Positions 1 through 64,000 of a stretch of 64,000 bases of DNA are shown one piece after another. This stretch comes from a virus. A model generated the notes under the pieces. It ran no database searches. It was given only the letters and a program-made list of their open reading frames with translations, and had not been told where the DNA came from. Location: the IMG/VR virus record IMGVR_UViG_3300049434_000014, positions 32,001-96,000 of that record; one strand, written 5' to 3'. How positions within the stretch are numbered: the stretch's first letter is position 1; every line of letters starts with the position of its first letter. Both the position numbers and the translations under genes were made by a program.

Positions 1-15
1 GTTTGGAGGTGGGTC

Positions 16-345
16 ATGACAAAGGTTTGGCAGATGCCTGATGGCACGGTGCGTGTTCTCTACGCTCCTGAAGATGAAGAGATCGCTCGCGCTGAGCGCG
101 CGGGTGGCGTTGAGATGAGGGCGGTCCGTCCAGCTCGCCCAGCGCGGGAATTTCTCAAGGCGTTGGGCCACAGCGATGCGGACATGGCGCTCGCCATCCG
201 GGCTGGCGTTCGTGCTGAGGACTTCAACGTCTCGCCTGGCACGCGACGAGCCTTCGAAGACTGCTTCGTTTTGTATCGGGCTTATCACCGGGCGTTCTCG
301 GACTTCTGGTCTATCGCCAACGCTGCGCATACGGATGACAGGTAG
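16..345 (+). CDS. hypothetical protein
   Basis: ORF with GGAGG RBS upstream; same strand as neighbours. Confidence 0.6.
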   Translation: MTKVWQMPDGTVRVLYAPEDEEIARAERAGGVEMRAVRPARPAREFLKALGHSDADMALAIRAGVRAEDFNVSPGTRRAFEDCFVLYRAYHRAFSDFWSIANAAHTDDR

Positions 346-354
346 AATTATAGT

Positions 355-383
355 TTGACGTGCTTGCAGGGTCATGGTACGGT
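355..383 (+). promoter_or_regulatory. SigA/HrdB-type promoter (TTGACG-N17-TACGGT, extended -10 TG)
   Basis: Same architecture recurs at 2605, 3729, 7481, 7990, 19479, 25679, 43605, 58287 and 62590, each upstream of a gene start. Confidence 0.7.
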
Positions 384-423
384 TCTACTACAAGTTCAGC
401 CAACCCGATCAAGGGAGCCTCAA

Positions 424-969
424 ATGTCAGTCACGTTCGCACCCCAGTACTTTGATGGTGACGTCGCTGGCTACGAGGTTATCTGTGATGGTTGTGTTGT
501 CGCGGAGGCGGATTCCTACGTCGAGGCCAAGCGGTTTGCTGGCTTGCACGAGAAGGTTTGCCGTGGAGAGTGTGTCGGCGTCGGGCCGGAGATTCGTGAG
601 ATCACTGACGTTCCGTCTGTGAATCTGAACAACTCTAATGCGCACTTCATTCTTGACTTGCTCGGTTCGCTCCCTGAGGGCGATGACGGGTTGGATCGTG
701 GTCCGTTTGATTGTGGCGACATGTCCGGCGAGTGCTCTGCCGAGAGTTTCCTAGGTCGGGTACTGTTGGCTCAGGCTTTGGGTGGCTCAGATGTGGGCAG
801 GCCAGCTTCTGTGCTGGATCAGGATTCTGAGCTGCGTCCAGGTTGGGTGGGCGGTGCGCGGGTGATCGATTGTGGTCGGCCTGAGGGCTATGCCGACGAG
901 CGGTTGGCTCAGCTGGCTGTGGTTGCGGAGTGGGCCATGCGTGCGGGACGCTCTGTTACGTGGGCTTAG
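424..969 (+). CDS. hypothetical protein
   Basis: ATG 424 follows CCCGATCAAGGGAGC start-associated motif/RBS; the longer track start overlaps the promoter. Confidence 0.7.
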   Translation: MSVTFAPQYFDGDVAGYEVICDGCVVAEADSYVEAKRFAGLHEKVCRGECVGVGPEIREITDVPSVNLNNSNAHFILDLLGSLPEGDDGLDRGPFDCGDMSGECSAESFLGRVLLAQALGGSDVGRPASVLDQDSELRPGWVGGARVIDCGRPEGYADERLAQLAVVAEWAMRAGRSVTWA

Positions 970-1024
970 TTGGGTATGACCAACTAGAGACTATTTTTTA
1001 CTCCCCTTGGAGGGGTGATTCGCT

Positions 1025-1834
1025 ATGTCCAGATCGACAGTTTTAGATCCTGCCAAGCGTGTGATGATGGTTCTGCTTTCCATCGCGATGATGCTTGGCG
1101 TTGGCGCTTCACTGGCTTCGTGCTCGAGCGACGATGATGCACAGACTGTTGCTCCGTCTGCGTTTGTTTCCCCAGCTGACGGTAAGACTTACTGTCGTTG
1201 GGTAAATATCCGCAGTGAGTGTGAGGGTTCTCCGTATCCGGCAGCGGTTTATCCAATGCCGCAGGATCAGCCGGTCCGCGATCCTGGTATGTCTGCTATG
1301 GACTTCCTGGTACTGAATGCTTTGTTCCAGGATAGTTTGATGTATCATTCCTACTACTACCGTCCGTGGTATTACAATAATTACATTGGTCCGGCGTGGT
1401 CTCGCCACCCGGGTTATGTCGAGTATGGTTATGGACATCGTCCAGTCACTCGAATCACCACGGTGAACAATTACAACACCACGATCAATCACGTTAATAC
1501 GAAGTATGGGTCACAGGAAAGGTCTGCCGAATCTAAGGCTGTTTACAAGACTGCCAACGGCAAGACGTATAAGGGAAATACGGTTCCCTCTAATGCTTTC
1601 AAGGGTACCAACGTTCCTGTCAACTCTCCTGCAGCTAAGAATGCTCCAACCAAGGCGACTACGCCTTCTAATACGACTCCTTCTGGGAAGAAGATTAACA
1701 GCGGTTCCAGTACTCCCTCAGGCAAGTCGTATTCAGGTTCTAGTTCGTCTAGTCGTTCCAGCGGTTCTAGTTCGTCTAGCAGCTCTAGTCGTTCCAGCGG
1801 CGGTTCTAGTTCGTCGTCTCGGTCAGGGAAGTAG
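1025..1834 (+). CDS. putative lipoprotein with Ser/Gly-rich low-complexity tail
   Basis: Hydrophobic signal peptide followed by lipobox LASC; GGAGG RBS; SSSR/SSG repeats at C-terminus. Confidence 0.7.
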   Translation: MSRSTVLDPAKRVMMVLLSIAMMLGVGASLASCSSDDDAQTVAPSAFVSPADGKTYCRWVNIRSECEGSPYPAAVYPMPQDQPVRDPGMSAMDFLVLNALFQDSLMYHSYYYRPWYYNNYIGPAWSRHPGYVEYGYGHRPVTRITTVNNYNTTINHVNTKYGSQERSAESKAVYKTANGKTYKGNTVPSNAFKGTNVPVNSPAAKNAPTKATTPSNTTPSGKKINSGSSTPSGKSYSGSSSSSRSSGSSSSSSSSRSSGGSSSSSRSGK

Positions 1835-1839
1835 CCGTC

Positions 1840-2376
1840 ATGGCTCTGCCATATTCGATCTGTGGGTTGCTTGCTGAAGAGGGTGTCGAACCCTACGCCT
1901 GGCAGACAGGATTCTATTGGCAAGATTTGGTTGAGCCTGATCCTGCGGTTGCTGTGGAGTTTGTTGAGCACGAGATGGACAGGGAAGGTTTGGATGTTGG
2001 CCACACGTTAGTCACCTTCCTTGCCGCTCGTGTGCATTCTGGAAACATACAAAGATGTGATGGCATTCCTAATGCCGACTTCGAGGTGGATGGAGACGAG
2101 GAGTTTCGTCTCCATCCCGAGCCGTCCCTTCACACTGTGTGCGGGATGATTTATCCCACGGGTAAGCCTTATTGCGATTTGTGGATGTCACATGGGCCAC
2201 GTGTCGCTTACGTTGATGCTTGGCAGTGCATTCGAGATGAAGGACAAACGTTGTTAGTCGCTTGTGTACATACTGGCGACGAGACTGAAGATGGCTTACA
2301 GTTTGATTTCGCTCTGCCTGCAATCAAGAATGCAGACGAGATGGAGCAGGTTCTTAAGGAGATATGGACGCCATGA
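1840..2376 (+). CDS. hypothetical protein
   Basis: ORF tightly packed between neighbours. Confidence 0.6.
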   Translation: MALPYSICGLLAEEGVEPYAWQTGFYWQDLVEPDPAVAVEFVEHEMDREGLDVGHTLVTFLAARVHSGNIQRCDGIPNADFEVDGDEEFRLHPEPSLHTVCGMIYPTGKPYCDLWMSHGPRVAYVDAWQCIRDEGQTLLVACVHTGDETEDGLQFDFALPAIKNADEMEQVLKEIWTP

Positions 2377-2585
2377 TTTCTGCAACTACACCTAAGACCA
2401 AGTCTCTTGCTGAGACACGACAAATGGTTTCTTTCATGTTTGTTGTTTCGATGGTTGGTTTCTTTATTCTTGGCGTTTGTGCTTTCTTGAAATCAGATGC
2501 ATGGGCTTTGGTTATGTTGGGTTCGGCATCCATGATTGCTTTGTGTTTCGGGTTGCTCATCTGGGCTCAGGACACGCTCAAGTAA
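2364..2585 (+). CDS. small membrane protein (2 TM)
   Basis: Two hydrophobic segments. Confidence 0.55.
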   Translation: MDAMISATTPKTKSLAETRQMVSFMFVVSMVGFFILGVCAFLKSDAWALVMLGSASMIALCFGLLIWAQDTLK

Positions 2586-2677
2586 AGATTCATGGTCTGA
2601 TGACTTGACCTGTTTGCATGGTCATGGTATGGTTCTACTACAAGTTCACGAACCACCCGATCAAGGGAGCAGGAATC

Positions 2678-3658
2678 ATGGCCAGTCGTACCGCCACTCG
2701 CAAGCCGCGTCAGACTGACGAGGAGCGCGATGCGAAGGTTGCCGCACTGAAGGCTCAGCTGGACGAGACGGTTGCCTCGCTCGACAGCGAGGAGCGGTGG
2801 GAAGAAATGCTCCGCACCGTGGCTCAGTTCGGGACTAAGTATTCCTGGGGTAACCAGCTTCTGATCATGGCTCAGGCCGCTCAGCGCAACTTCGATCCCC
2901 AGCTGGTCATGGGGTTCAGTGCCTGGAAAGCCAAGGGTCGGATGGTTATCAAGGGCCAGACTGGAATCAAGATCTGGGCTCCTAACTTCCGCTACCCGAC
3001 CGAGGCTGAGATCGCTCGCGCCGCCGCTGAGGGCAAGCCGGTGCGTCGCGACTCTGAGGGTCGCCCAGCGAAGATCCTGGTTGGCTATCGCATTGAGCAC
3101 GTCTTCGATGTCTGCCAGACGGAGGGTGCTGAGGTTGAGATCCCGGCTCCCGTCATTGAGCGGATCCGCATCCGGGTGAGTGGTCCTTCCCCTGAGTTGC
3201 TGACTGGTGACGATGTCTCGGGTGCGTGGGATGCGGTGCAGGGCCTCATTGAGGCGCACGGCTACCGGGTCGAGCGCGGCTCGTGTGTCGGTGCGAACGG
3301 CTACACCGATCCTCGCACGATGGTTGTCAAGGTCCGTGACGATGTCTCTCCTGCTCAGGCGTTGAAGACCTTGATTCATGAGCTGGCGCACATTGAGTGC
3401 CTGCACGTTGAGGACATGACGTCCTACCTGCTCCACCAGGGTCGCCAGGAAACCGAGGCTGAGTCGGTTGCGTACGTTGTCTGCGGTGCGTTAGGACTCG
3501 ACTCAGGGGCCTACTCGGCCCCTTACGTGCGGGGATGGTCGAACGGTGATGCCACCGTGCTGGCCGCTGCAGCTGAGCTTGTGATCCGCTCTGCGGGTCG
3601 GATCCTTAAGGGCCTCGAGGCTGCTGGCGTCGAGGAGCGCGAGCTAGTCGCTGCCTGA
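2678..3658 (+). CDS. ardC: ArdC-like antirestriction protein (ssDNA-binding N-domain plus zincin metallopeptidase domain)
   Basis: YSWGNQLLI..Q, GFSAWKAKGRMVIKG, VFDVCQTEG motifs of the ArdC-N/DUF1738 family; TLIHELAH and ETEAESVAY zincin motifs; follows SigA-type promoter at 2605. Confidence 0.8.
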   Translation: MASRTATRKPRQTDEERDAKVAALKAQLDETVASLDSEERWEEMLRTVAQFGTKYSWGNQLLIMAQAAQRNFDPQLVMGFSAWKAKGRMVIKGQTGIKIWAPNFRYPTEAEIARAAAEGKPVRRDSEGRPAKILVGYRIEHVFDVCQTEGAEVEIPAPVIERIRIRVSGPSPELLTGDDVSGAWDAVQGLIEAHGYRVERGSCVGANGYTDPRTMVVKVRDDVSPAQALKTLIHELAHIECLHVEDMTSYLLHQGRQETEAESVAYVVCGALGLDSGAYSAPYVRGWSNGDATVLAAAAELVIRSAGRILKGLEAAGVEERELVAA

Positions 3659-3674
3659 CCGGTAGGACTGAAGT

Positions 3675-3713
3675 GGAGGATCCCAGCTCTCGACGCGGGC
3701 GCTGGGATCCTCC
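3675..3713 (+). terminator. hairpin, probable terminator
   Basis: GGAGGATCCCAGC...GCTGGGATCCTCC inverted repeat after ardC. Confidence 0.6.
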
Positions 3714-3799
3714 CTCCAATTTACCTACTTGTATGGTTTGCAGGGTTATGGTAGTGTTTCATTACAAGGTCAAGTTACACCCGATCAAGGGAGCGTTCG

Positions 3800-4003
3800 A
3801 TGTATGAGGCGACAGGCAATATGAACAATGTAGCCGCTCTGTCTGAGGCTGAGCTGGCCATCGAGCTGGCGGGAGCCAAGGCTCGATTGAAGTGGGCTCG
3901 CGAGAATCGCATCCCTCAGTCGTCGGACTTCTATTACATGGCCAAGACCGGAATTCGTATTTTCAGTGACGAGACGCGTGCGCGTAGTTTGGTCGGTGTG
4001 TGA
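3800..4003 (+). CDS. hypothetical protein
   Basis: Preceded by promoter 3729 and CCCGATCAAGGGAGC. Confidence 0.6.
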   Translation: MYEATGNMNNVAALSEAELAIELAGAKARLKWARENRIPQSSDFYYMAKTGIRIFSDETRARSLVGV

Positions 4004-4953
4004 TGGGTAAGCCTCGCCCGATCGATACTTTCAGACATGAGTTGACAAGTGCTATTGCTGAGCAGTTCGAATCGCTTTCGCATCCTGTTGACCGTGAGGT
4101 GCTTAAGGGTGTTATTCGACGCATCACTGATGCTTGGCGTGTGGAACGGGAAGATTCTATGTCTTCCATTCCTGGCGAAGAGGGTAAAGTCTGGGGATAC
4201 GAGTTTGAGGTCACGCTGCCGTGGCGTCCTGAGTCTGAGCAAGAGACTGAGGCTCGTGAGGCCCGCTGGGCGGCTATGGTTTGGGATCCTGAGGATGGGC
4301 CTCCTATGCCGGGTGTGACGATGCTTCAGTTGCTACGTCAAGATACGTGGTGGATGTATCATCCGAAGCCTTACTGGGAGGGTTCGTCTCCCTTGCTGTC
4401 TGTGCGTGTTGAAAACATGACGCATTCTCATCGGATGGCTGTATTGGCGTGGCTGCGCTCTCGCGCGAATGAGTTGCACGCTCAGGTTGCTGGCGAGTTG
4501 TTGGGTGCTCCCGATGACGTGTGGTCGTCTTACGATGTGGAGCTTCCGGAGGAATGGCTCGAAGAGCAAGAGCTTGTTTGGGCTTTGGATCGCTGGACCA
4601 CTCCGTGGGCTGAGTCTCCATTGACGTGGAAGCCAATTACTGAGGCTCCGTGTGATGGCACCGTTATTATGGCTGCGGATATGCAGGCTAACGATGCATT
4701 TCGTATAAAGTGGGATTCATACTGGCGTGGATGGATCATTGTTGATGATGGTCCTCTGTACGGTACTCCACCTTCTTGTGTTATCTATAGGTGGCGTGAT
4801 CTTCGTGAGGATGAGAAACCTGCTCCTGTTCTCGCTTGCGAGCATTACGGATATGATGAGACTGATTGTGGTTCATGTGGAGCTGTTTGGTATCCGTGCG
4901 ATCACGGCGGTGTGCATGGTTCCGCTGAGTGTTCTGCTTGTGATCAGGAATAG
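4000..4953 (+). CDS. hypothetical protein with Cys/His-rich C-terminus
   Basis: Long ORF overlapping the upstream stop; CxxC/CxH motifs at the end. Confidence 0.6.
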   Translation: MMGKPRPIDTFRHELTSAIAEQFESLSHPVDREVLKGVIRRITDAWRVEREDSMSSIPGEEGKVWGYEFEVTLPWRPESEQETEAREARWAAMVWDPEDGPPMPGVTMLQLLRQDTWWMYHPKPYWEGSSPLLSVRVENMTHSHRMAVLAWLRSRANELHAQVAGELLGAPDDVWSSYDVELPEEWLEEQELVWALDRWTTPWAESPLTWKPITEAPCDGTVIMAADMQANDAFRIKWDSYWRGWIIVDDGPLYGTPPSCVIYRWRDLREDEKPAPVLACEHYGYDETDCGSCGAVWYPCDHGGVHGSAECSACDQE

Positions 4954-5069
4954 ACGATGTTTGATTGGCTGTTCATAGAGATACCGTGGTGGTGGCTAAT
5001 CATCGCAGGTTTGGGCAGTTGGGTGGTCGGAGCTGTACTCACTTTTTGTTTATTCACGAGGCGGTAGAA

Positions 5070-5390
5070 ATGCCTAGGACCGTAGACGGGATTGTCGAGG
5101 CTCATCGCATTGCGGGTCAGCGTCGTGCGGAGGGTCGTCGGGTATGGGATCTGACGCTGGATGTGTCGGTGTGGTGGGGCAATGAGGAGATGTCTTTCGA
5201 GCAGCGTCGAGACGCGATTGTTCGGAAGATTCGTAAGTCTTCGTGGCCAAAGCACAATGAAGAGGTTGATGAGCTATTGGACGAGCTTTCCGAGGTGGAA
5301 ACCGAAGAGGCGTTTAATAAGGTTTGGGATGATCTGTATGACATCGCAGATCTTGATTCGGAGTATCGTGTTTGGATTAGGGTTCGGTAG
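5070..5390 (+). CDS. hypothetical protein
   Basis: ATG 5070 after GAGG; ends in CGGTAG motif. Confidence 0.55.
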   Translation: MPRTVDGIVEAHRIAGQRRAEGRRVWDLTLDVSVWWGNEEMSFEQRRDAIVRKIRKSSWPKHNEEVDELLDELSEVETEEAFNKVWDDLYDIADLDSEYRVWIRVR

Positions 5391-5398
5391 GATTGGTC

Positions 5399-5800
5399 AT
5401 GGGATATAACAGTCGGTTACGCGGACGGATTGAGATCGATCCTCCGTTGACGTGGTCCGAGGTTCTTGACACGGGATTTGATCCTGAGCGCGCGGAGCAG
5501 GATGATAGACTGATTATGATTGAGGTCGAGACTGAGACTCACGATGTTGAGGAAGGTATCCTTACGTTGAAGAGAGGGGTTGCCATTGTTCCAATCACAG
5601 ATGAAGATTTGCGAGCTTACTCTTTTGATGTCGATCTTAAGGGTTTGATTGAGCATCCTGTGTTTCATACTCACACGCTGTCCGGCTGTATAGTCCGGAT
5701 AGGTGAAAACCAGGGAGACGTGGAGCGGATTAATAGTCTTGGCTGGTCTGAGAAAGCTAAGCTTCGCTGGCCGGACGGCACCCTGGTAGAGGACTTCTAA
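5399..5800 (+). CDS. hypothetical protein, actinophage type (possibly DUF6205-like)
   Basis: MGYxxxxxGxIxIxPPLTW N-terminus, recalled from actinophage proteins; ATG 8 nt after CGGTAG motif. Confidence 0.55.
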   Translation: MGYNSRLRGRIEIDPPLTWSEVLDTGFDPERAEQDDRLIMIEVETETHDVEEGILTLKRGVAIVPITDEDLRAYSFDVDLKGLIEHPVFHTHTLSGCIVRIGENQGDVERINSLGWSEKAKLRWPDGTLVEDF

Positions 5801-5837
5801 CCATCCGAATACCTCCTATGAGATAAGGGGAGGTACG

Positions 5838-6254
5838 ATGGCAGGCTGTTCTCTCAATAAGAGTAGCAAGCATAATTGGATTGAGAATGAGGGCGGTCTG
5901 CCGGAATACATTTGTGAGATAGCTCGCGCTATCGCACGTGGTGGTAAGGATTTGGAGTCTGCGATTCCCATTGCTATCTCACGATGTAAGGTGTGGGCAT
6001 CCGGTAAGGGTGTGAACAAAAAGACTCAGGCTAAGGCTGCGGGCGCCGTGGCTGAGTGGGAGAGAAAGAAAGCCTCCGCGAAGGCTAAGAAGACTTCGAA
6101 GGTCGCTGCTTCTGTGATCGATCTGTCTGAGGTCGAAGACGAGAAGCTATCGAGGGGTGAAGAGGTTTTGCTGGTGCTGTCTGTACGGGGCTACGATCCC
6201 CATCCTGGGCTTGTGCGAGTGCTGGCGCGGGTTGGTGGGAGGTCTGGTGTCTGA
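5838..6254 (+). CDS. hypothetical basic protein
   Basis: GGAGG RBS; NW...GGLP.YI motif. Confidence 0.65.
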   Translation: MAGCSLNKSSKHNWIENEGGLPEYICEIARAIARGGKDLESAIPIAISRCKVWASGKGVNKKTQAKAAGAVAEWERKKASAKAKKTSKVAASVIDLSEVEDEKLSRGEEVLLVLSVRGYDPHPGLVRVLARVGGRSGV

Positions 6255-6888
6255 TCTCGGACGGTTGGTCTCTGAGGCTCCTGTGGATCCTCCTGAGATC
6301 GATCGCATCCTCACGCAGTTTCGAGGTGACTTAGCTTTCGATGTTGGCGCCAACATTGGGCGCACCGTCGACGTGTTGGCTAAGCAGTTCTCTCGGGTGA
6401 TTGCTTTGGAGCCTTCCGAGGAATCTTTCGACGTGCTCTCCTCACGGTGTGCTCATCTGGAGAATGTGCTGTGTCTTCCGCACGCGGTCTCTGATCGCTG
6501 CGACGACATCGAGCTGGTTGTGTGCACAGACAAGATCACGACTGGTCAGCTGGTAACGGAAAGCTGGCCTGAGTGGGGACGCCAGATTGAGCTTCGTCGT
6601 GTTCCTGCAGTGACTATTGATGCAATGTCTGATACGTTTGACGATCCTGATTTCATTAAGGTCGACGTTGAAGGGCATGAAGTCCTAGTAATCCAGGGTG
6701 GAATGCGAGCCATTCCTCGGTCTCGCCCAGCTTTGTACATTGAAGTACATCGTGAATCGTTAGGTAAAACGCTTTACGATATGCTGAGTCCTCTCTATCC
6801 TGACTTGCATGCTGTTCGGCATCCTCACTATGGAGTCAATGACTGGGGACATGCCAATCATTACTGGCTAGTTGCTTCACATGGCTGA
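6247..6888 (+). CDS. FkbM-family SAM-dependent methyltransferase
   Basis: FDVGANIG, ALEP and IKVDVEGHE motifs. Confidence 0.85.
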   Translation: MSDLGRLVSEAPVDPPEIDRILTQFRGDLAFDVGANIGRTVDVLAKQFSRVIALEPSEESFDVLSSRCAHLENVLCLPHAVSDRCDDIELVVCTDKITTGQLVTESWPEWGRQIELRRVPAVTIDAMSDTFDDPDFIKVDVEGHEVLVIQGGMRAIPRSRPALYIEVHRESLGKTLYDMLSPLYPDLHAVRHPHYGVNDWGHANHYWLVASHG

Positions 6889-7261
6889 GTTGTCATTGTT
6901 TGACAAGTTTGCCACTCAGGTCAGTACTTATGTTTCACGGGCGTGGTTCTTTGCCGCTTGCGTGATTACTGTATTGCTTTGGGCACCGTCGTTCTATTTG
7001 TTTAGTAATGTCGATACGTGGCAACTGATTATTAATACGCTCACTACCATTGTGACTTTCCTTCTGGTAGCTCTTTTGCAGAACACGCAAAAGCGAGCGG
7101 ACGCGTCGACGCAGATCAAGCTAAACGCCATCGCTGCGGGCCTAGACGAGGTGATGGGTCAGTTCGTCTCGGATCCTCGCGTGTCGATCTCACAGGATGC
7201 TCGAGCTGCTCTGCGTGCGTCGGTAGGGCTTGAGGATCGACAGGGTTCGCAAGAGTGTTGA
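6881..7261 (+). CDS. low-affinity iron permease (Fet4-like) family membrane protein
   Basis: DTWQLIINTLTTIVTFLLVALLQNTQ.R...A.Q.KL signature. Confidence 0.8.
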   Translation: MAELSLFDKFATQVSTYVSRAWFFAACVITVLLWAPSFYLFSNVDTWQLIINTLTTIVTFLLVALLQNTQKRADASTQIKLNAIAAGLDEVMGQFVSDPRVSISQDARAALRASVGLEDRQGSQEC

Positions 7262-7277
7262 CTGGGTAGTATTATAT

Positions 7278-7454
7278 ATGCCTACTCTTATAGAGGTTCT
7301 TAAAGTTTCTGCTCAGTTTGTCTTGTGCTTAGTTGGGTTCGCTTTGGTCTTTGGGGCGGCTGGTCTCGCGCTTTCCTTTTTTCTCCAACATCTAGCTACT
7401 CAGCCTTACTACCCTGATCGTGTCCTGCATTGCATAAATGATGTGTGTAAGTAA
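7278..7454 (+). CDS. small membrane protein
   Basis: ATG 8 nt after GGGTAG; one TM segment. Confidence 0.5.
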   Translation: MPTLIEVLKVSAQFVLCLVGFALVFGAAGLALSFFLQHLATQPYYPDRVLHCINDVCK

Positions 7455-7460
7455 CTACCC

Positions 7461-7997
7461 ATAAGGGTGAACGTACGAGCTTGCATGTCGTACTTCCTGC
7501 ATGGTAGTTTACCTACATGACATCCACCGTGAACGTTCACCAGGCCGACCTTGAGGCCAGGTTCTGTCCCTCCCGCTTCCAGATGGCCACCGCTGCAGCG
7601 ATGCTGGCTGCGAATCCCGGTGCGCACTCTGTTGTCGTGCCGATCGCTCTGCCTGGGAAGGATCCGGGTTGGTGGGAAGCTGGCCAGGCCGTCGAGTACC
7701 CTCCCGGCTACTTCCTGGCCATCACGAATGACTGGGATGGTCCTGAGTCCTACGCTGCCGCGCGCAACGAGGCCGAGGCTGTCTCGGAACGGCACATGGT
7801 TGCCGTGACCGGCACGACTGCTTACGCGTCGATTCGTCCTGATGGCACGTTCGCTGTCTACGAGGGTTCGTGTGTGTCGAGTCTCCGCAAGCGGTAGGTC
7901 TGTGCTTGAGCGGCGCGAGAGCGATGGCAGCTCTCGCGTCGTTCTCGTATGTCACCTGTAAGGGTACCTATAAGGGTGAACGTACGAGCTTGCATGT
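7461..7997 (+). repeat. 28-bp exact direct repeat ATAAGGGTGAACGTACGAGCTTGCATGT (7461-7488 and 7970-7997) overlapping two promoter -35 boxes
   Basis: Identical strings, each upstream of a probably leaderless ATG (7517; 8019/8025). Confidence 0.85.
7517..7897 (+). CDS. hypothetical protein
   Basis: ATG just downstream of a -10 box; followed by a hairpin at about 7908-7944. Confidence 0.6.
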   Translation: MTSTVNVHQADLEARFCPSRFQMATAAAMLAANPGAHSVVVPIALPGKDPGWWEAGQAVEYPPGYFLAITNDWDGPESYAAARNEAEAVSERHMVAVTGTTAYASIRPDGTFAVYEGSCVSSLRKR

Positions 7998-8018
7998 TGT
8001 ACTAGCCCGTGCTATCTT

Positions 8019-8345
8019 ATGTACATGAGAACGAACGAAGCCACCGCAACAGCGGCCAACCTCGAACGTATGGCTCGCCAGCGTCAGATGGCTCAGAGCA
8101 TGGGCTTCCTGGCTCCGCAGGGTCGTGATGGCAACCTCAGGCACGTCAGTGATCTGGCTGAGCTGTCTGTTACCGATCCTGAGGTGTCGTGGCGGCTGTC
8201 TCTGAAAGAGGCTCGCACCGCTCGGTTCTCGGGCAAGCTGAGTACCTACACGATCGAGACTGGCTCCATTGAGTTGTCAAATCTGACTGACGGTCAGTTC
8301 AGCGCGATCTTGATGGGTGCGCTCACGGCGCTTGGCATCTGGTAG
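8019..8345 (+). CDS. hypothetical protein
   Basis: Downstream of repeated promoter; true start may be 8025. Confidence 0.6.
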   Translation: MYMRTNEATATAANLERMARQRQMAQSMGFLAPQGRDGNLRHVSDLAELSVTDPEVSWRLSLKEARTARFSGKLSTYTIETGSIELSNLTDGQFSAILMGALTALGIW

Positions 8346-8382
8346 GACGTCGTTGACAAGGGGATCAACCCAGGAGGTTGTT

Positions 8383-8973
8383 ATGTATCTGAACATGCTT
8401 CGCTACCGGCTTATGGCCTATCCAGGCCCCGTTCGGGGGCACTTGACTCTTGGAGATCCTTCTGCGGTTGAGTTTGTGACGAGTAGGTTGGAGTCGGTTC
8501 TCCCGAATACGTACCGCTTCCATAAAGAATGTGGTCTCACTGTACTGAAGTGGGATTTCATTGAACAGACGAAACCGACTTTGTTTCAGTTGACGAGTGA
8601 GTTGTTGACTGACGCGAGCAATGAGATTGAGATTAAATCTACGTCAGGATTTGATCTGCTTGCCTCTGTCATCGCTCGTGGAACTGTTCACGGACATTAC
8701 GGGAACACGTATTGGGGTCGTGAATACGAAACTCTGCACCTTTTGTTATGCGGTATTGATTGGTCGGAGCGTCCTCGGGTGGAGTCGAACACTTGGACGA
8801 ATTTCGTAGGAACGTTTGCTGAGAATGATGATCGGCAAGAGGTGCTTTCGACGCAGTTGCATTGCCGTTGTATCGAGCAGGTCGAAGTGGAGTTTGGACT
8901 TGAGCCTCCGTCGCTGGCTCAGATGATCTGCGCACTGGGCGCGGGTGAGTTGGAGCGAATCTTCGATGTCTAG
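8383..8973 (+). CDS. hypothetical protein
   Basis: ATG after GGGGATCAACCCAGGAGGT RBS motif. Confidence 0.6.
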   Translation: MYLNMLRYRLMAYPGPVRGHLTLGDPSAVEFVTSRLESVLPNTYRFHKECGLTVLKWDFIEQTKPTLFQLTSELLTDASNEIEIKSTSGFDLLASVIARGTVHGHYGNTYWGREYETLHLLLCGIDWSERPRVESNTWTNFVGTFAENDDRQEVLSTQLHCRCIEQVEVEFGLEPPSLAQMICALGAGELERIFDV

Positions 8974-9226
8974 ACCGCGTCCTGGTGGTGAACGCAGAGG
9001 GAGCGCGTCTGATCGACGTGCTCGCAAGGTATGGATGTTATTTACCTGGGGTGACGGTGAGAGCTGTCGCTGCGTTCACTGCGGGAAGCGGTTGTGTTTC
9101 GAGACGGTCGAGTCTGATCGGATTGTTCCAGGCGGTAGTTACCGTCGTGACAATATTCAGCCAGCCTGTCGACGTTGCAATGCTGCGCGAAGCAACCGGG
9201 TAGACTGGTGTTTTGCAGGAAGTTGA
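8966..9226 (+). CDS. small HNH-family endonuclease
   Basis: CVHCG...DRIVPGGSY..DNIQPACRRCN zinc/HNH-like motif. Confidence 0.75.
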   Translation: MSRPRPGGERRGSASDRRARKVWMLFTWGDGESCRCVHCGKRLCFETVESDRIVPGGSYRRDNIQPACRRCNAARSNRVDWCFAGS

Positions 9227-9273
9227 GTAAATCCCGTGCGGAACCTCGCGCGGGACGGTAGGACTGTCATACG

Positions 9274-9342
9274 GGTGGTGTGCTGAAGGATCGGGGTACT
9301 TCTCCGATAAGACAATCCTGATCCGCTTTAGTTGCCATCACC
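9274..9342 (+). ncRNA. Y-RNA-like (Yrl) RNA, copy 1
   Basis: Terminal helix GGTGGTG/CATCACC; conserved TGCTGAAG...TACTTC...TTGC; upstream of Ro60. Confidence 0.7.
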
Positions 9343-9353
9343 TCACCGCTTTG

Positions 9354-9429
9354 GGTGAGTGCGTGCTGCAGGCGCGGAGTTCTTCAATTGGTGAAAACAA
9401 CGCTGCGCCGTCAAGTTGCCGCACTCACC
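9354..9429 (+). ncRNA. Y-RNA-like (Yrl) RNA, copy 2
   Basis: Terminal helix GGTGAGTGCG/CGCACTCACC; TGCTGCAG...TTCTTC...TTGC. Confidence 0.7.
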
Positions 9430-9434
9430 TTTTT

Positions 9435-9568
9435 AGTGACGTGCTGAAGGAGCGGCCTACTTCGGATAAATCACTGGTCTCAAAAATCGGTGATGAGTTG
9501 GGTTCGATATCCCAACAACCCAGCGGGCGACTGCTGGGATTAGGCTGAGCCACATGGTTGCCGTCACT
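9435..9568 (+). ncRNA. Y-RNA-like (YrlA-type) RNA with tRNA-like domain, copy 3
   Basis: AGTGACG/CGTCACT helix; TGCTGAAG...TACTTC; anticodon-like arm TCACTGGT-CTCAAAA-ATCGGTGA; T-arm GTTGGG-TTCGATAT-CCCAAC. Confidence 0.75.
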
Positions 9569-9589
9569 TCCTACAAGGAGATGAATCCA

Positions 9590-11278
9590 ATGTCTAAGTT
9601 CGAGAGCACGCTGCGTAATCGTGGTTTGACGTCTGCAATCACTACGTTGGACGGTTCTGACCTTTCTACTTATAATGGCGCTCCTGGCTTTGAGCGCGAT
9701 GCGCAGAGCGAGTTGCTGTTGCTCGCCTCGCAGTTCATGGTCAATGAAAAGACTTACTACGAGAATGATGTCGATCGTCGGACTCGTTTCAACATGCTTA
9801 TTTGGATCTGTGCTGTTGAGGCTGAAGACTGGACGGTCGACTTCCTGCGTTGGCTGCGCTGTGATGCCAACATCCGTTCCGCGTCTATCGCGGGTGCGTG
9901 CGAGTTTGTGCATGGCCGTTGGTTCGTCAACGACGAGCTGGCTATGCGCTCTAAGCCGCTGCGTAAGTTCAATGCCTCCCTAGGACGCCAGGTCGCCGAT
10001 CTGGTCTGTCAGCGTGGCGATGAGCCTGCAGAGCTGCTGGCCTACTGGGTGTCGACCTACGGCAAGCCGATCCCTGCTGCGATCCGTCGTGGCGCGGGTG
10101 ATGCTGCAACGCGTCTGTACACTGAGTTCAATGCTGGCAAGTACGATGGTAATCGTCGTGCCTTCCGTATGGGAGACTTGCTGCAGTTGTCTCGCCCTTG
10201 CCCCACGTCGCCTGCTCAGAGCGGTTTGTTCAAGGGTCTTATTGCCGACCGTCTGGGAATCACTGAGGATACGCATCCTGATTTGAAGATGCGTTTAATG
10301 CGTGAGGCTCTGTTTTCGTACCCAGTCGAGATTCGTCGTGACTTTGTGAAGGCTTCTGTTGCACGAGCGTCGGAGGCATTTAAGGCAGCTGGTTTCGTGT
10401 GGGAAGATGTCGCGGGTTGGCTGCAGGGTCCGATGGATAAGACTGCGTGGGAAGCGTGCGTCCCGATCATGGGTGTGTTCGCTCTGCTGCGGAATCTGCG
10501 CAACTTTGACGAGGTCGGTGTTTCTGATGAGGTGGTACAGAAGGTCTGTGAAAAGATCTCGGAGACTGAGGCCGTATGTCGTGCTCGGGTGTTCCCAATG
10601 CGGTTCCTATCTGCGTACCGTGCGGCTCCGTCGCTTCGTTGGAGTTGGGCTTTGGAGCGTGGCATGGCCGCGTCGTTGTCGCTCTTGCCGACTCTACGAG
10701 GCCGGTCGCTACTTCTGATTGATTCATCGGATTCGATGTATGAGTCAATCTCTGAGGATTCGGAGTTGATGTTCTCAGACAATGCGAAGGCGTTTGGTCT
10801 CGCGCTGGCGAAGCGGATCCTCGAGTCTGGTCGTGGTGACTCGGTTGACGTGGTGTCGTTTTCCTCGACTCCAACCTGGGGACCGAAGATGGGCGCGGTT
10901 CCGTCAAGGGTCTTCACTCCTCGTTTGGGCGAGTCGGTGTTGGCGGCTCTCGCTCGGTGGGAGAATGAGGGTTTGGATTTGCGGTGGGGCACGGACACGA
11001 TTGGTGCGGTGAATCGTCATTACCATTCGCACGATCGAGTCATTGTCTTGACTGATGCACAGGCTGATGACCATCCGGCTGAGCATGTGTTCGCTGCGAT
11101 TCCAGATCGTGTCCCGTGCTATACGTACAATCTGGTCGGCTACCGGGCTGGCCATGCTCCGTCCGGTGTCAAGAATCGTCACGAGCTTTCGGGCTTGAGC
11201 GATGCTTCTTTCACCATCATGTCTGCGCTCGAGGCTCATGGGTCCGGGCGCTGGCCGTGGGAGCATGCTGTCGCGTGA
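9590..11278 (+). CDS. rsr: Ro60/TROVE-domain RNA-binding protein with C-terminal vWA domain
   Basis: G.PGF.RD..SEL.LLA, QRGDEPAELLAYW, ALLRNLRNFD, RVFPMRFLSAY and vWA DSSDSM/GTD/VLTD motifs; AAGGAG RBS favours ATG 9590 (the track start 9554 lies inside the RNA). Confidence 0.9.
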   Translation: MSKFESTLRNRGLTSAITTLDGSDLSTYNGAPGFERDAQSELLLLASQFMVNEKTYYENDVDRRTRFNMLIWICAVEAEDWTVDFLRWLRCDANIRSASIAGACEFVHGRWFVNDELAMRSKPLRKFNASLGRQVADLVCQRGDEPAELLAYWVSTYGKPIPAAIRRGAGDAATRLYTEFNAGKYDGNRRAFRMGDLLQLSRPCPTSPAQSGLFKGLIADRLGITEDTHPDLKMRLMREALFSYPVEIRRDFVKASVARASEAFKAAGFVWEDVAGWLQGPMDKTAWEACVPIMGVFALLRNLRNFDEVGVSDEVVQKVCEKISETEAVCRARVFPMRFLSAYRAAPSLRWSWALERGMAASLSLLPTLRGRSLLLIDSSDSMYESISEDSELMFSDNAKAFGLALAKRILESGRGDSVDVVSFSSTPTWGPKMGAVPSRVFTPRLGESVLAALARWENEGLDLRWGTDTIGAVNRHYHSHDRVIVLTDAQADDHPAEHVFAAIPDRVPCYTYNLVGYRAGHAPSGVKNRHELSGLSDASFTIMSALEAHGSGRWPWEHAVA

Positions 11279-11309
11279 GCGCTTGAGTCGGAGACGGTAG
11301 GACAATAAC

Positions 11310-12410
11310 ATGCTCTCCCATCTCCGACTTACCAACTTTCAATCTCACCGTAATACCGATCTTGAGTTGGGTCGTTTTACGGTCATTGTCGGTCCGTCCA
11401 GTTCCGGCAAGTCTGCGGTTGCCAGAGCTTTACGGGTGCTCGTTTCGAATTCACGGGGCACTTCCTATGTGAGCCATGGGGCACGCTCTGCTCGCATTGA
11501 GGGTGCGTTTGCTCAGTTTGAAGGTGACCCGCTCGACGGGCAGATGCGTATTGCCGTTGAGCGCGGCGCGGGTAAGTCTGTTTATGAATTGCAGATTGCT
11601 GGTGACGATGAAGTCCACACTTTTACAAAGTGTGGCACCAATGTCCCTGATATGGTTTCTGCAGCTCATGATCTCGGCGATGACGAGATGTGGCTCGCTG
11701 GTCAGTTTGATCGCCCATTCTTGCTTGACGAGAATGGTAGTCACATTGCTCGCGTACTAGGTGATCTCACTAATGTGAGTATGATTTTCGCCGCTGTCCG
11801 GGAATGCAATCGTCGGGCGTCTGGTGCGAAGACTCGTTTCACAAGTCGTCAAGCTGATCTCGAGAAAGTTCGAGAGGCTATTCAGGAATACGTAGACTTG
11901 CCTGGCAAGCTCGCGGCGTGTGCTGCAGCGGAAGCGGCTGTAGTCAGAGTTTCTGAGTTAGATCAGCGTCGGATTTTGCTTCGAATGATTTGTGAAGATG
12001 CCGAGCGTTCACATAAACGCGCTGTGCATGCGCGTTTGCAATTGCGTCCTGTCCCTCGCATAGAGTCGCTGGTCACTGCAGAAAGTCGCAGGTCGCGATT
12101 GGCTGAGCTTGTGCGTACCGTGGAGGACGTAGCGGTGCGTCGATCCGCTATTCGTCTCGTATCCGTTCCTGATGTTTCTCCCTTAACCGCACTCGCCGCT
12201 AGTCGTACACATTTGCGTACTGTGTTAACAGAATTGGGCCAGGCCGAAGTTTCCAGACGTCAAGCCATTGAGTTGGCCGAGCGGGCTCGCACGGCTGCAG
12301 AGGAGGCCCGCGATCGTCTGGGTCAGGCATTGACTGATGCAGGCATGTGTCCGACATGTGGTGCATCCTCTGAGCACGCTCGCCTCGATCATGTAGTGAG
12401 CGTTTCCTAA
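11310..12410 (+). CDS. SbcC/Rad50-like ATPase, N-terminal half (Walker A, coiled coil, zinc hook)
   Basis: LTNFQSH, VGPSSSGKSA Walker A, QFDRPFLL, C-terminal CPTC. Confidence 0.85.
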   Translation: MLSHLRLTNFQSHRNTDLELGRFTVIVGPSSSGKSAVARALRVLVSNSRGTSYVSHGARSARIEGAFAQFEGDPLDGQMRIAVERGAGKSVYELQIAGDDEVHTFTKCGTNVPDMVSAAHDLGDDEMWLAGQFDRPFLLDENGSHIARVLGDLTNVSMIFAAVRECNRRASGAKTRFTSRQADLEKVREAIQEYVDLPGKLAACAAAEAAVVRVSELDQRRILLRMICEDAERSHKRAVHARLQLRPVPRIESLVTAESRRSRLAELVRTVEDVAVRRSAIRLVSVPDVSPLTALAASRTHLRTVLTELGQAEVSRRQAIELAERARTAAEEARDRLGQALTDAGMCPTCGASSEHARLDHVVSVS

Positions 12411-12434
12411 GAGGAATGACGTTTCACGTAAGAG

Positions 12435-12899
12435 GTGAGATTTGTGGCTGAAATCTGTGTGTTTTTTAACGAAGATGGGATGGTGGTTGGGCCAGAATGG
12501 TCCGTAGACAGAGCGAATCGTTTAGTGCGTGAGATGCGTAAAGCATCCCCAGCTCCGGGTGATTCAGATTTGTTAGTTCTAGCACGATGGATTCATGAAT
12601 TGTTTGAAGAACGACCACAGTCTCGTTACTGGCCTACGATGGCTCGTTATGAAGGTGATCGGTCAATCTACAGGGCATTGATTGATTTATGTTCTTGGGA
12701 AGAGATAGACGCTTTGTATCGTGCGGAGCCTGAGGACGTGCTTGCCGCGTCGAACATGGTTCGGTGGGTGCTGCGGTTGCCCCAGCAATCTTCTGTGTTG
12801 GTGGTCTTCAAATCGCTACCTCCCACCGCTGCTCTGGTGGAGGTACCTCAGCAGTGCTTTGGCCGGTCTCCTGAACGGAGGCTCGCTTCAGCCGGGTAG
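12435..12899 (+). CDS. hypothetical protein
   Basis: ORF between sbcC-like and sbcD-like genes. Confidence 0.55.
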   Translation: MRFVAEICVFFNEDGMVVGPEWSVDRANRLVREMRKASPAPGDSDLLVLARWIHELFEERPQSRYWPTMARYEGDRSIYRALIDLCSWEEIDALYRAEPEDVLAASNMVRWVLRLPQQSSVLVVFKSLPPTAALVEVPQQCFGRSPERRLASAG

Positions 12900-12907
12900 G
12901 ACTGTGT

Positions 12908-13882
12908 GTGACTGAGATTCTTTGTGTAGGTGATCTCCACCTATCCGACCGTGCGCCTTCGAATTGCACTGACTCTTACAACGATGATTTGTTCACCATG
13001 TTGTGGGAGATTGTGGAGCTGGCCAGGTCGAATGAGTATGATGCAATCGTTTTCGCTGGAGATCTCTTTCATCTGAAGCAAGCGAATCGTACATCACATT
13101 CTACTGTTCAACGAATGATTGAAGTTGTACAGGCTTCTCCGTGCGATGTCTATTTTGTGATAGGTAATCACGACATCCAGCATGATCGGGTGGAGTCGAT
13201 TTATGAGACTCAGCCGTTTGGTGTAGTGCTTAAAGCTGGTGCACATCTGTTGGATGGGCATGCTTCTGGACTACCGCTTTATGGTGTCTCGTGGCAGCAA
13301 CACTGGGATCGTGATTGTTCAGGTGAGTTTGAGCGTTGGCGTGAGATGGATACTGATTACGCCATGCATTCTTTGCTGGTGACGCATTCCCCTATCTATC
13401 CTCCTGGGCAGGAGTTGCCGTGGGAGAACATCCCGGCTTCGACTATTGCTAAGTGGATGGGCAATGTAGGGCACTGTTATTACGGCCATGTGCACGATTT
13501 GCATGGTACGTTTTATGTTGATGGTGTGACATTCTGCAATCAAGGCGCGCTGTCTCGCGGGTCGTTGCATGAGAGCGATCTGACTAGGCGTCCTGCTGTT
13601 ACGGTGTGGCGCTCGGATGTTATGGGGCCTGCAGCGTTTGAACGTATTGAGTTGAAGACTGCCAAGCCTGTTGACGAGGTCTTCCGTCTTGCCGCTGCAG
13701 CGGAGCGCGCAGGCTATGCGGGCCGCCTCGAGGCGTTTTTGGCTGCGGTGGGTTCTAGCTCTGTTGAGATTGCTAGCATTGAATCGGTACTAGCTAATGT
13801 TCGATCGATGGACTTGCCTGACGCTGTGATTGGTCTTGCCGAAGAAGTGTTAACGCTTGCGAGTCATGGAGAGTTGAAGTGA
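12908..13882 (+). CDS. SbcD/Mre11-like metallophosphoesterase (DNA repair nuclease)
   Basis: GDLH, AGDLFH, GNHD, THS and YGHVH motifs. Confidence 0.9.
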   Translation: MTEILCVGDLHLSDRAPSNCTDSYNDDLFTMLWEIVELARSNEYDAIVFAGDLFHLKQANRTSHSTVQRMIEVVQASPCDVYFVIGNHDIQHDRVESIYETQPFGVVLKAGAHLLDGHASGLPLYGVSWQQHWDRDCSGEFERWREMDTDYAMHSLLVTHSPIYPPGQELPWENIPASTIAKWMGNVGHCYYGHVHDLHGTFYVDGVTFCNQGALSRGSLHESDLTRRPAVTVWRSDVMGPAAFERIELKTAKPVDEVFRLAAAAERAGYAGRLEAFLAAVGSSSVEIASIESVLANVRSMDLPDAVIGLAEEVLTLASHGELK

Positions 13883-14094
13883 CAAAGGCTAAAGACAATC
13901 TCGTGACTGCGGTCGCTGAAGCGTTGGCTTCTACCGCGATGCGTACAAAGGAAAATGATTTCCAGTCACATCAGTTTCGGTTCTACTCACTTCCCCATGA
14001 TGCACGCTTTCAGCATGTGGAGCGGGCAAAGACTATTGTTGATCGTCTTCTGATGGAGGGTGCTGTTCAGCTTCCTGTGGAGACTTCAGCATGA
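13879..14094 (+). CDS. hypothetical protein
   Basis: Overlapping start/stop coupling on both sides. Confidence 0.55.
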   Translation: MTKAKDNLVTAVAEALASTAMRTKENDFQSHQFRFYSLPHDARFQHVERAKTIVDRLLMEGAVQLPVETSA

Positions 14095-15284
14095 TCTCAA
14101 CAGACAATCCAGTCACGCTGTTGCATGGTGCTGTTGAAGACGCGCTTGCTTTCATTCCTGACAATAGCGTTGATGCTGTTGTGACTGATCCTCCTTATGC
14201 TTTGAGTATGGGTGGTGGAACAAGTCACTGGGATACGTATTCAGCTAAAGAGTTTGCTGCGTGGTGTGAGTTGTGGTCGACGGAGTGTCTGCGTATCGCT
14301 AAGCCGGGTTCGTGGATGCTCGCTGCGTCGTCGGCGCGGACGTCGCATCGGCTGCGCCAAGGCATGGAGGATGCGGGCTGGGCCATCATTGACGAGATCG
14401 ACTGGATCTATCCTGTCTCGCTGCACCGGGCTATTGATCTCCCGACTCGCCTTGCTCTGGCCAACGCTGATCCTGCGTTGATCGAGTCGATGGTGGGCAG
14501 GTCGACGTCGATCAAGTCGCGTCGTGAGCCGTTTGTGTTGGCGCGTGCGCCTCTCGAGCGGTCTTTGCTGAACACGGTGACCACCTACGGCACTGCGACG
14601 CTTGACGTTGATTCTACGGCCTCTGAGTCGGGTTCCTGGCCATGCAACGTGGTGTTCTCGCACCACGAGGAGTGCACCAAGGACGGGCGCTGCATCCCTG
14701 GCTGTCCTGTGGCTGATCTCGGAATCAATGCTCCGTTGTTTCCTGCGTTCTACTGGTGCGATAAGCCATCGACGGGCGAGCGACCTAAGGTCGAAGTAGA
14801 GATTGGTGAGGGAACGGGTAAGCTTTCAACGATTGGTGAGGTTCGTCGTTGGAAGTGCAAAGTGTGTCAGGCTGTTACGCATTCGTATATGAAGAAGGGT
14901 TCTACCTATTCATCTGTCCCACATAAGGTTTGTTCTCACTACGATGAGGATCCCGCTAATTATGTACCATTGAAGCAGAATGATTACGTTTCGGAGATCT
15001 CTCATAACACGGTTAAGCCTCTGAACCTGATGAGGTGGTTCATCCGTCTGGTCTCGAAGCCTGGGGATACGATCTTGGAACCGTTTTTAGGGAGCGGAAC
15101 CACAGCTGAGGCTGCTGTGATTGAACGTCGCAGGGTCATCGGTGTTGAACGTGATGCCTCATCGGTAGAACTAACTAGGTCACGGCTACGTCGAGTGCAG
15201 TGCTCGCGGCTGGACAGGGTTGTGCTGAGGGAGGCTGACAATGGACGTGAAGTACCCGGAGATCGAGGTACAGCTGTCGGGTGA
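14091..15284 (+). CDS. DNA N6-adenine/N4-cytosine methyltransferase (beta class)
   Basis: VTDPPY motif IV precedes H.TVKP..LM..L and PFLGSGTT motif I. Confidence 0.9.
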   Translation: MISTDNPVTLLHGAVEDALAFIPDNSVDAVVTDPPYALSMGGGTSHWDTYSAKEFAAWCELWSTECLRIAKPGSWMLAASSARTSHRLRQGMEDAGWAIIDEIDWIYPVSLHRAIDLPTRLALANADPALIESMVGRSTSIKSRREPFVLARAPLERSLLNTVTTYGTATLDVDSTASESGSWPCNVVFSHHEECTKDGRCIPGCPVADLGINAPLFPAFYWCDKPSTGERPKVEVEIGEGTGKLSTIGEVRRWKCKVCQAVTHSYMKKGSTYSSVPHKVCSHYDEDPANYVPLKQNDYVSEISHNTVKPLNLMRWFIRLVSKPGDTILEPFLGSGTTAEAAVIERRRVIGVERDASSVELTRSRLRRVQCSRLDRVVLREADNGREVPGDRGTAVG

Positions 15285-15441
15285 AGACGGCAATGCCATG
15301 ATGATTATTGGCAGCGTTCGACGTTCTCTGCGTCGGGCTGGTGTTTCAAATGATGAGATCGAAGCGTTTTCCAACGAGGCTTTGTCTGGTGATTATGACA
15401 ATGTTCTCCAGACATGTATGCGATGGGTGTCGGTGAGTTAA
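15241..15441 (+). CDS. conserved small phage protein
   Basis: VQLSGEDGNA..I.G.V..AL..AG...ALSGDYD.VL motif; GGAGG RBS. Confidence 0.65.
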   Translation: MDVKYPEIEVQLSGEDGNAMMIIGSVRRSLRRAGVSNDEIEAFSNEALSGDYDNVLQTCMRWVSVS

Positions 15442-15607
15442 TGTTGTCCTACGAGGATTGTTTATACTGGGCTGATCATCATCTTGGAGATGCACGTAGT
15501 TTGTATGGAGACTCACATGAACGTGCGCTTCGTATGGCGTCTGTGTGGGCTCAGTTAGCTCAGGCTGCAGCTATTAGAGGTTTTGCTGAGGTTGTTAAGG
15601 AGAAAGA

Positions 15608-16399
15608 GTGACGTTGGCTCTTGAGATTGAGCCTGATGAGAGCGGGGTGTATTGGATTACACCCCGCTCTCAGTGTTATAAGTTTTGTGAGATTTGTGAT
15701 GGAAGAATTACTGGTTATCCAGGCACTCTTAAGAGTCGAAAGTATTGTACTCGTATTTGCGGTGGTGTTGGAAGAAGTCGTATAGGAGCTACGGACAAGA
15801 CATGTTCATCTTGTAAAGTTACCAAGCCTTTGTCTGCATTCAGTAAGAATGCATCGTCTAAAGGTGATGGTTGTTACAGTGTTTGTCGTGTTTGCGTGTA
15901 TGAGCGGAATACTTCGAGACTTGTTGAGCTTGCTCCGTTAGGACATCGCACTTGTAAAGTATGTAATGAGATAAAGCCTTTGTCTGAGTTTTTAACTGCT
16001 ACTGATGCACGCCTTCGTCCTGTTACGTGTGAGTTGTGCGCACGACCACAAATGCTAGCTAAACATGCAGCTTACTATGCTGCGAATGCAGAACGTGAGT
16101 GTGCGAAGAATCGAGCACGTTACGCAGCTAACCCAATGCCTGTACTGGTTCGATCACGTGCGCATAGACTTGGCATAACAGAGAAAGAATACAATCGTAT
16201 ACTTCTGGCTCAGAACGGCGTGTGCAGTCTCTGTGGGCTTCCAGAGCGTGCTATGAGAAACGGTGAGCTTCTGAGTTTGGCTGTAGATCACTGTCATGAA
16301 ACTGACGTAATTCGAGGTCTTCTCTGTCTTTCTTGTAATACCATGCTAGGCAAGGTTGAGGCGTTAGGGGTTGAGAAGATATATGATTACCTCAACTGA
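15608..16399 (+). CDS. EndoVII-family endonuclease with N-terminal zinc-finger repeats (probable homing endonuclease)
   Basis: Q.G.C.LC...LAVDHCH.T..IRGLLC..CN motif; two K.C..C...KPLS.F repeats; visibly more AT-rich than flanks. Confidence 0.85.
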   Translation: MTLALEIEPDESGVYWITPRSQCYKFCEICDGRITGYPGTLKSRKYCTRICGGVGRSRIGATDKTCSSCKVTKPLSAFSKNASSKGDGCYSVCRVCVYERNTSRLVELAPLGHRTCKVCNEIKPLSEFLTATDARLRPVTCELCARPQMLAKHAAYYAANAERECAKNRARYAANPMPVLVRSRAHRLGITEKEYNRILLAQNGVCSLCGLPERAMRNGELLSLAVDHCHETDVIRGLLCLSCNTMLGKVEALGVEKIYDYLN

Positions 16400-17270
16400 T
16401 GCTGAATGTGCTTCTGAGTTACATCGACTCAAAATCTCATGGAGTCAATTACAGGCTCATACCATTTGTAAGCAGCGTGCGATGCTTCAGCGTCGTGGTG
16501 GTCGCTCTCCGGTCACTGATATCCGTAACTTCTTTCACGGCACAGTTTGTGATCGGGTAATGCGGGCGTGGCTGGAGAGCGACGCTCAGCTCGCGGGCCA
16601 GATGCCTCAAATGGTTGATGACTATATGGAGCGCTGTCTGGATGAGGCAAAGGAAAACGGCGAGGGTGTTGTTCGGTGGAAGTCTCGCTCGGACAAGAAA
16701 GAAGTAGCTATTTTTTGTAAGGCGCTTCTGACTCGCCTTGAGCCGATGCTGCAGCGGCTTGTACTTCCTTATGAATACCAGCCTGAGTTGCGGTTTAAGG
16801 TACCGATTCGTATTCCGTATCTTGACGGTCATCCTGCTGAGATTGATTTGGTTGGCGGGATTGATATCGCGGTGCGTCGCTCTGTGAATCCGGCCAGGTG
16901 GTTTGCTTATGACCTCAAGGCCACTCGCAATCCTGACTATGTGCGCAAGACTTTAGGTCAGGGGATTTTCTATGACATTGCGATGCTCGCAATGTTTGGG
17001 AAGAGTCCAGAGGAGTTTGCTTTCCTACAACCTGCCGTTGACTCGAATCCCATCGTTCCTATCCGGGTATCCAATGATGATCGTGTTTCCATGCTGGCTC
17101 GGATCAAAGAAGTTGCTCACGATCGCTGGCGTGGTGATGATGCACCAACTAAGAATGTCTCAGCGTGTTCGTGGTGTCCGGTAAAGTTTTCGTGCATTCG
17201 TTTCTCGCCACAGGCTTCTGTTTTTACCCCCGTGCGTGGCCGTAGCGCCGCGCTCCGCTCGGCTGGGTAG
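16383..17270 (+). CDS. PD-(D/E)XK nuclease (RecB/Cas4-like exonuclease)
   Basis: ISWSQL....C, GGID, YDLK, Q...Y and C-terminal CSWCP....C. Confidence 0.8.
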   Translation: MITSTDAECASELHRLKISWSQLQAHTICKQRAMLQRRGGRSPVTDIRNFFHGTVCDRVMRAWLESDAQLAGQMPQMVDDYMERCLDEAKENGEGVVRWKSRSDKKEVAIFCKALLTRLEPMLQRLVLPYEYQPELRFKVPIRIPYLDGHPAEIDLVGGIDIAVRRSVNPARWFAYDLKATRNPDYVRKTLGQGIFYDIAMLAMFGKSPEEFAFLQPAVDSNPIVPIRVSNDDRVSMLARIKEVAHDRWRGDDAPTKNVSACSWCPVKFSCIRFSPQASVFTPVRGRSAALRSAG

Positions 17271-17278
17271 GACTTACT

Positions 17279-17545
17279 ATGACTGACGTTTCCACACGAG
17301 ATTTGTCTGCTGAGGTTGCTGCTGCGTCTGCTGATGTGGAGCGGTTGAAGACGGCTCAAATGCGAGCTGAGGCTGCCGCTGAGGCTGCCGACGCCGAGTA
17401 TGCGCGGGCTTTGGCAAAGCTGAAGGATGAGTTCGATGTTGACACGGTAGAGAGCGCTGCTGTTCTCTTGCGAGAGCTAGATGGTCGTGTGAATGCTGAG
17501 TTGGATATCGTGCAAGCCAAGCTAGCTGAGGCGAATGGGTCATGA
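17279..17545 (+). CDS. small coiled-coil protein
   Basis: Ala/Glu-rich heptads; ATG 8 nt after GGGTAG. Confidence 0.65.
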   Translation: MTDVSTRDLSAEVAAASADVERLKTAQMRAEAAAEAADAEYARALAKLKDEFDVDTVESAAVLLRELDGRVNAELDIVQAKLAEANGS

Positions 17546-17757
17546 GTGAAATTTTGTGCACTAGACATTGGATTGCAGATTGCGATTCTTTAGACTTTGG
17601 TGTTGCTGCTACTGAATCTGTTCCTGGGCAATTTGATGGTATACCTCATGAGTCGTATGAGGCGTCTTGTGTTGTTAGTTCCCACGGCAGGCATACTATG
17701 TATCCTGTGTCTAAGCAGCAGTACGATGACATCATGGCAGATGATATTGATGGCTAA
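17542..17757 (+). CDS. hypothetical protein
   Basis: ATGA coupling to the upstream gene. Confidence 0.5.
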   Translation: MSEILCTRHWIADCDSLDFGVAATESVPGQFDGIPHESYEASCVVSSHGRHTMYPVSKQQYDDIMADDIDG

Positions 17758-17995
17758 TTACTCGCAGCGAACAATAACCACTACTGTTGTCGAGTTTTCT
17801 ATCCCGCTTACGATTGGTTTCGGCGCTTGTTGGGTTGAGGTAACGAAAGCCATTCGCGCAGCTCATACTGAGTTGTGGGATCTCGGCAGGGTAGAGCACG
17901 GTAGAGATGCCCCTGATGATGTGATTCGTCTTACCACTGGTGACGATGAAATCATTGTTTTCTACGAACGGCATAGGGTCGAGACTAATGAGTAA
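17750..17995 (+). CDS. hypothetical protein
   Basis: Overlap-coupled ORF (MANYSQR...). Confidence 0.5.
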   Translation: MANYSQRTITTTVVEFSIPLTIGFGACWVEVTKAIRAAHTELWDLGRVEHGRDAPDDVIRLTTGDDEIIVFYERHRVETNE

Positions 17996-18147
17996 ATACT
18001 GTGAGTGCACTGGTAGTGCACGCGAGCGTGGCTTTACGAATATCGGACCTAAGGATTCTCCGTGGTGGGTGTGTTCCGGGTGTATGTTGCCCACTCGCGC
18101 ATACGCTATGGCCATGCTCCACCCGTTAAAGCAGGAGCCTACTTATA

Positions 18148-19482
18148 ATGAGCGATGATGCAGGTATGCAGATGCTTGCTGATCTCGGCATTGCTCTGCA
18201 GGACCCTTCGCTGACTGAGATTAGTTCTGTGGGTGGCACAGAGATCTCTGATGAGCAGTTGCTTGATCCTGTCGCCGAGCCTGACTCTCCTCCTATCTTT
18301 ACGTTGCAGCGTATGGTTTTCGCTTCGATGATGAAGCAGGTAATGCAGGTGGTTCCGCTGCGTGACTTCTACCCTCAGCTTAAGAACGTGTTGATTGAGG
18401 TCACTGATGGTCGGCTGTCCTTGACGGGCTCGGACTCGACGTCGTCTGTGGTGTCTTCGACTACGGCTGTTCGTGTGGATAATCCTGGCCGTGTGTTGGT
18501 GGGCGCTAATCGCTTCGCTGCGGTGATTGCTCGAGCTGCGGGTGCGGAGGTCACCATTCGGTGTGAGGGTGCGTCTGTGCTCATCTCATCGGGCGCGGCG
18601 TCGTGGTCGCTGCGGGTGGCGTCTGTTCAGGACTATCCTCCGTTGCCTGATCTCGGAGATATCTCCTGGTACGATGTTGACCGGTCTGCGTTTGCTCGCG
18701 CGATCGGCGGCACTCGTTATGCTGCTTCTAAAGACGATAACAAAGATCACATCATGCAGCTTGATATTGCTGGCGGTGTTGTGACGGCAACGGATGATCA
18801 GCGTTTCGCTCAGGTCCGGGAGAGTTTGCCTGTTGAGTTCGGGTGTCAGCTTCCTGCGTCTGGTGCGGATCTGTTGATTAAGATGCTTGAAAACAATGAT
18901 GCTGCACAGTTCCGTATGGCTGATACGGACTTTCACATTGTTGCAGAGATTGGTCCTGTGCATGCTCCTGACCGTGTAATCATTGCTCATTTGATGCGTC
19001 CGTTCCCTCCGGAAGCTCGGACGGCTCTCGCTGCTCCGCAGGCCGACAATCGTGATGTCCTCACGGTGGCTGCTGACGATCTGATCGAGGTGTTGCGCCG
19101 CGCTGCTCCTACGGCTGATGAGGAGACGGCAGCGGTCGCTCTGCGGATCGGTTCGCCTGAGCCTGGCAAAGTGACGGTCGCCTCGCGCAATCGCTACGGC
19201 GATTTGAGCACTGAGGTGATTGAGGCTGCGTTCGTCGTCGCTGGCTCGGAGCGGGTCGCTGAGGCGCGCACGGTGGTGGTGAGCCACGTTCATCTGCTCC
19301 AAGCCGTCAGGGCGTCTGTGGAGGCGTCTCCGTTGGGCGACGAGGAGGCTGGCGCTGGGATGGTTCAGCTCTTGCTTGGCCAGCCTCGGTCGCGCTCCCG
19401 TCCTGCGTACGTGATGGTCACCGACGCCGGTAGGACCGTGCAGGCCGTGCTCTCGCAGGTCCGTTCGGACTGGATATCTTGA
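18148..19482 (+). CDS. dnaN: DNA polymerase III beta subunit-like sliding clamp
   Basis: P.LKNVLI....G.L.LTG.D, DYPPLP, YAASKD and ATD..R motifs; three-domain length. Confidence 0.8.
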   Translation: MSDDAGMQMLADLGIALQDPSLTEISSVGGTEISDEQLLDPVAEPDSPPIFTLQRMVFASMMKQVMQVVPLRDFYPQLKNVLIEVTDGRLSLTGSDSTSSVVSSTTAVRVDNPGRVLVGANRFAAVIARAAGAEVTIRCEGASVLISSGAASWSLRVASVQDYPPLPDLGDISWYDVDRSAFARAIGGTRYAASKDDNKDHIMQLDIAGGVVTATDDQRFAQVRESLPVEFGCQLPASGADLLIKMLENNDAAQFRMADTDFHIVAEIGPVHAPDRVIIAHLMRPFPPEARTALAAPQADNRDVLTVAADDLIEVLRRAAPTADEETAAVALRIGSPEPGKVTVASRNRYGDLSTEVIEAAFVVAGSERVAEARTVVVSHVHLLQAVRASVEASPLGDEEAGAGMVQLLLGQPRSRSRPAYVMVTDAGRTVQAVLSQVRSDWIS

Positions 19483-19541
19483 CATGGTTTCATGGTCATG
19501 CTATGTTGACATGACATGCAGGATCCGTTAAAGGAGGCAGG

Positions 19542-19802
19542 ATGTTTAGACCGAAGCGTTATTGGTTTCAGAGTGAAGACGGTACTTACTATCGTAATGG
19601 TCCGTTGGTTATAGCGGAGATGGATGATTATTGGTATCGTCCACGTTTATACGCTGAACTAGAGCAAGAGTTGCGTGATATTCGACGTGTTGGAGTCACC
19701 ACTAAGACTGAGTTAGAAGATGGTGATGTCGTTGCACGACGTTTGCCGTTTTCTGTGTCTCATCCTCACATGCCGGATCTTTCTCGTTTTTTAGATAAGT
19801 GA
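19542..19802 (+). CDS. hypothetical protein
   Basis: Promoter 19479 and CCGTTAAAGGAGGCAGG RBS. Confidence 0.6.
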   Translation: MFRPKRYWFQSEDGTYYRNGPLVIAEMDDYWYRPRLYAELEQELRDIRRVGVTTKTELEDGDVVARRLPFSVSHPHMPDLSRFLDK

Positions 19803-19830
19803 TCATACAGTTCCGTTAAAGGAGGCAGGG

Positions 19831-20139
19831 ATGTATCCGCATCAGGTTGCTGGCTTAGGGATGATGTCTAGACAGCTCGGTGATGCTCTCCGGATGTCTG
19901 TGGAGCAAGAGCGTCAGGCCGCACGTATGCGTCAGATGATTGATGCTTCGCTTCGTCCGCGTCGTACTGTTCGTATTACCTATTTCCGTGGTGCTGATTT
20001 GTATTACGTGAATCTCGTTATAGGTGATGACGTGATCAGCAATACTGTCGGCACTAACAATGAGGATACTGCCGAAGAAATGGCAGATCGGTTCTCCAGG
20101 TACTACGGTGTCGACATTACTCGAAAGGATGTTCCTTAA
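19831..20139 (+). CDS. hypothetical protein
   Basis: CCGTTAAAGGAGGCAGG RBS. Confidence 0.6.
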   Translation: MYPHQVAGLGMMSRQLGDALRMSVEQERQAARMRQMIDASLRPRRTVRITYFRGADLYYVNLVIGDDVISNTVGTNNEDTAEEMADRFSRYYGVDITRKDVP

Positions 20140-20453
20140 TGACTGCACCCATGCGTCACGTGTGGGTGATGACTCGGGATCGTAATCGTAACTATCGTCA
20201 CGCGACGTGGGTTGCTGCGACTCCCTTGGCCATGACTCAAATGGCGGATTCTTTGAGTAGGGCGATGGGTATCCGTCGTGCTGCTGCTATCAATCAAGGT
20301 GTCGAGTCGTGGACCGACACGGGTGCGCCTAAGATCATTTTCGCTGTGGACGAGGGAATCGATATTGGTTCTCTTGCCGACGAGATTGTTCGGCATGGTA
20401 AGGCTGCTGGTGTCGAGTTACGTATCGAGCATGCTTCCGAGGATGGATTGTGA
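20139..20453 (+). CDS. hypothetical protein
   Basis: TAATG coupling. Confidence 0.55.
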   Translation: MTAPMRHVWVMTRDRNRNYRHATWVAATPLAMTQMADSLSRAMGIRRAAAINQGVESWTDTGAPKIIFAVDEGIDIGSLADEIVRHGKAAGVELRIEHASEDGL

Positions 20454-20899
20454 GTAACATTGGAATCACCGGTACAAGGTTTGGTCTTGCGATACCGCAA
20501 TCTAAGAGATTATTTGAAGTTCTTAGGCGCCTTTTTGTACCTGATTCTGTTTTACATCATGGTGACTGTAAAGGAGTGGATGAGCAAGGCGCGGCTTTAG
20601 CTCGAGCGATGGGTTATGAGCTTTGTTCACATCCACCGAGCGACGATAAGTTACGAGCGTTTGTGCCGTCACGGTTTTTGATGTGGCCGTTGCCTTACAT
20701 GGAGCGTAATCGCGCGATCGTTTTGCAGTCGAGCGTGCTTGTTGCTTGTCCTGACAGCCAGGTGGAGACTCTGCGGTCGGGAACGTGGTCTACGGTGCGC
20801 ATCGCACGCGAGCTGGTACTACCTGTGGTGCTGGTGTTCCCTGACGGGCGAGCCTCGCTGGAAGTTGGCAACTTGCAAGCTGAGGTACCGGTATGCTAG
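20450..20899 (+). CDS. SLOG-superfamily (Smf/DprA-like Rossmann fold) protein
   Basis: IGITGTR.G, HHGDC.GVD, RNRAIV and SGTW.TVR motifs. Confidence 0.75.
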   Translation: MSNIGITGTRFGLAIPQSKRLFEVLRRLFVPDSVLHHGDCKGVDEQGAALARAMGYELCSHPPSDDKLRAFVPSRFLMWPLPYMERNRAIVLQSSVLVACPDSQVETLRSGTWSTVRIARELVLPVVLVFPDGRASLEVGNLQAEVPVC

Positions 20900-20942
20900 T
20901 TTGTGTTCACGTTCAACGGAGATAAATCCAAGGAGGATGACC

Positions 20943-22835
20943 ATGGCTATTCAGCCATTTGTCACGAGGGAACAAGCCGCAGCCCTTCGAGCTGCGCAGT
21001 CTGGCTCTAGGCTCGGCAACTCACCGGGGTTGGGCAATGGTCGTGGTGGAAGCGCTCAGATGGCGTTTGCTCCCACCCAGGAGCAGGAAGCTATCCGCGA
21101 CGGGTATCGTACTGGCCAAGACATTGTGATTCGCGCCCTCGCGGGTACTGGTAAGACTACGTCGCTGGAGATGCTTGCTCGCGACGATCTTCTCAAGCGG
21201 ATGACTTATGTTGCTTTCAACCGCTCTATTGCCGACGAGGCCAGTCGGCGTTTCCCTTCCAACGTCACCGCAAAGACTATGCATTCTTTCGCGTTTGGTG
21301 CGGTGGGTCGCCATTTTGCTGATCGGCTGAATGGTCCGCGTGTGGAGGCTTGGAAGGTCGCAAACATCCTCGGGATCCCTGAGCGTTTTGAGTTCGGTGC
21401 GTTCTCGCTCCGCTCGCATCAGCTTGCTCGGCTGGTCATGGAGGCTGTCTCGCGGTTTTGTCATTCTGATGCTTCCGAGCCCAGTGCAAGCAATATCCCC
21501 AAGGTTCCGGGGTTGGCTTCGGACGATGCGCGTCGGGAGTTGACTCGGATGCTTTATCCGTTCGTCGTGCGGGCGTGGGAGGATCTGTCTGCGCATCAAG
21601 GTCAGCTTCGTTTCTCGCACGATATTTACCTTAAGCTGTGGGCGATGACTGATCCTCAGTTGCCCGGTGATGTTGTGCTGGCCGATGAGGCTCAAGACTT
21701 CGATCCGGTGATTAAGCAGATCGTTAGCAATCAACGGAATGCACAGCTCATCTACGTGGGCGATAGCAATCAGCAGATCTATGAGTGGAGGGGTGCGGTC
21801 GACGCTCTTGCTTCCATTCCCAACGCGTTGTCTTTCCCGCTGCAGAAGTCGTTTCGTTTCGGGCCGGTCATCGCAGCTGAGGCTAATCGGATTCTCGAGG
21901 TGCTGGGCTCGCCTCTGCGTTTGGAGGGACATGAGCCTGTTGACTCAAAGCTGGCATTCCTTCTGGATCGTGGTGCTGCAGATTGCGTATTGACTCGAAC
22001 CAATGCCGAGGCTATCGCACGCCTGATGAATGCTCAGATGGATGGCGTGCGGGCTGGGTTGGTCGGCGGAACGGCTCAGGTCGAGGCTCTCGCTAAGGCT
22101 GCTCTGGATTTGTCGGAAGGTCGCAAGACTACGCATCCTGAGTTGGTTGCTTTCAATTCGTGGAATCAGGTTCGGGAGTATGCCGCCGAGGATCCTGATG
22201 CCAAGGAGATCCAGGTGCTGGTTAAGCTGGTCGATCGACATGGCCCTTACGCGCTCCTGGAGGCCGTGCAGCGGGCTGTTCCTGAGCAGTCTGCGGACTT
22301 GCTCCTGTCAACGGCTCACAAGGGCAAAGGCAGGGAATGGAACCGTGTCCTGATCGCTGGTGACTTCTCTGATCCTCGTGATGAGGATACGGGTGAGTGG
22401 GTTCCCGGTGAGCTTCGTCTTGCCTACGTTGCGGTGACGCGGGCGAAGAAGTTTCTCGATTGTTCCAATCTTTCCTGGCTAACTGAGCTGGCGCATTTCA
22501 ATCGGAATGAAGACGATCCTCAGCGGTATTTCTTGACTCCTGAGGAGGTCCCTGAGCGTGAGGTTATTGAGGTCGCGGCTGACTCGGCTCCTTCCGAGCA
22601 GGTCATTCCTGATCCTGAAGACGCGACTCGCTTGATGTTCCGAGGGACGAAGTATGATCCTGAATTGGTAGTTGCTCAGCGCACGCTCCCTCGCAGTAAG
22701 TATTACGGTATTTACTGTGGGCACGAGAAAGTGCGTGTTGTGCTCGCCACCGCTCAGGCGTTGGCTGTTGCTGAACGGTTCGGATTGACGGTAAGTCAGG
22801 CAGCCCGCGAACGGGTCGCTGAGCTTGCCGGGTAG
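20943..22835 (+). CDS. UvrD/Rep-like SF1 helicase
   Basis: ALAGTGKTT, AFNR, DEAQD, VGD..QQIY.WRGA, SFRFG, STAHKGKG.EW and YVAVTRA motifs. Confidence 0.92.
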   Translation: MAIQPFVTREQAAALRAAQSGSRLGNSPGLGNGRGGSAQMAFAPTQEQEAIRDGYRTGQDIVIRALAGTGKTTSLEMLARDDLLKRMTYVAFNRSIADEASRRFPSNVTAKTMHSFAFGAVGRHFADRLNGPRVEAWKVANILGIPERFEFGAFSLRSHQLARLVMEAVSRFCHSDASEPSASNIPKVPGLASDDARRELTRMLYPFVVRAWEDLSAHQGQLRFSHDIYLKLWAMTDPQLPGDVVLADEAQDFDPVIKQIVSNQRNAQLIYVGDSNQQIYEWRGAVDALASIPNALSFPLQKSFRFGPVIAAEANRILEVLGSPLRLEGHEPVDSKLAFLLDRGAADCVLTRTNAEAIARLMNAQMDGVRAGLVGGTAQVEALAKAALDLSEGRKTTHPELVAFNSWNQVREYAAEDPDAKEIQVLVKLVDRHGPYALLEAVQRAVPEQSADLLLSTAHKGKGREWNRVLIAGDFSDPRDEDTGEWVPGELRLAYVAVTRAKKFLDCSNLSWLTELAHFNRNEDDPQRYFLTPEEVPEREVIEVAADSAPSEQVIPDPEDATRLMFRGTKYDPELVVAQRTLPRSKYYGIYCGHEKVRVVLATAQALAVAERFGLTVSQAARERVAELAG

Positions 22836-22898
22836 AATAAGAGTGCGGGGGTCGGGTTCCTACCAGATGCGCACCGGCCCCCGCTGATAACTAAATAT

Positions 22899-22970
22899 GC
22901 GTCGGTAGCTCAGAGGAAGAGCAGCTGCCTCTTAAGCAGCGGGTCGGGATATCGTAATTCCCTCGACGCA
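22899..22970 (+). tRNA. tRNA-Lys(CTT), atypical T-loop (ATCGTAA)
   Basis: Cloverleaf GCGTCGG/TCGACGC; anticodon arm GCTGC-CTCTTAA-GCAGC. Confidence 0.85.
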
Positions 22971-22971
22971 C

Positions 22972-23094
22972 GGGAGACCTGGACATGTCCTACCCCATAC
23001 TAAACTGATCCCGTGAGATATTGGGCCGATCCATGGTTCCTCTCTACACGTTCTGATGCTTAGGGTTGATCGCACGATTGGCCCTAAGCATCAG
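22972..23094 (+). ncRNA. structured ncRNA module copy A (pseudoknot-like core, CGTG/CACG helix, long hairpin)
   Basis: GACCTGGACATGTC...TAAACTGATCCC; related to the copies at 23402 and 23557. Confidence 0.5.
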
Positions 23095-23103
23095 GAAATG
23101 CAA

Positions 23104-23179
23104 GCCTCGATAGCTCAGCCTGGACGAGAGCAGATGCCTTTTAAGCATCGGGTCGTTGGTTCAAATCCAACTCGGGGTA
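23104..23179 (+). tRNA. tRNA-Lys(TTT)
   Basis: Canonical cloverleaf; GATGC-CTTTTAA-GCATC; GTTGG-TTCAAAT-CCAAC. Confidence 0.93.
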
Positions 23180-23390
23180 CGTGAAATTATATAGAACCCC
23201 TTCTGAGGTGCAATCCGCGCAGTTACGTTTTCGCTGGAGTTCTGAGAAAGCAGCTAGAGTTATTTCCCGACATCGGGAATACTATATTCCAGTTGTAGAT
23301 TTTGTTAAACCTAATTGGTTCCCGTTGGCAACACTCAGTTTGAGTGTAGTTACGAATTGTGTAACAATTTTAGTTGCTTTGCTGATAAAA

Positions 23391-23770
23391 TAAACTGTAT
23401 TGGTGACCAGGCACATGTCACTGATTCCTTCACCGGGTCTACTAAACTGTACCCGTGCTGCCAAGTCCCTTCCTCGGACATCGCCAAGCACGTTAAATGG
23501 TTATGCCTCCTCGGTAAGGCGCCTTACCGAGGAGGTAACATAAATTAAACTGTATTGGGGGACCTGGAGTAAGTCCGCTAAACTACTCCCGTGTTTTGCA
23601 CGTTAAACAGTTCCCGACAGGATCGTTATGGAGGGTGCACCTTTCGGATGATCCTGTCGGGAACGCTAATGACGAATACTAATCTCGGTCGTCGGGAGTC
23701 AAGGCTGTCTTTCGCAGATCCACGGGTATTAGTCATCACCGGAGAGTTAAGGTTCGTTCGGCCGGTTTTT
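23391..23770 (+). ncRNA. structured ncRNA modules B and C plus further hairpins
   Basis: TAAACTGTATTGG repeated at 23391 and 23547; long stems CCTCCTCGGTAAGG/CCTTACCGAGGAGG and GTTCCCGACAGGATC/GATCCTGTCGGGAAC. Confidence 0.55.
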
Positions 23771-23912
23771 ATTGCGATACTTCCTTACCGGCTGCATCTT
23801 CATCTTGATGAACGTTCCTGCTCCCGACGACCTTCGACTTGACATGCATGGTCGTGTATGGTTGGGTAGTACTAGACAAGGTTGCAAGGTCGAGCGAGAA
23901 GGCGGTAAAGCC

Positions 23913-25139
23913 ATGCAGGTTACGGAGTTGTTCTCCAATGAGGCGCTTGGGGAGATGGTTGCTGCGGGTTATGTGCGTATGCAGCGGCATCCTCGTTTCC
24001 ACGATGGCGTCCCTTACGTCATCTTCAATTACACGGAGACCGCTGCTTACGAGCGTGTGTGGAATCCGGTCACTGAGGTGTGTCGTGGCTTGATTGTGAA
24101 CAACGCGACGCTCGAGGTTGTCGCACGTCCGTTCCGTAAGTTCTTTAATTACGGTGAGCCTGGCTCTCCTGTTCTCCATATGGATGAGGGTGCGGACGTC
24201 TATGACAAACTAGACGGCTCGCTCGGCATTCTTTACCAGCTTCCTGATGGCGAATATGCGATTGCCACGCGCGGTTCGTTTGATTCCGAGCAGGCTCGCC
24301 ACGCCACAAAGGTGTGGCAGGATCGCTACGCGGGCAAGTTCACTCCCTATCCTGGCGGCACTTATCTGTTTGAGATCATCTATCGTGCCAATCGCATTGT
24401 CTGCGACTATGGGGACATGGACGATCTCGTGTTGCTCGGTGCTGTCGACATTGAGACTGGTGTTTCTTTTACGCCTCACGAGGGTGAGGCGATTGGTGAG
24501 TGGCCTGGCCCTAAGGCTGAGATGTTTCAGTACTGGTCGCTGGCAGCTGCTCTGGCAGCGCCTCCCCGTCCGGGTAAGGAGGGCTTCGTCCTTCGGCGTT
24601 GGCATTCCGAGGATCGCATTAAGATCAAGCAGGATGATTACGTTGCGTTGCACCGGATCATTACGAATTGCACGGCGCGTCGGATCTGGGAATACCTCGC
24701 GGTGTTCGCTTGCCAACCTTATGCGACAACGGGCGTTGAGTTCTTAGTGCGTAAGTTGATGATGGGTCCTGCTGACATTAATCGGATCCTCGCGGTTGGC
24801 TCTAACTGGCTGGAGACTTTCCTGGTTGGTACTCCGGAGGAGTTTCGTGATTGGGTGCAGGACAAGGTGTGGGAATTCCTTAGGGCTCGCACGTCGCGTT
24901 TGCAGGATCTGGAGTTGTCTTTGCATCTGATGTTGGCTACAGCGGATGTCCCTCGCTCTGCGGTCGGCGGTCCGTCTCGTGAAGAGGCTAAGGCGTTCGC
25001 CGCAGCGGGTCGGTCTCATCCTGATTTTCAGCTGCTTATGACCATGCTTCGTGGCCATGAGATCGAGTCGACTATTTGGCGTGAGCTGCGCCCTGCCCAC
25101 GAGCTTCCTTACCGGGCAGTGGATGAGTCTGTGGCTTAG
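23913..25139 (+). CDS. T4 Rnl1-like RNA ligase
   Basis: CRGLI, ARPF.KFFNY.E, KLDGSLG (motif I), ATRGSF.S, FEII, EGFV (IV) and KIK (V). Confidence 0.92.
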   Translation: MQVTELFSNEALGEMVAAGYVRMQRHPRFHDGVPYVIFNYTETAAYERVWNPVTEVCRGLIVNNATLEVVARPFRKFFNYGEPGSPVLHMDEGADVYDKLDGSLGILYQLPDGEYAIATRGSFDSEQARHATKVWQDRYAGKFTPYPGGTYLFEIIYRANRIVCDYGDMDDLVLLGAVDIETGVSFTPHEGEAIGEWPGPKAEMFQYWSLAAALAAPPRPGKEGFVLRRWHSEDRIKIKQDDYVALHRIITNCTARRIWEYLAVFACQPYATTGVEFLVRKLMMGPADINRILAVGSNWLETFLVGTPEEFRDWVQDKVWEFLRARTSRLQDLELSLHLMLATADVPRSAVGGPSREEAKAFAAAGRSHPDFQLLMTMLRGHEIESTIWRELRPAHELPYRAVDESVA

Positions 25140-25545
25140 GGGATCGGTGACGGGTGGAGCGTCGCTCAGGCGCTCTGCCCCTCGCTGTCTTTCCCCATGG
25201 TTTGGCCACAGAAATACCAATCACGATTACCAGCAATGCTAATCCTATTGACTTCGCTTCTACGCTTTGTATGTTAAGTATTGTTAGTGTTGCTCCTGCC
25301 GCAGCAATACCTAGTGAGATTGTGCATTTCACTGCAATCCACCAGTGTTTGGTTATTCCCCACGGTGTTCCTAGTGTTAGAATGAATCCTGTTAGTAGCG
25401 TTGTTGACACAACAGGAATGAGAAGAATGTACGTGACGTTGTTGTTTAGTTGAACGAGTTGTCGAGTCGTTAGGGATTCACTCAAAGCAATGTAAATTGA
25501 GACAGTGAGGATTCCCAACCACGCCGATGCGAATACTATGTGCAC
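25072..25545 (-). CDS. 4-TM membrane protein (DUF2269-like), the only clear minus-strand gene
   Basis: H......WLG, LLTG..L.LGTPWG..H.W...K and ISVAKPWG motifs typical of actinobacterial membrane proteins; start may lie slightly upstream. Confidence 0.7.
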   Translation of the reverse strand: MHIVFASAWLGILTVSIYIALSESLTTRQLVQLNNNVTYILLIPVVSTTLLTGFILTLGTPWGITKHWWIAVKCTISLGIAAAGATLTILNIQSVEAKSIGLALLVIVIGISVAKPWGKTARGRAPERRSTRHRSPKPQTHPLPGKEARGQGAAHAK

Positions 25546-25734
25546 TGTTAATAGTGCTGTTCTGATGCGGCGTGGAAGTTTTGGTTTGGCGAGAGGCCCG
25601 AGAATGTGAGCAGCTCATACCTGCAGAGCGTGACTTGTCAAGTGCGCAGCGTGGTCGCAAGTTTCGGGTAGGACTGTGTTGCATGGTTGTACGGCTTATG
25701 GTACGGTTGTACCAGTTCCGTTAAAGGAGGAAGC

Positions 25735-26001
25735 ATGAATACTCGTAAAGCTCGTGATCCGAAGGTTGATCCGTCTCGCCAGGACAACGATCGAGCCCTT
25801 GCTGCAGCCATGCTCGCAGTCTGGGATGAAGACACAATTAAAGCTGTGTTGAGTGCTGTTCGTTCTGACGCGCGGTTGGGTGAGGCGTTCAGCGATCGGT
25901 ACGATGTTCCGGCAATCAGGCGCAATGTTTGCCGTTTGAATATGGTTGACTCGTTTTTGAGTGGTGTGCTTGAGGCTAGTGTCTTCCTGCGTCAGGATTG
26001 A
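25735..26001 (+). CDS. hypothetical protein
   Basis: Promoter 25679 and CCGTTAAAGGAGG RBS. Confidence 0.6.
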   Translation: MNTRKARDPKVDPSRQDNDRALAAAMLAVWDEDTIKAVLSAVRSDARLGEAFSDRYDVPAIRRNVCRLNMVDSFLSGVLEASVFLRQD

Positions 26002-26073
26002 GTTTTCTTACGTGGTGTTTCGTGTGGTATGAATGTCTTTCCTAGCACCTATCAGGAAGGGCATTTAACGGAC

Positions 26074-26445
26074 ATGAAGGTTATTGACATCACGAGCATT
26101 CCGCGCAAGTGGCTCTCTTGTCGTGCGTGGCAGCATGCCTGGGATCACGGGCCTGCTCCGCTGCAAGAGGATCGAAGTGTGCAGCCGGTGGTGTGGGTGA
26201 CTCGCGCACATTGTGTGTCGTGTGCAACGAAGCGGTGGCGCTATTTCCGGGTGGGAGATGCTTTACCTATTAGTGGATGGGATTACGAGCATCCTGCAGA
26301 TTGGCGTTGGGCTATGCATGGTGTGACGCAAATGGAGGCCCGCGCGGAGCTTGCTCGCCGAGACATTGCTGGCGAAAAAGAGGGTAATAAGATTGCCTCG
26401 ATTCGCAAGACTGTAAAGAAGACTTCACGGGCTATCGCTGGGTAG
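26074..26445 (+). CDS. hypothetical Zn-binding protein
   Basis: CR...HAW and CxxC motifs. Confidence 0.6.
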   Translation: MKVIDITSIPRKWLSCRAWQHAWDHGPAPLQEDRSVQPVVWVTRAHCVSCATKRWRYFRVGDALPISGWDYEHPADWRWAMHGVTQMEARAELARRDIAGEKEGNKIASIRKTVKKTSRAIAG

Positions 26446-26481
26446 GACCACAGCGACCCCACCGATAAAGGGAGCTGTGAG

Positions 26482-27516
26482 ATGCACGAGGATATGGTGT
26501 CTGCGATGCAGCCGGTCGAGGCTGATGTCGAGTCTTTGCCTGACTTCCCTACTGAGTTGATCCTGACGCGTGGCCTTCCCGGTTGCGGTAAGACAACGTG
26601 GGCTCGCTTGATTCTGGAAGTGGAGCGCTCCAAGGGTCGACGGATTGTTCGGGTTAATCGCGATGACTTGCGTCGCATGGCTTTGCCTTCCGGGTATGGC
26701 AAGCCTGACTTCGCGACGGAAAAGGAGATCTCTGCGATTCGGGATGCCGCGCTCGAGCATTGGTTGTCGGCTGGCGTTTCGGTCATTGTTGATGACACCA
26801 ATCTTCGTATGCGTTTTGCTCGTGATCTGGCTGATCTCGCGGAGCGGTTGGGTGTGGAGTTGGTTGTCGTTGACTTCTTTGAAGTCGATCTCGACACTTG
26901 CCTTGCACGCAATGAGGATCGTCATGGTACTGAAAGCTACGTGCCTCCGTGGGTGATCAAAGATATGTATGGTCGTTACCTGGCTGGCTCTAAGCCGGGT
27001 CCTGTTCTCCCTCGCCCGACAGCGTGGCAGTCTGCGGTCGTGCCTTACGAGCCTGTTTACGGTGCTCCTGAGATTGCGCTGGTTGATCTCGACGGCACGG
27101 TTGCTTTGCTCAATGGGCGAGGTGCTTACGATGAGTCTTGCGTTTCAGAAGACTTGCCCAATCACCCAGTGATTGAAGCTGTGCAGGCAATGGCTGGTCT
27201 CGGTCGGTGGGAACGAATGAGTCAACATGATCGGACGATCGGTTTGGTATTCATGTCTGGTCGTACTGAGGCGTGTCGTGTGAGTACTACTGATTGGCTT
27301 TCCACGCATCTCGGTATTGCTCCCGAAGATGTCGTGTTGCACATGCGCGATATCGGCGATCAGCGTCCTGACCGTGAGGTAAAGTTGGAGCTGTTCAATA
27401 AGCACATTCGTCATCGGTTCGAGGTTCGTTGCGTTTTTGATGATCGTGTGAGCGTTGTTGAATTGTGGCGCCAGCTCGGGCTAGTGTGTTTCCAGGTGGC
27501 TGATGGGAAATTCTAA
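26482..27516 (+). CDS. pseT: polynucleotide 5'-kinase/3'-phosphatase (T4 PseT-like)
   Basis: GLPGCGKTT and NRDDLR kinase motifs; DLDGT, SGR and FDDR HAD phosphatase motifs. Confidence 0.93.
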   Translation: MHEDMVSAMQPVEADVESLPDFPTELILTRGLPGCGKTTWARLILEVERSKGRRIVRVNRDDLRRMALPSGYGKPDFATEKEISAIRDAALEHWLSAGVSVIVDDTNLRMRFARDLADLAERLGVELVVVDFFEVDLDTCLARNEDRHGTESYVPPWVIKDMYGRYLAGSKPGPVLPRPTAWQSAVVPYEPVYGAPEIALVDLDGTVALLNGRGAYDESCVSEDLPNHPVIEAVQAMAGLGRWERMSQHDRTIGLVFMSGRTEACRVSTTDWLSTHLGIAPEDVVLHMRDIGDQRPDREVKLELFNKHIRHRFEVRCVFDDRVSVVELWRQLGLVCFQVADGKF

Positions 27517-27736
27517 GGGAAGGACAGCCAGCTTGGATCTGATGACGGCTTCGATTGGTATTGTCAGAGATGAGCTAGACGATCCTCCTAAGGCAGCTAT
27601 GGTGTTGGCTCGAATGGCTAAGCGTGCGAAGGTGAAGCCTTCTGACGATGAGCTGTTAGAGTTGTTCAACATGCTGGGTCTTGACATCAATGATGTACCT
27701 CGCCGACCTCCAACAGAGGAGGGTGTTTCGTTGTAG
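27503..27736 (+). CDS. hypothetical protein
   Basis: Overlap-coupled ORF. Confidence 0.5.
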   Translation: MGNSKGRTASLDLMTASIGIVRDELDDPPKAAMVLARMAKRAKVKPSDDELLELFNMLGLDINDVPRRPPTEEGVSL

Positions 27737-27785
27737 CGCGGCGGTTGCGCGGCAACGTGAGTTGGAGCGTCGAAGTTCTGAGTTG

Positions 27786-28184
27786 ATGTTTGATCTAGAA
27801 CAGCCCGCGATCGGCGGCACTTTCTTTGAAGAGGAGTGTGCGCTGATTGCGGGCTGTTTGCCGTCGTCATGGCGTGCGATGGTGTCTCGCCACGGTGCTC
27901 CCCCTTCCCGTGGCTTTTGTTCTGAGACAGGCCGTCGTGTCTGGGATGCTCCTGAGGTCTTGCGTTGGCAGGCGTCGCGTCCGGGCTCAGGCAACTGGTC
28001 GCGCGGGCATGCCCGTTCCCAGCCTTCTACGCGGTTACGGGCCTATGCTTTGGGCAACGAGCCTGCCTGGCGCCTACCTACTCCTCGCGTCCGTACGCGG
28101 GCTTCTAGGCCGCGTCGACGTCCATGGTTGACCCCACGCGTTCCTTCTCTGTCTAGCCGGGTGGCGTCGAATACTGAGGAGTGA
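27786..28184 (+). CDS. putative HTH (AlpA/MerR-like) DNA-binding protein
   Basis: CALIAG....SWR..VSR..AP.......RVWD..EV..W...RPG.G pattern. Confidence 0.55.
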   Translation: MFDLEQPAIGGTFFEEECALIAGCLPSSWRAMVSRHGAPPSRGFCSETGRRVWDAPEVLRWQASRPGSGNWSRGHARSQPSTRLRAYALGNEPAWRLPTPRVRTRASRPRRRPWLTPRVPSLSSRVASNTEE

Positions 28185-28212
28185 GTGACGCACGCGCAGG
28201 GTGGTGTGTGTC

Positions 28213-28560
28213 ATGACCGTGCTCGTGATACCGGCTGGCACGACGTGGGCATGGGCCTTCCCTATTACTAATCCCAGCGGCGGTCCGGTGGATCTGACCG
28301 GCTGGTCTGCTCGCGCTCAGGTTCGTGCGAATAAATGGGTTCGTGACTTGCCTGTCCTTCATGAATGGACAACTGCCGGTCCTTCACCCAATGCGTCATT
28401 AGCTGATTCGCAGCTCATTCTCATTGTTGATGGCGCGACTTCATCTGCCTGGACGTGGTGGGCTGGCGTTTATGACATTGAGCTGACTGATGATACTGGT
28501 CGTGTCGCTCGTTTGGATCAAGACGATGTATTAGTCACTCCTGAGGTGACTCATGACTAG
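28213..28560 (+). CDS. tail/baseplate-associated Ig-like protein (BppU-like)
   Basis: G.T.......PVDLTG.SARAQVR and G.YDIEL motifs. Confidence 0.7.
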   Translation: MTVLVIPAGTTWAWAFPITNPSGGPVDLTGWSARAQVRANKWVRDLPVLHEWTTAGPSPNASLADSQLILIVDGATSSAWTWWAGVYDIELTDDTGRVARLDQDDVLVTPEVTHD

Positions 28561-29023
28561 TCCTCCGTCTGTGATTGAGTTTGTAAAGGTCGGCGGTCCA
28601 CACGTTGTGAGTTTCGTTGTGGAAGGATCGCCGCTATCTCTTGATTGGGTGCATCACGAGCCTCCTGTGTTCGTTGGCGACCCTCCTCCTGCTCCTGAGG
28701 TGCTGTCTTTGGACGCGCTCACGGACGTCGACGGGGCAGCGCTTGCCCCGGTCGGTGATGTGCTTGCGAAGGCTTCTGACGGCCAATGGCGTCCGGTCGC
28801 TCCGTTGGTTGGAGCTGCTCCGGAGAGCTTTCGCTTTAACCAGCTCATCCCTGCAGCGGTGTGGACGATTAGCCACAATCTCGGTCGTTTCCCAGTGACG
28901 GTCACATTACATAGTGCTGACTTGTCTGTTGAATATGATGAGTTTCTTGTTCAGCATTTAAGCATTAATTCATTGCGAGTGTCGATGGATACTCCTACTG
29001 CCGGTGCTGCGCTACTGATTTAA
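28553..29023 (+). CDS. minor tail protein
   Basis: LDALTDVD; F.Q..PA.VWTI.HNLG..P motif. Confidence 0.7.
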   Translation: MTSPPSVIEFVKVGGPHVVSFVVEGSPLSLDWVHHEPPVFVGDPPPAPEVLSLDALTDVDGAALAPVGDVLAKASDGQWRPVAPLVGAAPESFRFNQLIPAAVWTISHNLGRFPVTVTLHSADLSVEYDEFLVQHLSINSLRVSMDTPTAGAALLI

Positions 29024-29033
29024 GGAGTATTCA

Positions 29034-29930
29034 GTGACTGCTGGACCGAAGGCCATCAGCCATAAGGATATGGGTGGCCTCCAGATTAAGAATCTGGCTG
29101 ACGGCACCTTATCGACTGACGGTTACACCAAAGGTCAGGGTGACACTGCTTATACGAATGCAATCTCGCGAGCCAATCATACGGGTACGCAGCTTGCTGC
29201 CACTATCTCTGACTTTGATACTCAGGTTCGGACGTCTCGCCTGGATCAGATGTCTGCGCCGACTGGTGCATTGTCTGTTAACAACCAGCGGATCACCAAT
29301 GCTGGCTCAGCGACAACGGATACGGATGCTGCGCAATGGGGTCAGGTTAAAGACCTGATCTCTGGTCTGCGTAAGACTGACGTCCGCATTGTCACCACGA
29401 CTAACGATACGCTGAATGGTCTTGCTGCTCGGGATGGCATTACTCCTATCGCTGGCGATCGTGTGTTGGCTACAGGTCAGACTGCTGCTACGGCAAATGG
29501 TATTTATGTCGCCGCTGCGGGTGCGTGGTCTCGAGCCACAGATGCTGATGTGGCAGCGGAATTTGCTACTCAATGGTTGGTGACGGTTCGTGAAGGAACT
29601 GTCAATGGTGATACGTTGTGGCAGCATAACACTGATGGTGTTGTGACGCTTGGCACCACTTCTCTTGTGTTCAATAAGATTGGTCCTATCTCAGCCCCAT
29701 CTGCCACGGGTTATACAACTACTTCTCCTGTTGTCACGGCTGGCGGAACGTGGACAGTCACACATAATCTAGGTTCTCGTTATGTGTTGGCTCAGGTTGC
29801 ACGAGTCGCTTCTCCGTATGACATTGTCGATGTTCGTATGGAACGAACCACCACCAATACTGTTTCTGTGCTTCCTGATGTTGCGATGGCGAGTGGTGAG
29901 TACGAGATAATGGTTCAGAAGGTTGCCTGA
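29034..29930 (+). CDS. minor tail/tail fibre protein
   Basis: RANHTGTQ.A.TISDF, GDRVL...QT.A..NGIY.A.AGAW.RA.D and VTHNLG motifs. Confidence 0.8.
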   Translation: MTAGPKAISHKDMGGLQIKNLADGTLSTDGYTKGQGDTAYTNAISRANHTGTQLAATISDFDTQVRTSRLDQMSAPTGALSVNNQRITNAGSATTDTDAAQWGQVKDLISGLRKTDVRIVTTTNDTLNGLAARDGITPIAGDRVLATGQTAATANGIYVAAAGAWSRATDADVAAEFATQWLVTVREGTVNGDTLWQHNTDGVVTLGTTSLVFNKIGPISAPSATGYTTTSPVVTAGGTWTVTHNLGSRYVLAQVARVASPYDIVDVRMERTTTNTVSVLPDVAMASGEYEIMVQKVA

Positions 29931-29951
29931 TTCCTGTAAGGAGATAGTGAC

Positions 29952-30098
29952 ATGGGGCTCATTGTTGGCTTGTTAGTGCTATGGCTGATTCTTGTCATCG
30001 TCGGATTTACGGTGAAGACACTGCTTTGGCTTGCAATTATCGGTGCAGTGTTGTTTGTCATCACTGGAGTCTTTGGCGCCATGCATTCTCGACACTAA
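29952..30098 (+). CDS. 48-aa hydrophobic membrane protein (not in ORF track)
   Basis: MGLIVGLLVLWLILVIVGFTVKTLLWLAIIGAVLFVITGVFGAMHSRH; AAGGAG upstream. Confidence 0.7.
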   Translation: MGLIVGLLVLWLILVIVGFTVKTLLWLAIIGAVLFVITGVFGAMHSRH

Positions 30099-30106
30099 GG
30101 TAGTTT

Positions 30107-32554
30107 GTGGGTACGGTTAATGCTTTATCTCGGACGCAGTCAGGTGCGTCGCCTTCTGCTGCGTCCGATTCGGTTCGTAATGATGACACTCGCGTAGTTG
30201 GTGCTGAGCAGGTTGCGAATAAGGGAGCTTCGAACGGATATCCTCCGCTTGTAGCTGGTGTCGTTCCACATGCGTATTATCAATACGCGACTGGATCCAC
30301 TGACGGCTCCATCGTTCTCTCGGGTGCGCTAGGTGGAACAGCGACATCGCCCACCGTTCCCAGCCTTGCGGGCGGATCGACTAGTGGAATCTTAACGAAG
30401 AATAGCGGCACTGATTACGATACGGCGTGGAAGACACCCACTCAGGCCACCGCTCTATTTGATTTGGCGACTAACTCCCTTAAGGGATTGATGGCGCCTG
30501 CTGATAAGAAGCGCACGGTTCAGTTCTATGATGCGGTTGCTGACTTTGGGTTCGTCGGCGATCTGTATACTACATTAGGCACAACAGCGGTCACCGGCAC
30601 CGCTATGACTGACTCGACTAACCCTTTCACGGCTGCTGATGTTGGTAAGCGTGTCGCTATTCCGAAGGCTGGTGCGGGTACCTCGCCCAACCAGGCAATG
30701 CTCATCACCACCATCGCTGCGTTTGTGTCGTCTAATCAGGTTACGTTAACGGTTGGCGCTACGAATGCTGTGACTGCTGCGAGTGTGCATTACGGCACGG
30801 ATAACTCGGTTGCTGAAGCTCTGATGGTTTCGACCATCAATGGTCAGGTGTGGTCGGGCGCGCGGATCATCTTTGGTCGTAGCTCAACGAATAGATATGG
30901 CTTCCAGACTAACTGGCTGTTCAACAAAACTGTGCAAATTGAAGGTATCGGCGGTGGGCATACTGCTGATGCTGGTGCTTGGCAGACCATCGGCGGCACA
31001 TGTCTTGTGTGGTGGGGCAGTTCGTCTGATGGTGGTGTCGCCTTTCAGGCTGCTATCACGTTCGCTCCCACGGGTGCGCAAGCGCTTAAGCGGGTGGCGT
31101 TAAAGCACATCTGGATGGATTGCAACAACAATGGACAGAACCAGGCGTTGTATGCATTGAAGTTGGTGTCTTGTCACGGACATCAGCTGGAAGACTTTTA
31201 TGTGCAGGATGCTTTGGCTCAGGCCGTTTGGATGGATATTGGAACGACGCCGACCGAAGCGAAAGACTGCACTCGCTTTAGTCATCGCACCATGTGCTTT
31301 CGTCAATTGGATAACACTGCTGGTTTTACTTCTACACCAACGACAACAACTTCAGCATTGACGTGGTCAACGACTGGCCAGTCAATGGTGCTCGCCGCAG
31401 CTAATAATCTACGTACTGCTGGCTATGTGTGGGTCGAGTCAAACCTTGGATATCCCGTGCTTGTGCGATATACGGGCGGTGGAGGCACGACGACGCTCAC
31501 TGGGTGCACGGTGTCTGCAGAAGATGTCATTAATGCCCCAGCGTCTTACTCAGGGGCATTTGTTGTGGAAGCCTCACCGGGCAACGGTGGTGCGTATAAG
31601 CTTAATGGCGCTGTTGGTGCTGATACGTGTTGTGGTGTGATTGATGTTTGTCACATCTCTCATGGTACGACGTGGGGTCCGGCTGCCATTGAGTTTATGA
31701 ACTCAGACTCCATTGTGATTCGTCAGCCTTTCATCAATGGTGGCAACAACACTACTGAGACTGGTGGTAATAGACAACGTAAGCCTGGCATTCGGTTCAA
31801 TGGTTCTAATACGAACTCCGGGCTCGCGGCTCGTAACAATATCATTTATGACGGTGACCCTGCTGGTTTAAGTACTGGCGGTGGCATTAGTTCTATGGGT
31901 GTCAACAATGCAGCTGCTGCATTGTCATTCCCTGCAGGTCCTAACAAATGGTACAACATGCAGATGGGTAATGGCGCACCCATTCCCACTGTTGAAGGTA
32001 ATGCTCAGTTTGTTTGGACAGGTAATGGGTTGCTCGTTCCTAGCGAGCCGGGTCCTGTCGTAACAACGGTTACCACTGTAGGAGCTGCGTCTTCTGCGAT
32101 TCTTGCGAGGATTCCTATCCCTCCGCAGGGGTTGCAGATTGGTCTCACGATCCGCTGTCGATTCTTTATGTCGAAGACAGCGGCTGGCATTGCTGCTCGA
32201 GTAACTGGTGTGAAGATAGGCACTGCAGGCACTACTGCAGATGCGACTGTCAACTCGGTATCTCGCACACCTACTGCTGCTGTCGATGCCGGTTTTGAAG
32301 AGATCACGTTTTCTGTATTGGGTCCGTTGGGCGCGACGTGTACGAGCATCATGACTTCTTGTTTGGTCAAAGGTGCTGCTTCTGTCGGTTTTTCTAACTC
32401 TGCTCTCGTTGTGAGTTTGGGACAGGGAACACCAGTGACATTTAACTCTGCTGGTCAGACATGGTTGAGTATCTTTATGACTACTGGTGCCTCTGAGGTA
32501 GTTACTGTTTTTGCTCCTGTAATCATTGAAGTACTCAAAGGTGCGAGTCCTTAA
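30107..32554 (+). CDS. tail spike / receptor-binding protein (possible beta-helix)
   Basis: 815 aa, Thr/Gly/Ala-rich; NKGA.NGY.PL, DFG.VGD and YGTDN motifs; position in tail cluster. Confidence 0.75.
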   Translation: MGTVNALSRTQSGASPSAASDSVRNDDTRVVGAEQVANKGASNGYPPLVAGVVPHAYYQYATGSTDGSIVLSGALGGTATSPTVPSLAGGSTSGILTKNSGTDYDTAWKTPTQATALFDLATNSLKGLMAPADKKRTVQFYDAVADFGFVGDLYTTLGTTAVTGTAMTDSTNPFTAADVGKRVAIPKAGAGTSPNQAMLITTIAAFVSSNQVTLTVGATNAVTAASVHYGTDNSVAEALMVSTINGQVWSGARIIFGRSSTNRYGFQTNWLFNKTVQIEGIGGGHTADAGAWQTIGGTCLVWWGSSSDGGVAFQAAITFAPTGAQALKRVALKHIWMDCNNNGQNQALYALKLVSCHGHQLEDFYVQDALAQAVWMDIGTTPTEAKDCTRFSHRTMCFRQLDNTAGFTSTPTTTTSALTWSTTGQSMVLAAANNLRTAGYVWVESNLGYPVLVRYTGGGGTTTLTGCTVSAEDVINAPASYSGAFVVEASPGNGGAYKLNGAVGADTCCGVIDVCHISHGTTWGPAAIEFMNSDSIVIRQPFINGGNNTTETGGNRQRKPGIRFNGSNTNSGLAARNNIIYDGDPAGLSTGGGISSMGVNNAAAALSFPAGPNKWYNMQMGNGAPIPTVEGNAQFVWTGNGLLVPSEPGPVVTTVTTVGAASSAILARIPIPPQGLQIGLTIRCRFFMSKTAAGIAARVTGVKIGTAGTTADATVNSVSRTPTAAVDAGFEEITFSVLGPLGATCTSIMTSCLVKGAASVGFSNSALVVSLGQGTPVTFNSAGQTWLSIFMTTGASEVVTVFAPVIIEVLKGASP

Positions 32555-32568
32555 AGAGAGACGGTGTT

Positions 32569-32874
32569 GTGTCTATTAATTTCGGGTGGGTTCCCATTCC
32601 CATCACTGTCTCTTTGTCAGCGGGTGGTGACTTCACGTCTGTGCTGCAGTCGTCGGTTGCGTGGCCAACGGGTTCAGGTGTTTCGCTGAAGTTTGTAGGC
32701 ACTTCCACGACCACGTGGACAGCTGTGATTGCTGGGACGACTGCGACGTTTGATAAGACTGCAGCTCAAGTCAATACGCTTTTAGCTACTGATCAGCGTT
32801 CTGTTGAATTGCATTATACCGAGGCTGACGGCTCTGATTTGTTATGGGGTCGCGGAGATGTTCGGGCGGTCTAG
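32569..32874 (+). CDS. minor tail protein (Ig-like)
   Basis: Position in tail cluster; L..GGDF...L....WP.G and W..G.V motifs. Confidence 0.65.
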   Translation: MSINFGWVPIPITVSLSAGGDFTSVLQSSVAWPTGSGVSLKFVGTSTTTWTAVIAGTTATFDKTAAQVNTLLATDQRSVELHYTEADGSDLLWGRGDVRAV

Positions 32875-32876
32875 AC

Positions 32877-34781
32877 ATGTCGCTTGATCTGGCGCCTGGC
32901 ACGACTATTGAGGTTGAGCCTCCTGCCGCTCCGGTGTTGGTTGCCTCGCCTCCCGTAGCGGCTGCTCTTGCTGTCTCGACGTTGCCGACGTCGACGGTGT
33001 TAGTTGAGCTGCCTTCGATTGCTGCGTTGGTGATGGGTCCGTTGCCGTCTTCGACGGTCGCTGTGTTGCCCGTAGCCGGTCCTCCTGGCCCTGCGGGCTC
33101 GGTCACGACGCACACTCATAACTATGTGGATCTGACGGGCTCGGTTCCCCAAGCTGCGCTGCCTGCTGTGGCGTTGATTAACTTCTTGGGCACGGCTAGT
33201 TCGCAGGCTGGAATGCTCGCGTTGGGCGGGCAGCGTGGTGACTGGGCCACGCGTACTGATCTCGGCACTGATTGGCAGTTGATTGCTGACGATCCCACGT
33301 TGATTGGTTCGTGGCGTGAGCATGTTTATCCTGTGTCATCAGTAGCTGGCCGCACGGGTGCGATTGTTTTAGTGAAAGGTGATGTTGGGCTTGGCAATGT
33401 AGATAATACTTCTGATGCCAGTAAGCCTGTTAGCACTGCGCAGGCTGTCGCTGATGCATTAAATATTCTGAAGTCTTCATTTACTGCCAAAGGTGATCTG
33501 TTAGTTGGATCTGGTGCTGGCACGCTGGTTGCGTTAGGTGTTGGGCTCGCAGGTCAGACATTGATTCCTGATGATACGACGACTTCTGGTGTGAAGTGGG
33601 GAGCGCTGACGGGTGGCGCTTCTGATGCGACGACGGCTTCGAAGGGCATTGTTCAGCTGGCTGGCGATCTCGCGGGTACGGCTGCGTTGCCAACGGTGCC
33701 TGGTTTGGCTACTAAGGTTGGTACGAGTGATTCTCGCCTTACTGACTCGCGTGCGCCAACGGGCACGGCTGGCGGAGATCTGGCTGGCACTTATCCCAAC
33801 CCGACGATAAAGGCTGCTCTCGTTGATCCTGTGGCTGCAACGGCTGGTTTGCGCACGTTGGGGACGGGTGCTCAGCAGGCAGCGGCTGGTAATGATTCAC
33901 GGTTGTCTGATACGCGTACGCCTGTTGCACACACTCACGTTGAAACTGAAATCGCGAGCCTGATTACTGATCTGGCTGCAAAGGTTCCAACCACTCGTAG
34001 CATTACGGTTGGTACGGGATTAACGGGTGGTGGCGATTTAACGGTCAACCGTTCGTTTAGCATCGCTGCGGGTGGTGTTGGTAGCAATGAGGTCGCGGCT
34101 GCCATTAAGGATCCCGTTGCTGCAACGGCGGGATTGCGCACGCTTGGCACGGGATCAGCTCAGGCTGCAGCTGGTAACCATACGCATACGCTTACTTCCA
34201 TTCCTGTGGTGTCTTCGACAGCGTCGATTGCTTCACCGTTCACTGGTGAAGTTATCTTTAACACCACTGACAATATGCTTTATCGATATGATGGTGCTGC
34301 GTGGGTCGCTTTTCTTGCAACGGGTGGTGGCACTGCAGCGACTACGCATGAGGCTCGCTATAATCAAACAGCTGGCCAAACTTTCACGACTGGTGTTGAT
34401 ACGAAAGCGCAGTTTAACTCTGCTGTCACTACGTGTAATGATGTAACTGTTTCAGGAACAGGTAATACTGATTTCAACTTAGTTAGAGCTGGTCTTTGGT
34501 TCATCACGACTGCAATGCGATATCTCGGTGTAGCGGGTGGCGGTGAGCGCCACATCTTTCCGCAGACTGGAAGCTCATTCAATACTGCGAACCGGCTGTC
34601 TTCGACGGCCATTCCAAATGTGAGCACTTTGCCAGTCACAGTTTCTACTGCTTCTCTCTTTCGTGTTACTGCTAACACAGTTGTCATTGTTGGTTGTTGG
34701 CAGAACTCAGGAGGAAACGTTGTCAGTGACGTAGGCTTTGGTGGAACTAACCATATTTCATTGGTTTGGCTACGTCCTTAA
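32877..34781 (+). CDS. tail fibre protein with internal repeats and C-terminal head domain
   Basis: GPPGPAG, VSSVAGRTGA, DVGLGNVDNTSD..KPVSTA, GDLAGTYPNP; DPVAATAGLRTLGTG twice. Confidence 0.85.
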   Translation: MSLDLAPGTTIEVEPPAAPVLVASPPVAAALAVSTLPTSTVLVELPSIAALVMGPLPSSTVAVLPVAGPPGPAGSVTTHTHNYVDLTGSVPQAALPAVALINFLGTASSQAGMLALGGQRGDWATRTDLGTDWQLIADDPTLIGSWREHVYPVSSVAGRTGAIVLVKGDVGLGNVDNTSDASKPVSTAQAVADALNILKSSFTAKGDLLVGSGAGTLVALGVGLAGQTLIPDDTTTSGVKWGALTGGASDATTASKGIVQLAGDLAGTAALPTVPGLATKVGTSDSRLTDSRAPTGTAGGDLAGTYPNPTIKAALVDPVAATAGLRTLGTGAQQAAAGNDSRLSDTRTPVAHTHVETEIASLITDLAAKVPTTRSITVGTGLTGGGDLTVNRSFSIAAGGVGSNEVAAAIKDPVAATAGLRTLGTGSAQAAAGNHTHTLTSIPVVSSTASIASPFTGEVIFNTTDNMLYRYDGAAWVAFLATGGGTAATTHEARYNQTAGQTFTTGVDTKAQFNSAVTTCNDVTVSGTGNTDFNLVRAGLWFITTAMRYLGVAGGGERHIFPQTGSSFNTANRLSSTAIPNVSTLPVTVSTASLFRVTANTVVIVGCWQNSGGNVVSDVGFGGTNHISLVWLRP

Positions 34782-34790
34782 GGAGTTTGT

Positions 34791-35045
34791 GTGACTGAAC
34801 CAGTTGGAAAGCCATACGCTGTGACTTGCCAGGCTTGTTTGGTTAAGGTTTGGGAGGGGGATGTTCCACCTGCTGATGGTCAGGTGTTGTTAACGAATTA
34901 TGCTGAGTCGACTCCTGGTAATGCGTGTCCTTCGAAGGTAGCCGGGTGTCCTAATAAAACTGCGGCTGTGGTCGATACAAAGCAATGGCAGCCTGCAAAG
35001 ATACTCGCTCGCCTTGCTGCGTTGGAGGCCAAGGTCAAGCCTTGA
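34791..35045 (+). CDS. hypothetical protein at the end of the tail cluster
   Basis: AAGGAG RBS. Confidence 0.55.
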   Translation: MTEPVGKPYAVTCQACLVKVWEGDVPPADGQVLLTNYAESTPGNACPSKVAGCPNKTAAVVDTKQWQPAKILARLAALEAKVKP

Positions 35046-35136
35046 CGTTAGCTCGGTAGGACTGTGCGTGTTGTTACGACCTGAACGGGTGAACGAGGTC
35101 AGTAACGTTCCACCGTGTTCTGACGATATACGGTAC

Positions 35137-35784
35137 ATGAACGCAAACACCACCGCCAAGAAGTCCAACCCAGTCCTCGTAGCTCTTGCAATGAACGTCT
35201 CGGTCTTCGGCATCAAGCTCGTGGCCGGTCTGCTGACCGGCTCCGCAGCGATGATGGCTGAGGCTGCGCACTCTGCGGTGAACAGCTCATCTGAGGTGAT
35301 CTTGCTCGGCGGTGAGCTTCACGCTCGCAAGTGGGCCAAGGCGACGTTCTTTTGGGCGCTGGTGGCTGCGGTGGATATCTTCGCTGTGGGTGGTGTGTAC
35401 GCCGCTTACCAGGGTATCCGGGCGATGCTCGGTAACGAGGTTGCGGACACGCTGACGTGGGTGGCGCTGGTGGTGCTGGCCCTGTCGTTCATGTTGGAGT
35501 CCAAGTCTTTGATCACCGCGCTGCGGGCGTTGGCTGTGGATCGTGGCGACAAGCCATGGTTGCTTCACATTCGTACGACCACCAATACGAGCGTTAAGAC
35601 GGTTGTTTACGAGGACTCGGCTGACCTGCTTGGTTGTGTGCTTGCTGCTCTGGGTATCGCGGCAACGATGGCGACCGGGTCGGCAATCTGGGATGGTCTG
35701 GCATCGGTGCTGATCGGTCTGTTGCTGGTGGGTATGGCGTTGGAGTTGGGAACGCAAAACGTCAAGCTGCTGCAGGCAGCGTGA
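35137..35784 (+). CDS. cation diffusion facilitator family transporter (TM domain only)
   Basis: K.VAG..TGS.AM.AEA.HS and V.EDSADL.G..LA..G......G..WDG.AS..IG motifs; leaderless after GTAAC-N17-CGATA. Confidence 0.85.
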   Translation: MNANTTAKKSNPVLVALAMNVSVFGIKLVAGLLTGSAAMMAEAAHSAVNSSSEVILLGGELHARKWAKATFFWALVAAVDIFAVGGVYAAYQGIRAMLGNEVADTLTWVALVVLALSFMLESKSLITALRALAVDRGDKPWLLHIRTTTNTSVKTVVYEDSADLLGCVLAALGIAATMATGSAIWDGLASVLIGLLLVGMALELGTQNVKLLQAA

Positions 35785-35922
35785 TCAGTTTCAAACGGCA
35801 ATCGAGGTAGACAGTTTCTTGTCTCCTCGATTGCTTTTACTTTGCAGCGTTTCGATGCATTGTGTGCACAACTGTGGTTTCATCGTTCACGGGTCTGCGC
35901 GATGACTGGGTAGGAGCGGGAC

Positions 35923-36372
35923 ATGATCTCGGTGTCTGTGGACTTCAGTGATGGCAGCACGTTTACCGTGTCTGCTGAGTCTCCTGTTGCTGTGGTGGGT
36001 CTTCGTGACTTCCCTGAGGAGGTGAAGGTCAGGGAGACTCTGTTGATGCTGGTGGAGGCTCTGTGTTCGTGCATGCAGGTGTCTGCAGACTTCCGTGGTC
36101 CTATGCGCCATCCCGGCATGGCGTCTGAGCTTCAGATGGTGAGGACTCCCTCGCCCGTTGAGGAAGCTGAAAACGAGGTGCGCTTTCAGATGGCTCTCGC
36201 GCGTGCTCCGCATGATTCAGCGGGTGGTCGTGCTCTGTCTGTGCTGGGAGGGTTTATTGCGGACAATGCGTCGTTTAACGATGCTTGGAATCGTTTATCT
36301 CCTGCTCAGCGTCGAGATGCGGAGCGTGAGTTGCTGAGAATCAATCAAGACATGCATTCTGATCAGCCATAA
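35923..36372 (+). CDS. hypothetical protein
   Basis: ATG 9 nt after GGGTAG. Confidence 0.6.
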   Translation: MISVSVDFSDGSTFTVSAESPVAVVGLRDFPEEVKVRETLLMLVEALCSCMQVSADFRGPMRHPGMASELQMVRTPSPVEEAENEVRFQMALARAPHDSAGGRALSVLGGFIADNASFNDAWNRLSPAQRRDAERELLRINQDMHSDQP

Positions 36373-36439
36373 AGACTTAATCGATTTCCCCAGTTTGTTC
36401 ATTCATTTGCCGATCTTCTACTCCGACTGGAATACGAAC

Positions 36440-36856
36440 ATGCCTAAGCTTTTGTTCATCTCAGGACCGATGACGCACATGCCTAATCAGAATCGTGATG
36501 CGTTTCACGAGGCTGCAAAGCGTTTGCGCGATCATGGTTACCATGTGATTAGTCCTGCTGAGCTTAGGCCCGAAGATCATAGTGTGCTTAATCGTTGTAC
36601 GAGAAAGGATTTGCAAATCCTTCTCGCCTTTCCTATTGAAGGTATTGCTACGTTGCCTGATGGGCCTGAGGTCCACCCTGATTTCCCTCCAAGCGCGGGT
36701 ATGGCTGTGGAGCGACGTCTTGCTGACGATGTGCTTAAGGTTCCCGTTCTTAGTGTTACGTCGTGGCTGACTCTTGATCCTGAGGATCCTGATCCCTTGG
36801 GTTTGGAGAGTGCGGATTTGACGATGCAGGATTTGCGTGGTCTCTATGATTGCTGA
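36440..36856 (+). CDS. DUF4406 / nucleoside 2-deoxyribosyltransferase-like protein
   Basis: LFISGPMT....N..AF..AA..LR..G..V.SPAE...D....S.G...E motif. Confidence 0.8.
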   Translation: MPKLLFISGPMTHMPNQNRDAFHEAAKRLRDHGYHVISPAELRPEDHSVLNRCTRKDLQILLAFPIEGIATLPDGPEVHPDFPPSAGMAVERRLADDVLKVPVLSVTSWLTLDPEDPDPLGLESADLTMQDLRGLYDC

Positions 36857-36877
36857 TCGCACGGGTAGGATAGGTAC

Positions 36878-37129
36878 GTGATTCTCTTTTTGTTGGGTCT
36901 TGTCACTTTCGTGATGGCTGGCGCTCTGGCTGCTTCGGTAGCCATTGCCGCTGCGTCGTTGGTGCTGCTGATGCTTTTACTGGCTCTACGTGGCGTGTGG
37001 CGGCTGTTTCGGCCTGCTCCTGTGCCTGTCCCTATAACGTTTGATTCGTTGCGCTTGACGAGCCCTGTACGTGAGCCTTCGTGGCCCAAGCTGGTCAGCG
37101 CGTTCTTTGAGGGTGTGGTCTCCAAATGA
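36878..37129 (+). CDS. small membrane protein
   Basis: Hydrophobic N-terminus; start 9 nt after GGGTAG. Confidence 0.55.
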   Translation: MILFLLGLVTFVMAGALAASVAIAAASLVLLMLLLALRGVWRLFRPAPVPVPITFDSLRLTSPVREPSWPKLVSAFFEGVVSK

Positions 37130-37338
37130 GTGGCTTACGTGTTGTGCTGGTGCTCCCTGATGCTTCTGAGGTTGATCTGTACATGCCTGCGTCGATCGTG
37201 GCTGGCGATGGGCTGCATGTGGGTGGGATGATTTATTACGCGCAGGTTCCTATTTGGGTGGTGGAGCCTTCGGTGTTCCCGGATGGTCCTCCTGTGGTTC
37301 ATCAGCGTGTCCCGTTGCAGGAGCGTTCGAATCGGTAG
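37126..37338 (+). CDS. hypothetical protein
   Basis: ATGA coupling. Confidence 0.5.
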   Translation: MSGLRVVLVLPDASEVDLYMPASIVAGDGLHVGGMIYYAQVPIWVVEPSVFPDGPPVVHQRVPLQERSNR

Positions 37339-37346
37339 GACAGGTT

Positions 37347-37556
37347 ATGGATGATGTGGTCACGTTTGTGACGAAGCCTTGCCCTGTCTGCGAGTTGCCC
37401 TCGCAAATTGAGGTCAGCTTCAACGATCTGGAGCGTTGGATCCAGGGTGAGCACATTCAGAATGTGTGGCCTAGCTGGGATCCGGGTCAGCGCGAGCTGT
37501 TGATGACAGGGACTCACGATGCGTGTTGGCAGGTTATGTGGGGTCGCGATGAGTAA
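37347..37556 (+). CDS. small Zn-binding protein
   Basis: CPVC...G.HIQ....RE.LMTG.H..CW; ATG 8 nt after CGGTAG. Confidence 0.6.
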   Translation: MDDVVTFVTKPCPVCELPSQIEVSFNDLERWIQGEHIQNVWPSWDPGQRELLMTGTHDACWQVMWGRDE

Positions 37557-37699
37557 TCCTTTGCCTCGACCGCAACTAAAATCCGGCACGCCCGTTGAGG
37601 ATGTACTTGTGGAGTTCGAGGGTCGAATTATGCGTTGCGAGGATATCCCGAACCTTTCCGTTCGGTTTCAAGTTCTGAGATCCTTGTCTGAGATGCGCG

Positions 37700-37942
37700 A
37701 TGAAAACTAGAAAATATCGTCCTCGCGATCCTCTCCCTGATGAGTTCTTTAAGTGTGCACTGTGTACGAACGTCTTTGACACGATTGAAGCATTTGATGC
37801 TCATCGAGAGGATGAATCGTGTTTGGTTATCTCGACTCCTCCCCAGATCCAGCCTTCAGCGCCTCAGCTCAAACGCGTGCAGAGACGAGGAAGGTTGGTC
37901 ATCAAGGGCGCCATCGACTTGCGTCATCTGACGAGGAAGTAG
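37700..37942 (+). CDS. C2H2-like zinc-finger protein
   Basis: CALC...F....AFDAHR...C. Confidence 0.6.
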   Translation: MKTRKYRPRDPLPDEFFKCALCTNVFDTIEAFDAHREDESCLVISTPPQIQPSAPQLKRVQRRGRLVIKGAIDLRHLTRK

Positions 37943-38687
37943 TGATGATGCGTTCTACGACGCCACTATACTTATCGTGGCTGTTCGCCTTAATCATCTT
38001 TACGATTGGGGCTATCCTGCTTCCCTCATCGTGGCCGTGGTGGCTTCTGCGTATCGCTGCCTTCCTGCTCATATTAGGTTTCGTTACGGTGAGTGCGCGA
38101 TGGTATTTGCAGCGTGGGCGCCTGCCGAGGTGGTGGCCGTCGTCAAGGGATTGAGGCATGTGCTGTTTCAGTTACTGGTTGTTGCCACGACGGTCGTTCT
38201 GATCCTGGGCTTTGTGTCTGTGCCGGGGGTGTCGTGGTGGATGACGGCGATTGTGCTGGTCGTTGCGGGAGCTGTGCTCGGTTTGGTGGGTTCTGATCTC
38301 GTTATGTTGTATTTTAGGCGTCCAAAACACTCTTCGCGTCGTTCAGAAGATGTTCGGTGAAAGCTGTAACGTTTCGACCGCGCGCACCGATACACTGTAT
38401 GTAAGGTTCAAACGCCCCCCAAGCCCCAAGGAGTCCCCGATGATCGACACCAAGGTTGCCGTTCCCGCGCTGGTAGCGGTGCTCACTCACGAGGATCGTG
38501 TGAAGGCGCTGCGTCAGGACTGTGGTCGGATCGCTACCTGGATGGTCGTGTCGGGTGTGCTGGCCGCGCTGCTTCTGCTCGTGAGTGTGTTGGTCTGAAA
38601 GTTCCGGGTAGGACTGTGTAACGTTTGCAAGGTCTGGTACGATATACCTAGTGTAAGGCTCAATTCACCCGGTTAAGGGAGATCGAA

Positions 38688-38912
38688 ATGTTCTCAACGT
38701 TGCAGGTTGTGGTTCCTGACGAGATGCGCGAGACGGTTGAGGCTGTGTTGGCTGAGGTCAACGCTGATGCGCCTGCTCCGTGCCTTTCGATCTCTGAGAC
38801 GGACGCCGGGTTCGACGTGCGCGCTGAGCTGGCTGATGTGGCCGCTGTGCGGTCTGCGTTGCAGTACATCGGCGGTCGGGTGTCTGCGGGCTGGCGTCGG
38901 GTGGAGTTCTAA
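38688..38912 (+). CDS. hypothetical protein
   Basis: Own promoter and AAGGGAG RBS. Confidence 0.6.
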   Translation: MFSTLQVVVPDEMRETVEAVLAEVNADAPAPCLSISETDAGFDVRAELADVAAVRSALQYIGGRVSAGWRRVEF

Positions 38913-39108
38913 ACTTCTTCTGAAAGCTTGTAACGTTTGCGATGTGTGGTACGATACACCTAGTGTAAGGCACCGAACAACCGCAAGGCAGAGCGTCCGG
39001 GCGGTTGGAGGTGGTGGGAATTGTTCGGCAGAGCGTCCGGGCTGGCCTTCCACCTCATCGGTGCCGACATCTAGACATCGATCTTGACATCCGGTAAAGG
39101 AGCAGGTC

Positions 39109-39261
39109 ATGGTTGCGGTTCGCTACAAGGATTGGTCAAAAGATCTCCCCGTGACCCGCGAGAAGGAGTTCAAGTCTGAGCGTGCGTTCCAGTCTTGGCT
39201 GACCAGGGTCGCCGAGCGGGGCAACGTTGAGGTGTTGGCCACGTGCCGTGAGGGTGCGTGA
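39109..39261 (+). CDS. 50-aa hypothetical protein (not in ORF track)
   Basis: AAGGAG RBS; MVAVRYKDWSK... Confidence 0.55.
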   Translation: MVAVRYKDWSKDLPVTREKEFKSERAFQSWLTRVAERGNVEVLATCREGA

Positions 39262-39464
39262 TGCGGGCGCTGTGGGGTGTGCTGGTCGAGTTGTTCTGCT
39301 TGCTGTGGGGTGTGTTCGTAGCGGTGGCGTTTCTTGCTGTGGGCCTGCTCATCGTGGGTGTGACGTCGGGTGAGCTGACGGTGGTGCTGCTCAGTGTGCT
39401 GGCCGTGATCTTCGTTGGGTTCGTGGCGTGGTGTGTGCGGTTGTTGTTTACGGATAGTGTGTAA
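39258..39464 (+). CDS. small membrane protein
   Basis: Two TM segments; coupled start. Confidence 0.55.
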   Translation: MMRALWGVLVELFCLLWGVFVAVAFLAVGLLIVGVTSGELTVVLLSVLAVIFVGFVAWCVRLLFTDSV

Positions 39465-39528
39465 CGTTCCTGGCCCCACGAGCGATATACTGTATGTAAG
39501 CGAACAACAACTTAGACGGAGGCACCAA

Positions 39529-39729
39529 ATGGGCACCACGAAGTGGATCGACGCAAGCAAGCTCACCGCTGGTGCTGAGGTCTACATCAAGCCAGGCTTC
39601 GATACCTACAAGGTGGGTGTGGCGTTCGTGGCGGGTCCGGTCTCTGACGATGGCACGCTGCCGGTGACCTTCGAGGGTAGCGGTCGGGTGGCGTGGGTGC
39701 CGCTGCGATCGGTGTCTGAAAGCCTGTAA
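39529..39729 (+). CDS. hypothetical protein
   Basis: Promoter 39461 and GGAGG RBS. Confidence 0.6.
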   Translation: MGTTKWIDASKLTAGAEVYIKPGFDTYKVGVAFVAGPVSDDGTLPVTFEGSGRVAWVPLRSVSESL

Positions 39730-39796
39730 CGTTTTCGATGTATGGTACGATATACCTAGTGTAAGGCAGTCAACCACCCGATCAAGGGAGCTGGTC

Positions 39797-39973
39797 ATGG
39801 ATCCGATTCGCGAGTTCGATCGCACCGAGCGAGTGTTCACGGGACGCTGGTATGTGCTGGTCAAGGTCTATGGGCCTGCGGGTGACTGCACTGAGGTCGA
39901 CTCCGAGACGGGCGGTCCGGGTCTGCGCTATTCGGTGATGAAGCAGTACGTGCCAGCTTCGATGTGTGTCTGA
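39797..39973 (+). CDS. 58-aa hypothetical protein (not in ORF track)
   Basis: Promoter 39726 and CCCGATCAAGGGAGC. Confidence 0.55.
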   Translation: MDPIREFDRTERVFTGRWYVLVKVYGPAGDCTEVDSETGGPGLRYSVMKQYVPASMCV

Positions 39974-40068
39974 AAGATCTTCAACGAGCCTGTAACGTTT
40001 GATCCACTCCGAGCGATATACCTAATGTAAGGCACACACGCACTACCCAATCAAGGGAGCTGGTCATC

Positions 40069-40242
40069 ATGGCACGCGAGGTCGACACTTTCGAGTTCCG
40101 CACTTCCCACTGGACCGAGCCTCGCGGGCGTGGTAGCTGGATCTTCGAGAACAAAGACTCCGGTGAAGAGGTCACCTTGCAGGGTCCGTACTCGAGGGTG
40201 GTTCGTCAGCTTCCTGCGGGTAGTTGGAAGGTCCTTCCGTAG
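40069..40242 (+). CDS. 57-aa hypothetical protein (not in ORF track)
   Basis: Promoter 39992 and CCCAATCAAGGGAGC; SH...PRGRGSW.F motif. Confidence 0.6.
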   Translation: MAREVDTFEFRTSHWTEPRGRGSWIFENKDSGEEVTLQGPYSRVVRQLPAGSWKVLP

Positions 40243-40258
40243 TTCACTAGTTCGCTCT

Positions 40259-40291
40259 GAGACCGGTTTCCGCAGGTGGGAGCCGGTCTCT
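40259..40291 (+). terminator. hairpin terminator
   Basis: GAGACCGGTTTCC...GGAGCCGGTCTC followed by TT. Confidence 0.6.
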
Positions 40292-40376
40292 TGCGTTGGG
40301 TAGGACTATGTAACGTTTGCGAGGTATGGTACGATATACATGATGTAAGCGAACGTACGAATTGACGGAGGGCGTC

Positions 40377-40628
40377 ATGGCTCAGCGTAAGTACCGCAAG
40401 GGTGATCGGATTCAGTTTCTGAGCAACGGTGTGCTCGGTCAGGTGGTGCGCAATATGGGGCCTGCTGTCAATACTCGTACTGGCAATGATGTGATTGAGT
40501 GGCGCGAGGTGCTGCCTGACGGTGCTGGTGGGGAACGTTTGGGCGCGGTGTGTGTCCACGACGCGGAGAAGCTTTGGCTGGTCATGGCGGCTGTCTCAGC
40601 GTTTCCCAAGCCGGGTGTGTTGAGGTAG
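40377..40628 (+). CDS. hypothetical protein
   Basis: Promoter 40310 and GGAGG RBS. Confidence 0.6.
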   Translation: MAQRKYRKGDRIQFLSNGVLGQVVRNMGPAVNTRTGNDVIEWREVLPDGAGGERLGAVCVHDAEKLWLVMAAVSAFPKPGVLR

Positions 40629-40702
40629 TAACGTTTGCATGGTTCACTACGATATACCTAGTGTCAGGCAGTGCACGGGGTTCAACCCAGGAGGTCATGG
40701 TC

Positions 40703-40951
40703 ATGAAGTTTACTCACCCGGTTCTTGTTCTCACAGCCCTCGAGCTGGCGCGTCGTGAGCCCACTCAGGATGAGGTTCCCCCGAGCCTGACGGTGACGAT
40801 GTCTGAGTTGGATCGGGCTGGCCTGGCTGAGTACGTCATGCAGCGTCGTGGTCGGGTGTCTCGCACACGGGTGCGTTTGACTGAGACTGGTCTTGCTCGC
40901 CTGCGTAGGGCTCGGAGGATGGCTCAGGAAGTCGCTGCTGAGGATGTGTAA
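40703..40951 (+). CDS. small winged-helix-like protein (paralog of 48987..49262)
   Basis: EL..AGL......R.....RLT..G..RL..ARR. Confidence 0.55.
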   Translation: MKFTHPVLVLTALELARREPTQDEVPPSLTVTMSELDRAGLAEYVMQRRGRVSRTRVRLTETGLARLRRARRMAQEVAAEDV

Positions 40952-40971
40952 CGTTTCGTAGGCAAGTACGG

Positions 40972-41001
40972 AGACCGGTCTCTCACAGGGCCGGTCTTTT
41001 T
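40972..41001 (+). terminator. intrinsic terminator
   Basis: AGACCGGTC...GGCCGGTCT followed by a T-run. Confidence 0.65.
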
Positions 41002-41050
41002 GCTTGCAGGATCGAGTAACGTTTGCATGGTCCGGTACGATATAACCATT

Positions 41051-41278
41051 ATGAAGAACGTGATCGTGGCCGCGTTGCTGGTGCTCTCAGGGCTTGCCTG
41101 CCCGCTAGCCCAGGCTGTGGGTTCTGACGTCGTGGTGGGGCACACAGCGGCTCTCTCGGTGCCGTTCATCCCGATCCTGGTGCGGGGCGGTGAGGGTTGC
41201 AGCGAGGAGCCTTCTGCGGATGGCACGACGGAGCGGATCTGCGGTGTGTTGGTAGCGGACTTGATCGAGTCTGTCTGA
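41051..41278 (+). CDS. small secreted protein
   Basis: Signal peptide MKNVIVAALLVL...AQA; leaderless after promoter 41016. Confidence 0.55.
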   Translation: MKNVIVAALLVLSGLACPLAQAVGSDVVVGHTAALSVPFIPILVRGGEGCSEEPSADGTTERICGVLVADLIESV

Positions 41279-41314
41279 CTCGGTAGGACTCATTAACGAG
41301 TAAGGAGCGCGAAG

Positions 41315-41542
41315 ATGGCGGGTAAGGGCAAGTCAAGTACCGTATGTCAGGTTAATGGGATCACAAGCTTCTATGTCGAGTCTTTGCAGTCTGTTACGGC
41401 TATTGCTACGCAGCAAGGGAATACTGCTTCAGCTCAGGCTGCGGGCGATAAGCGGCGTGCTTTGATCCTTGCTGAGGAACTCTACGTGCGGGCTTTGCAG
41501 GATGCGGAGTATCTAGTCGAGTTGTATGGCGATCTTCTGTAG
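41315..41542 (+). CDS. hypothetical protein
   Basis: AAGGAG RBS. Confidence 0.55.
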   Translation: MAGKGKSSTVCQVNGITSFYVESLQSVTAIATQQGNTASAQAAGDKRRALILAEELYVRALQDAEYLVELYGDLL

Positions 41543-41642
41543 TTCGGACTTGCGGTTAGACGAGTCTTCTGATTAGGCTAAGCAGCGCCATCGCTGCTTG
41601 GCAGGCTTTCGATCAACAGGGCCACTGAGCAAGGAGTTTCTT

Positions 41643-41882
41643 ATGATGGCCAACAAGGTCTTGCTTACCGCCTATGGACGTGAGGCACGGCGCCATATTG
41701 TGTTTGTCATCATCGTGGTGACGATCCAGGTGTTGGTCTCTATGGTCGTCTTTGTGGCTACGTTCCCTCTGGGCGCGGTGCATTGGTGGGCGCTCGTAGC
41801 GTGGGCTTTGTCGTTTGCTAATGGGCTTCTGCTGATTCGATATGTGCGTCAGGGTCTGCTAGGGAGGGGTGAACAGAAATGA
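41643..41882 (+). CDS. small membrane protein
   Basis: AAGGAG RBS; two TM segments. Confidence 0.55.
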   Translation: MMANKVLLTAYGREARRHIVFVIIVVTIQVLVSMVVFVATFPLGAVHWWALVAWALSFANGLLLIRYVRQGLLGRGEQK

Positions 41883-42078
41883 TGCCTCAGTATGGCGGCC
41901 TTCCTGTGGTGTTGATTCATTTCGGGCTTGATTATGCACCGTGGCTTACGTTGTGTACGGGTACGGAGTTCGTCACCCCTCGTATGGGTGGGTTTAGCGG
42001 GGAGTATTCGCAGGTCACTTGCCCGTTGTGTCAATACTTCGCGGTGCAGGGCGCTGCTGTGGCTGGGTAGTACCGGGT

Positions 42079-42306
42079 ATGGTGACTTCACATAAGTCTT
42101 TAGAAGAGCGTACCGTTATTGAGGTACGTAGTGCATTGATGGATGCGCTGATATCAACCGATCCTCTGCGGGTCGTTTCTCCTGAGGGGCTTCCTGAGCG
42201 GATCGTTGAGCTGCGAGTTTCTTTGATTAGGAAGATCTCTGATGCTCATGCTGTCGCGCAGCTTCTGGAGACGGAGTATGCGAGGGAGCATCTGCGTCGT
42301 CGCTAG
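42079..42306 (+). CDS. hypothetical protein
   Basis: ATG 8 nt after GGGTAG. Confidence 0.55.
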   Translation: MVTSHKSLEERTVIEVRSALMDALISTDPLRVVSPEGLPERIVELRVSLIRKISDAHAVAQLLETEYAREHLRRR

Positions 42307-42322
42307 TTGGGTAGTACCGGGT

Positions 42323-43393
42323 ATGACAGCACCCCGTGTTACTAAGCTTGCGGATCGTAGAGTGAAGATTGAGGGTTCCTACGATGATGTTTTCGCTACC
42401 CTCTCCCAGATGCATAATGATGGTGTCCTTGAGCGTGTGGTGCGTAGGGATGCGGATCGTACGAGTGATTATGCGGTTGCTCTGGCTGAGCTTCGTAGCC
42501 TTGAGCCTGCCCCTCCTGCAGCGGCCCCAGCCTCTGAGCGCCCTTCTGCCAGTACCCCTAAGCAATCACGCATCCGGTGGCCGTCTGTGGGCACGGTGCG
42601 TGTCCTGGGCCTGTGTGCGGGGATCCTCGTGGCTTCCGGGTTAGCGATTCTGGCGGCTTATGGTGTGGTCTTGGCTGCGGAGTGGATATGGGCCACTATC
42701 TTGGCTCATGTGACGGGCATTGTTACGAGTGCGGTACTGGTTGGTCTTGTTGCGTGGGCTATGCGTAGCAAGCTTTCTTCTGCTATCAAGGGCAAGTCTT
42801 CTGGTCTTTACCACACGCCGGGGATCTCCACAGCCCTTCCTGTGACGGTGCTTGATAATAAGGTTGTCGCTGGTGAGCGCGATGAGGATCTTATTACTAC
42901 GACCAAGTACCATTGGTTGACTGGTAGGGTTAAGTCGGCCACTATTGTGGATGCTTCTGATGTGGTGCATACGGTGAAGGTTTCTCCTGTCTCTGGGCGT
43001 GTGAAGGCTTGTGTTCAGAAGCCCTCTGCTGAGGATGATCTCACTACACGGTGGATTGCCAAGATGCGGAATAAGCGTACGGGTCAGTCTATTGGTCGTT
43101 GGCGTGGTGGTTCGTATGATCTGATGGCTGATTCTATGTATGGTGGGTCGCTTGAGACTGCGGTGAACATGCATAGTGATGATCGTTGTGCTGTGGGTCA
43201 TCTGCTTGACCTTGATCAGCCTTATGAGGGTTCGTGGGGTCGTAACGGTAAGAAGCATCCGAGTATGGCCAAGGCTCGTGCGATGTATGGTGATAAGCTT
43301 CTTAAAGATGTCATTGGTATGAATGATCGTGGTGTTCCGTTGCGTAAGATTGCTGATCACGTGGAGCGTAAGACTAGGAAACGTGGTCGGTAA
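42323..43393 (+). CDS. membrane-anchored hypothetical protein (2 TM)
   Basis: ATG 8 nt after GGGTAG; C-terminal CAVG.L...I.MND.G..L..IAD..E domain. Confidence 0.65.
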   Translation: MTAPRVTKLADRRVKIEGSYDDVFATLSQMHNDGVLERVVRRDADRTSDYAVALAELRSLEPAPPAAAPASERPSASTPKQSRIRWPSVGTVRVLGLCAGILVASGLAILAAYGVVLAAEWIWATILAHVTGIVTSAVLVGLVAWAMRSKLSSAIKGKSSGLYHTPGISTALPVTVLDNKVVAGERDEDLITTTKYHWLTGRVKSATIVDASDVVHTVKVSPVSGRVKACVQKPSAEDDLTTRWIAKMRNKRTGQSIGRWRGGSYDLMADSMYGGSLETAVNMHSDDRCAVGHLLDLDQPYEGSWGRNGKKHPSMAKARAMYGDKLLKDVIGMNDRGVPLRKIADHVERKTRKRGR

Positions 43394-43666
43394 GTACGGT
43401 GCAGATACGAGATACTTGCTCTCGGCTCCTGAATCTGCCCCCAGTGGAGTGTCTTCGGTTGATCTTTACGATGTCCGGTCTGTCCTCTGGAGTCCCATTC
43501 TCGAGGCCCAAATCCTCATATTTTATTTTTTATAATTTTTCTACGATGCAAAGGTCCACAGGGTGGGGTTTTTCTACCGGTCGGCTCGTAGATCCTGCAT
43601 CGCCTTGACAACCTTGCATCTAGCCTGTATGTTGGTATTTCAAGCGTCAATCCGGTAGGAGGAGTC

Positions 43667-43942
43667 ATGAGGCCGAGGGGTGTGCATCCTGCGTTGCTGG
43701 CTAGTGCGTTGGAGATGACGTCTCCAGTGCAGTGTGGTCGGTGTGGTGGGATCTACGATTTGGGTACTGTTGAGATTGTGGATCGGTATTTGGATTGTTC
43801 TGCGTGGCGTGCTCCGTGTTGTAAGGCTTATGTGGATAGTCGTTGTGAGGATGCACCGGGTTGGACGTCTCAGATTGATTACGTGAAAATTGACAAAAGC
43901 GAGATTATGGATTCGGCGTTTATCTACATGTGGGATATCTGA
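43667..43942 (+). CDS. small Cys-rich protein
   Basis: C..CG.IYDLG.V....RY.DCS.W.APCC; promoter 43605. Confidence 0.6.
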   Translation: MRPRGVHPALLASALEMTSPVQCGRCGGIYDLGTVEIVDRYLDCSAWRAPCCKAYVDSRCEDAPGWTSQIDYVKIDKSEIMDSAFIYMWDI

Positions 43943-44138
43943 TGGTTGATCACGTGATGGGTTATCGTGCGGGTTCGGTTGGGTTGAGTCGGTTTGGGAT
44001 TCCTGATGTGTCTACGGCTCATTGGTATTGTTCGTGTGGTGGGTGGAAGGTTTACCGGTCGGAGAATGGTGTTCCGTTTCGGCCTACGGCTGAGAAGCGT
44101 TTTGCTACACATGTTGCACTAGCGGGTAGGACTGAGAC

Positions 44139-44462
44139 ATGAACGGTGTTCGGTTGGATAGTGCTTCTGGCACGATGGAGATGACGTTTACTGTTGAGGA
44201 GGAGTTGGAGCGAGTTTATAACTGGTTTGATGCTTGTTATATTCAGGTTCAGACTGTTCTCTTGCGTTTTTCTTTACCGGCGATTCGATCGGGTGATTCT
44301 TGGGTTTGCGATACAGTCAGGGTGTACGGGATGAAGTTCGATGAGGGTGGTCGTCGGTTGAGTGGCGGGACGGTCATGTGGGAGGTTGCTACGGAGCGGT
44401 TTCGTCCTGAGTGGTTGCGAGCTTTGATTCTGAGTAGCTGTCCCGCACCTATCGTCGGGTAG
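44139..44462 (+). CDS. hypothetical protein
   Basis: ATG 9 nt after GGGTAG. Confidence 0.55.
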   Translation: MNGVRLDSASGTMEMTFTVEEELERVYNWFDACYIQVQTVLLRFSLPAIRSGDSWVCDTVRVYGMKFDEGGRRLSGGTVMWEVATERFRPEWLRALILSSCPAPIVG

Positions 44463-44654
44463 GACTCGTCGTGACTATGCGCGGAGAGCCTTTCCGGGTT
44501 GGTCAGTGTTCGTGGTGTCGTGCGGTGTATCCGTTGTTTTTGTCTGAAGACTCACACGAGATGGTTATCATCAGACATCGTTCGCGGTATAATGATTTGG
44601 GGATCCTAGGTATCTGCCTAGGTCAGTTGCTACCTCCGTTAAAGGAAATTCGAG

Positions 44655-45122
44655 ATGACTGATACGACGAACCGCTCTGTTATTGACGAGATGGTCTCGC
44701 ATGCTCGGCGGGCGAGGGATCTTGCGAAGCAAGCGGAGAAGTTGCTGGAGTACTTTGCTGATCATCGTGGTGTGAACGAGGATGTTGATCGTGCGGCTAA
44801 TTATGCGGTGGATGATTTGTCTGGTGCGATCGGTACGTTGAATGAGCTTTGTGCTCGGATGCCTGTGTCTTTGCCTGGTGAGTTTTTGCTTACGAATGCG
44901 CATAGGTTTATGTTGTCGATGGCTCGTGATGAGCGTTTGTGTCTTTATCGTGGACATCCTTCGTGGGTTGGTTATAGGTTGCGTGGTCGTGTACGAGAAG
45001 TTGGTTATATCTCTTTGACTGCGAGTCAGGTTGTGACGTATGAGGATTTGATTGATCATGGTTGGTTGTCGCGAGCAGATGATGGGCAGCCCTCGCGGGT
45101 GTTGAAAGATTCGAACGGGTAG
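44655..45122 (+). CDS. hypothetical protein
   Basis: CCGTTAAAGGA RBS motif. Confidence 0.6.
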   Translation: MTDTTNRSVIDEMVSHARRARDLAKQAEKLLEYFADHRGVNEDVDRAANYAVDDLSGAIGTLNELCARMPVSLPGEFLLTNAHRFMLSMARDERLCLYRGHPSWVGYRLRGRVREVGYISLTASQVVTYEDLIDHGWLSRADDGQPSRVLKDSNG

Positions 45123-45333
45123 GAGTGGTTATGGATGCGGCGCGTACCATGGAAGAGCATGTTGCTAACTGTAAGAGGAATAGGTTTCCGTGGTGTGATA
45201 CGTGTAAGCTTCCTGCCGTCTTTAAGGAAGGTCAAGGTTACTTGCATTCCACTCCGGAGAGTCCGTTCGGAGTTTATACAATTAACGATCCGTCTGGCCA
45301 TGAGGTCACGTGTAAGGAATGGTGGTATGAGAC

Positions 45334-45690
45334 ATGATGACTGGGCGGCAGTGGGCGGATTCGTTGTCGGGTGAGGCACGGGAGCTGCTGTGTTCTGTGT
45401 CGGTGTGTCCGGAGAGTCATGGGTATTTGGTGTCGGGTCAGGGTTCGTCGCACATGTTGGTGGGTGGTTTTCTAGACGGTCGGTTGTCTCACGGGGCGGT
45501 GTATTCGCATCGTGTGATTGGTGAGTTGATTGACTGGAATTTGATCTATATGCAGGGTCGTGGGGCTGACGAGTATTTGCCTGAGTTTGATGGTCGTACG
45601 GATGAGGATGGCACGCGTGTGTGGTGTCATATTCGTTTGACTAAGACTGGTAGTGATGCTTCCTATTTGTTGAAGGCGATTGAGGATTAG
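45334..45690 (+). CDS. hypothetical protein (paralog of 47790..48164)
   Basis: V..EL.D..LI......P.F.GR.....CH.RLT..G shared with the paralog. Confidence 0.6.
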   Translation: MMTGRQWADSLSGEARELLCSVSVCPESHGYLVSGQGSSHMLVGGFLDGRLSHGAVYSHRVIGELIDWNLIYMQGRGADEYLPEFDGRTDEDGTRVWCHIRLTKTGSDASYLLKAIED

Positions 45691-46148
45691 TCATGACTTA
45701 CGATGAGATCATTTTGCTCGAGGGTGGGGAGTACCTTGAGGTTGCTGTCGGGCCTGATGGTGCGGTCCCGGTGGATTGGAGTTCTCCTGTGGCTCGTGGG
45801 CGGGTGATTTCGTTGGTGTATGGGCCTGGTGTTCCGCGTCATGTGGTGGAGGTTGTTTTGACCGCTAATAATGATGTGGGGATACGGCATATTACTGATT
45901 TTCAACGGTTACGTAGGATGGGTTCTCATGAAGACTCCTCAGTCGGCTCTTGAGGCTGCGTGCCATTCGGTGGGGTTGTGGATAGACGATCCTGGTGCTG
46001 TGCATATTGCGATTGCTCTGGAGGTGGCGATGCCTCACATTGAGCGCGCGGTGCTGGAGTCGGTGTTTGCGCCTCGACATGGTTATGATGCTCCTTCCTG
46101 CTGGGAGATCGTGCGGGATCGCCTTCGTGAGTTAGGTCGTGAGTTGAC

Positions 46149-47564
46149 TTGACCCAAGTTGCTGATTTGTTGCGGTCTCGGTTGTGTCATCAGTTTGATG
46201 TGCGTCGATTGACTGCGCTGGTCGGTGCGGGTGGGTTGGTCCCGCTCGTGACGGGGGAGTGGGTTCCGTATTGTTATTTTGATAATGCGGCGAGTACTCC
46301 GTGTTTGGTGACGGTGCGAAAGGCCGTTGTTGATTTCTTGGAGTATTACTCCAGTGTGCATCGTGGGTCTGGGTTGTTGTCTGCTTATTCCACGGAGGTT
46401 TATGAGGATGCGCGTGCGGTTGTGGCTGCGTTTGTGGATGCGCGTCCTGATGATTGTGTGATTTTTACTCGTAATACGACTGATTCGACTAATCTTATTG
46501 CTTCGGTGCTCGAGTCTAGCGATTCGGTGTTGGTGTGCGCGGGTGAGCATCATGCCAATTTGCTGCCGTGGCGTCAGGGGAGTGTCACGACGCTGCCTGT
46601 GTCGCGTTCTCCCGGTGAGGTGTTGGAACGGTTGGAGGCTGCGCTTCGTGCCGGGAGCTTTGCTCTGGTGGCGGTGACGGCGGCTAGTAATGTGACTGGC
46701 GAGATCTGGCCGATCGCGGAGATCGTCGCTCTGGCTCATCGTCATGGTGCTCGTGTGGTGGTCGATGCAGCTCAGCTTGCTCCGCATCATCCCATCAGTA
46801 TTAGAGACTGGGATGCGGATTGGGTGGTGTTTTCGGGTCATAAGTTGTATGCCCCGTTTGGTGCGGGTGTGGTTATTGGTCGTTCGGATTGGTTGGCTCG
46901 GGCTAAGCCTTATTTGTTTGGTGGTGGGGCTGTTGACTATGTTTTGGTAGATGATGTGGTGTGGGCTGGTCTGCCGGATTTACATGAGGCGGGCAGTCCT
47001 AACACTGTGGGGGCTATGGCTTTGGGTGTTGCTTGTCAGACGCTGTCTTTAGCGGGGATGTCTCGGCTGTCTGCAGCGGAGTCTTTGCTATTTGACGTCT
47101 TGCGGCGTGGGTTGTCTTTGGTTCCTGGGTTGACGATATATGAGATGTGGCCTGGGGATTTTGAGCGTATCGGGTTGGTTACGTTCAATCTGGCCAATGT
47201 TGGGTATGCCGAGCTTGCTGCCATTTTGAGTGCGGAGTTCGGGATTGGTGTGCGGCATGGGTGTTTTTGTGCGCATCCGTTGATGGCGTGTCTGATGGGT
47301 GTCTCTGATGACATGATGCGTACGATTGGTCATGATCTGCACACGGCGAAGTCTTTGTTTGTTCCGGGTGCGGTGAGGGTGTCGTTGAGTGTGGGGACTT
47401 CCCTTAACGATATCATTCGATTGCTTAATGCTTTGCATATCATCGCGGATGGCGGTTCGAGGTGGAAGTATTTAACTTCTCCTGATGGTAAGGATTGTGT
47501 TCCGTTGTCTGATGACCGGGTGTTTCCTACGTCTCCGTTTGATCTGTCGTACTTGGGAGTGTGA
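46149..47564 (+). CDS. class V PLP aminotransferase / SufS-like cysteine desulfurase
   Basis: YFDNAAST, SVHRG, EHHANLLPW, ASNVTG, DAAQ, SGHK (PLP lysine), EAGSPN and RHGCFCA. Confidence 0.92.
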   Translation: MTQVADLLRSRLCHQFDVRRLTALVGAGGLVPLVTGEWVPYCYFDNAASTPCLVTVRKAVVDFLEYYSSVHRGSGLLSAYSTEVYEDARAVVAAFVDARPDDCVIFTRNTTDSTNLIASVLESSDSVLVCAGEHHANLLPWRQGSVTTLPVSRSPGEVLERLEAALRAGSFALVAVTAASNVTGEIWPIAEIVALAHRHGARVVVDAAQLAPHHPISIRDWDADWVVFSGHKLYAPFGAGVVIGRSDWLARAKPYLFGGGAVDYVLVDDVVWAGLPDLHEAGSPNTVGAMALGVACQTLSLAGMSRLSAAESLLFDVLRRGLSLVPGLTIYEMWPGDFERIGLVTFNLANVGYAELAAILSAEFGIGVRHGCFCAHPLMACLMGVSDDMMRTIGHDLHTAKSLFVPGAVRVSLSVGTSLNDIIRLLNALHIIADGGSRWKYLTSPDGKDCVPLSDDRVFPTSPFDLSYLGV

Positions 47565-47593
47565 GGATCTTCGCCGCTGGGTAGTACTGAGAC

Positions 47594-47803
47594 ATGACTG
47601 AGTTACTTCCTGGCGCCACTCTCTATGGTTTTTGTGGCGGTGTGTTTGGTCGAGATTCATACGAGGACAAGATCGTCGTCGCTGCGGGTTGTGGTTGGTT
47701 GGTTGCCAAGAGCTGCAACAGTGAAGATTTTTATTTCGCGCAGGGCGACAGTTTGAAGACGTTAGAAAGCTACACAGAACCGAGGACTGATGATGACTAC
47801 TAG
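47594..47803 (+). CDS. hypothetical protein
   Basis: G..LYGFCGG.FGRDSY.DK motif; ATG 9 nt after GGGTAG. Confidence 0.6.
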   Translation: MTELLPGATLYGFCGGVFGRDSYEDKIVVAAGCGWLVAKSCNSEDFYFAQGDSLKTLESYTEPRTDDDY

Positions 47804-48164
47804 TCTTGATCGTGTGATGAATCGGTTGAGTCCTCCCGCTGGAGACATGATCGTTTATGTTCGTAAGTCTCTAGGTGGAGGTAATGGGTTCGCCATCTTG
47901 GTGGATTCTGGAGACAATACTAAGGCGTTGGCTGTCGGGGTTAATGACAGCGCGCTTGAGCGCCGTGGGGATTATCCTGCTGAGGTGGTGCAGGAGCTTC
48001 GTGACAATGAGCTGATCAGCACGCACGCTTTCGTCGCGGATATGCCTGACTATTCAGGTCGGAAGCTCAAGGACAAGAAGACTGGTTGTCATTTGCGGCT
48101 TACGCCGTTTGGTATTCGGGTCGCTAATGAGCTTCGCTCGGGTGGTCTGAGAAATGACCGATGA
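47790..48164 (+). CDS. hypothetical protein (paralog of 45334..45690)
   Basis: Shared C-terminal motif. Confidence 0.6.
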   Translation: MMTTSLDRVMNRLSPPAGDMIVYVRKSLGGGNGFAILVDSGDNTKALAVGVNDSALERRGDYPAEVVQELRDNELISTHAFVADMPDYSGRKLKDKKTGCHLRLTPFGIRVANELRSGGLRNDR

Positions 48165-48414
48165 AGCGAAGGCTCTGCTTGTAGACATCTGGTGGGAAGA
48201 GCCGATGCGTTTTGCGGCTATCCCTATTGCTGCTTGGCCTGCTTATGCCGAGTTGTGTCAGAGCGGTGTGCTGGCCCCGTTTACGACAGGTGGATCTGGC
48301 CGTCGTGGTATTCGAGTCAACATTCGTGGACGCAAGCTTGCTGAGGAGTTGGCTGTGATGGACGATTTCAACGGTGGATGGCAGTGGATGAGTGAGCGTT
48401 ATGAAAGATCTTAA
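48154..48414 (+). CDS. hypothetical protein, possibly winged-helix-like
   Basis: Overlap-coupled ORF; EL...G.L.........V..RG..LA. Confidence 0.5.
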   Translation: MTDEAKALLVDIWWEEPMRFAAIPIAAWPAYAELCQSGVLAPFTTGGSGRRGIRVNIRGRKLAEELAVMDDFNGGWQWMSERYERS

Positions 48415-48739
48415 GCCTGGTACGAGGATCTATCTTTCGTATCAACGTTTTGTTCATGCGTTGTGGTTTGGTACTGCTGTTGTGGTGTCGTATGATTCAC
48501 ATTACGAAGAGTACGTGATCGATCGTGATCCTGGCTCAGCTACGGATAAGTTGGCGCCTCTGCGTCAGCGTTGGCCTGAGCATCACGCTCATCGCGCGAA
48601 GTATCAGCCGGGTGTGGAGCCGGATGAGCGCGTTCTACCGGGTGTGTATCCTGCTGTGTCTAAGCGTTTGATTGAGTTGGGGTATCGTAAGGGTACTCAT
48701 TTTACGGTCCCGCTTGAGCCTTCTGACGAGATGGTTTGA
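48401..48739 (+). CDS. hypothetical protein
   Basis: Overlap-coupled ORF. Confidence 0.55.
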   Translation: MKDLKPGTRIYLSYQRFVHALWFGTAVVVSYDSHYEEYVIDRDPGSATDKLAPLRQRWPEHHAHRAKYQPGVEPDERVLPGVYPAVSKRLIELGYRKGTHFTVPLEPSDEMV

Positions 48740-48986
48740 TATGAATCAGGATGTCGAGGAGACTCGCGCTCGCTGGCTGCAGATGCACAGCGCCAATCAT
48801 CATGTGGTGGCGTTTTTGAAGGCTGGCGCGGAGAAGCAGAATTCTGCACCTTCGCTTAACGAGCAGTACCGTTTGATTTACACGTTCTATCTTGCGCATG
48901 GGTTTATTCCGGCGCACGCTTGGCTTTGTCTGTTGAGGATTCTCGCGGAGCGCAACTAACCGTGACCCATTCGGGTAGGACGTTGC

Positions 48987-49262
48987 ATGGCTACCCGGAC
49001 ACTGAGATTCACTGAGCCCACTATGGTTTATGAGGGCTTGCAACTTGCTGATCGGCAGACTCCCGTGGAGGACATCCCTCGTCGGATTCGTCAGACGATT
49101 CAGGAGTTGGAAGTCGTCGGCCTGGTCGCTCAGGAGTCTGTTCGCTCGGGTAGGGGGAGACGAGTTCCCCAGTTGTGTCTGACACAAGATGGTCGTAGGC
49201 GTTTGCTTACCGCCAGGCGTGCGATGTTGGATGCGGCGTCAGCACCTGTGATGGTTAATTAG
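48987..49262 (+). CDS. small winged-helix-like protein (paralog of 40703..40951)
   Basis: ATG 8 nt after GGGTAG; EL...GLV.....LT..G...L..ARR. Confidence 0.6.
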   Translation: MATRTLRFTEPTMVYEGLQLADRQTPVEDIPRRIRQTIQELEVVGLVAQESVRSGRGRRVPQLCLTQDGRRRLLTARRAMLDAASAPVMVN

Positions 49263-49621
49263 GGAGATGTCGTGTTCGGTGGCAGCAAAGAGAAGTGCTC
49301 GAATTCGAGTGTTTGGGGTTGTAATAATTATGCGACCTCGAAGGTGAAGGGTGTTCTTGTGTGCGATTCGTGCAATGTGTACTCGGGTAACGTCACTACG
49401 GTGCGAGGCAATCGTGCGTTCGTGGTGGTCTCTAAGAGGTAGTTAGGGGAGGCGTCGGGGCCTCCTTTTGAGGAGTGGATGAGCATGGAGTGGGCTTTGT
49501 TGGAGCTGGATGAAGATAGTATTTGGCAGGTGGTAGGACAGACCGCTCATGAGGAGAAAGCCTCTGAGTTTCTCGATGACGCAGACGATGGTTTGCGTAA
49601 AGTGATCCCCTTGGAGTAGTC

Positions 49622-50482
49622 GTGCTTCCACCATTTTACTATTTTTCTTCAAAGCTGCTGACGCATCTTAACTCGGCTACGAAGTATCCGTCGATTCCTA
49701 CGTACCATGCGTTGGGTGAGCGTGGTCGTCTGACGGAGGCGCGCAATGTTGTCTTTGATGGACCGGTTAACGTGTCTGAGAAGATCGACGGTGTTAATGC
49801 GCGTATCATCTTGCCACCGTGGGGTCAACGGGGCGGTAATCCTATCCTCGGGTCGCGCGAGGAGTTGCTGCACTACGTTGGAGATTTGATTTACAATCCT
49901 ACTGAGGGAATTGTAGATACGATACTTCCGGTTTTGACTTTGCCTCCGGAGACTTTGCCGGGTACGGAGATGCAGCAGCGTCGTGCGTTGGGGCAGGAGT
50001 CTTCGAATATCATCGTGATTTACGGTGAGGTCTATGGTGGAACTACCACTACGCGTAAGCAGTATACGTGTGCGGGCGTGCCTGGTTTCCGTGTGTTCGA
50101 TATCGCTATAATTGATCCTGATGTGTTGGATTGGCCTGTTGAGAAGATCTCTTCGTGGCGTCAACATGGTGGACAACAGTTCTTAAATTATGCATCCATG
50201 GTGGAGTTGGCTACGGATGCTCTGTTGTCGGTGGTGCCTCAGTTGGCTGCCAGTGCTCCCCCGGTGGGTGTTGCTGACACGTCGGAGTGGTTGGGTCGGA
50301 CGATTTCGCATAGTTACGCTGTGTTAGATGATGGTGCTGTTGGCCGTCCCGAGGGGTTGGTTGTGCGGTCGGAAGATCGATCGAAGATCGCTAAGATTCG
50401 GTTCGAAGACTATAGGCGCACGTTGACACCTCCTGTTCCTACGAAGAAGCGAGGTTCGAGTGGGAAGTCCGAGCAGGGCTGA
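49622..50482 (+). CDS. RNA ligase family nucleotidyltransferase (Rnl2-like)
   Basis: KYPSI, EKIDG.N (motif I), GSR, YGE.YG, FRVFD, EGLVVR (IV) and AKIR (V); true start may be downstream. Confidence 0.8.
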   Translation: MLPPFYYFSSKLLTHLNSATKYPSIPTYHALGERGRLTEARNVVFDGPVNVSEKIDGVNARIILPPWGQRGGNPILGSREELLHYVGDLIYNPTEGIVDTILPVLTLPPETLPGTEMQQRRALGQESSNIIVIYGEVYGGTTTTRKQYTCAGVPGFRVFDIAIIDPDVLDWPVEKISSWRQHGGQQFLNYASMVELATDALLSVVPQLAASAPPVGVADTSEWLGRTISHSYAVLDDGAVGRPEGLVVRSEDRSKIAKIRFEDYRRTLTPPVPTKKRGSSGKSEQG

Positions 50483-50516
50483 TCGTCCCGCTGTCGCGGG
50501 TCATGTTGAGCAGCCC

Positions 50517-50861
50517 ATGCCTGCTCCTGTGGTGGGTGCTGTGGGCACGCACGAGCTGATGCTGGGCGACCTTGGGTGGGTGTTTCCCGCTCAGGCACGC
50601 GAGGCTCTGGCGGTCATCATTGAGGAGCGGATGCGCATCGGGCTGGCGCGTTATGGTCAGCCGTTGCAGCCTGGCAATGGTCGGTCGGATCTGCGTGATG
50701 CGCTCGAGGAGGCGGTCGACCTCGCGGCTTATCTGTGCAATGCCGATCGTGCGGGTGTGGGCGGGGCTGTGCCTCTTGACCAGATGTATCGGATGGCCAT
50801 TCGTATGGCTGCGTGGCTTGCTTTGGCTGTGTCTAATGAGGTAGAGGTGTCTGACGGGTAG
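50517..50861 (+). CDS. hypothetical protein, all-alpha (dATP/dGTP diphosphohydrolase-like fold possible)
   Basis: R...G..RYG..L...NGR..LRDA.EE..D...YL motif. Confidence 0.55.
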   Translation: MPAPVVGAVGTHELMLGDLGWVFPAQAREALAVIIEERMRIGLARYGQPLQPGNGRSDLRDALEEAVDLAAYLCNADRAGVGGAVPLDQMYRMAIRMAAWLALAVSNEVEVSDG

Positions 50862-50869
50862 TACTCGTC

Positions 50870-51298
50870 ATGCCTATCTCGATTGAGAAGATGCAGGTTG
50901 CTTTCTGTGACGCGTGCGGTACTCGTCGTGTTGCGTCCGTTGATGAACCTCTCCTAGGAGCTACTGGGACGGTTCAGGTTGACGAAGACTTCGGCGGATA
51001 CGTAATAAAGTTTTTCTCGTGTCAGACTACTGCCGAGCATATTGCTTTGGCTTATGCGCGGGCTCGCGAGACTGAGTTTGATCCGGCTCCTGTGGTGCCT
51101 GTCGTCGTGGAACGTGCCGACGATCCGTGGCCTAAGCGTCGTTCCCCTCGCCGTCCTGCGGACGTTTTGGTCGCTGAGTTGCGCGAGTTGTGGATCAATG
51201 ATGGCGCGCGTCCTTCTATCACCAAGGTGAAGAGGGTTCTCCACGTTGGCGAGAAACGGGCAAAGTACCTACTCAGTATGACTCCTGACCCTACGTGA
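50870..51298 (+). CDS. hypothetical protein with C-terminal HTH-like domain
   Basis: CDAC; PSI..VK..LHVG..RA..L. Confidence 0.55.
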   Translation: MPISIEKMQVAFCDACGTRRVASVDEPLLGATGTVQVDEDFGGYVIKFFSCQTTAEHIALAYARARETEFDPAPVVPVVVERADDPWPKRRSPRRPADVLVAELRELWINDGARPSITKVKRVLHVGEKRAKYLLSMTPDPT

Positions 51299-51530
51299 GG
51301 TTGTAGTAATGCGATTGTCTGGACCGGAGCCTGCACGTTTTGAGGCAGGTCTTTGTAGTTGGAATGTAGCATGGCCAGGTAGCACAGTGTCTAGATACTG
51401 TAAGGATGAACGCGAGGGTATCTATATCTACTGTTTCCCGCATTGTGAGATTGCCATCATGCGTGATGGTGCTATCTGGGAGGATTTGCGTCTTTCGTAG
51501 GGTTTCTTTCATGGTCGGGTAGGACGATGA

Positions 51531-52067
51531 ATGTCGATGTCATGTCCTCCCCGAATTCCGGGCGTCGATCCTTATGTGCAGTCTGGCGTGCACGAGATAG
51601 GACATGCTCTTGTATCAGGTCGTAGTGAAACCAACGCGACAGTTCTTAGTGTAGAGATTTGGGAACAAGACGGCCACGTTGTTGGCATGGTGATCAGTGA
51701 AATCCCTGAGACACCTAATGGCATAGGCGTCCGGGTTGAGCGTAATTCCTGGGTTGCCCCAGAGGATCTCTATGCGGCGTGTGTCAGTTCGGTAGCTGGA
51801 CAGCTTGCTGAGGCCATGTGGTTAGTGCGCCATCACGACTTTGACTTGTCTGAGGCTCTTGCTGCCACGAACGATACGGCTTGGTTCGATCAGGCCAATT
51901 TTCGACGGTATGCTGATTTGTTACGTCCTGTGATGCCGGACATCTCTGTGCGCGGGTGTCGCGCGGAGGCTGGTGCTTACCTTCGGAAGAGGTGGTCTGA
52001 CGTGGAGCGGTTGGGCAAGAAGTTGGCTAATCGACATTCCCTACGGCCATCGTTGGTGACTGCATAA
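51531..52067 (+). CDS. M41/FtsH-like zinc metallopeptidase domain protein
   Basis: HEIGHA motif and AG..AE third-ligand region. Confidence 0.65.
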   Translation: MSMSCPPRIPGVDPYVQSGVHEIGHALVSGRSETNATVLSVEIWEQDGHVVGMVISEIPETPNGIGVRVERNSWVAPEDLYAACVSSVAGQLAEAMWLVRHHDFDLSEALAATNDTAWFDQANFRRYADLLRPVMPDISVRGCRAEAGAYLRKRWSDVERLGKKLANRHSLRPSLVTA

Positions 52068-52618
52068 TGAGCGATCTTGAGTACGATAAGCTTCGCGCGG
52101 CTGCTATTCATGAGACGGGGCATGCATGGCTTGGTTCCACTATTGGTCTTGACTTAAAGAAGATCAGTATGTGGAAGAGTTTTATGGCCGTCGCGGGTGA
52201 GGTGACTGTTGATAGGTCTAAGACGTTAGGTGTTTTCGAAGACGATTTCGACATGCTTGCTTTGTTTTATGTTGGCGGTCAGGAAGCCGAGTCAATATGG
52301 CTCGCGAGTGTTTACTCTTTAAGTATTTTTGAGGCACGACATATTACTAATGCTAGTTCTCGTTATGATAGGCGTTCGTTTCGAGAGTTAGCTCACTGTG
52401 CTGGTGTGGTGAGAGGTACTGTCGAGGCTCAGGCTAATGCGATTCTGAAGAGACACTGGCCTTCGATTGAACTTCTTGCTGACCGACTTGAATACAAACG
52501 TACTATGACTGCCGCTCCTGTGAATGCTGCAGTTGGTTCTAAGAATACTGATGGTTCACGACGTATTAAGAAGGTTACTCCGGAGATGTTGGTCGGAGCA
52601 CGTCCAGGGAGACACTGA
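52067..52618 (+). CDS. M41/FtsH-like zinc metallopeptidase domain protein (tandem paralog)
   Basis: AIHETGHA, GG..AE and A..IL...W..IE.LA..L. Confidence 0.7.
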   Translation: MSDLEYDKLRAAAIHETGHAWLGSTIGLDLKKISMWKSFMAVAGEVTVDRSKTLGVFEDDFDMLALFYVGGQEAESIWLASVYSLSIFEARHITNASSRYDRRSFRELAHCAGVVRGTVEAQANAILKRHWPSIELLADRLEYKRTMTAAPVNAAVGSKNTDGSRRIKKVTPEMLVGARPGRH

Positions 52619-52893
52619 TGGCTGATTATATTAACTGTGGTGCTTGGACTTCACGCGGCATTCGTGTTCAGACTAAGTCTGAGTTGAAGTCACTGATTGC
52701 ACAAGATCCTGATTTTGTTCGTTTCGATCCTACTTCTATGCATCCAGGTTCGAACAATAATGGTGAGGATATACACGGGGGTTCCATACCTGATGGAGTT
52801 ATTCTTTCGGTGTGTGGACCGGATCCGGCACGTAATCGGAAGTGGTATGCGATGGTGACGAAAGGCAAGCGCGGCGGGATCAAAGTTTCTTGA
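52618..52893 (+). CDS. hypothetical protein (family of three tandem paralogs)
   Basis: TK..LK..I...P..V.F..TS...GP.P...RKWYA.V. Confidence 0.65.
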   Translation: MADYINCGAWTSRGIRVQTKSELKSLIAQDPDFVRFDPTSMHPGSNNNGEDIHGGSIPDGVILSVCGPDPARNRKWYAMVTKGKRGGIKVS

Positions 52894-52932
52894 GTTGCGG
52901 GTAGGACTCGCAGCAAGTGGAGGGAGTGTTTC

Positions 52933-53184
52933 ATGGCAAATACAGTGCCGGTGGTGACGGCTCATACTCCTGATGGTCGTCAGATTGCCGGTCCGACGGT
53001 ATTGGCGATGTTCTTGGAGAGGCAGCCAGATACCCTTACGTTCATCTCTGTTGATGGGGGTGATCAGTTCAAGCCCACCCAGATGCCGGGTAAGGCTCAG
53101 GTCAAGGTGAATGGGCGAGGGGGAGGTGGAAAGGCGGCTACGGTTACTCGTTCGAGCAACCGTGGGGGATTCACGGTTAAGTAA
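52933..53184 (+). CDS. hypothetical protein (paralog)
   Basis: GGGAG RBS; L...L...P..L.F pattern. Confidence 0.6.
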   Translation: MANTVPVVTAHTPDGRQIAGPTVLAMFLERQPDTLTFISVDGGDQFKPTQMPGKAQVKVNGRGGGGKAATVTRSSNRGGFTVK

Positions 53185-53201
53185 CGAGAGGTTGGTCGAG
53201 C

Positions 53202-53459
53202 ATGGCTAATGCCACTGCATACAAGGCAAAGGTTGTCAAAGACAACGGCGGGAAGGTGAAGGACGCGACAGAGCTGGCTGATCTGTTGAAGAAGGATCCG
53301 GCCATGGTGACGTTCGATTTGTCCAATCCTGGCAAGGGTGCTCAGGCTGGCGCTCCTAATACGCCTGGCGACAAGCTCCCCAAGAATACCGTCTTGGAGG
53401 TCGCAGGAATCAACGCGAAGGTGACGGTAAACAACAAGGGGGTGCCTACCGTTACCTAA
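53202..53459 (+). CDS. hypothetical protein (paralog)
   Basis: GAGG RBS; EL..LL..DP..V.FD pattern. Confidence 0.65.
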   Translation: MANATAYKAKVVKDNGGKVKDATELADLLKKDPAMVTFDLSNPGKGAQAGAPNTPGDKLPKNTVLEVAGINAKVTVNNKGVPTVT

Positions 53460-53472
53460 CGATTGTGTTTCG

Positions 53473-53515
53473 ACAGAGGCCCCTTTCACTTAATCACTGG
53501 TGAGAGGGGCCTCTT
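53473..53515 (+). terminator. hairpin terminator
   Basis: AGAGGCCCCTTTCAC...GTGAGAGGGGCCTCT. Confidence 0.65.
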
Positions 53516-53560
53516 GTTGGGTAGTACTGGTTGTCATTCAATCTGGAAGGAGGGACTGTC

Positions 53561-53842
53561 ATGGATTGGCGCCATCGTGCTGAGTGTCGCAACGAGGACC
53601 CAGAGCTGTTCTACCCTGCTGGCACCAGCGGTCCGGCCTTGCTCCAGATCGCCGAGGCTAAGGCTGTGTGTCGTCGGTGTCCTGTCGTCAACGAGTGCCT
53701 GAACTGGGCTATGAAGTCGGGCCAGGATTCCGGCGTCTGGGGCGGGATGGATGAAGGGGAGCGTCGGGTGCTTAAGCGTCGCAGGGCTGAGTGGACTCGT
53801 AAGCATGGCCGCGAGGCCGCTGAAGAGCTGACGTCTGTGTAG
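53561..53842 (+). CDS. whiB: WhiB-family Fe-S transcription factor (WhiB1-like)
   Basis: MDWRHRAEC..EDPELF.P.G.SGPALLQI.EAK.VC.RCPV...CL.WA...GQD.GVWGG..E.ERR. Confidence 0.95.
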   Translation: MDWRHRAECRNEDPELFYPAGTSGPALLQIAEAKAVCRRCPVVNECLNWAMKSGQDSGVWGGMDEGERRVLKRRRAEWTRKHGREAAEELTSV

Positions 53843-53889
53843 GTGGTCTGCCCGGTGTGGATCTCTGTTCGCACCGGGTATGACCTGAG

Positions 53890-54078
53890 ATGATGGTATG
53901 GATTCTCGAGATTCTTGCAGTGGTTTTCCTGTGGTTTCTCAAAGCGTCAGGCATTTATCCAGACATGTCGTGGTTAGTTGTACTGGCTCCGATTTGGGTT
54001 CCTTACGGTATCGTTCTCATGCTTGGCTACTTTGCGACTCTTCTTCCGGGTAAGCGTTCGAGACGTCGTGCAAGATAG
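53890..54078 (+). CDS. small membrane protein
   Basis: L..VF..LK..G....SW..VLAPIW motif. Confidence 0.6.
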   Translation: MMVWILEILAVVFLWFLKASGIYPDMSWLVVLAPIWVPYGIVLMLGYFATLLPGKRSRRRAR

Positions 54079-54124
54079 TTACTCTACGTAGTAACGTTCT
54101 GCGTCTGTCTTGCGATATCTAAGT

Positions 54125-54421
54125 ATGACCGATTTCGACGAGCCAGTAGATTTTGACGAGGTAGCTTGCGACGAGGAATCTTTGACTTCTCTGATTGAGG
54201 GAGGTTACGTCGATGGCGAAGCGCTCTTTTTCATCCTCGCTCGTTGGAGAGCTGCGATGGACGTGGTGGGGATTCCTGAGTTGGTGGGCACGCACGAAGC
54301 CATGGCTGTGATTCGGAGCGCTCGCAGATGGCGCCGTTGGGATATCTTTACGAAGTACTTTTTTTGGTTTCTGTTTTTGTTACCAGTAATGCTCTCTCTA
54401 ACTATGTCGATAGGTGTTTAG
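54125..54421 (+). CDS. hypothetical protein with C-terminal TM segment
   Basis: Leaderless after GTAAC-N17-CGATA at 54091. Confidence 0.55.
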   Translation: MTDFDEPVDFDEVACDEESLTSLIEGGYVDGEALFFILARWRAAMDVVGIPELVGTHEAMAVIRSARRWRRWDIFTKYFFWFLFLLPVMLSLTMSIGV

Positions 54422-54700
54422 CATGGACGAGTATGTGGCCATAGATTGGAAGCAACGCGCTTACGAGGAAAATGAAAAGTGTGCTAAGTACCGTGAGCTT
54501 TTGTGTGCGATGACTGGGTTGCCTATTAATGCTTCGTTGCATCAGCATCGGTTTGCTGCAGAGCAGCTTAAGAAACGTTGGCGTCAGATAGCCGCTTTGG
54601 CTGATCGTTGGGACAAGATCCCTTACGGTCGTGGGTCGTCTATCTCGTGCGCTCGGGACTTGCGTAAGGCTTTGGGTATCGCAGAGGGTAGTACTGAGAC

Positions 54701-54892
54701 ATGATGCGAACTATTGATGTAGCTGCTGTAACTGAGTTACTGGATGAGTGGGATACCCAAATCTCTGACGATGATTCAGCGCGTATTCAGTTTGCTGCCA
54801 AGGAGCGTCTGCTCAGAGAGATTGAGTTCGAGGCTCGAGTGAAGGTTCGTCGCACGATGGCTGCTGAGGTTCGGGCGGCGTTAGGGCTATGA
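54701..54892 (+). CDS. hypothetical protein
   Basis: ATG 9 nt after GGGTAG. Confidence 0.55.
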   Translation: MMRTIDVAAVTELLDEWDTQISDDDSARIQFAAKERLLREIEFEARVKVRRTMAAEVRAALGL

Positions 54893-55175
54893 CGCTTTCG
54901 GGCACTGATCTTGTGGTCTGCCTGCTCGCTGCAGGCTTGTGTGCTTTCATCGCTGGCTGGATCGCCTGCTGGGCGGTCGCGATGCGTTATGGGGAGCTGA
55001 CGGGACGGTTCCGGGAGCGTAAGGATCGTGCACGTCGTCCCCACGTTGCTCTCATTGCTATTCCCTCGGGCGTGGCTGCTGCGCTTGCTGTTCCTGTTGA
55101 GCCTGATGTTAACGAAGAGCATGAGTTGATCTCGACGTGGGCGGCACATAAAGTCGTGACTGGGTAGTACTTGTT

Positions 55176-55562
55176 ATGACTATCGTATCGTGGGCCTCTC
55201 AGACTCAAGCGTTACGAAATGTGGCTGCAGCCGAGCTGTTGGAGGAAGCAGCCAGGCCGATGATCAGTGCGATTAAGACTCTGTCTAAGGACAATGGTGG
55301 TCGTCGTGGTATTGCTTCTACTACTGCCCTTGTTACGTTGCGGAGCGCTGTCAGGCTTTTGGTTGATGAAGCTGGTCTGCTTCGATTGGAAGCGCTCGCC
55401 GTCACGCATCGTCATTGCGATGATTGCAATCGTAGGCAAGATGAGCATTGTCCTGGCGAGGGTGCTGACGTTGTGTGTGGCGCCTGTCCGCTTCCTGATT
55501 CGCCGCATCCGGACCCTGCTTGTCGGATGATGTCTCGATCCGGAGGGTGGGTTCGGCGATGA
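55176..55562 (+). CDS. hypothetical protein, Cys-rich C-terminus
   Basis: ATG 8 nt after GGGTAG. Confidence 0.55.
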   Translation: MTIVSWASQTQALRNVAAAELLEEAARPMISAIKTLSKDNGGRRGIASTTALVTLRSAVRLLVDEAGLLRLEALAVTHRHCDDCNRRQDEHCPGEGADVVCGACPLPDSPHPDPACRMMSRSGGWVRR

Positions 55563-55948
55563 CTCGGTCAGCGGTCACTTTGAATTACGTTCGGGCTCAC
55601 GAGTTGGCAGCGCAGCGTCTGGAGACACAAGTTGACGTACTCTCGCTGCAGTGCAATGGCATGAAGCTGAAAGCTGCTCGCGGCAGTTCTATGTTCTCGG
55701 ATCCTGGGGACATGGCTGCGTATTACCTTATTGACGATTTGCGTAAGGCGTCGAAGACTTTGTTGAATTCAGCACAGGCGCATCGGGCGCGAGCTACTGC
55801 CTTCCTGAACGCTCCGTGTCCCGCTTGTCTTGCGGGCCAGCGTTCGCACTGTGCTAGTTGTGGATCGTGTGCTGTTGCAAATCGTGGTCCGTCGTGTCGG
55901 GATCTTGAGTGTGAGTTGGCGAGTTCTCGCGTGTCTGTTGATACGTGA
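55559..55948 (+). CDS. hypothetical protein, Cys-rich C-terminus
   Basis: ATGA coupling; CPAC..HC..C..C. Confidence 0.55.
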   Translation: MTRSAVTLNYVRAHELAAQRLETQVDVLSLQCNGMKLKAARGSSMFSDPGDMAAYYLIDDLRKASKTLLNSAQAHRARATAFLNAPCPACLAGQRSHCASCGSCAVANRGPSCRDLECELASSRVSVDT

Positions 55949-55961
55949 GGTATGATCGTTT

Positions 55962-56080
55962 CGACAAGTCAGTTCTTTACGCTTCGAGCCTTCCTGACAA
56001 GTCCAATCATGTCTTTTTCAGTTCGACTCGACTATTCTTGTCCATTCACCTCGCCTCGAGGCGTTTGACTTTTTCGTCCT
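55962..56080 (+). repeat. phased pentamer array 1 (3-4 units, YGACWR + (NYC-NN)n)
   Basis: Anchors at 55962, 55995, 56029 and 56066. Confidence 0.7.
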
Positions 56081-56098
56081 AAATGGGAGAATTCTGTT

Positions 56099-56302
56099 AT
56101 GGATCTACGTATTGGTGTCGCGGCTGTGGTTCTCGCTGTTGCAGCGCTTGTGTCTGGCGTCGCGTGGGGAAGTTCTGCGTCGACGTCTACGACTGTGTTG
56201 GCTTGTGGGGATACTCCTGGCTTCTGTCCTAATCCTCCGACGACGGCGCATGAATCGAACATGCGTGATGGGCAGATCGTCGGCGGGACTCACGATTTCT
56301 AG
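56099..56302 (+). CDS. small secreted protein
   Basis: Signal peptide; GGGAG RBS. Confidence 0.55.
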   Translation: MDLRIGVAAVVLAVAALVSGVAWGSSASTSTTVLACGDTPGFCPNPPTTAHESNMRDGQIVGGTHDF

Positions 56303-56931
56303 GAGTTAGTTGCTGGGCCTTCGGGTAGGACTTGACACTTGCTGTCTACCCGGAGGTGTGTTATGACTCTTAACATGGTCGGTGTTGTGGTTGTACTGGC
56401 TCTCGTATTTGCTTTAGTCGTCATTATGAAGCGACACCAGACTCAGCACTGTAATCACTTGCATCATCTGTCTAATGCTTTGGTCGGTCTGGTCGCTTTC
56501 ATCGATGAGCGCGTTCCGGGGGAGCTTCCCGAGGAGACGCGGAGTTTCGTCGCTGACTACACTGCGCAGTGGAGTACTGACGAGTATGTAGAGGAGCCGG
56601 TCGGGGATAAGAGTGTCTGATTCTGACTTGACTCCTATTTACGATCAGCTTTCGCAGGAGCATGAGACTCATACTGGAGTTTTCACTCCGGACGATCCGT
56701 TGGATACTTCTGTGCCTCTCCCAGTTGATCCTGTGGTCGCGGCGGCAGATATCGACCCTGTTGTGGGTCGCCCAAGCTCCGAGTAGCTCGTTAGTCATGC
56801 ATGGCTGGACGGGTATGACTAGTCATGGTCTTGTTTAGCACATCGATACTATCTGTGCTTTTCTGGCTCGCTGGTATGAGCGGTCGGTGTGCTGCGCGTC
56901 GTGATCACCAGTTCTATCTGAGGGAGACAGT

Positions 56932-57864
56932 ATGCGTAAACGACAAAGATTCGTAGTGGCGGGGGCGATTGTTGCCGTCGTGGGTGTGTTGGGCTCGTGT
57001 TCGACTGCTGATCCCTCACCGGGTCAGGTTGCGGCGCATTACAGTAATGGACCGTTTTCTTCGCAGGTGTTTCAGGACTGCGTCGCACCGGGGCAGCTGG
57101 CTTATCAGGGTGTTAGTGATGATCACTTCTACTACCCTGCTGGTCAGCGTTCGTTCAAGTTCAGTAATGATCCTGACTCGGATTATCCTCCGATTGAGGT
57201 GATGAGTAGCGATAGTCAGGTGTTGACGGTTAGTGGCACCATGGCTTTCACGTTGGACACTTCTTGTGCGCCTTGGGATGACAAGGATGCAAATGGCAAT
57301 GTCATCAAGCATTGGCCAGGCGGTTTGTTGCAGAGGTTCCACGAGACACTGGCCATTCAGGACAGCGCGTTTTCGACTTCTGGTGGAACTGAGCCCGGTC
57401 CTGGTTGGGATAAGTTCATTGGTAAGTACGTGAAAGATACCGCCGAGCGTGCGATCACCAATGAGGCTCTGAGGTTCGGTTGGTTTGCCTTGTCTAACGA
57501 TCCTGCGTCGCGTGCGCAGTGGGAGAAAGACGTTGTCACCAAGGTTCCTGATCTGGTGACGGCTCAGATGGGTGCTCCGTACCTGCATATTGACAACATT
57601 CTGTTGCAGAAGCCCGTACCTGGCCCTGGTTTGCTGGCTGGTCTTGCTTCGAAGCAGGAAGCTCAGTTGCGTTCGGATGCTGTCGATATTGACAAGGCTG
57701 CAGCTTTGAACTTCCCTGGTGGCATCAACGCGTACGCGGATTACCAGCAGAAGTTGGGTGTGCTTGCTCTGCAGCGTTCGATCGCTCGCGCTATTGATGA
57801 TGGCAAGGTGAAGGCTGTTCCGGTCCCTGCGGGTTCGCCCGTGATTGTCAGCCCAGGCGGGTAG
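56932..57864 (+). CDS. SPFH/band-7-like lipoprotein
   Basis: Lipobox LGSC; YPAGQR.F.F, V.S.D...L.VSG...F.L and LQKP.P motifs, recalled from actinophage SPFH-domain proteins. Confidence 0.7.
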   Translation: MRKRQRFVVAGAIVAVVGVLGSCSTADPSPGQVAAHYSNGPFSSQVFQDCVAPGQLAYQGVSDDHFYYPAGQRSFKFSNDPDSDYPPIEVMSSDSQVLTVSGTMAFTLDTSCAPWDDKDANGNVIKHWPGGLLQRFHETLAIQDSAFSTSGGTEPGPGWDKFIGKYVKDTAERAITNEALRFGWFALSNDPASRAQWEKDVVTKVPDLVTAQMGAPYLHIDNILLQKPVPGPGLLAGLASKQEAQLRSDAVDIDKAAALNFPGGINAYADYQQKLGVLALQRSIARAIDDGKVKAVPVPAGSPVIVSPGG

Positions 57865-57871
57865 GTGTCTG

Positions 57872-58207
57872 ATGGCTAAGGGTGAGATCTTCGTTTTCAC
57901 TGCGCTTGTTCTTATGCTCGCATTGGGAATGCTGGTCTACAAGTTGTGGCAATACTTCAGTAAGATGGCGTGGGAGAGGGCGCGACGTACTGCTCCGTGG
58001 TTTTCACGATCTTCTATCAATCCTGATGGATCTGTGACGGTGTTGGTTCGTCGTGAGGCGTGGGTGGGCTGGTCGGTTGAGATGGTCGGCGAGCCTGTCG
58101 AGGTCGCAACGATCAAGGTGGCGGATCTGGATCTGGGCTTGCTTCAGGAAGCTGAGGGTCGTGCCGAGATCGTGGCTAATACCTACAACCGCACCAGTTT
58201 GCCCTAG
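57872..58207 (+). CDS. membrane-anchored hypothetical protein
   Basis: N-terminal TM segment; start just after GGGTAG. Confidence 0.55.
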   Translation: MAKGEIFVFTALVLMLALGMLVYKLWQYFSKMAWERARRTAPWFSRSSINPDGSVTVLVRREAWVGWSVEMVGEPVEVATIKVADLDLGLLQEAEGRAEIVANTYNRTSLP

Positions 58208-58218
58208 CTGACACCCTG

Positions 58219-58260
58219 CGCAGGAAGCCTCAGTTCCTTCGGGAGCTGGGGCTTCCTGCG
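58219..58260 (+). terminator. hairpin terminator
   Basis: CGCAGGAAGCCTCAG...CTGGGGCTTCCTGCG followed by TTT. Confidence 0.7.
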
Positions 58261-58357
58261 TTTCTATACTTTCTTGCCTGACCTAGTTGACCTCGTAGAC
58301 CTTGCATGCTACCGTATGGGTAGTACTTGATGACGGGGATCAACCCAGGAGGTAGAC

Positions 58358-59311
58358 ATGGCAACGTCTGTACGGACCGACGAGCACCGCGAGGGTGTGC
58401 TGGTACCCGCGAACTACAGGTTTCGCGAGGTGCTGGATCTCTACGCTGGTGGACCCAAAGATGACGTGATCGCTCTGGCCAAGCAGGCAGCGGTCCCTCC
58501 GAGGTGGCTTCAGTTCGTAGAGCGTCAGCGCGCTCGGGTGAAGCAATACCAGGCTCGCGCAGTCGGCGATCGTCCTCGGTTGTCTCAGTGCAATATCTGT
58601 GGTGCGCACATTCGTTACGCGGTTGTGTGGGCATACAATCCCGAGCCGGGTGGTCACTTCGCTGGTTACATTACTACGGGTACTGACTGTGCCTCGTCCG
58701 TCAATGCTGCACTCGAGTCGGAGATTGCTTCTCAGGCTGGCGCTCTGCGTGAGTTCGTCGCTGGCATGCGTAAGCAGGCGCGGTCGGCTGCAGCGGCGCA
58801 CACGGAGCCTGCTGTGCCTGTTGAGGCGGCGTCACGGTGGTCTGCTGTGGATCGTCGTCGTCAGGCGTGGATCGCGGAGTCTAACGATCACTATCGGGTC
58901 GCGCACTTCCTGCACGCTGTGTCTGGTAACCACGCGGATCTCGGTTGCACTGGTAAATGTTTTCACTGTGACGTGACGGCTCAGTTGGTTGAGACCGGCT
59001 CGTTGTCGGAGCGTCAGGTTGAGGCTGTGCTGCGTTCTGTGCCTTCCTGGGAGGCGCATGGTCGGCTTCCTGAGCCTGCCTTCGAGATTCCTTCAGGTGA
59101 GACCACGATTACAGGCACGCTGGCTTCAGCGCGCAATGGGCACATGCTCATTAAGTGCAAGGGCTACCGTGTGTGGACGATTCCCCCGGAGGGTCTGCGG
59201 TCGGCTCAGACGGGTTCTCAGGTTCGGTTCACTGCTTATGTGGAGCCTTCCACGAAAGATCCTAAGTTTTTGATTGCTCGCGATGTTCGGGACGGAGAGG
59301 TTGTCGGTTGA
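58358..59311 (+). CDS. hypothetical protein with zinc ribbon and C-terminal OB-fold-like region
   Basis: CNICG..IRY....G.DC, G.LS.RQ..AV and G.R.TI.G....G..V.FTA.V motifs; promoter 58287. Confidence 0.65.
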   Translation: MATSVRTDEHREGVLVPANYRFREVLDLYAGGPKDDVIALAKQAAVPPRWLQFVERQRARVKQYQARAVGDRPRLSQCNICGAHIRYAVVWAYNPEPGGHFAGYITTGTDCASSVNAALESEIASQAGALREFVAGMRKQARSAAAAHTEPAVPVEAASRWSAVDRRRQAWIAESNDHYRVAHFLHAVSGNHADLGCTGKCFHCDVTAQLVETGSLSERQVEAVLRSVPSWEAHGRLPEPAFEIPSGETTITGTLASARNGHMLIKCKGYRVWTIPPEGLRSAQTGSQVRFTAYVEPSTKDPKFLIARDVRDGEVVG

Positions 59312-59460
59312 AATGGCTAGGGGTAGACGTCCCGTTCCGGAGGGCTTCGTTCGGATACTAGATCGTCGTAGCTCCGGTGCGGCGGGTGCGCACAAGGGTA
59401 GGACTGTGACGAGAAGTGCTGAGAGAAGCTCAGCTATTCGATCGAGCAGGGAGAATTAAT

Positions 59461-59793
59461 ATGTGTAAGTCGATTACTGTCGGCGAGCTTTTTGCGACCG
59501 ATAATCGGACTTTGACGGAGAAGATGGACGATCATTCGAAGCAAGATAATTTCGAGAGTGCTTTGACTGGTGTTCAGTATCAGCTTCGTCAGGCTCGGAT
59601 CGCTATGCTGGCTGCGGGAATGAAGATGCAGGATACTGATCGCCCGGAGATTGAGGTTGACGATTTCAGGTTGTACGACACTGCGGTGGAGGCAATTCAG
59701 AATCTTCAGGCTCGTATTCGTGACATTCTTGATGATTTGGATCCTAACGCTCCCATCCCGTCTGAGCGGCAGCTCCGCACGGATCAGGTCTAG
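59461..59793 (+). CDS. hypothetical protein
   Basis: GGGAG RBS. Confidence 0.55.
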   Translation: MCKSITVGELFATDNRTLTEKMDDHSKQDNFESALTGVQYQLRQARIAMLAAGMKMQDTDRPEIEVDDFRLYDTAVEAIQNLQARIRDILDDLDPNAPIPSERQLRTDQV

Positions 59794-59823
59794 TCTTCCT
59801 ACGTCGTGTTCAGAGAGGTAGTT

Positions 59824-60108
59824 ATGCATCCGAATTCAGCATTTGCTTGGGATGATACTTCTCATCCTGCTCTTGCAGCCAAGGCGCGCGAGGCTCAGTT
59901 GGAGAAATTAGATACTCTGATGTATGTGCAGAAGAAGCTGATTGAGTCTCAGCGGGCACTGCTTGATGCTTTGTCGTCTCTGGTTGATACCAAGGTTGAG
60001 TTGTCTGCTGCTAGGAAGAAAGCGGCCAGTGAGACTCAGGGTTTCTTGACGGATTTGCAGCTGGCAACGCTGGAAGCATTCGCTTTGATTCAGCAGGGAT
60101 CGGTTTAG
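59824..60108 (+). CDS. hypothetical coiled-coil protein
   Basis: GAGG RBS. Confidence 0.55.
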   Translation: MHPNSAFAWDDTSHPALAAKAREAQLEKLDTLMYVQKKLIESQRALLDALSSLVDTKVELSAARKKAASETQGFLTDLQLATLEAFALIQQGSV

Positions 60109-60196
60109 CGGGTACGACCAGTCGTCTTCGGACAGGGCATAGTAGAGCCTGAACAGACAGAATAAACTAGATATGGGGAGCACCGAAGAGTGGTTG

Positions 60197-60670
60197 TGAC
60201 TGGTCATGTCCACTCTCGGTGACTCGCTACGTTACACTGCAGATCGACTACTCAATTCTGTTCAGGCCCGTTCGATTCATTTGACAACCCGGCACAGGCC
60301 CTCTCGCATCCATGCGACAATGCGAGTCTTGTCTCCCCCTGGCCCATGCCGACTGTCCGTCTCGCCTCCGTATCCCATCCTTTCCGTTCTGTGCCGACGA
60401 GCCAGCTCGATCCGGGTCTCTCCCACCCACCGACTAGTCTCTGCGGATCCTCCCGGGTCAGGTGACTCTGCCGATCTAGTCCCAGCGCATCATCTCGTGT
60501 CCGACTATCCGTATCCGTGCTTGTCGTTTCCAATCGACCAGTCAGTCCCGGTCAGTTCGTGCCTTGTTCCGACAGATCGCTGCTGTTCGTTTCCCGTCAG
60601 TGCGACGGACCGAGACTGTTCGCCTCCAATCAGTTCGACTACTCGACACAAGTCACCCCAAGGCCGACGA
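60197..60670 (+). repeat. phased pentamer array 2 (about 13-14 units)
   Basis: YGAC anchors at 60197, 60220, 60245, 60282, 60315, 60350, 60395, 60431, 60463, 60502, 60535, 60570, 60603, 60636 and 60665; C at every 5th base within units. Confidence 0.8.
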
Positions 60671-60686
60671 ACCGTTAGGACTAGTT

Positions 60687-60908
60687 ATGGCACTGAGTGA
60701 GTCGGTGAAGAACCGTCTGCTGAACTGGAAGTTCGAGCAGGCGTGGCAGACCTTGTCTGAGGAGATGGGCGGGGATGCTTCGGAGGCTGAGGTTCAGACG
60801 GTGCGGGCGTTGGCGATCACGTTCGGGGATCCGGGTTGGTTTGAGGGTTCGATGGCAGACATCATCCGGGCTGTGTTGTGGTTTTTAGGAGTGACTGACG
60901 ATGATTAG
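60687..60908 (+). CDS. hypothetical protein
   Basis: ATG after TAGGAC motif, directly downstream of array 2. Confidence 0.55.
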   Translation: MALSESVKNRLLNWKFEQAWQTLSEEMGGDASEAEVQTVRALAITFGDPGWFEGSMADIIRAVLWFLGVTDDD

Positions 60909-61125
60909 TTTTCGACAGATCGATGAGTTTCTTACTCCTAAGGATCCGTTTTTCAAGCTTTTGATACCTGCTCTGCTTGCGGCTTATGTGTTTATGTTAA
61001 CTGTGGGTGCTGTTGTCGCTATCACTTTCTTTACTATCGGGATGGCTATCGTTATCACGTCTGCTGTGATGGGTAGCTTGTCGTTGGTGATTTTCTACGT
61101 GATCGATAAGGTAGTCACCAAATGA
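60901..61125 (+). CDS. small membrane protein
   Basis: Two TM segments; AGGAG RBS. Confidence 0.55.
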   Translation: MISFRQIDEFLTPKDPFFKLLIPALLAAYVFMLTVGAVVAITFFTIGMAIVITSAVMGSLSLVIFYVIDKVVTK

Positions 61126-61535
61126 CTAGGGTGTGGCGTGCTCATGGATTGCCTCACGGGCATGCGGATATTCCTAGGAAGATACGAACAGCTGATCATC
61201 GATTGTTTGAGCATTTTGATGGTAGTTTGTTTCGTGAGCTTTCTACGTCTCAGTGTAATTATAGGCACTGGGATGAGTTGGTGTTTCCTGTTTTTGAGGT
61301 CTCGGATGTTTCTCCAGAGGCGGTGTCTGCTTCTGCGGATGGTGTGCTCACGGGTGTGTGGATGTCTGGTCAGTTCTCGGACATCGACATGATTAACGAC
61401 ATCGCTGATTGGTTGTTGAAGACTAAGCTTCCTGTGTTGAACGTCAGTTTTGCTGCAGCGGTGGCGGATCGTATTCGTTACCTGCTAGAAAATGATGAGG
61501 AGACTCACCTGCTGCTAGGGAGAGAAGAGCTGTGA
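61122..61535 (+). CDS. hypothetical protein
   Basis: ATGA coupling. Confidence 0.55.
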   Translation: MTRVWRAHGLPHGHADIPRKIRTADHRLFEHFDGSLFRELSTSQCNYRHWDELVFPVFEVSDVSPEAVSASADGVLTGVWMSGQFSDIDMINDIADWLLKTKLPVLNVSFAAAVADRIRYLLENDEETHLLLGREEL

Positions 61536-61837
61536 GTGATCACAAGATCGTGGAGTTTCTGAATTTGTGCGTGTCGGCTGATGAGGCAACCGGGTTAGGT
61601 TCGCCGTGGGAGTTTATCTTCAAGCGACGCATCATTGTCATTCATGCCCCACGTAAAGACGATAATGAGCAGTGGGTGTGTGATGCGTGTTCGTGGATGC
61701 ATCCTGAGATACGTCAGATTGTTAATGCGTACGCACCTTGCGAGCATTTGCAGTATATGTCTATGATCTATTCTAAGCGGGCTGGGTTTGATCCGGATTG
61801 GATTCATGACGTGATCGGGTTCGCTGAGCTTCCCTAA
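61532..61837 (+). CDS. hypothetical protein (DUF6221-like)
   Basis: KRRII..H.....C..C.......PC..L..M...Y..R.GF.P.W motif. Confidence 0.6.
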   Translation: MSDHKIVEFLNLCVSADEATGLGSPWEFIFKRRIIVIHAPRKDDNEQWVCDACSWMHPEIRQIVNAYAPCEHLQYMSMIYSKRAGFDPDWIHDVIGFAELP

Positions 61838-61857
61838 TACTCCGGGTTTTCCGGATA

Positions 61858-62355
61858 TGACTACACTACTCCGATCCTTTCATGTCGTTGGCGAATCGTT
61901 CCCGTCCCGACTATTCGCCGCATGTCCCTTCGTGTCTTGCCAAGTCGACTATTCGTTTCGATCCCGGCCATTTCGTTTTGACTATTCGCATCGGATCCAG
62001 CTCCTATCGATTCGACTGATCTTGTCGACTACGCAAGTCAGTTCCGTTCTTTGCATTGCGACTTGTCGAGCCTGTCCGTGTCCGCGCGTATCGACTACCC
62101 GATCCAGTTCCGTCCTTTCCCGCTCTTTCCGACTACGCTCGTCTCATCCGGGCATGTCATCTCGACTACTCGATTCTTTCTCGTCGCTGCGGCTCTGTTC
62201 GACTACCCGGTTCGATACGGGACATCCCTGTCCGTTCTGACTACCCGTCTCCGTTCGCTTCTAGCCCAGTCCGTCTCGACAACCCATGTCGCGGCACTGC
62301 TCTTCTTTCCGTGACGACAGGCCAGTTCCAGTCTGTTCGTCTCTGTACGACATCA
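61858..62355 (+). repeat. phased pentamer array 3 (about 13 units)
   Basis: Anchors at 61858, 61908, 61946, 61979, 62013, 62026, 62059, 62092, 62130, 62163, 62200, 62238, 62277, 62315 and 62348; spacings mostly 33 or 38. Confidence 0.85.
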
Positions 62356-62375
62356 CACATCGGGTAGGAGTTGGG

Positions 62376-62579
62376 ATGTATACGTTTTCTGAGGGTGTGT
62401 TGATTACGGATGACATGATTGAGCGTGACGATTCGATCGAGCCTCGCGCGGGTCAGCCTTGCTGGTGTCCTGATTCGTTTATCGAGGCGTGTTTTTACGT
62501 GCGGTATTGCCCGCGCCACGGGTCGGTTCCTGATCAGGATCTCTGGAATTTCAGGGTTGCTCCATACGGGATCTCATAG
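62376..62579 (+). CDS. hypothetical protein
   Basis: ATG 8 nt after GGGTAG. Confidence 0.5.
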   Translation: MYTFSEGVLITDDMIERDDSIEPRAGQPCWCPDSFIEACFYVRYCPRHGSVPDQDLWNFRVAPYGIS

Positions 62580-62813
62580 GTCTGCAGGGTTGCATGGTCT
62601 ACGAGGTCATGGTATGGTTGTTCCAACAGCAAGGGAGCCAGCCATGGAGGTCAGTGACAAGATTGAGGATTACCAGTTCGAGGCGCGTGTCCAGATCCGT
62701 TGCGGGTGTGGTCGTTACGTCTCCATCGGTCCTAATGCGGTGACCGGAGATTGCTGGGGTTGTGGTCGGGTCTATCGGACGTCAGTCGAGGTGCTAGCGG
62801 GTAGGACTGGGAC

Positions 62814-63113
62814 ATGACGACAACTCGAAACACTATCACCATTAATATAGTCAATGATGGGTCAGGTGTTACTGCTTCTGGCACTCTTGTCACGAGCCGA
62901 GTGATTGATCTCGAGGATCTTGATGAGCGTTACTGTTTGGTGTATCTCAAGATTGAAGATCCTACTGATGATCACACTCTCTCTCTTACGGTTGTAGATA
63001 TGTTGGAGACGTCCGTTCCGGTTGATTTTGCTGCTATTGAGGAGTCGGTTTACACGGCAGCGCGTGAGACTCGTAAGGCTGCGCGCGAGGCTCTTGCAGC
63101 GCAAAATCAGTAA
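62814..63113 (+). CDS. hypothetical protein
   Basis: ATG 9 nt after GGGTAG. Confidence 0.55.
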   Translation: MTTTRNTITINIVNDGSGVTASGTLVTSRVIDLEDLDERYCLVYLKIEDPTDDHTLSLTVVDMLETSVPVDFAAIEESVYTAARETRKAAREALAAQNQ

Positions 63114-63173
63114 CGGTTCTGACGATCGGTAGTGTATCTTCTGTAAGGGTTGTCTGCGGGGTAGGACTCGATC

Positions 63174-63401
63174 ATGTCGAGTCGTAACTACAGTGTCGCG
63201 ATTCGGATTGCTTGTGTGTGCAAGCGTGGGTTCTATGTTAAGAGAGTGGATCGACCAGCGGTGTGTCCGCATTGTGGACATCGGTTCGCTGTGAAGATCA
63301 AGTGTGTGGAGATCGGGCCAGCTGAGGAGCCTGTCTCAGACAAACGCAAGGCGGGTAGGATTCCGGTGGGTGGTGGAGTCTTGCACGGGGCTAAGACTTA
63401 A
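63174..63401 (+). CDS. small zinc-ribbon protein
   Basis: CVC...CPHCG; ATG 9 nt after GGGTAG. Confidence 0.55.
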   Translation: MSSRNYSVAIRIACVCKRGFYVKRVDRPAVCPHCGHRFAVKIKCVEIGPAEEPVSDKRKAGRIPVGGGVLHGAKT

Positions 63402-63464
63402 ATGACAATGCATTAACTTGCAGCGTCCACCACCCGTTTGACAACTTAACAGAGATCCCATGAT

Positions 63465-63535
63465 GGCTTCATAGACTAATGGCAGGTCACTAGCCTCTCA
63501 AGCTAGGAGTACGGGTTCGACCCCCGTTGGAGCTA
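63465..63535 (+). tRNA. tRNA-Glu(CTC)
   Basis: GGCTTCA/TGGAGCT acceptor; CTAGC-CTCTCAA-GCTAG; ACGGG-TTCGACC-CCCGT. Confidence 0.85.
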
Positions 63536-63547
63536 CGTTTGTATTAA

Positions 63548-63617
63548 CGTTCCGTGGTGTAGGGATAGCACGCCGGTCACGGGACCGGTAGTCCACGTTT
63601 AACTCGTGGCGGAACGA
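63548..63617 (+). tRNA. tRNA-like gene with non-canonical anticodon loop (identity undetermined)
   Basis: CGTTCCG/CGGAACG acceptor; CCGGT-CACGGG-ACCGG (6-nt loop); CCACG-TTTAACT-CGTGG. Confidence 0.6.
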
Positions 63618-63664
63618 CGCACGGCCTAGGATCGCCTCTGCTTCGGGCATGCGCCTAGGTCTCT

Positions 63665-63738
63665 CGGGATGTAGGGAAGCCAGGTATCCCACCTGTTTTG
63701 GGTACAGGAAGCCGCAGGTTCGAATCCTGCCGTCCCGA
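63665..63738 (+). tRNA. tRNA-Pro(TGG)
   Basis: CGGGATG/CGTCCCG; CCTGT-TTTGGGT-ACAGG; GCAGG-TTCGAAT-CCTGC. Confidence 0.9.
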
Positions 63739-63740
63739 CT

Positions 63741-63816
63741 GGATGGATGTAGCTCAATGATAGAGCCCTTGGATTAACGTCTAAGGAGACGTGGGTTTGA
63801 TTCCCGCCACCATCCT
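63741..63816 (+). tRNA. tRNA-like gene with bulged acceptor stem and 8-nt anticodon loop (identity undetermined)
   Basis: TAGCTCAATGATAGAGC D-arm; CTTGG-ATTAACGT-CTAAG; GTGGG-TTTGATT-CCCGC. Confidence 0.6.
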
Positions 63817-63820
63817 TCAT

Positions 63821-63894
63821 GGTGAATGTAGCTCAAATGGCAGAGCGCCTGATTGTGGGTCAGGTCGTTGCGGGTTCGATTCCCGTCGTTCACC
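63821..63894 (+). tRNA. tRNA-His(GTG)
   Basis: G-1; GTGAATG/CGTTCAC; CCTGA-TTGTGGG-TCAGG. Confidence 0.92.
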
Positions 63895-63978
63895 CCGAGA
63901 GGGACGGAGTCCAAAGCACATATGGTACCTGTTGCTAGGACTTAAACGACAATGTTATGTGTGTCCGTCCTTCTCCTA

Positions 63979-64000
63979 TCCTCGTTAGCTCAAAGGCAGA
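63979..64000 (+). tRNA. 5' part of a tRNA, truncated by the window end
   Basis: TCCTCGT-TA-GCTC-AAAGGCAGA. Confidence 0.6.

What the first reader, a model, noticed from the sequence alone, without database searches (positions are those of the whole stretch)
61858..62355. Pentamer array 3: the most regular array, with spacings quantised in steps of 5
Seen: anchor spacings 50, 38, 33, 34, 13, 33, 33, 38, 33, 37, 38, 39, 38, 33, with the anchor mostly CGACTA. The array fills the whole gap between two genes, and several overlapping low-complexity ORFs in different frames indicate non-coding DNA. Inference: unit length is constrained by the number of bound protein subunits (5-6 pentamers).
Basis: seen in the sequence. 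Interest (0 to 1): 0.8.

Follow-up and report, generated by a model that had tools for sequence, protein, structure and literature searches.

The report
VIPR-type guide array in actinophage
This half-kilobase gene-free stretch of a large phage genome is a real array of 15 short units with a cytosine at every fifth base. It is best read as a set of guide RNAs for the phage's own CRISPR-related (Vipr/Cas7-like) protein, and so as a divergent form of the VIPR systems first described in 2026.

Summary
Window 61859-62363 holds 15 head-to-tail units, each GAC followed by NNNNC pentamers. Counted from each GAC, 78 of 90 pentamers end in C (p about 2e-25). Ten of 14 unit lengths are 5n+3, mostly 33 or 38 nt.

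Within a pentamer, letters 1-2 are at maximal entropy, letter 4 is mostly a pyrimidine and letter 5 is C. The same grammar fills at least six other gene-free stretches of this 153-kb phage. That gives 126 strict units on the + strand, 6 on the - strand and about 1.7 expected by chance.

The phage encodes a lone 252-aa Cas7-fold protein 12 kb downstream of array 3. A family profile built around it matches the phage SUSP1 Vipr family (hhalign 86%, E 5e-6). In 48 of 51 other viral contigs with a homologue, such units lie beside the gene on its strand.

Best reading: array 3 is a dispersed, tail-less array of VIPR-type guide units, with one protein subunit per pentamer. It differs from published VIPR in its code (xYC/NN rather than GGY/NN), its unit size (6-7 repeats), its GAC punctuation and its lack of a 3' tail. 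Expression and targets are untested. Earlier notes of this scan reached the VIPR reading for other arrays of this same genome.

The parts
61859..62363 (+). Array 3: 15 head-to-tail units, each GAC + n x (NNNNC). The GACs are at 61859, 61909, 61947, 61980, 62014, 62027, 62060, 62093, 62131, 62164, 62201, 62239, 62278, 62316 and 62349. These are candidate tail-less VIPR-type guide units.
   Evidence: 78 of 90 pentamers end in C. Ten of 14 lengths are 5n+3. The NN positions are at maximal entropy.
61532..61837 (+). Upstream flanking ORF (101 aa, no family match). Its stop codon lies 21 nt before the first GAC, so the array is probably co-transcribed with it.
   Evidence: No promoter-like site lies between this gene and the array.
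62376..62579 (+). Downstream flanking ORF (67 aa). A Shine-Dalgarno-like AGGAG at 62366-62370 abuts the last unit.
60245..60680 (+). Array 2: the same grammar, less regular. It overlaps a probably spurious 164-aa ORF.
   Evidence: 11 strict units.
55962..56085 (+). Array 1: a short array of the same grammar in the gap between the ORFs ending at 55948 and starting at 56099.
   Evidence: 3 strict units.

Best explanation
Array 3 is a dispersed, tail-less tandem array of VIPR-type guide-RNA units that serve the phage's own divergent Vipr (stand-alone Cas7-fold RAMP) protein. That gene lies at genome 106228-106986, 12 kb downstream of the array and outside the window.

Proposed mechanism (inferred):
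- The + strand is transcribed together with the flanking small genes.
- Vipr-like protomers coat the RNA, one per pentamer. They clamp the x-Y-C triplet and expose the two free letters (NN).
- The extra GAC triplet shifts the register by 3 nt. This punctuates the RNA into mini-filaments of 6-7 protomers, about one helical turn each. The units may also be cut apart there.
- Each unit then presents a 12-14-letter gapped code that recognises DNA of a competing element or of the host and silences it.

Shown here: the grammar, its genome-wide distribution, the Cas7 fold, the remote homology to Vipr, and the association and co-orientation of arrays with the gene.

Inferred: transcription, binding, processing and targeting.
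For: Grammar and statistics.

Strand and clustering: there are 126 strict units on the + strand and 6 on the - strand, against 1.65 expected. All but two of the + strand units lie in seven clusters.

The protein: the 252-aa protein has no Pfam or PHROG hit. Its AlphaFold model (pLDDT 76.7) finds only Cas7/Csm3 chains at the top of the PDB list (E 2.5e-7). In BFVD it finds viral RAMP proteins.

Homology to Vipr: a family profile against the SUSP1-Vipr family profile gives hhalign probability 86%, E 4.9e-6, over 153 columns. The alignment spans helix-1 and the G-loop.

G-loop residues: the two residues that read the guanines in SUSP1 Vipr are replaced here. D177 becomes Ala in 33 of 34 sequences, and W178 becomes Ser or Thr in 29 of 34. 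The Arg that holds the pyrimidine (R179) is invariant (residue roles). This fits a code in which only the pyrimidine survives, and it fits + strand RNA.

Association: in 51 viral contigs with a homologue, units occur at 2.56 per kb within 2.5 kb of the gene on its strand, against 0.125 per kb farther away. Forty-eight of 51 loci have at least 3 such units.

Canonical orientation: SUSP1 vrRNAs lie on the vipr strand.

Fit with a protein-coated guide: the array has no excess RNA structure (z -0.6). It has no Rfam match and no Cas1 gene in the genome. The units are nearly all different from one another, and none is shared with a 146-kb relative beyond chance.
Against: - There are no expression or binding data.
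- No target was found under skip rules 0-3, either in the phage's own genome or in 0.9 Mb of related viral loci. The host is unknown.
- The fixed triplet is not GGY. Units are far shorter than the published 9-16 repeats, and there is no conserved structured 3' tail.
- Array 3 is 12 kb from the protein gene and sits inside an operon of small genes, with no promoter or terminator of its own.
- The homology to Vipr is remote. Probability is 86% profile against profile, but only 0.7% when the shallower profile A1 is compared with the single SUSP1 sequence.
- A code of 12-14 letters gives only marginal specificity in a large genome.
Confidence: 0.72

Rival explanations
1. The arrays are RNA tracks for the Cas7-like protein but are not guides. 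On this reading, filament assembly on the polycistronic mRNA acts in cis to process, stabilise or silence translation of the flanking small genes. Alternatively the arrays act as decoys or sponges that titrate a competitor's Vipr.
For: Arrays 1-3 sit between small genes with no promoter or terminator of their own. No target was found. A 12-14-letter code is short. Satellite-encoded vrRNAs that redirect VIPR to decoy sites are reported (abstract of 10.64898/2026.10.15.759431).
Against: The NN letters are at maximal entropy and almost every unit is unique. That is what a library of specificities predicts and is unnecessary for a cis track. The largest arrays (about 5 kb here, 4.1 kb in the relative) are not placed between genes that need regulating.
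Confidence: 0.12
2. The arrays work at the DNA level, as iterons, a centromere, or packaging or origin sites bound by a DNA-binding protein in a 5-bp register.
For: Direct repeats with a short conserved anchor and quantised spacing are typical of iterons and partition sites.
Against: The strand asymmetry is strong: C-G skew is 0.2, and there are 126 units on the + strand against 6 on the -. Orientation is fixed relative to an RNA-binding-fold gene in 48 of 51 loci. Spacings of 33 and 38 bp would put successive anchors on opposite faces of the helix. The arrays are dispersed over seven sites.
Confidence: 0.06
3. The stretch is a decayed pentanucleotide microsatellite, or a pyrimidine-rich Rho-loading (rut-like) spacer, with no unit-level function.
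For: The stretch is C-rich and G-poor, with YC dinucleotides, as rut sites are. There is no RNA structure.
Against: Decay would blur all five positions equally. Here C stays at 81-87% in one phase while NN is at maximal entropy. The GAC punctuation and the 5n+3 lengths are conserved in phages whose Vipr-like protein is only 28% identical. No periodicity of 5 is known for rut sites (my own knowledge, not tested here).
Confidence: 0.04

Closest known systems
Type II VIPR of Escherichia phage SUSP1 (Vipr + vap1 + vrRNAs). Sources: bioRxiv 10.64898/2026.04.26.720920 and 10.64898/2026.04.26.720927.
   Same: Both have a phage-encoded stand-alone RAMP with a G-loop and no Cas1. Both have non-coding arrays on the same strand with a strict 5-nt period, made of a fixed triplet and a hypervariable dinucleotide. 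One protomer per repeat would explain the quantised lengths. Neither shows self-targets.
   Different: - The triplet here is x-Y-C (only C fixed, Y at about 80%) rather than GGY.
- The G-reading residues D177 and W178 are replaced.
- Units have 6-7 repeats rather than 9-16.
- Units abut head to tail and are separated only by a GAC triplet, with no structured 3' tail or pseudoknot.
- The genome carries well over 100 units at seven sites, some tens of kb from the gene.
- The partner gene is a 187-aa helical protein with no recognisable fold.
Non-canonical VIPR-like clusters found by entropy periodicity (GAC/NN, CAC/NN, WGT/NN, TGH/NN). Source: bioRxiv 10.64898/2026.10.21.760802.
   Same: These are 5-nt arrays with alternative fixed triplets beside Vipr-like folds. 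GTC, the commonest triplet here, reads GAC/NN on the opposite strand, so this family may be one of those clusters.
   Different: That text states that the motifs repeat 10 times, whereas here each unit has 6-7 repeats in very long tandem arrays. I could not see the figures or cluster members, so identity with any of those clusters is untested.
Class 1 CRISPR backbones (Csm3/Cmr4 of type III, Cas7 of type VII) on crRNA.
   Same: The protein fold matches (Foldseek top hits), and both form a periodic protein filament on a guide RNA.
   Different: The period is 5 nt rather than 6. There are no repeat-spacer array, no Cas1 and no other cas genes beside the gene. The guide is read as gapped dinucleotides.

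Membership tests
VIPR (Vipr + vrRNA) | A stand-alone RAMP (RRM core, G-loop, thumb) outside any CRISPR-Cas locus. | tested here: met
   The 252-aa protein at genome 106228-106986 finds Cas7/Csm3 chains at the top of the Foldseek PDB list (E 2.5e-7) and viral RAMPs in BFVD. Its C-terminal motif GIGA[ST]RSxGFGRY aligns to the Vipr G-loop. The genome has no Cas1.
VIPR (Vipr + vrRNA) | Sequence homology of the protein to characterised Vipr (SUSP1 or X1U2U4 family). | tested here: inconclusive
   Profile against profile, hhalign gives probability 86%, E 4.9e-6, over 153 columns. The shallower profile A1 against the single SUSP1 sequence gives only 0.7%. The two phmmer hit lists, as far as listed (best 120 each), share no protein. 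Solved Vipr structures did not appear in the PDB copy searched.
VIPR (Vipr + vrRNA) | Arrays of 5-nt repeats made of a fixed triplet and a hypervariable NN. | tested here: met
   Lag-5 z is +9.5. NN entropy is 1.96-1.99 bits, and C is fixed in 87% of anchor-registered pentamers. The same pattern holds in related loci.
VIPR (Vipr + vrRNA) | Triplet consensus GGY, or the published variants NNNGG, YNNNG and NNNNG. | tested here: not met
   The triplet on the gene's strand is [G/T]-Y-C, with only C fixed. On the opposite strand it would read G-R-N. However, the arrays are co-oriented with the gene as in SUSP1, and the G-reading residues are absent.
VIPR (Vipr + vrRNA) | 9-16 repeats capped by a conserved, structured 3' tail (type II architecture). 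| tested here: not met
   Units have 6-7 pentamers after a GAC triplet and abut directly. There is no excess structure (z -0.6) and no ribozyme or other Rfam match. Tail-less 'staggered' arrays are mentioned in the paper, but I could not inspect them.
VIPR (Vipr + vrRNA) | Arrays flank the vipr gene on the same strand. | tested here: met
   Arrays lie at genome 104.9-105.3 kb and 107.0-107.4 kb, on either side of the gene. Forty-eight of 51 viral loci have at least 3 same-strand units within 2.5 kb of the gene, a 20-fold enrichment. Array 3 itself is a dispersed copy 12 kb away.
VIPR (Vipr + vrRNA) | An accessory vap gene next to vipr. | tested here: inconclusive
   A 187-aa protein lies just upstream of the gene in 36 of 51 loci. 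Its model is all-helical (pLDDT 87.8) and has no meaningful fold match (best Z 4.9) and no Pfam or PHROG hit.
VIPR (Vipr + vrRNA) | vrRNA is expressed, co-purifies with Vipr, and directs dsDNA binding by the 1-nt-skip rule. | not testable with these tools
   The only test possible was an in-silico target search, which was negative. Matches in the phage's own genome and in 0.9 Mb of related loci equal the permuted controls for skips 0-3.
CRISPR-Cas (class 1) | A repeat-spacer array with adaptation genes and other cas genes. | tested here: not met
   There are no direct repeats of CRISPR type, the period is 5 rather than 6, and there is no Cas1.

The most novel reading that the evidence does not exclude
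This actinophage lineage carries a distinct, uncharacterised VIPR type. It would read a pyrimidine-anchored code (x-Y-C/NN) instead of GGY/NN. It would use a bare GAC triplet as punctuation in place of a structured tail. And it would deploy mega-libraries of more than 100 one-turn mini-guides (12-14 code letters each), some embedded in polycistronic mRNAs. That would amount to a phage-borne programmable silencing library of far greater breadth than the handful of guides in known VIPR phages.
Probability: 0.4. Interest if true: 0.7.

Novelty: new variant of a known kind. Interest (0 to 1): 0.6.

Why it matters
VIPR systems were described only in 2026 and are proposed to predate CRISPR. Three things about this variant would interest people in that field.

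- A variant that keeps the 5-nt register but swaps the recognised triplet, with matching changes in the G-loop residues, is a natural experiment on how the protein reads its repeats.
- GAC-punctuated units of one helical turn suggest a minimal guide and a tail-free way to delimit guides.
- More than 100 distinct units in one lytic-looking 153-kb phage implies a very broad target repertoire.

Array 3 itself is compact and regular, so it would make a good test substrate for expression, processing and binding assays.

Tried and rejected
- **Global Fourier power at period 5** was flat, because each unit resets the phase by 3 nt. Autocorrelation and anchor-registered counts were used instead.
- **Tandem Repeats Finder** reported nothing in the array, since the units share grammar rather than sequence.
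- **Close DNA relatives:** blastn of the region against isolated phages found nothing. Helicase tblastn showed no close cultured relative.
- **Coding:** rejected, because there is no lag-3 signal and ORFs overlap in all three frames.
- **Structured RNA:** rejected, with z -0.6 on the + strand and 0.0 on the - strand and no Rfam hit.
- **Own promoter or terminator:** none beyond chance. No leader motif is shared between arrays, and GGGTACGAC occurs once only, upstream of array 2.
- **Self-targets and targets in relatives' vipr loci:** none above permuted controls for skips 0-3.
- **Guide codes shared with the 146-kb relative:** 2 pairs at 9 of 10 letters, against 0.7 expected.
- **Orthologous array in relatives:** the flanking small genes have no homologue in five large related records or in viral or metagenome contigs. 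Only the wider region is syntenic.
- **Fold of the 187-aa partner:** no informative match.
- **Tools and searches not used:** Searching large public collections for targets was not attempted, because a 12-14-letter code would give hundreds of chance matches.

Full report
**The observation**

Window 61857-62376 is C/T-rich (C 171, T 154, G 102 and A 71 of the 498 bases of the finding's span, 61858-62355). It has one of the two strongest C-over-G skews in the window.

The units share little sequence, so Tandem Repeats Finder sees nothing. They do share a grammar. C autocorrelation against shuffles is z = +9.5, +5.4 and +3.4 at lags 5, 10 and 15. At lag 3 it is -1.8, so the stretch is not coding.

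Looking at the letters around all anchors showed that the C just before GAC ends the previous unit's last pentamer. A unit is therefore GAC + n x NNNNC, which gives 33 nt for n = 6 and 38 nt for n = 7.

In that register, 78 of 90 pentamers of array 3 end in C, against a 33% background (p = 1.8e-25). Ten of 14 lengths are 3 mod 5 (p = 4.6e-5). Entropy per pentamer position is 1.96, 1.98, 1.82, 1.64 and 0 bits.

The array fills the gap between the stop at 61837 and the ATG at 62376. An AGGAG lies just after the last unit.

**Context in the genome**

The window is bases 32001-96000 of a complete 153,455-bp IMG/VR virus. The genes I saw are all on the + strand. It carries a WhiB-like gene and many tRNAs, and has no close cultured relative.

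A genome-wide scan finds the same phase signal at seven sites. Three are in the window (arrays 1-3). Two lie at 104.9-105.3 kb and 107.0-107.4 kb. A block of about 5 kb lies at 145.5-150.9 kb.

Strict units, defined as GAC(NNNNC)5, number 126 on the + strand and 6 on the - strand. Shuffles give 1.65. Almost all units differ in their NN letters.

**The partner protein**

I tested both leads.

The ORF at genome 106228-106986 (252 aa) has no Pfam, PHROG or PDB sequence match. It does have more than 900 homologues, those with a named source being from Streptomyces, Nocardiopsis and Actinomadura.

Its AlphaFold model (pLDDT 76.7) finds only Cas7/Csm3 chains at the top of the PDB list (E 2.5e-7; TM-score 0.43 by query length, 0.52 by target length). 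In BFVD it finds viral RAMPs.

I located the published SUSP1 VIPR locus in KT454805.2. It has a two-gene operon at 28031-29061 on the - strand, flanked by (GGY NN)n tracts on that same strand.

A profile of the present family against a profile of the SUSP1 Vipr family gives hhalign probability 86% and E 4.9e-6 over 153 columns. The shallower profile A1 against the single SUSP1 sequence was weak.

In the aligned G-loop, the canonical GxGD[W/Y]RPRFGRF becomes GIGA[S/T]RSxGFGRY. According to the structure paper, D177 and W178 read G1 and G2 and R179 holds the pyrimidine Y3. Here the two G-readers are gone and the Arg is invariant. This matches a code in which only the pyrimidine is fixed, and it places the RNA on the + strand. 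This residue-level reading is an inference from a remote alignment.

**Association**

Fifty-one viral contigs encode a homologue of 26-62% identity. Units of the same grammar lie within 2.5 kb of the gene on its strand at 2.56 per kb. Farther away the density is 0.125 per kb, and on the other strand near the gene it is 0.15 per kb. Forty-eight of 51 loci have at least three such units (examples).

NN is at maximal entropy in every group. Letter 4 is a pyrimidine in about 83% of pentamers in both the GC-rich group and the 146-kb relative, and is 'not G' in the most distant group.

A 187-aa helical protein lies just upstream of the gene in 36 of 51 loci. Its fold matches nothing informative.

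A 146-kb relative has a 4.1-kb array of about 130 units, with lengths of 27/28, 32/33 and 37/38 nt. It starts 2.9 kb downstream of the homologue of window gene 58358-59311. The small genes flanking array 3 are not conserved there. The two phages share no guide codes beyond chance.

**Mechanism**

The most likely mechanism is as follows. The + strand RNA is made by read-through from the upstream small genes, since there is no promoter or terminator of its own. It is unstructured and is coated by the Vipr-like protein, one protomer per pentamer.

The GAC triplet inserts 3 nt and breaks the register. This delimits filaments of 6-7 protomers, about one turn of the six-per-turn helix reported for Vipr. 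It may also mark a cleavage site.

The exposed NN letters then form a 12-14-letter gapped code for DNA recognition and silencing, as shown for canonical VIPR.

None of these steps is shown for this phage.

**Targets**

Searches with skip rules 0-3 found nothing above permuted controls, either in the phage's own genome or in 0.9 Mb of relatives' loci. This agrees with the published absence of self-targeting but leaves the targets unknown.

**Comparison and novelty**

The kind is known: VIPR, described in 2026 preprints. A later preprint already reports non-canonical triplets beside Vipr-like folds. The commonest triplet here, GTC, reads GAC/NN on the other strand, so this family may be among those clusters. 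I could not check the figures.

Four things differ from everything I could read in the text of those papers:
- the x-Y-C code with matching G-loop changes;
- units of 6-7 repeats;
- GAC punctuation without a tail;
- the scale and dispersal of the arrays.

I therefore rate it a new variant of a known kind. Array 3 is one dispersed array of that system, and a very regular one: the most regular of the three in the window.

**Limits**

Both metagenome scans came back empty. No host is known.

Noticed in passing
window 62027-62059 and 62093-62130: Over the first five pentamers, two units of array 3 share 9 of 10 NN letters but only 5 of 10 variable triplet letters. This looks like a duplicated guide that kept its code while the triplets drifted. 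Alone it is not significant: genome-wide, 2 pairs reach 9 of 10.
   Followed up: partly
genome 104349-104912 (L002:1350-1913), outside the window: A 187-aa all-helical protein is conserved just upstream of the Vipr-like gene in 36 of 51 viral loci. It has no Pfam, PHROG or fold match and is a candidate accessory (vap-like) protein.
   Followed up: partly
window 9554-11278 and 63686-63800: A 574-aa ORF hits phrog_850 'RNA-binding protein', which may be Ro60/TROVE-like (my guess). A sub-threshold YrlA (Y RNA-like) Rfam hit (28.2 bits, gathering score 69) lies inside the tRNA cluster.
   Followed up: no
window 63548-63618 and 63743-63814: ARAGORN calls a tRNA with an odd two-base anticodon at 63548-63618. 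Rfam finds a weak tRNA at 63743-63814 that ARAGORN does not list.
   Followed up: no
L056:13811-17901 (IMGVR_UViG_3300049324_000002): A 146-kb relative (49% GC) carries a single 4.1-kb array of about 130 GAC-initiated units. It lies in the region syntenic with arrays 2-3 and shares no guide codes with this phage beyond chance.
   Followed up: partly
window 61841-61855: A small hairpin-like CCGG-GTTTT-CCGG lies between the stop codon of the upstream gene and the first GAC. It has no T-run, so it is not terminator-like.
   Followed up: no
window 53531-53842, 23772-25139, 14091-15284: The window also holds a WhiB-like ORF, an RNA ligase-like gene next to two tRNA-Lys genes, and a DNA methyltransferase.
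   Followed up: no
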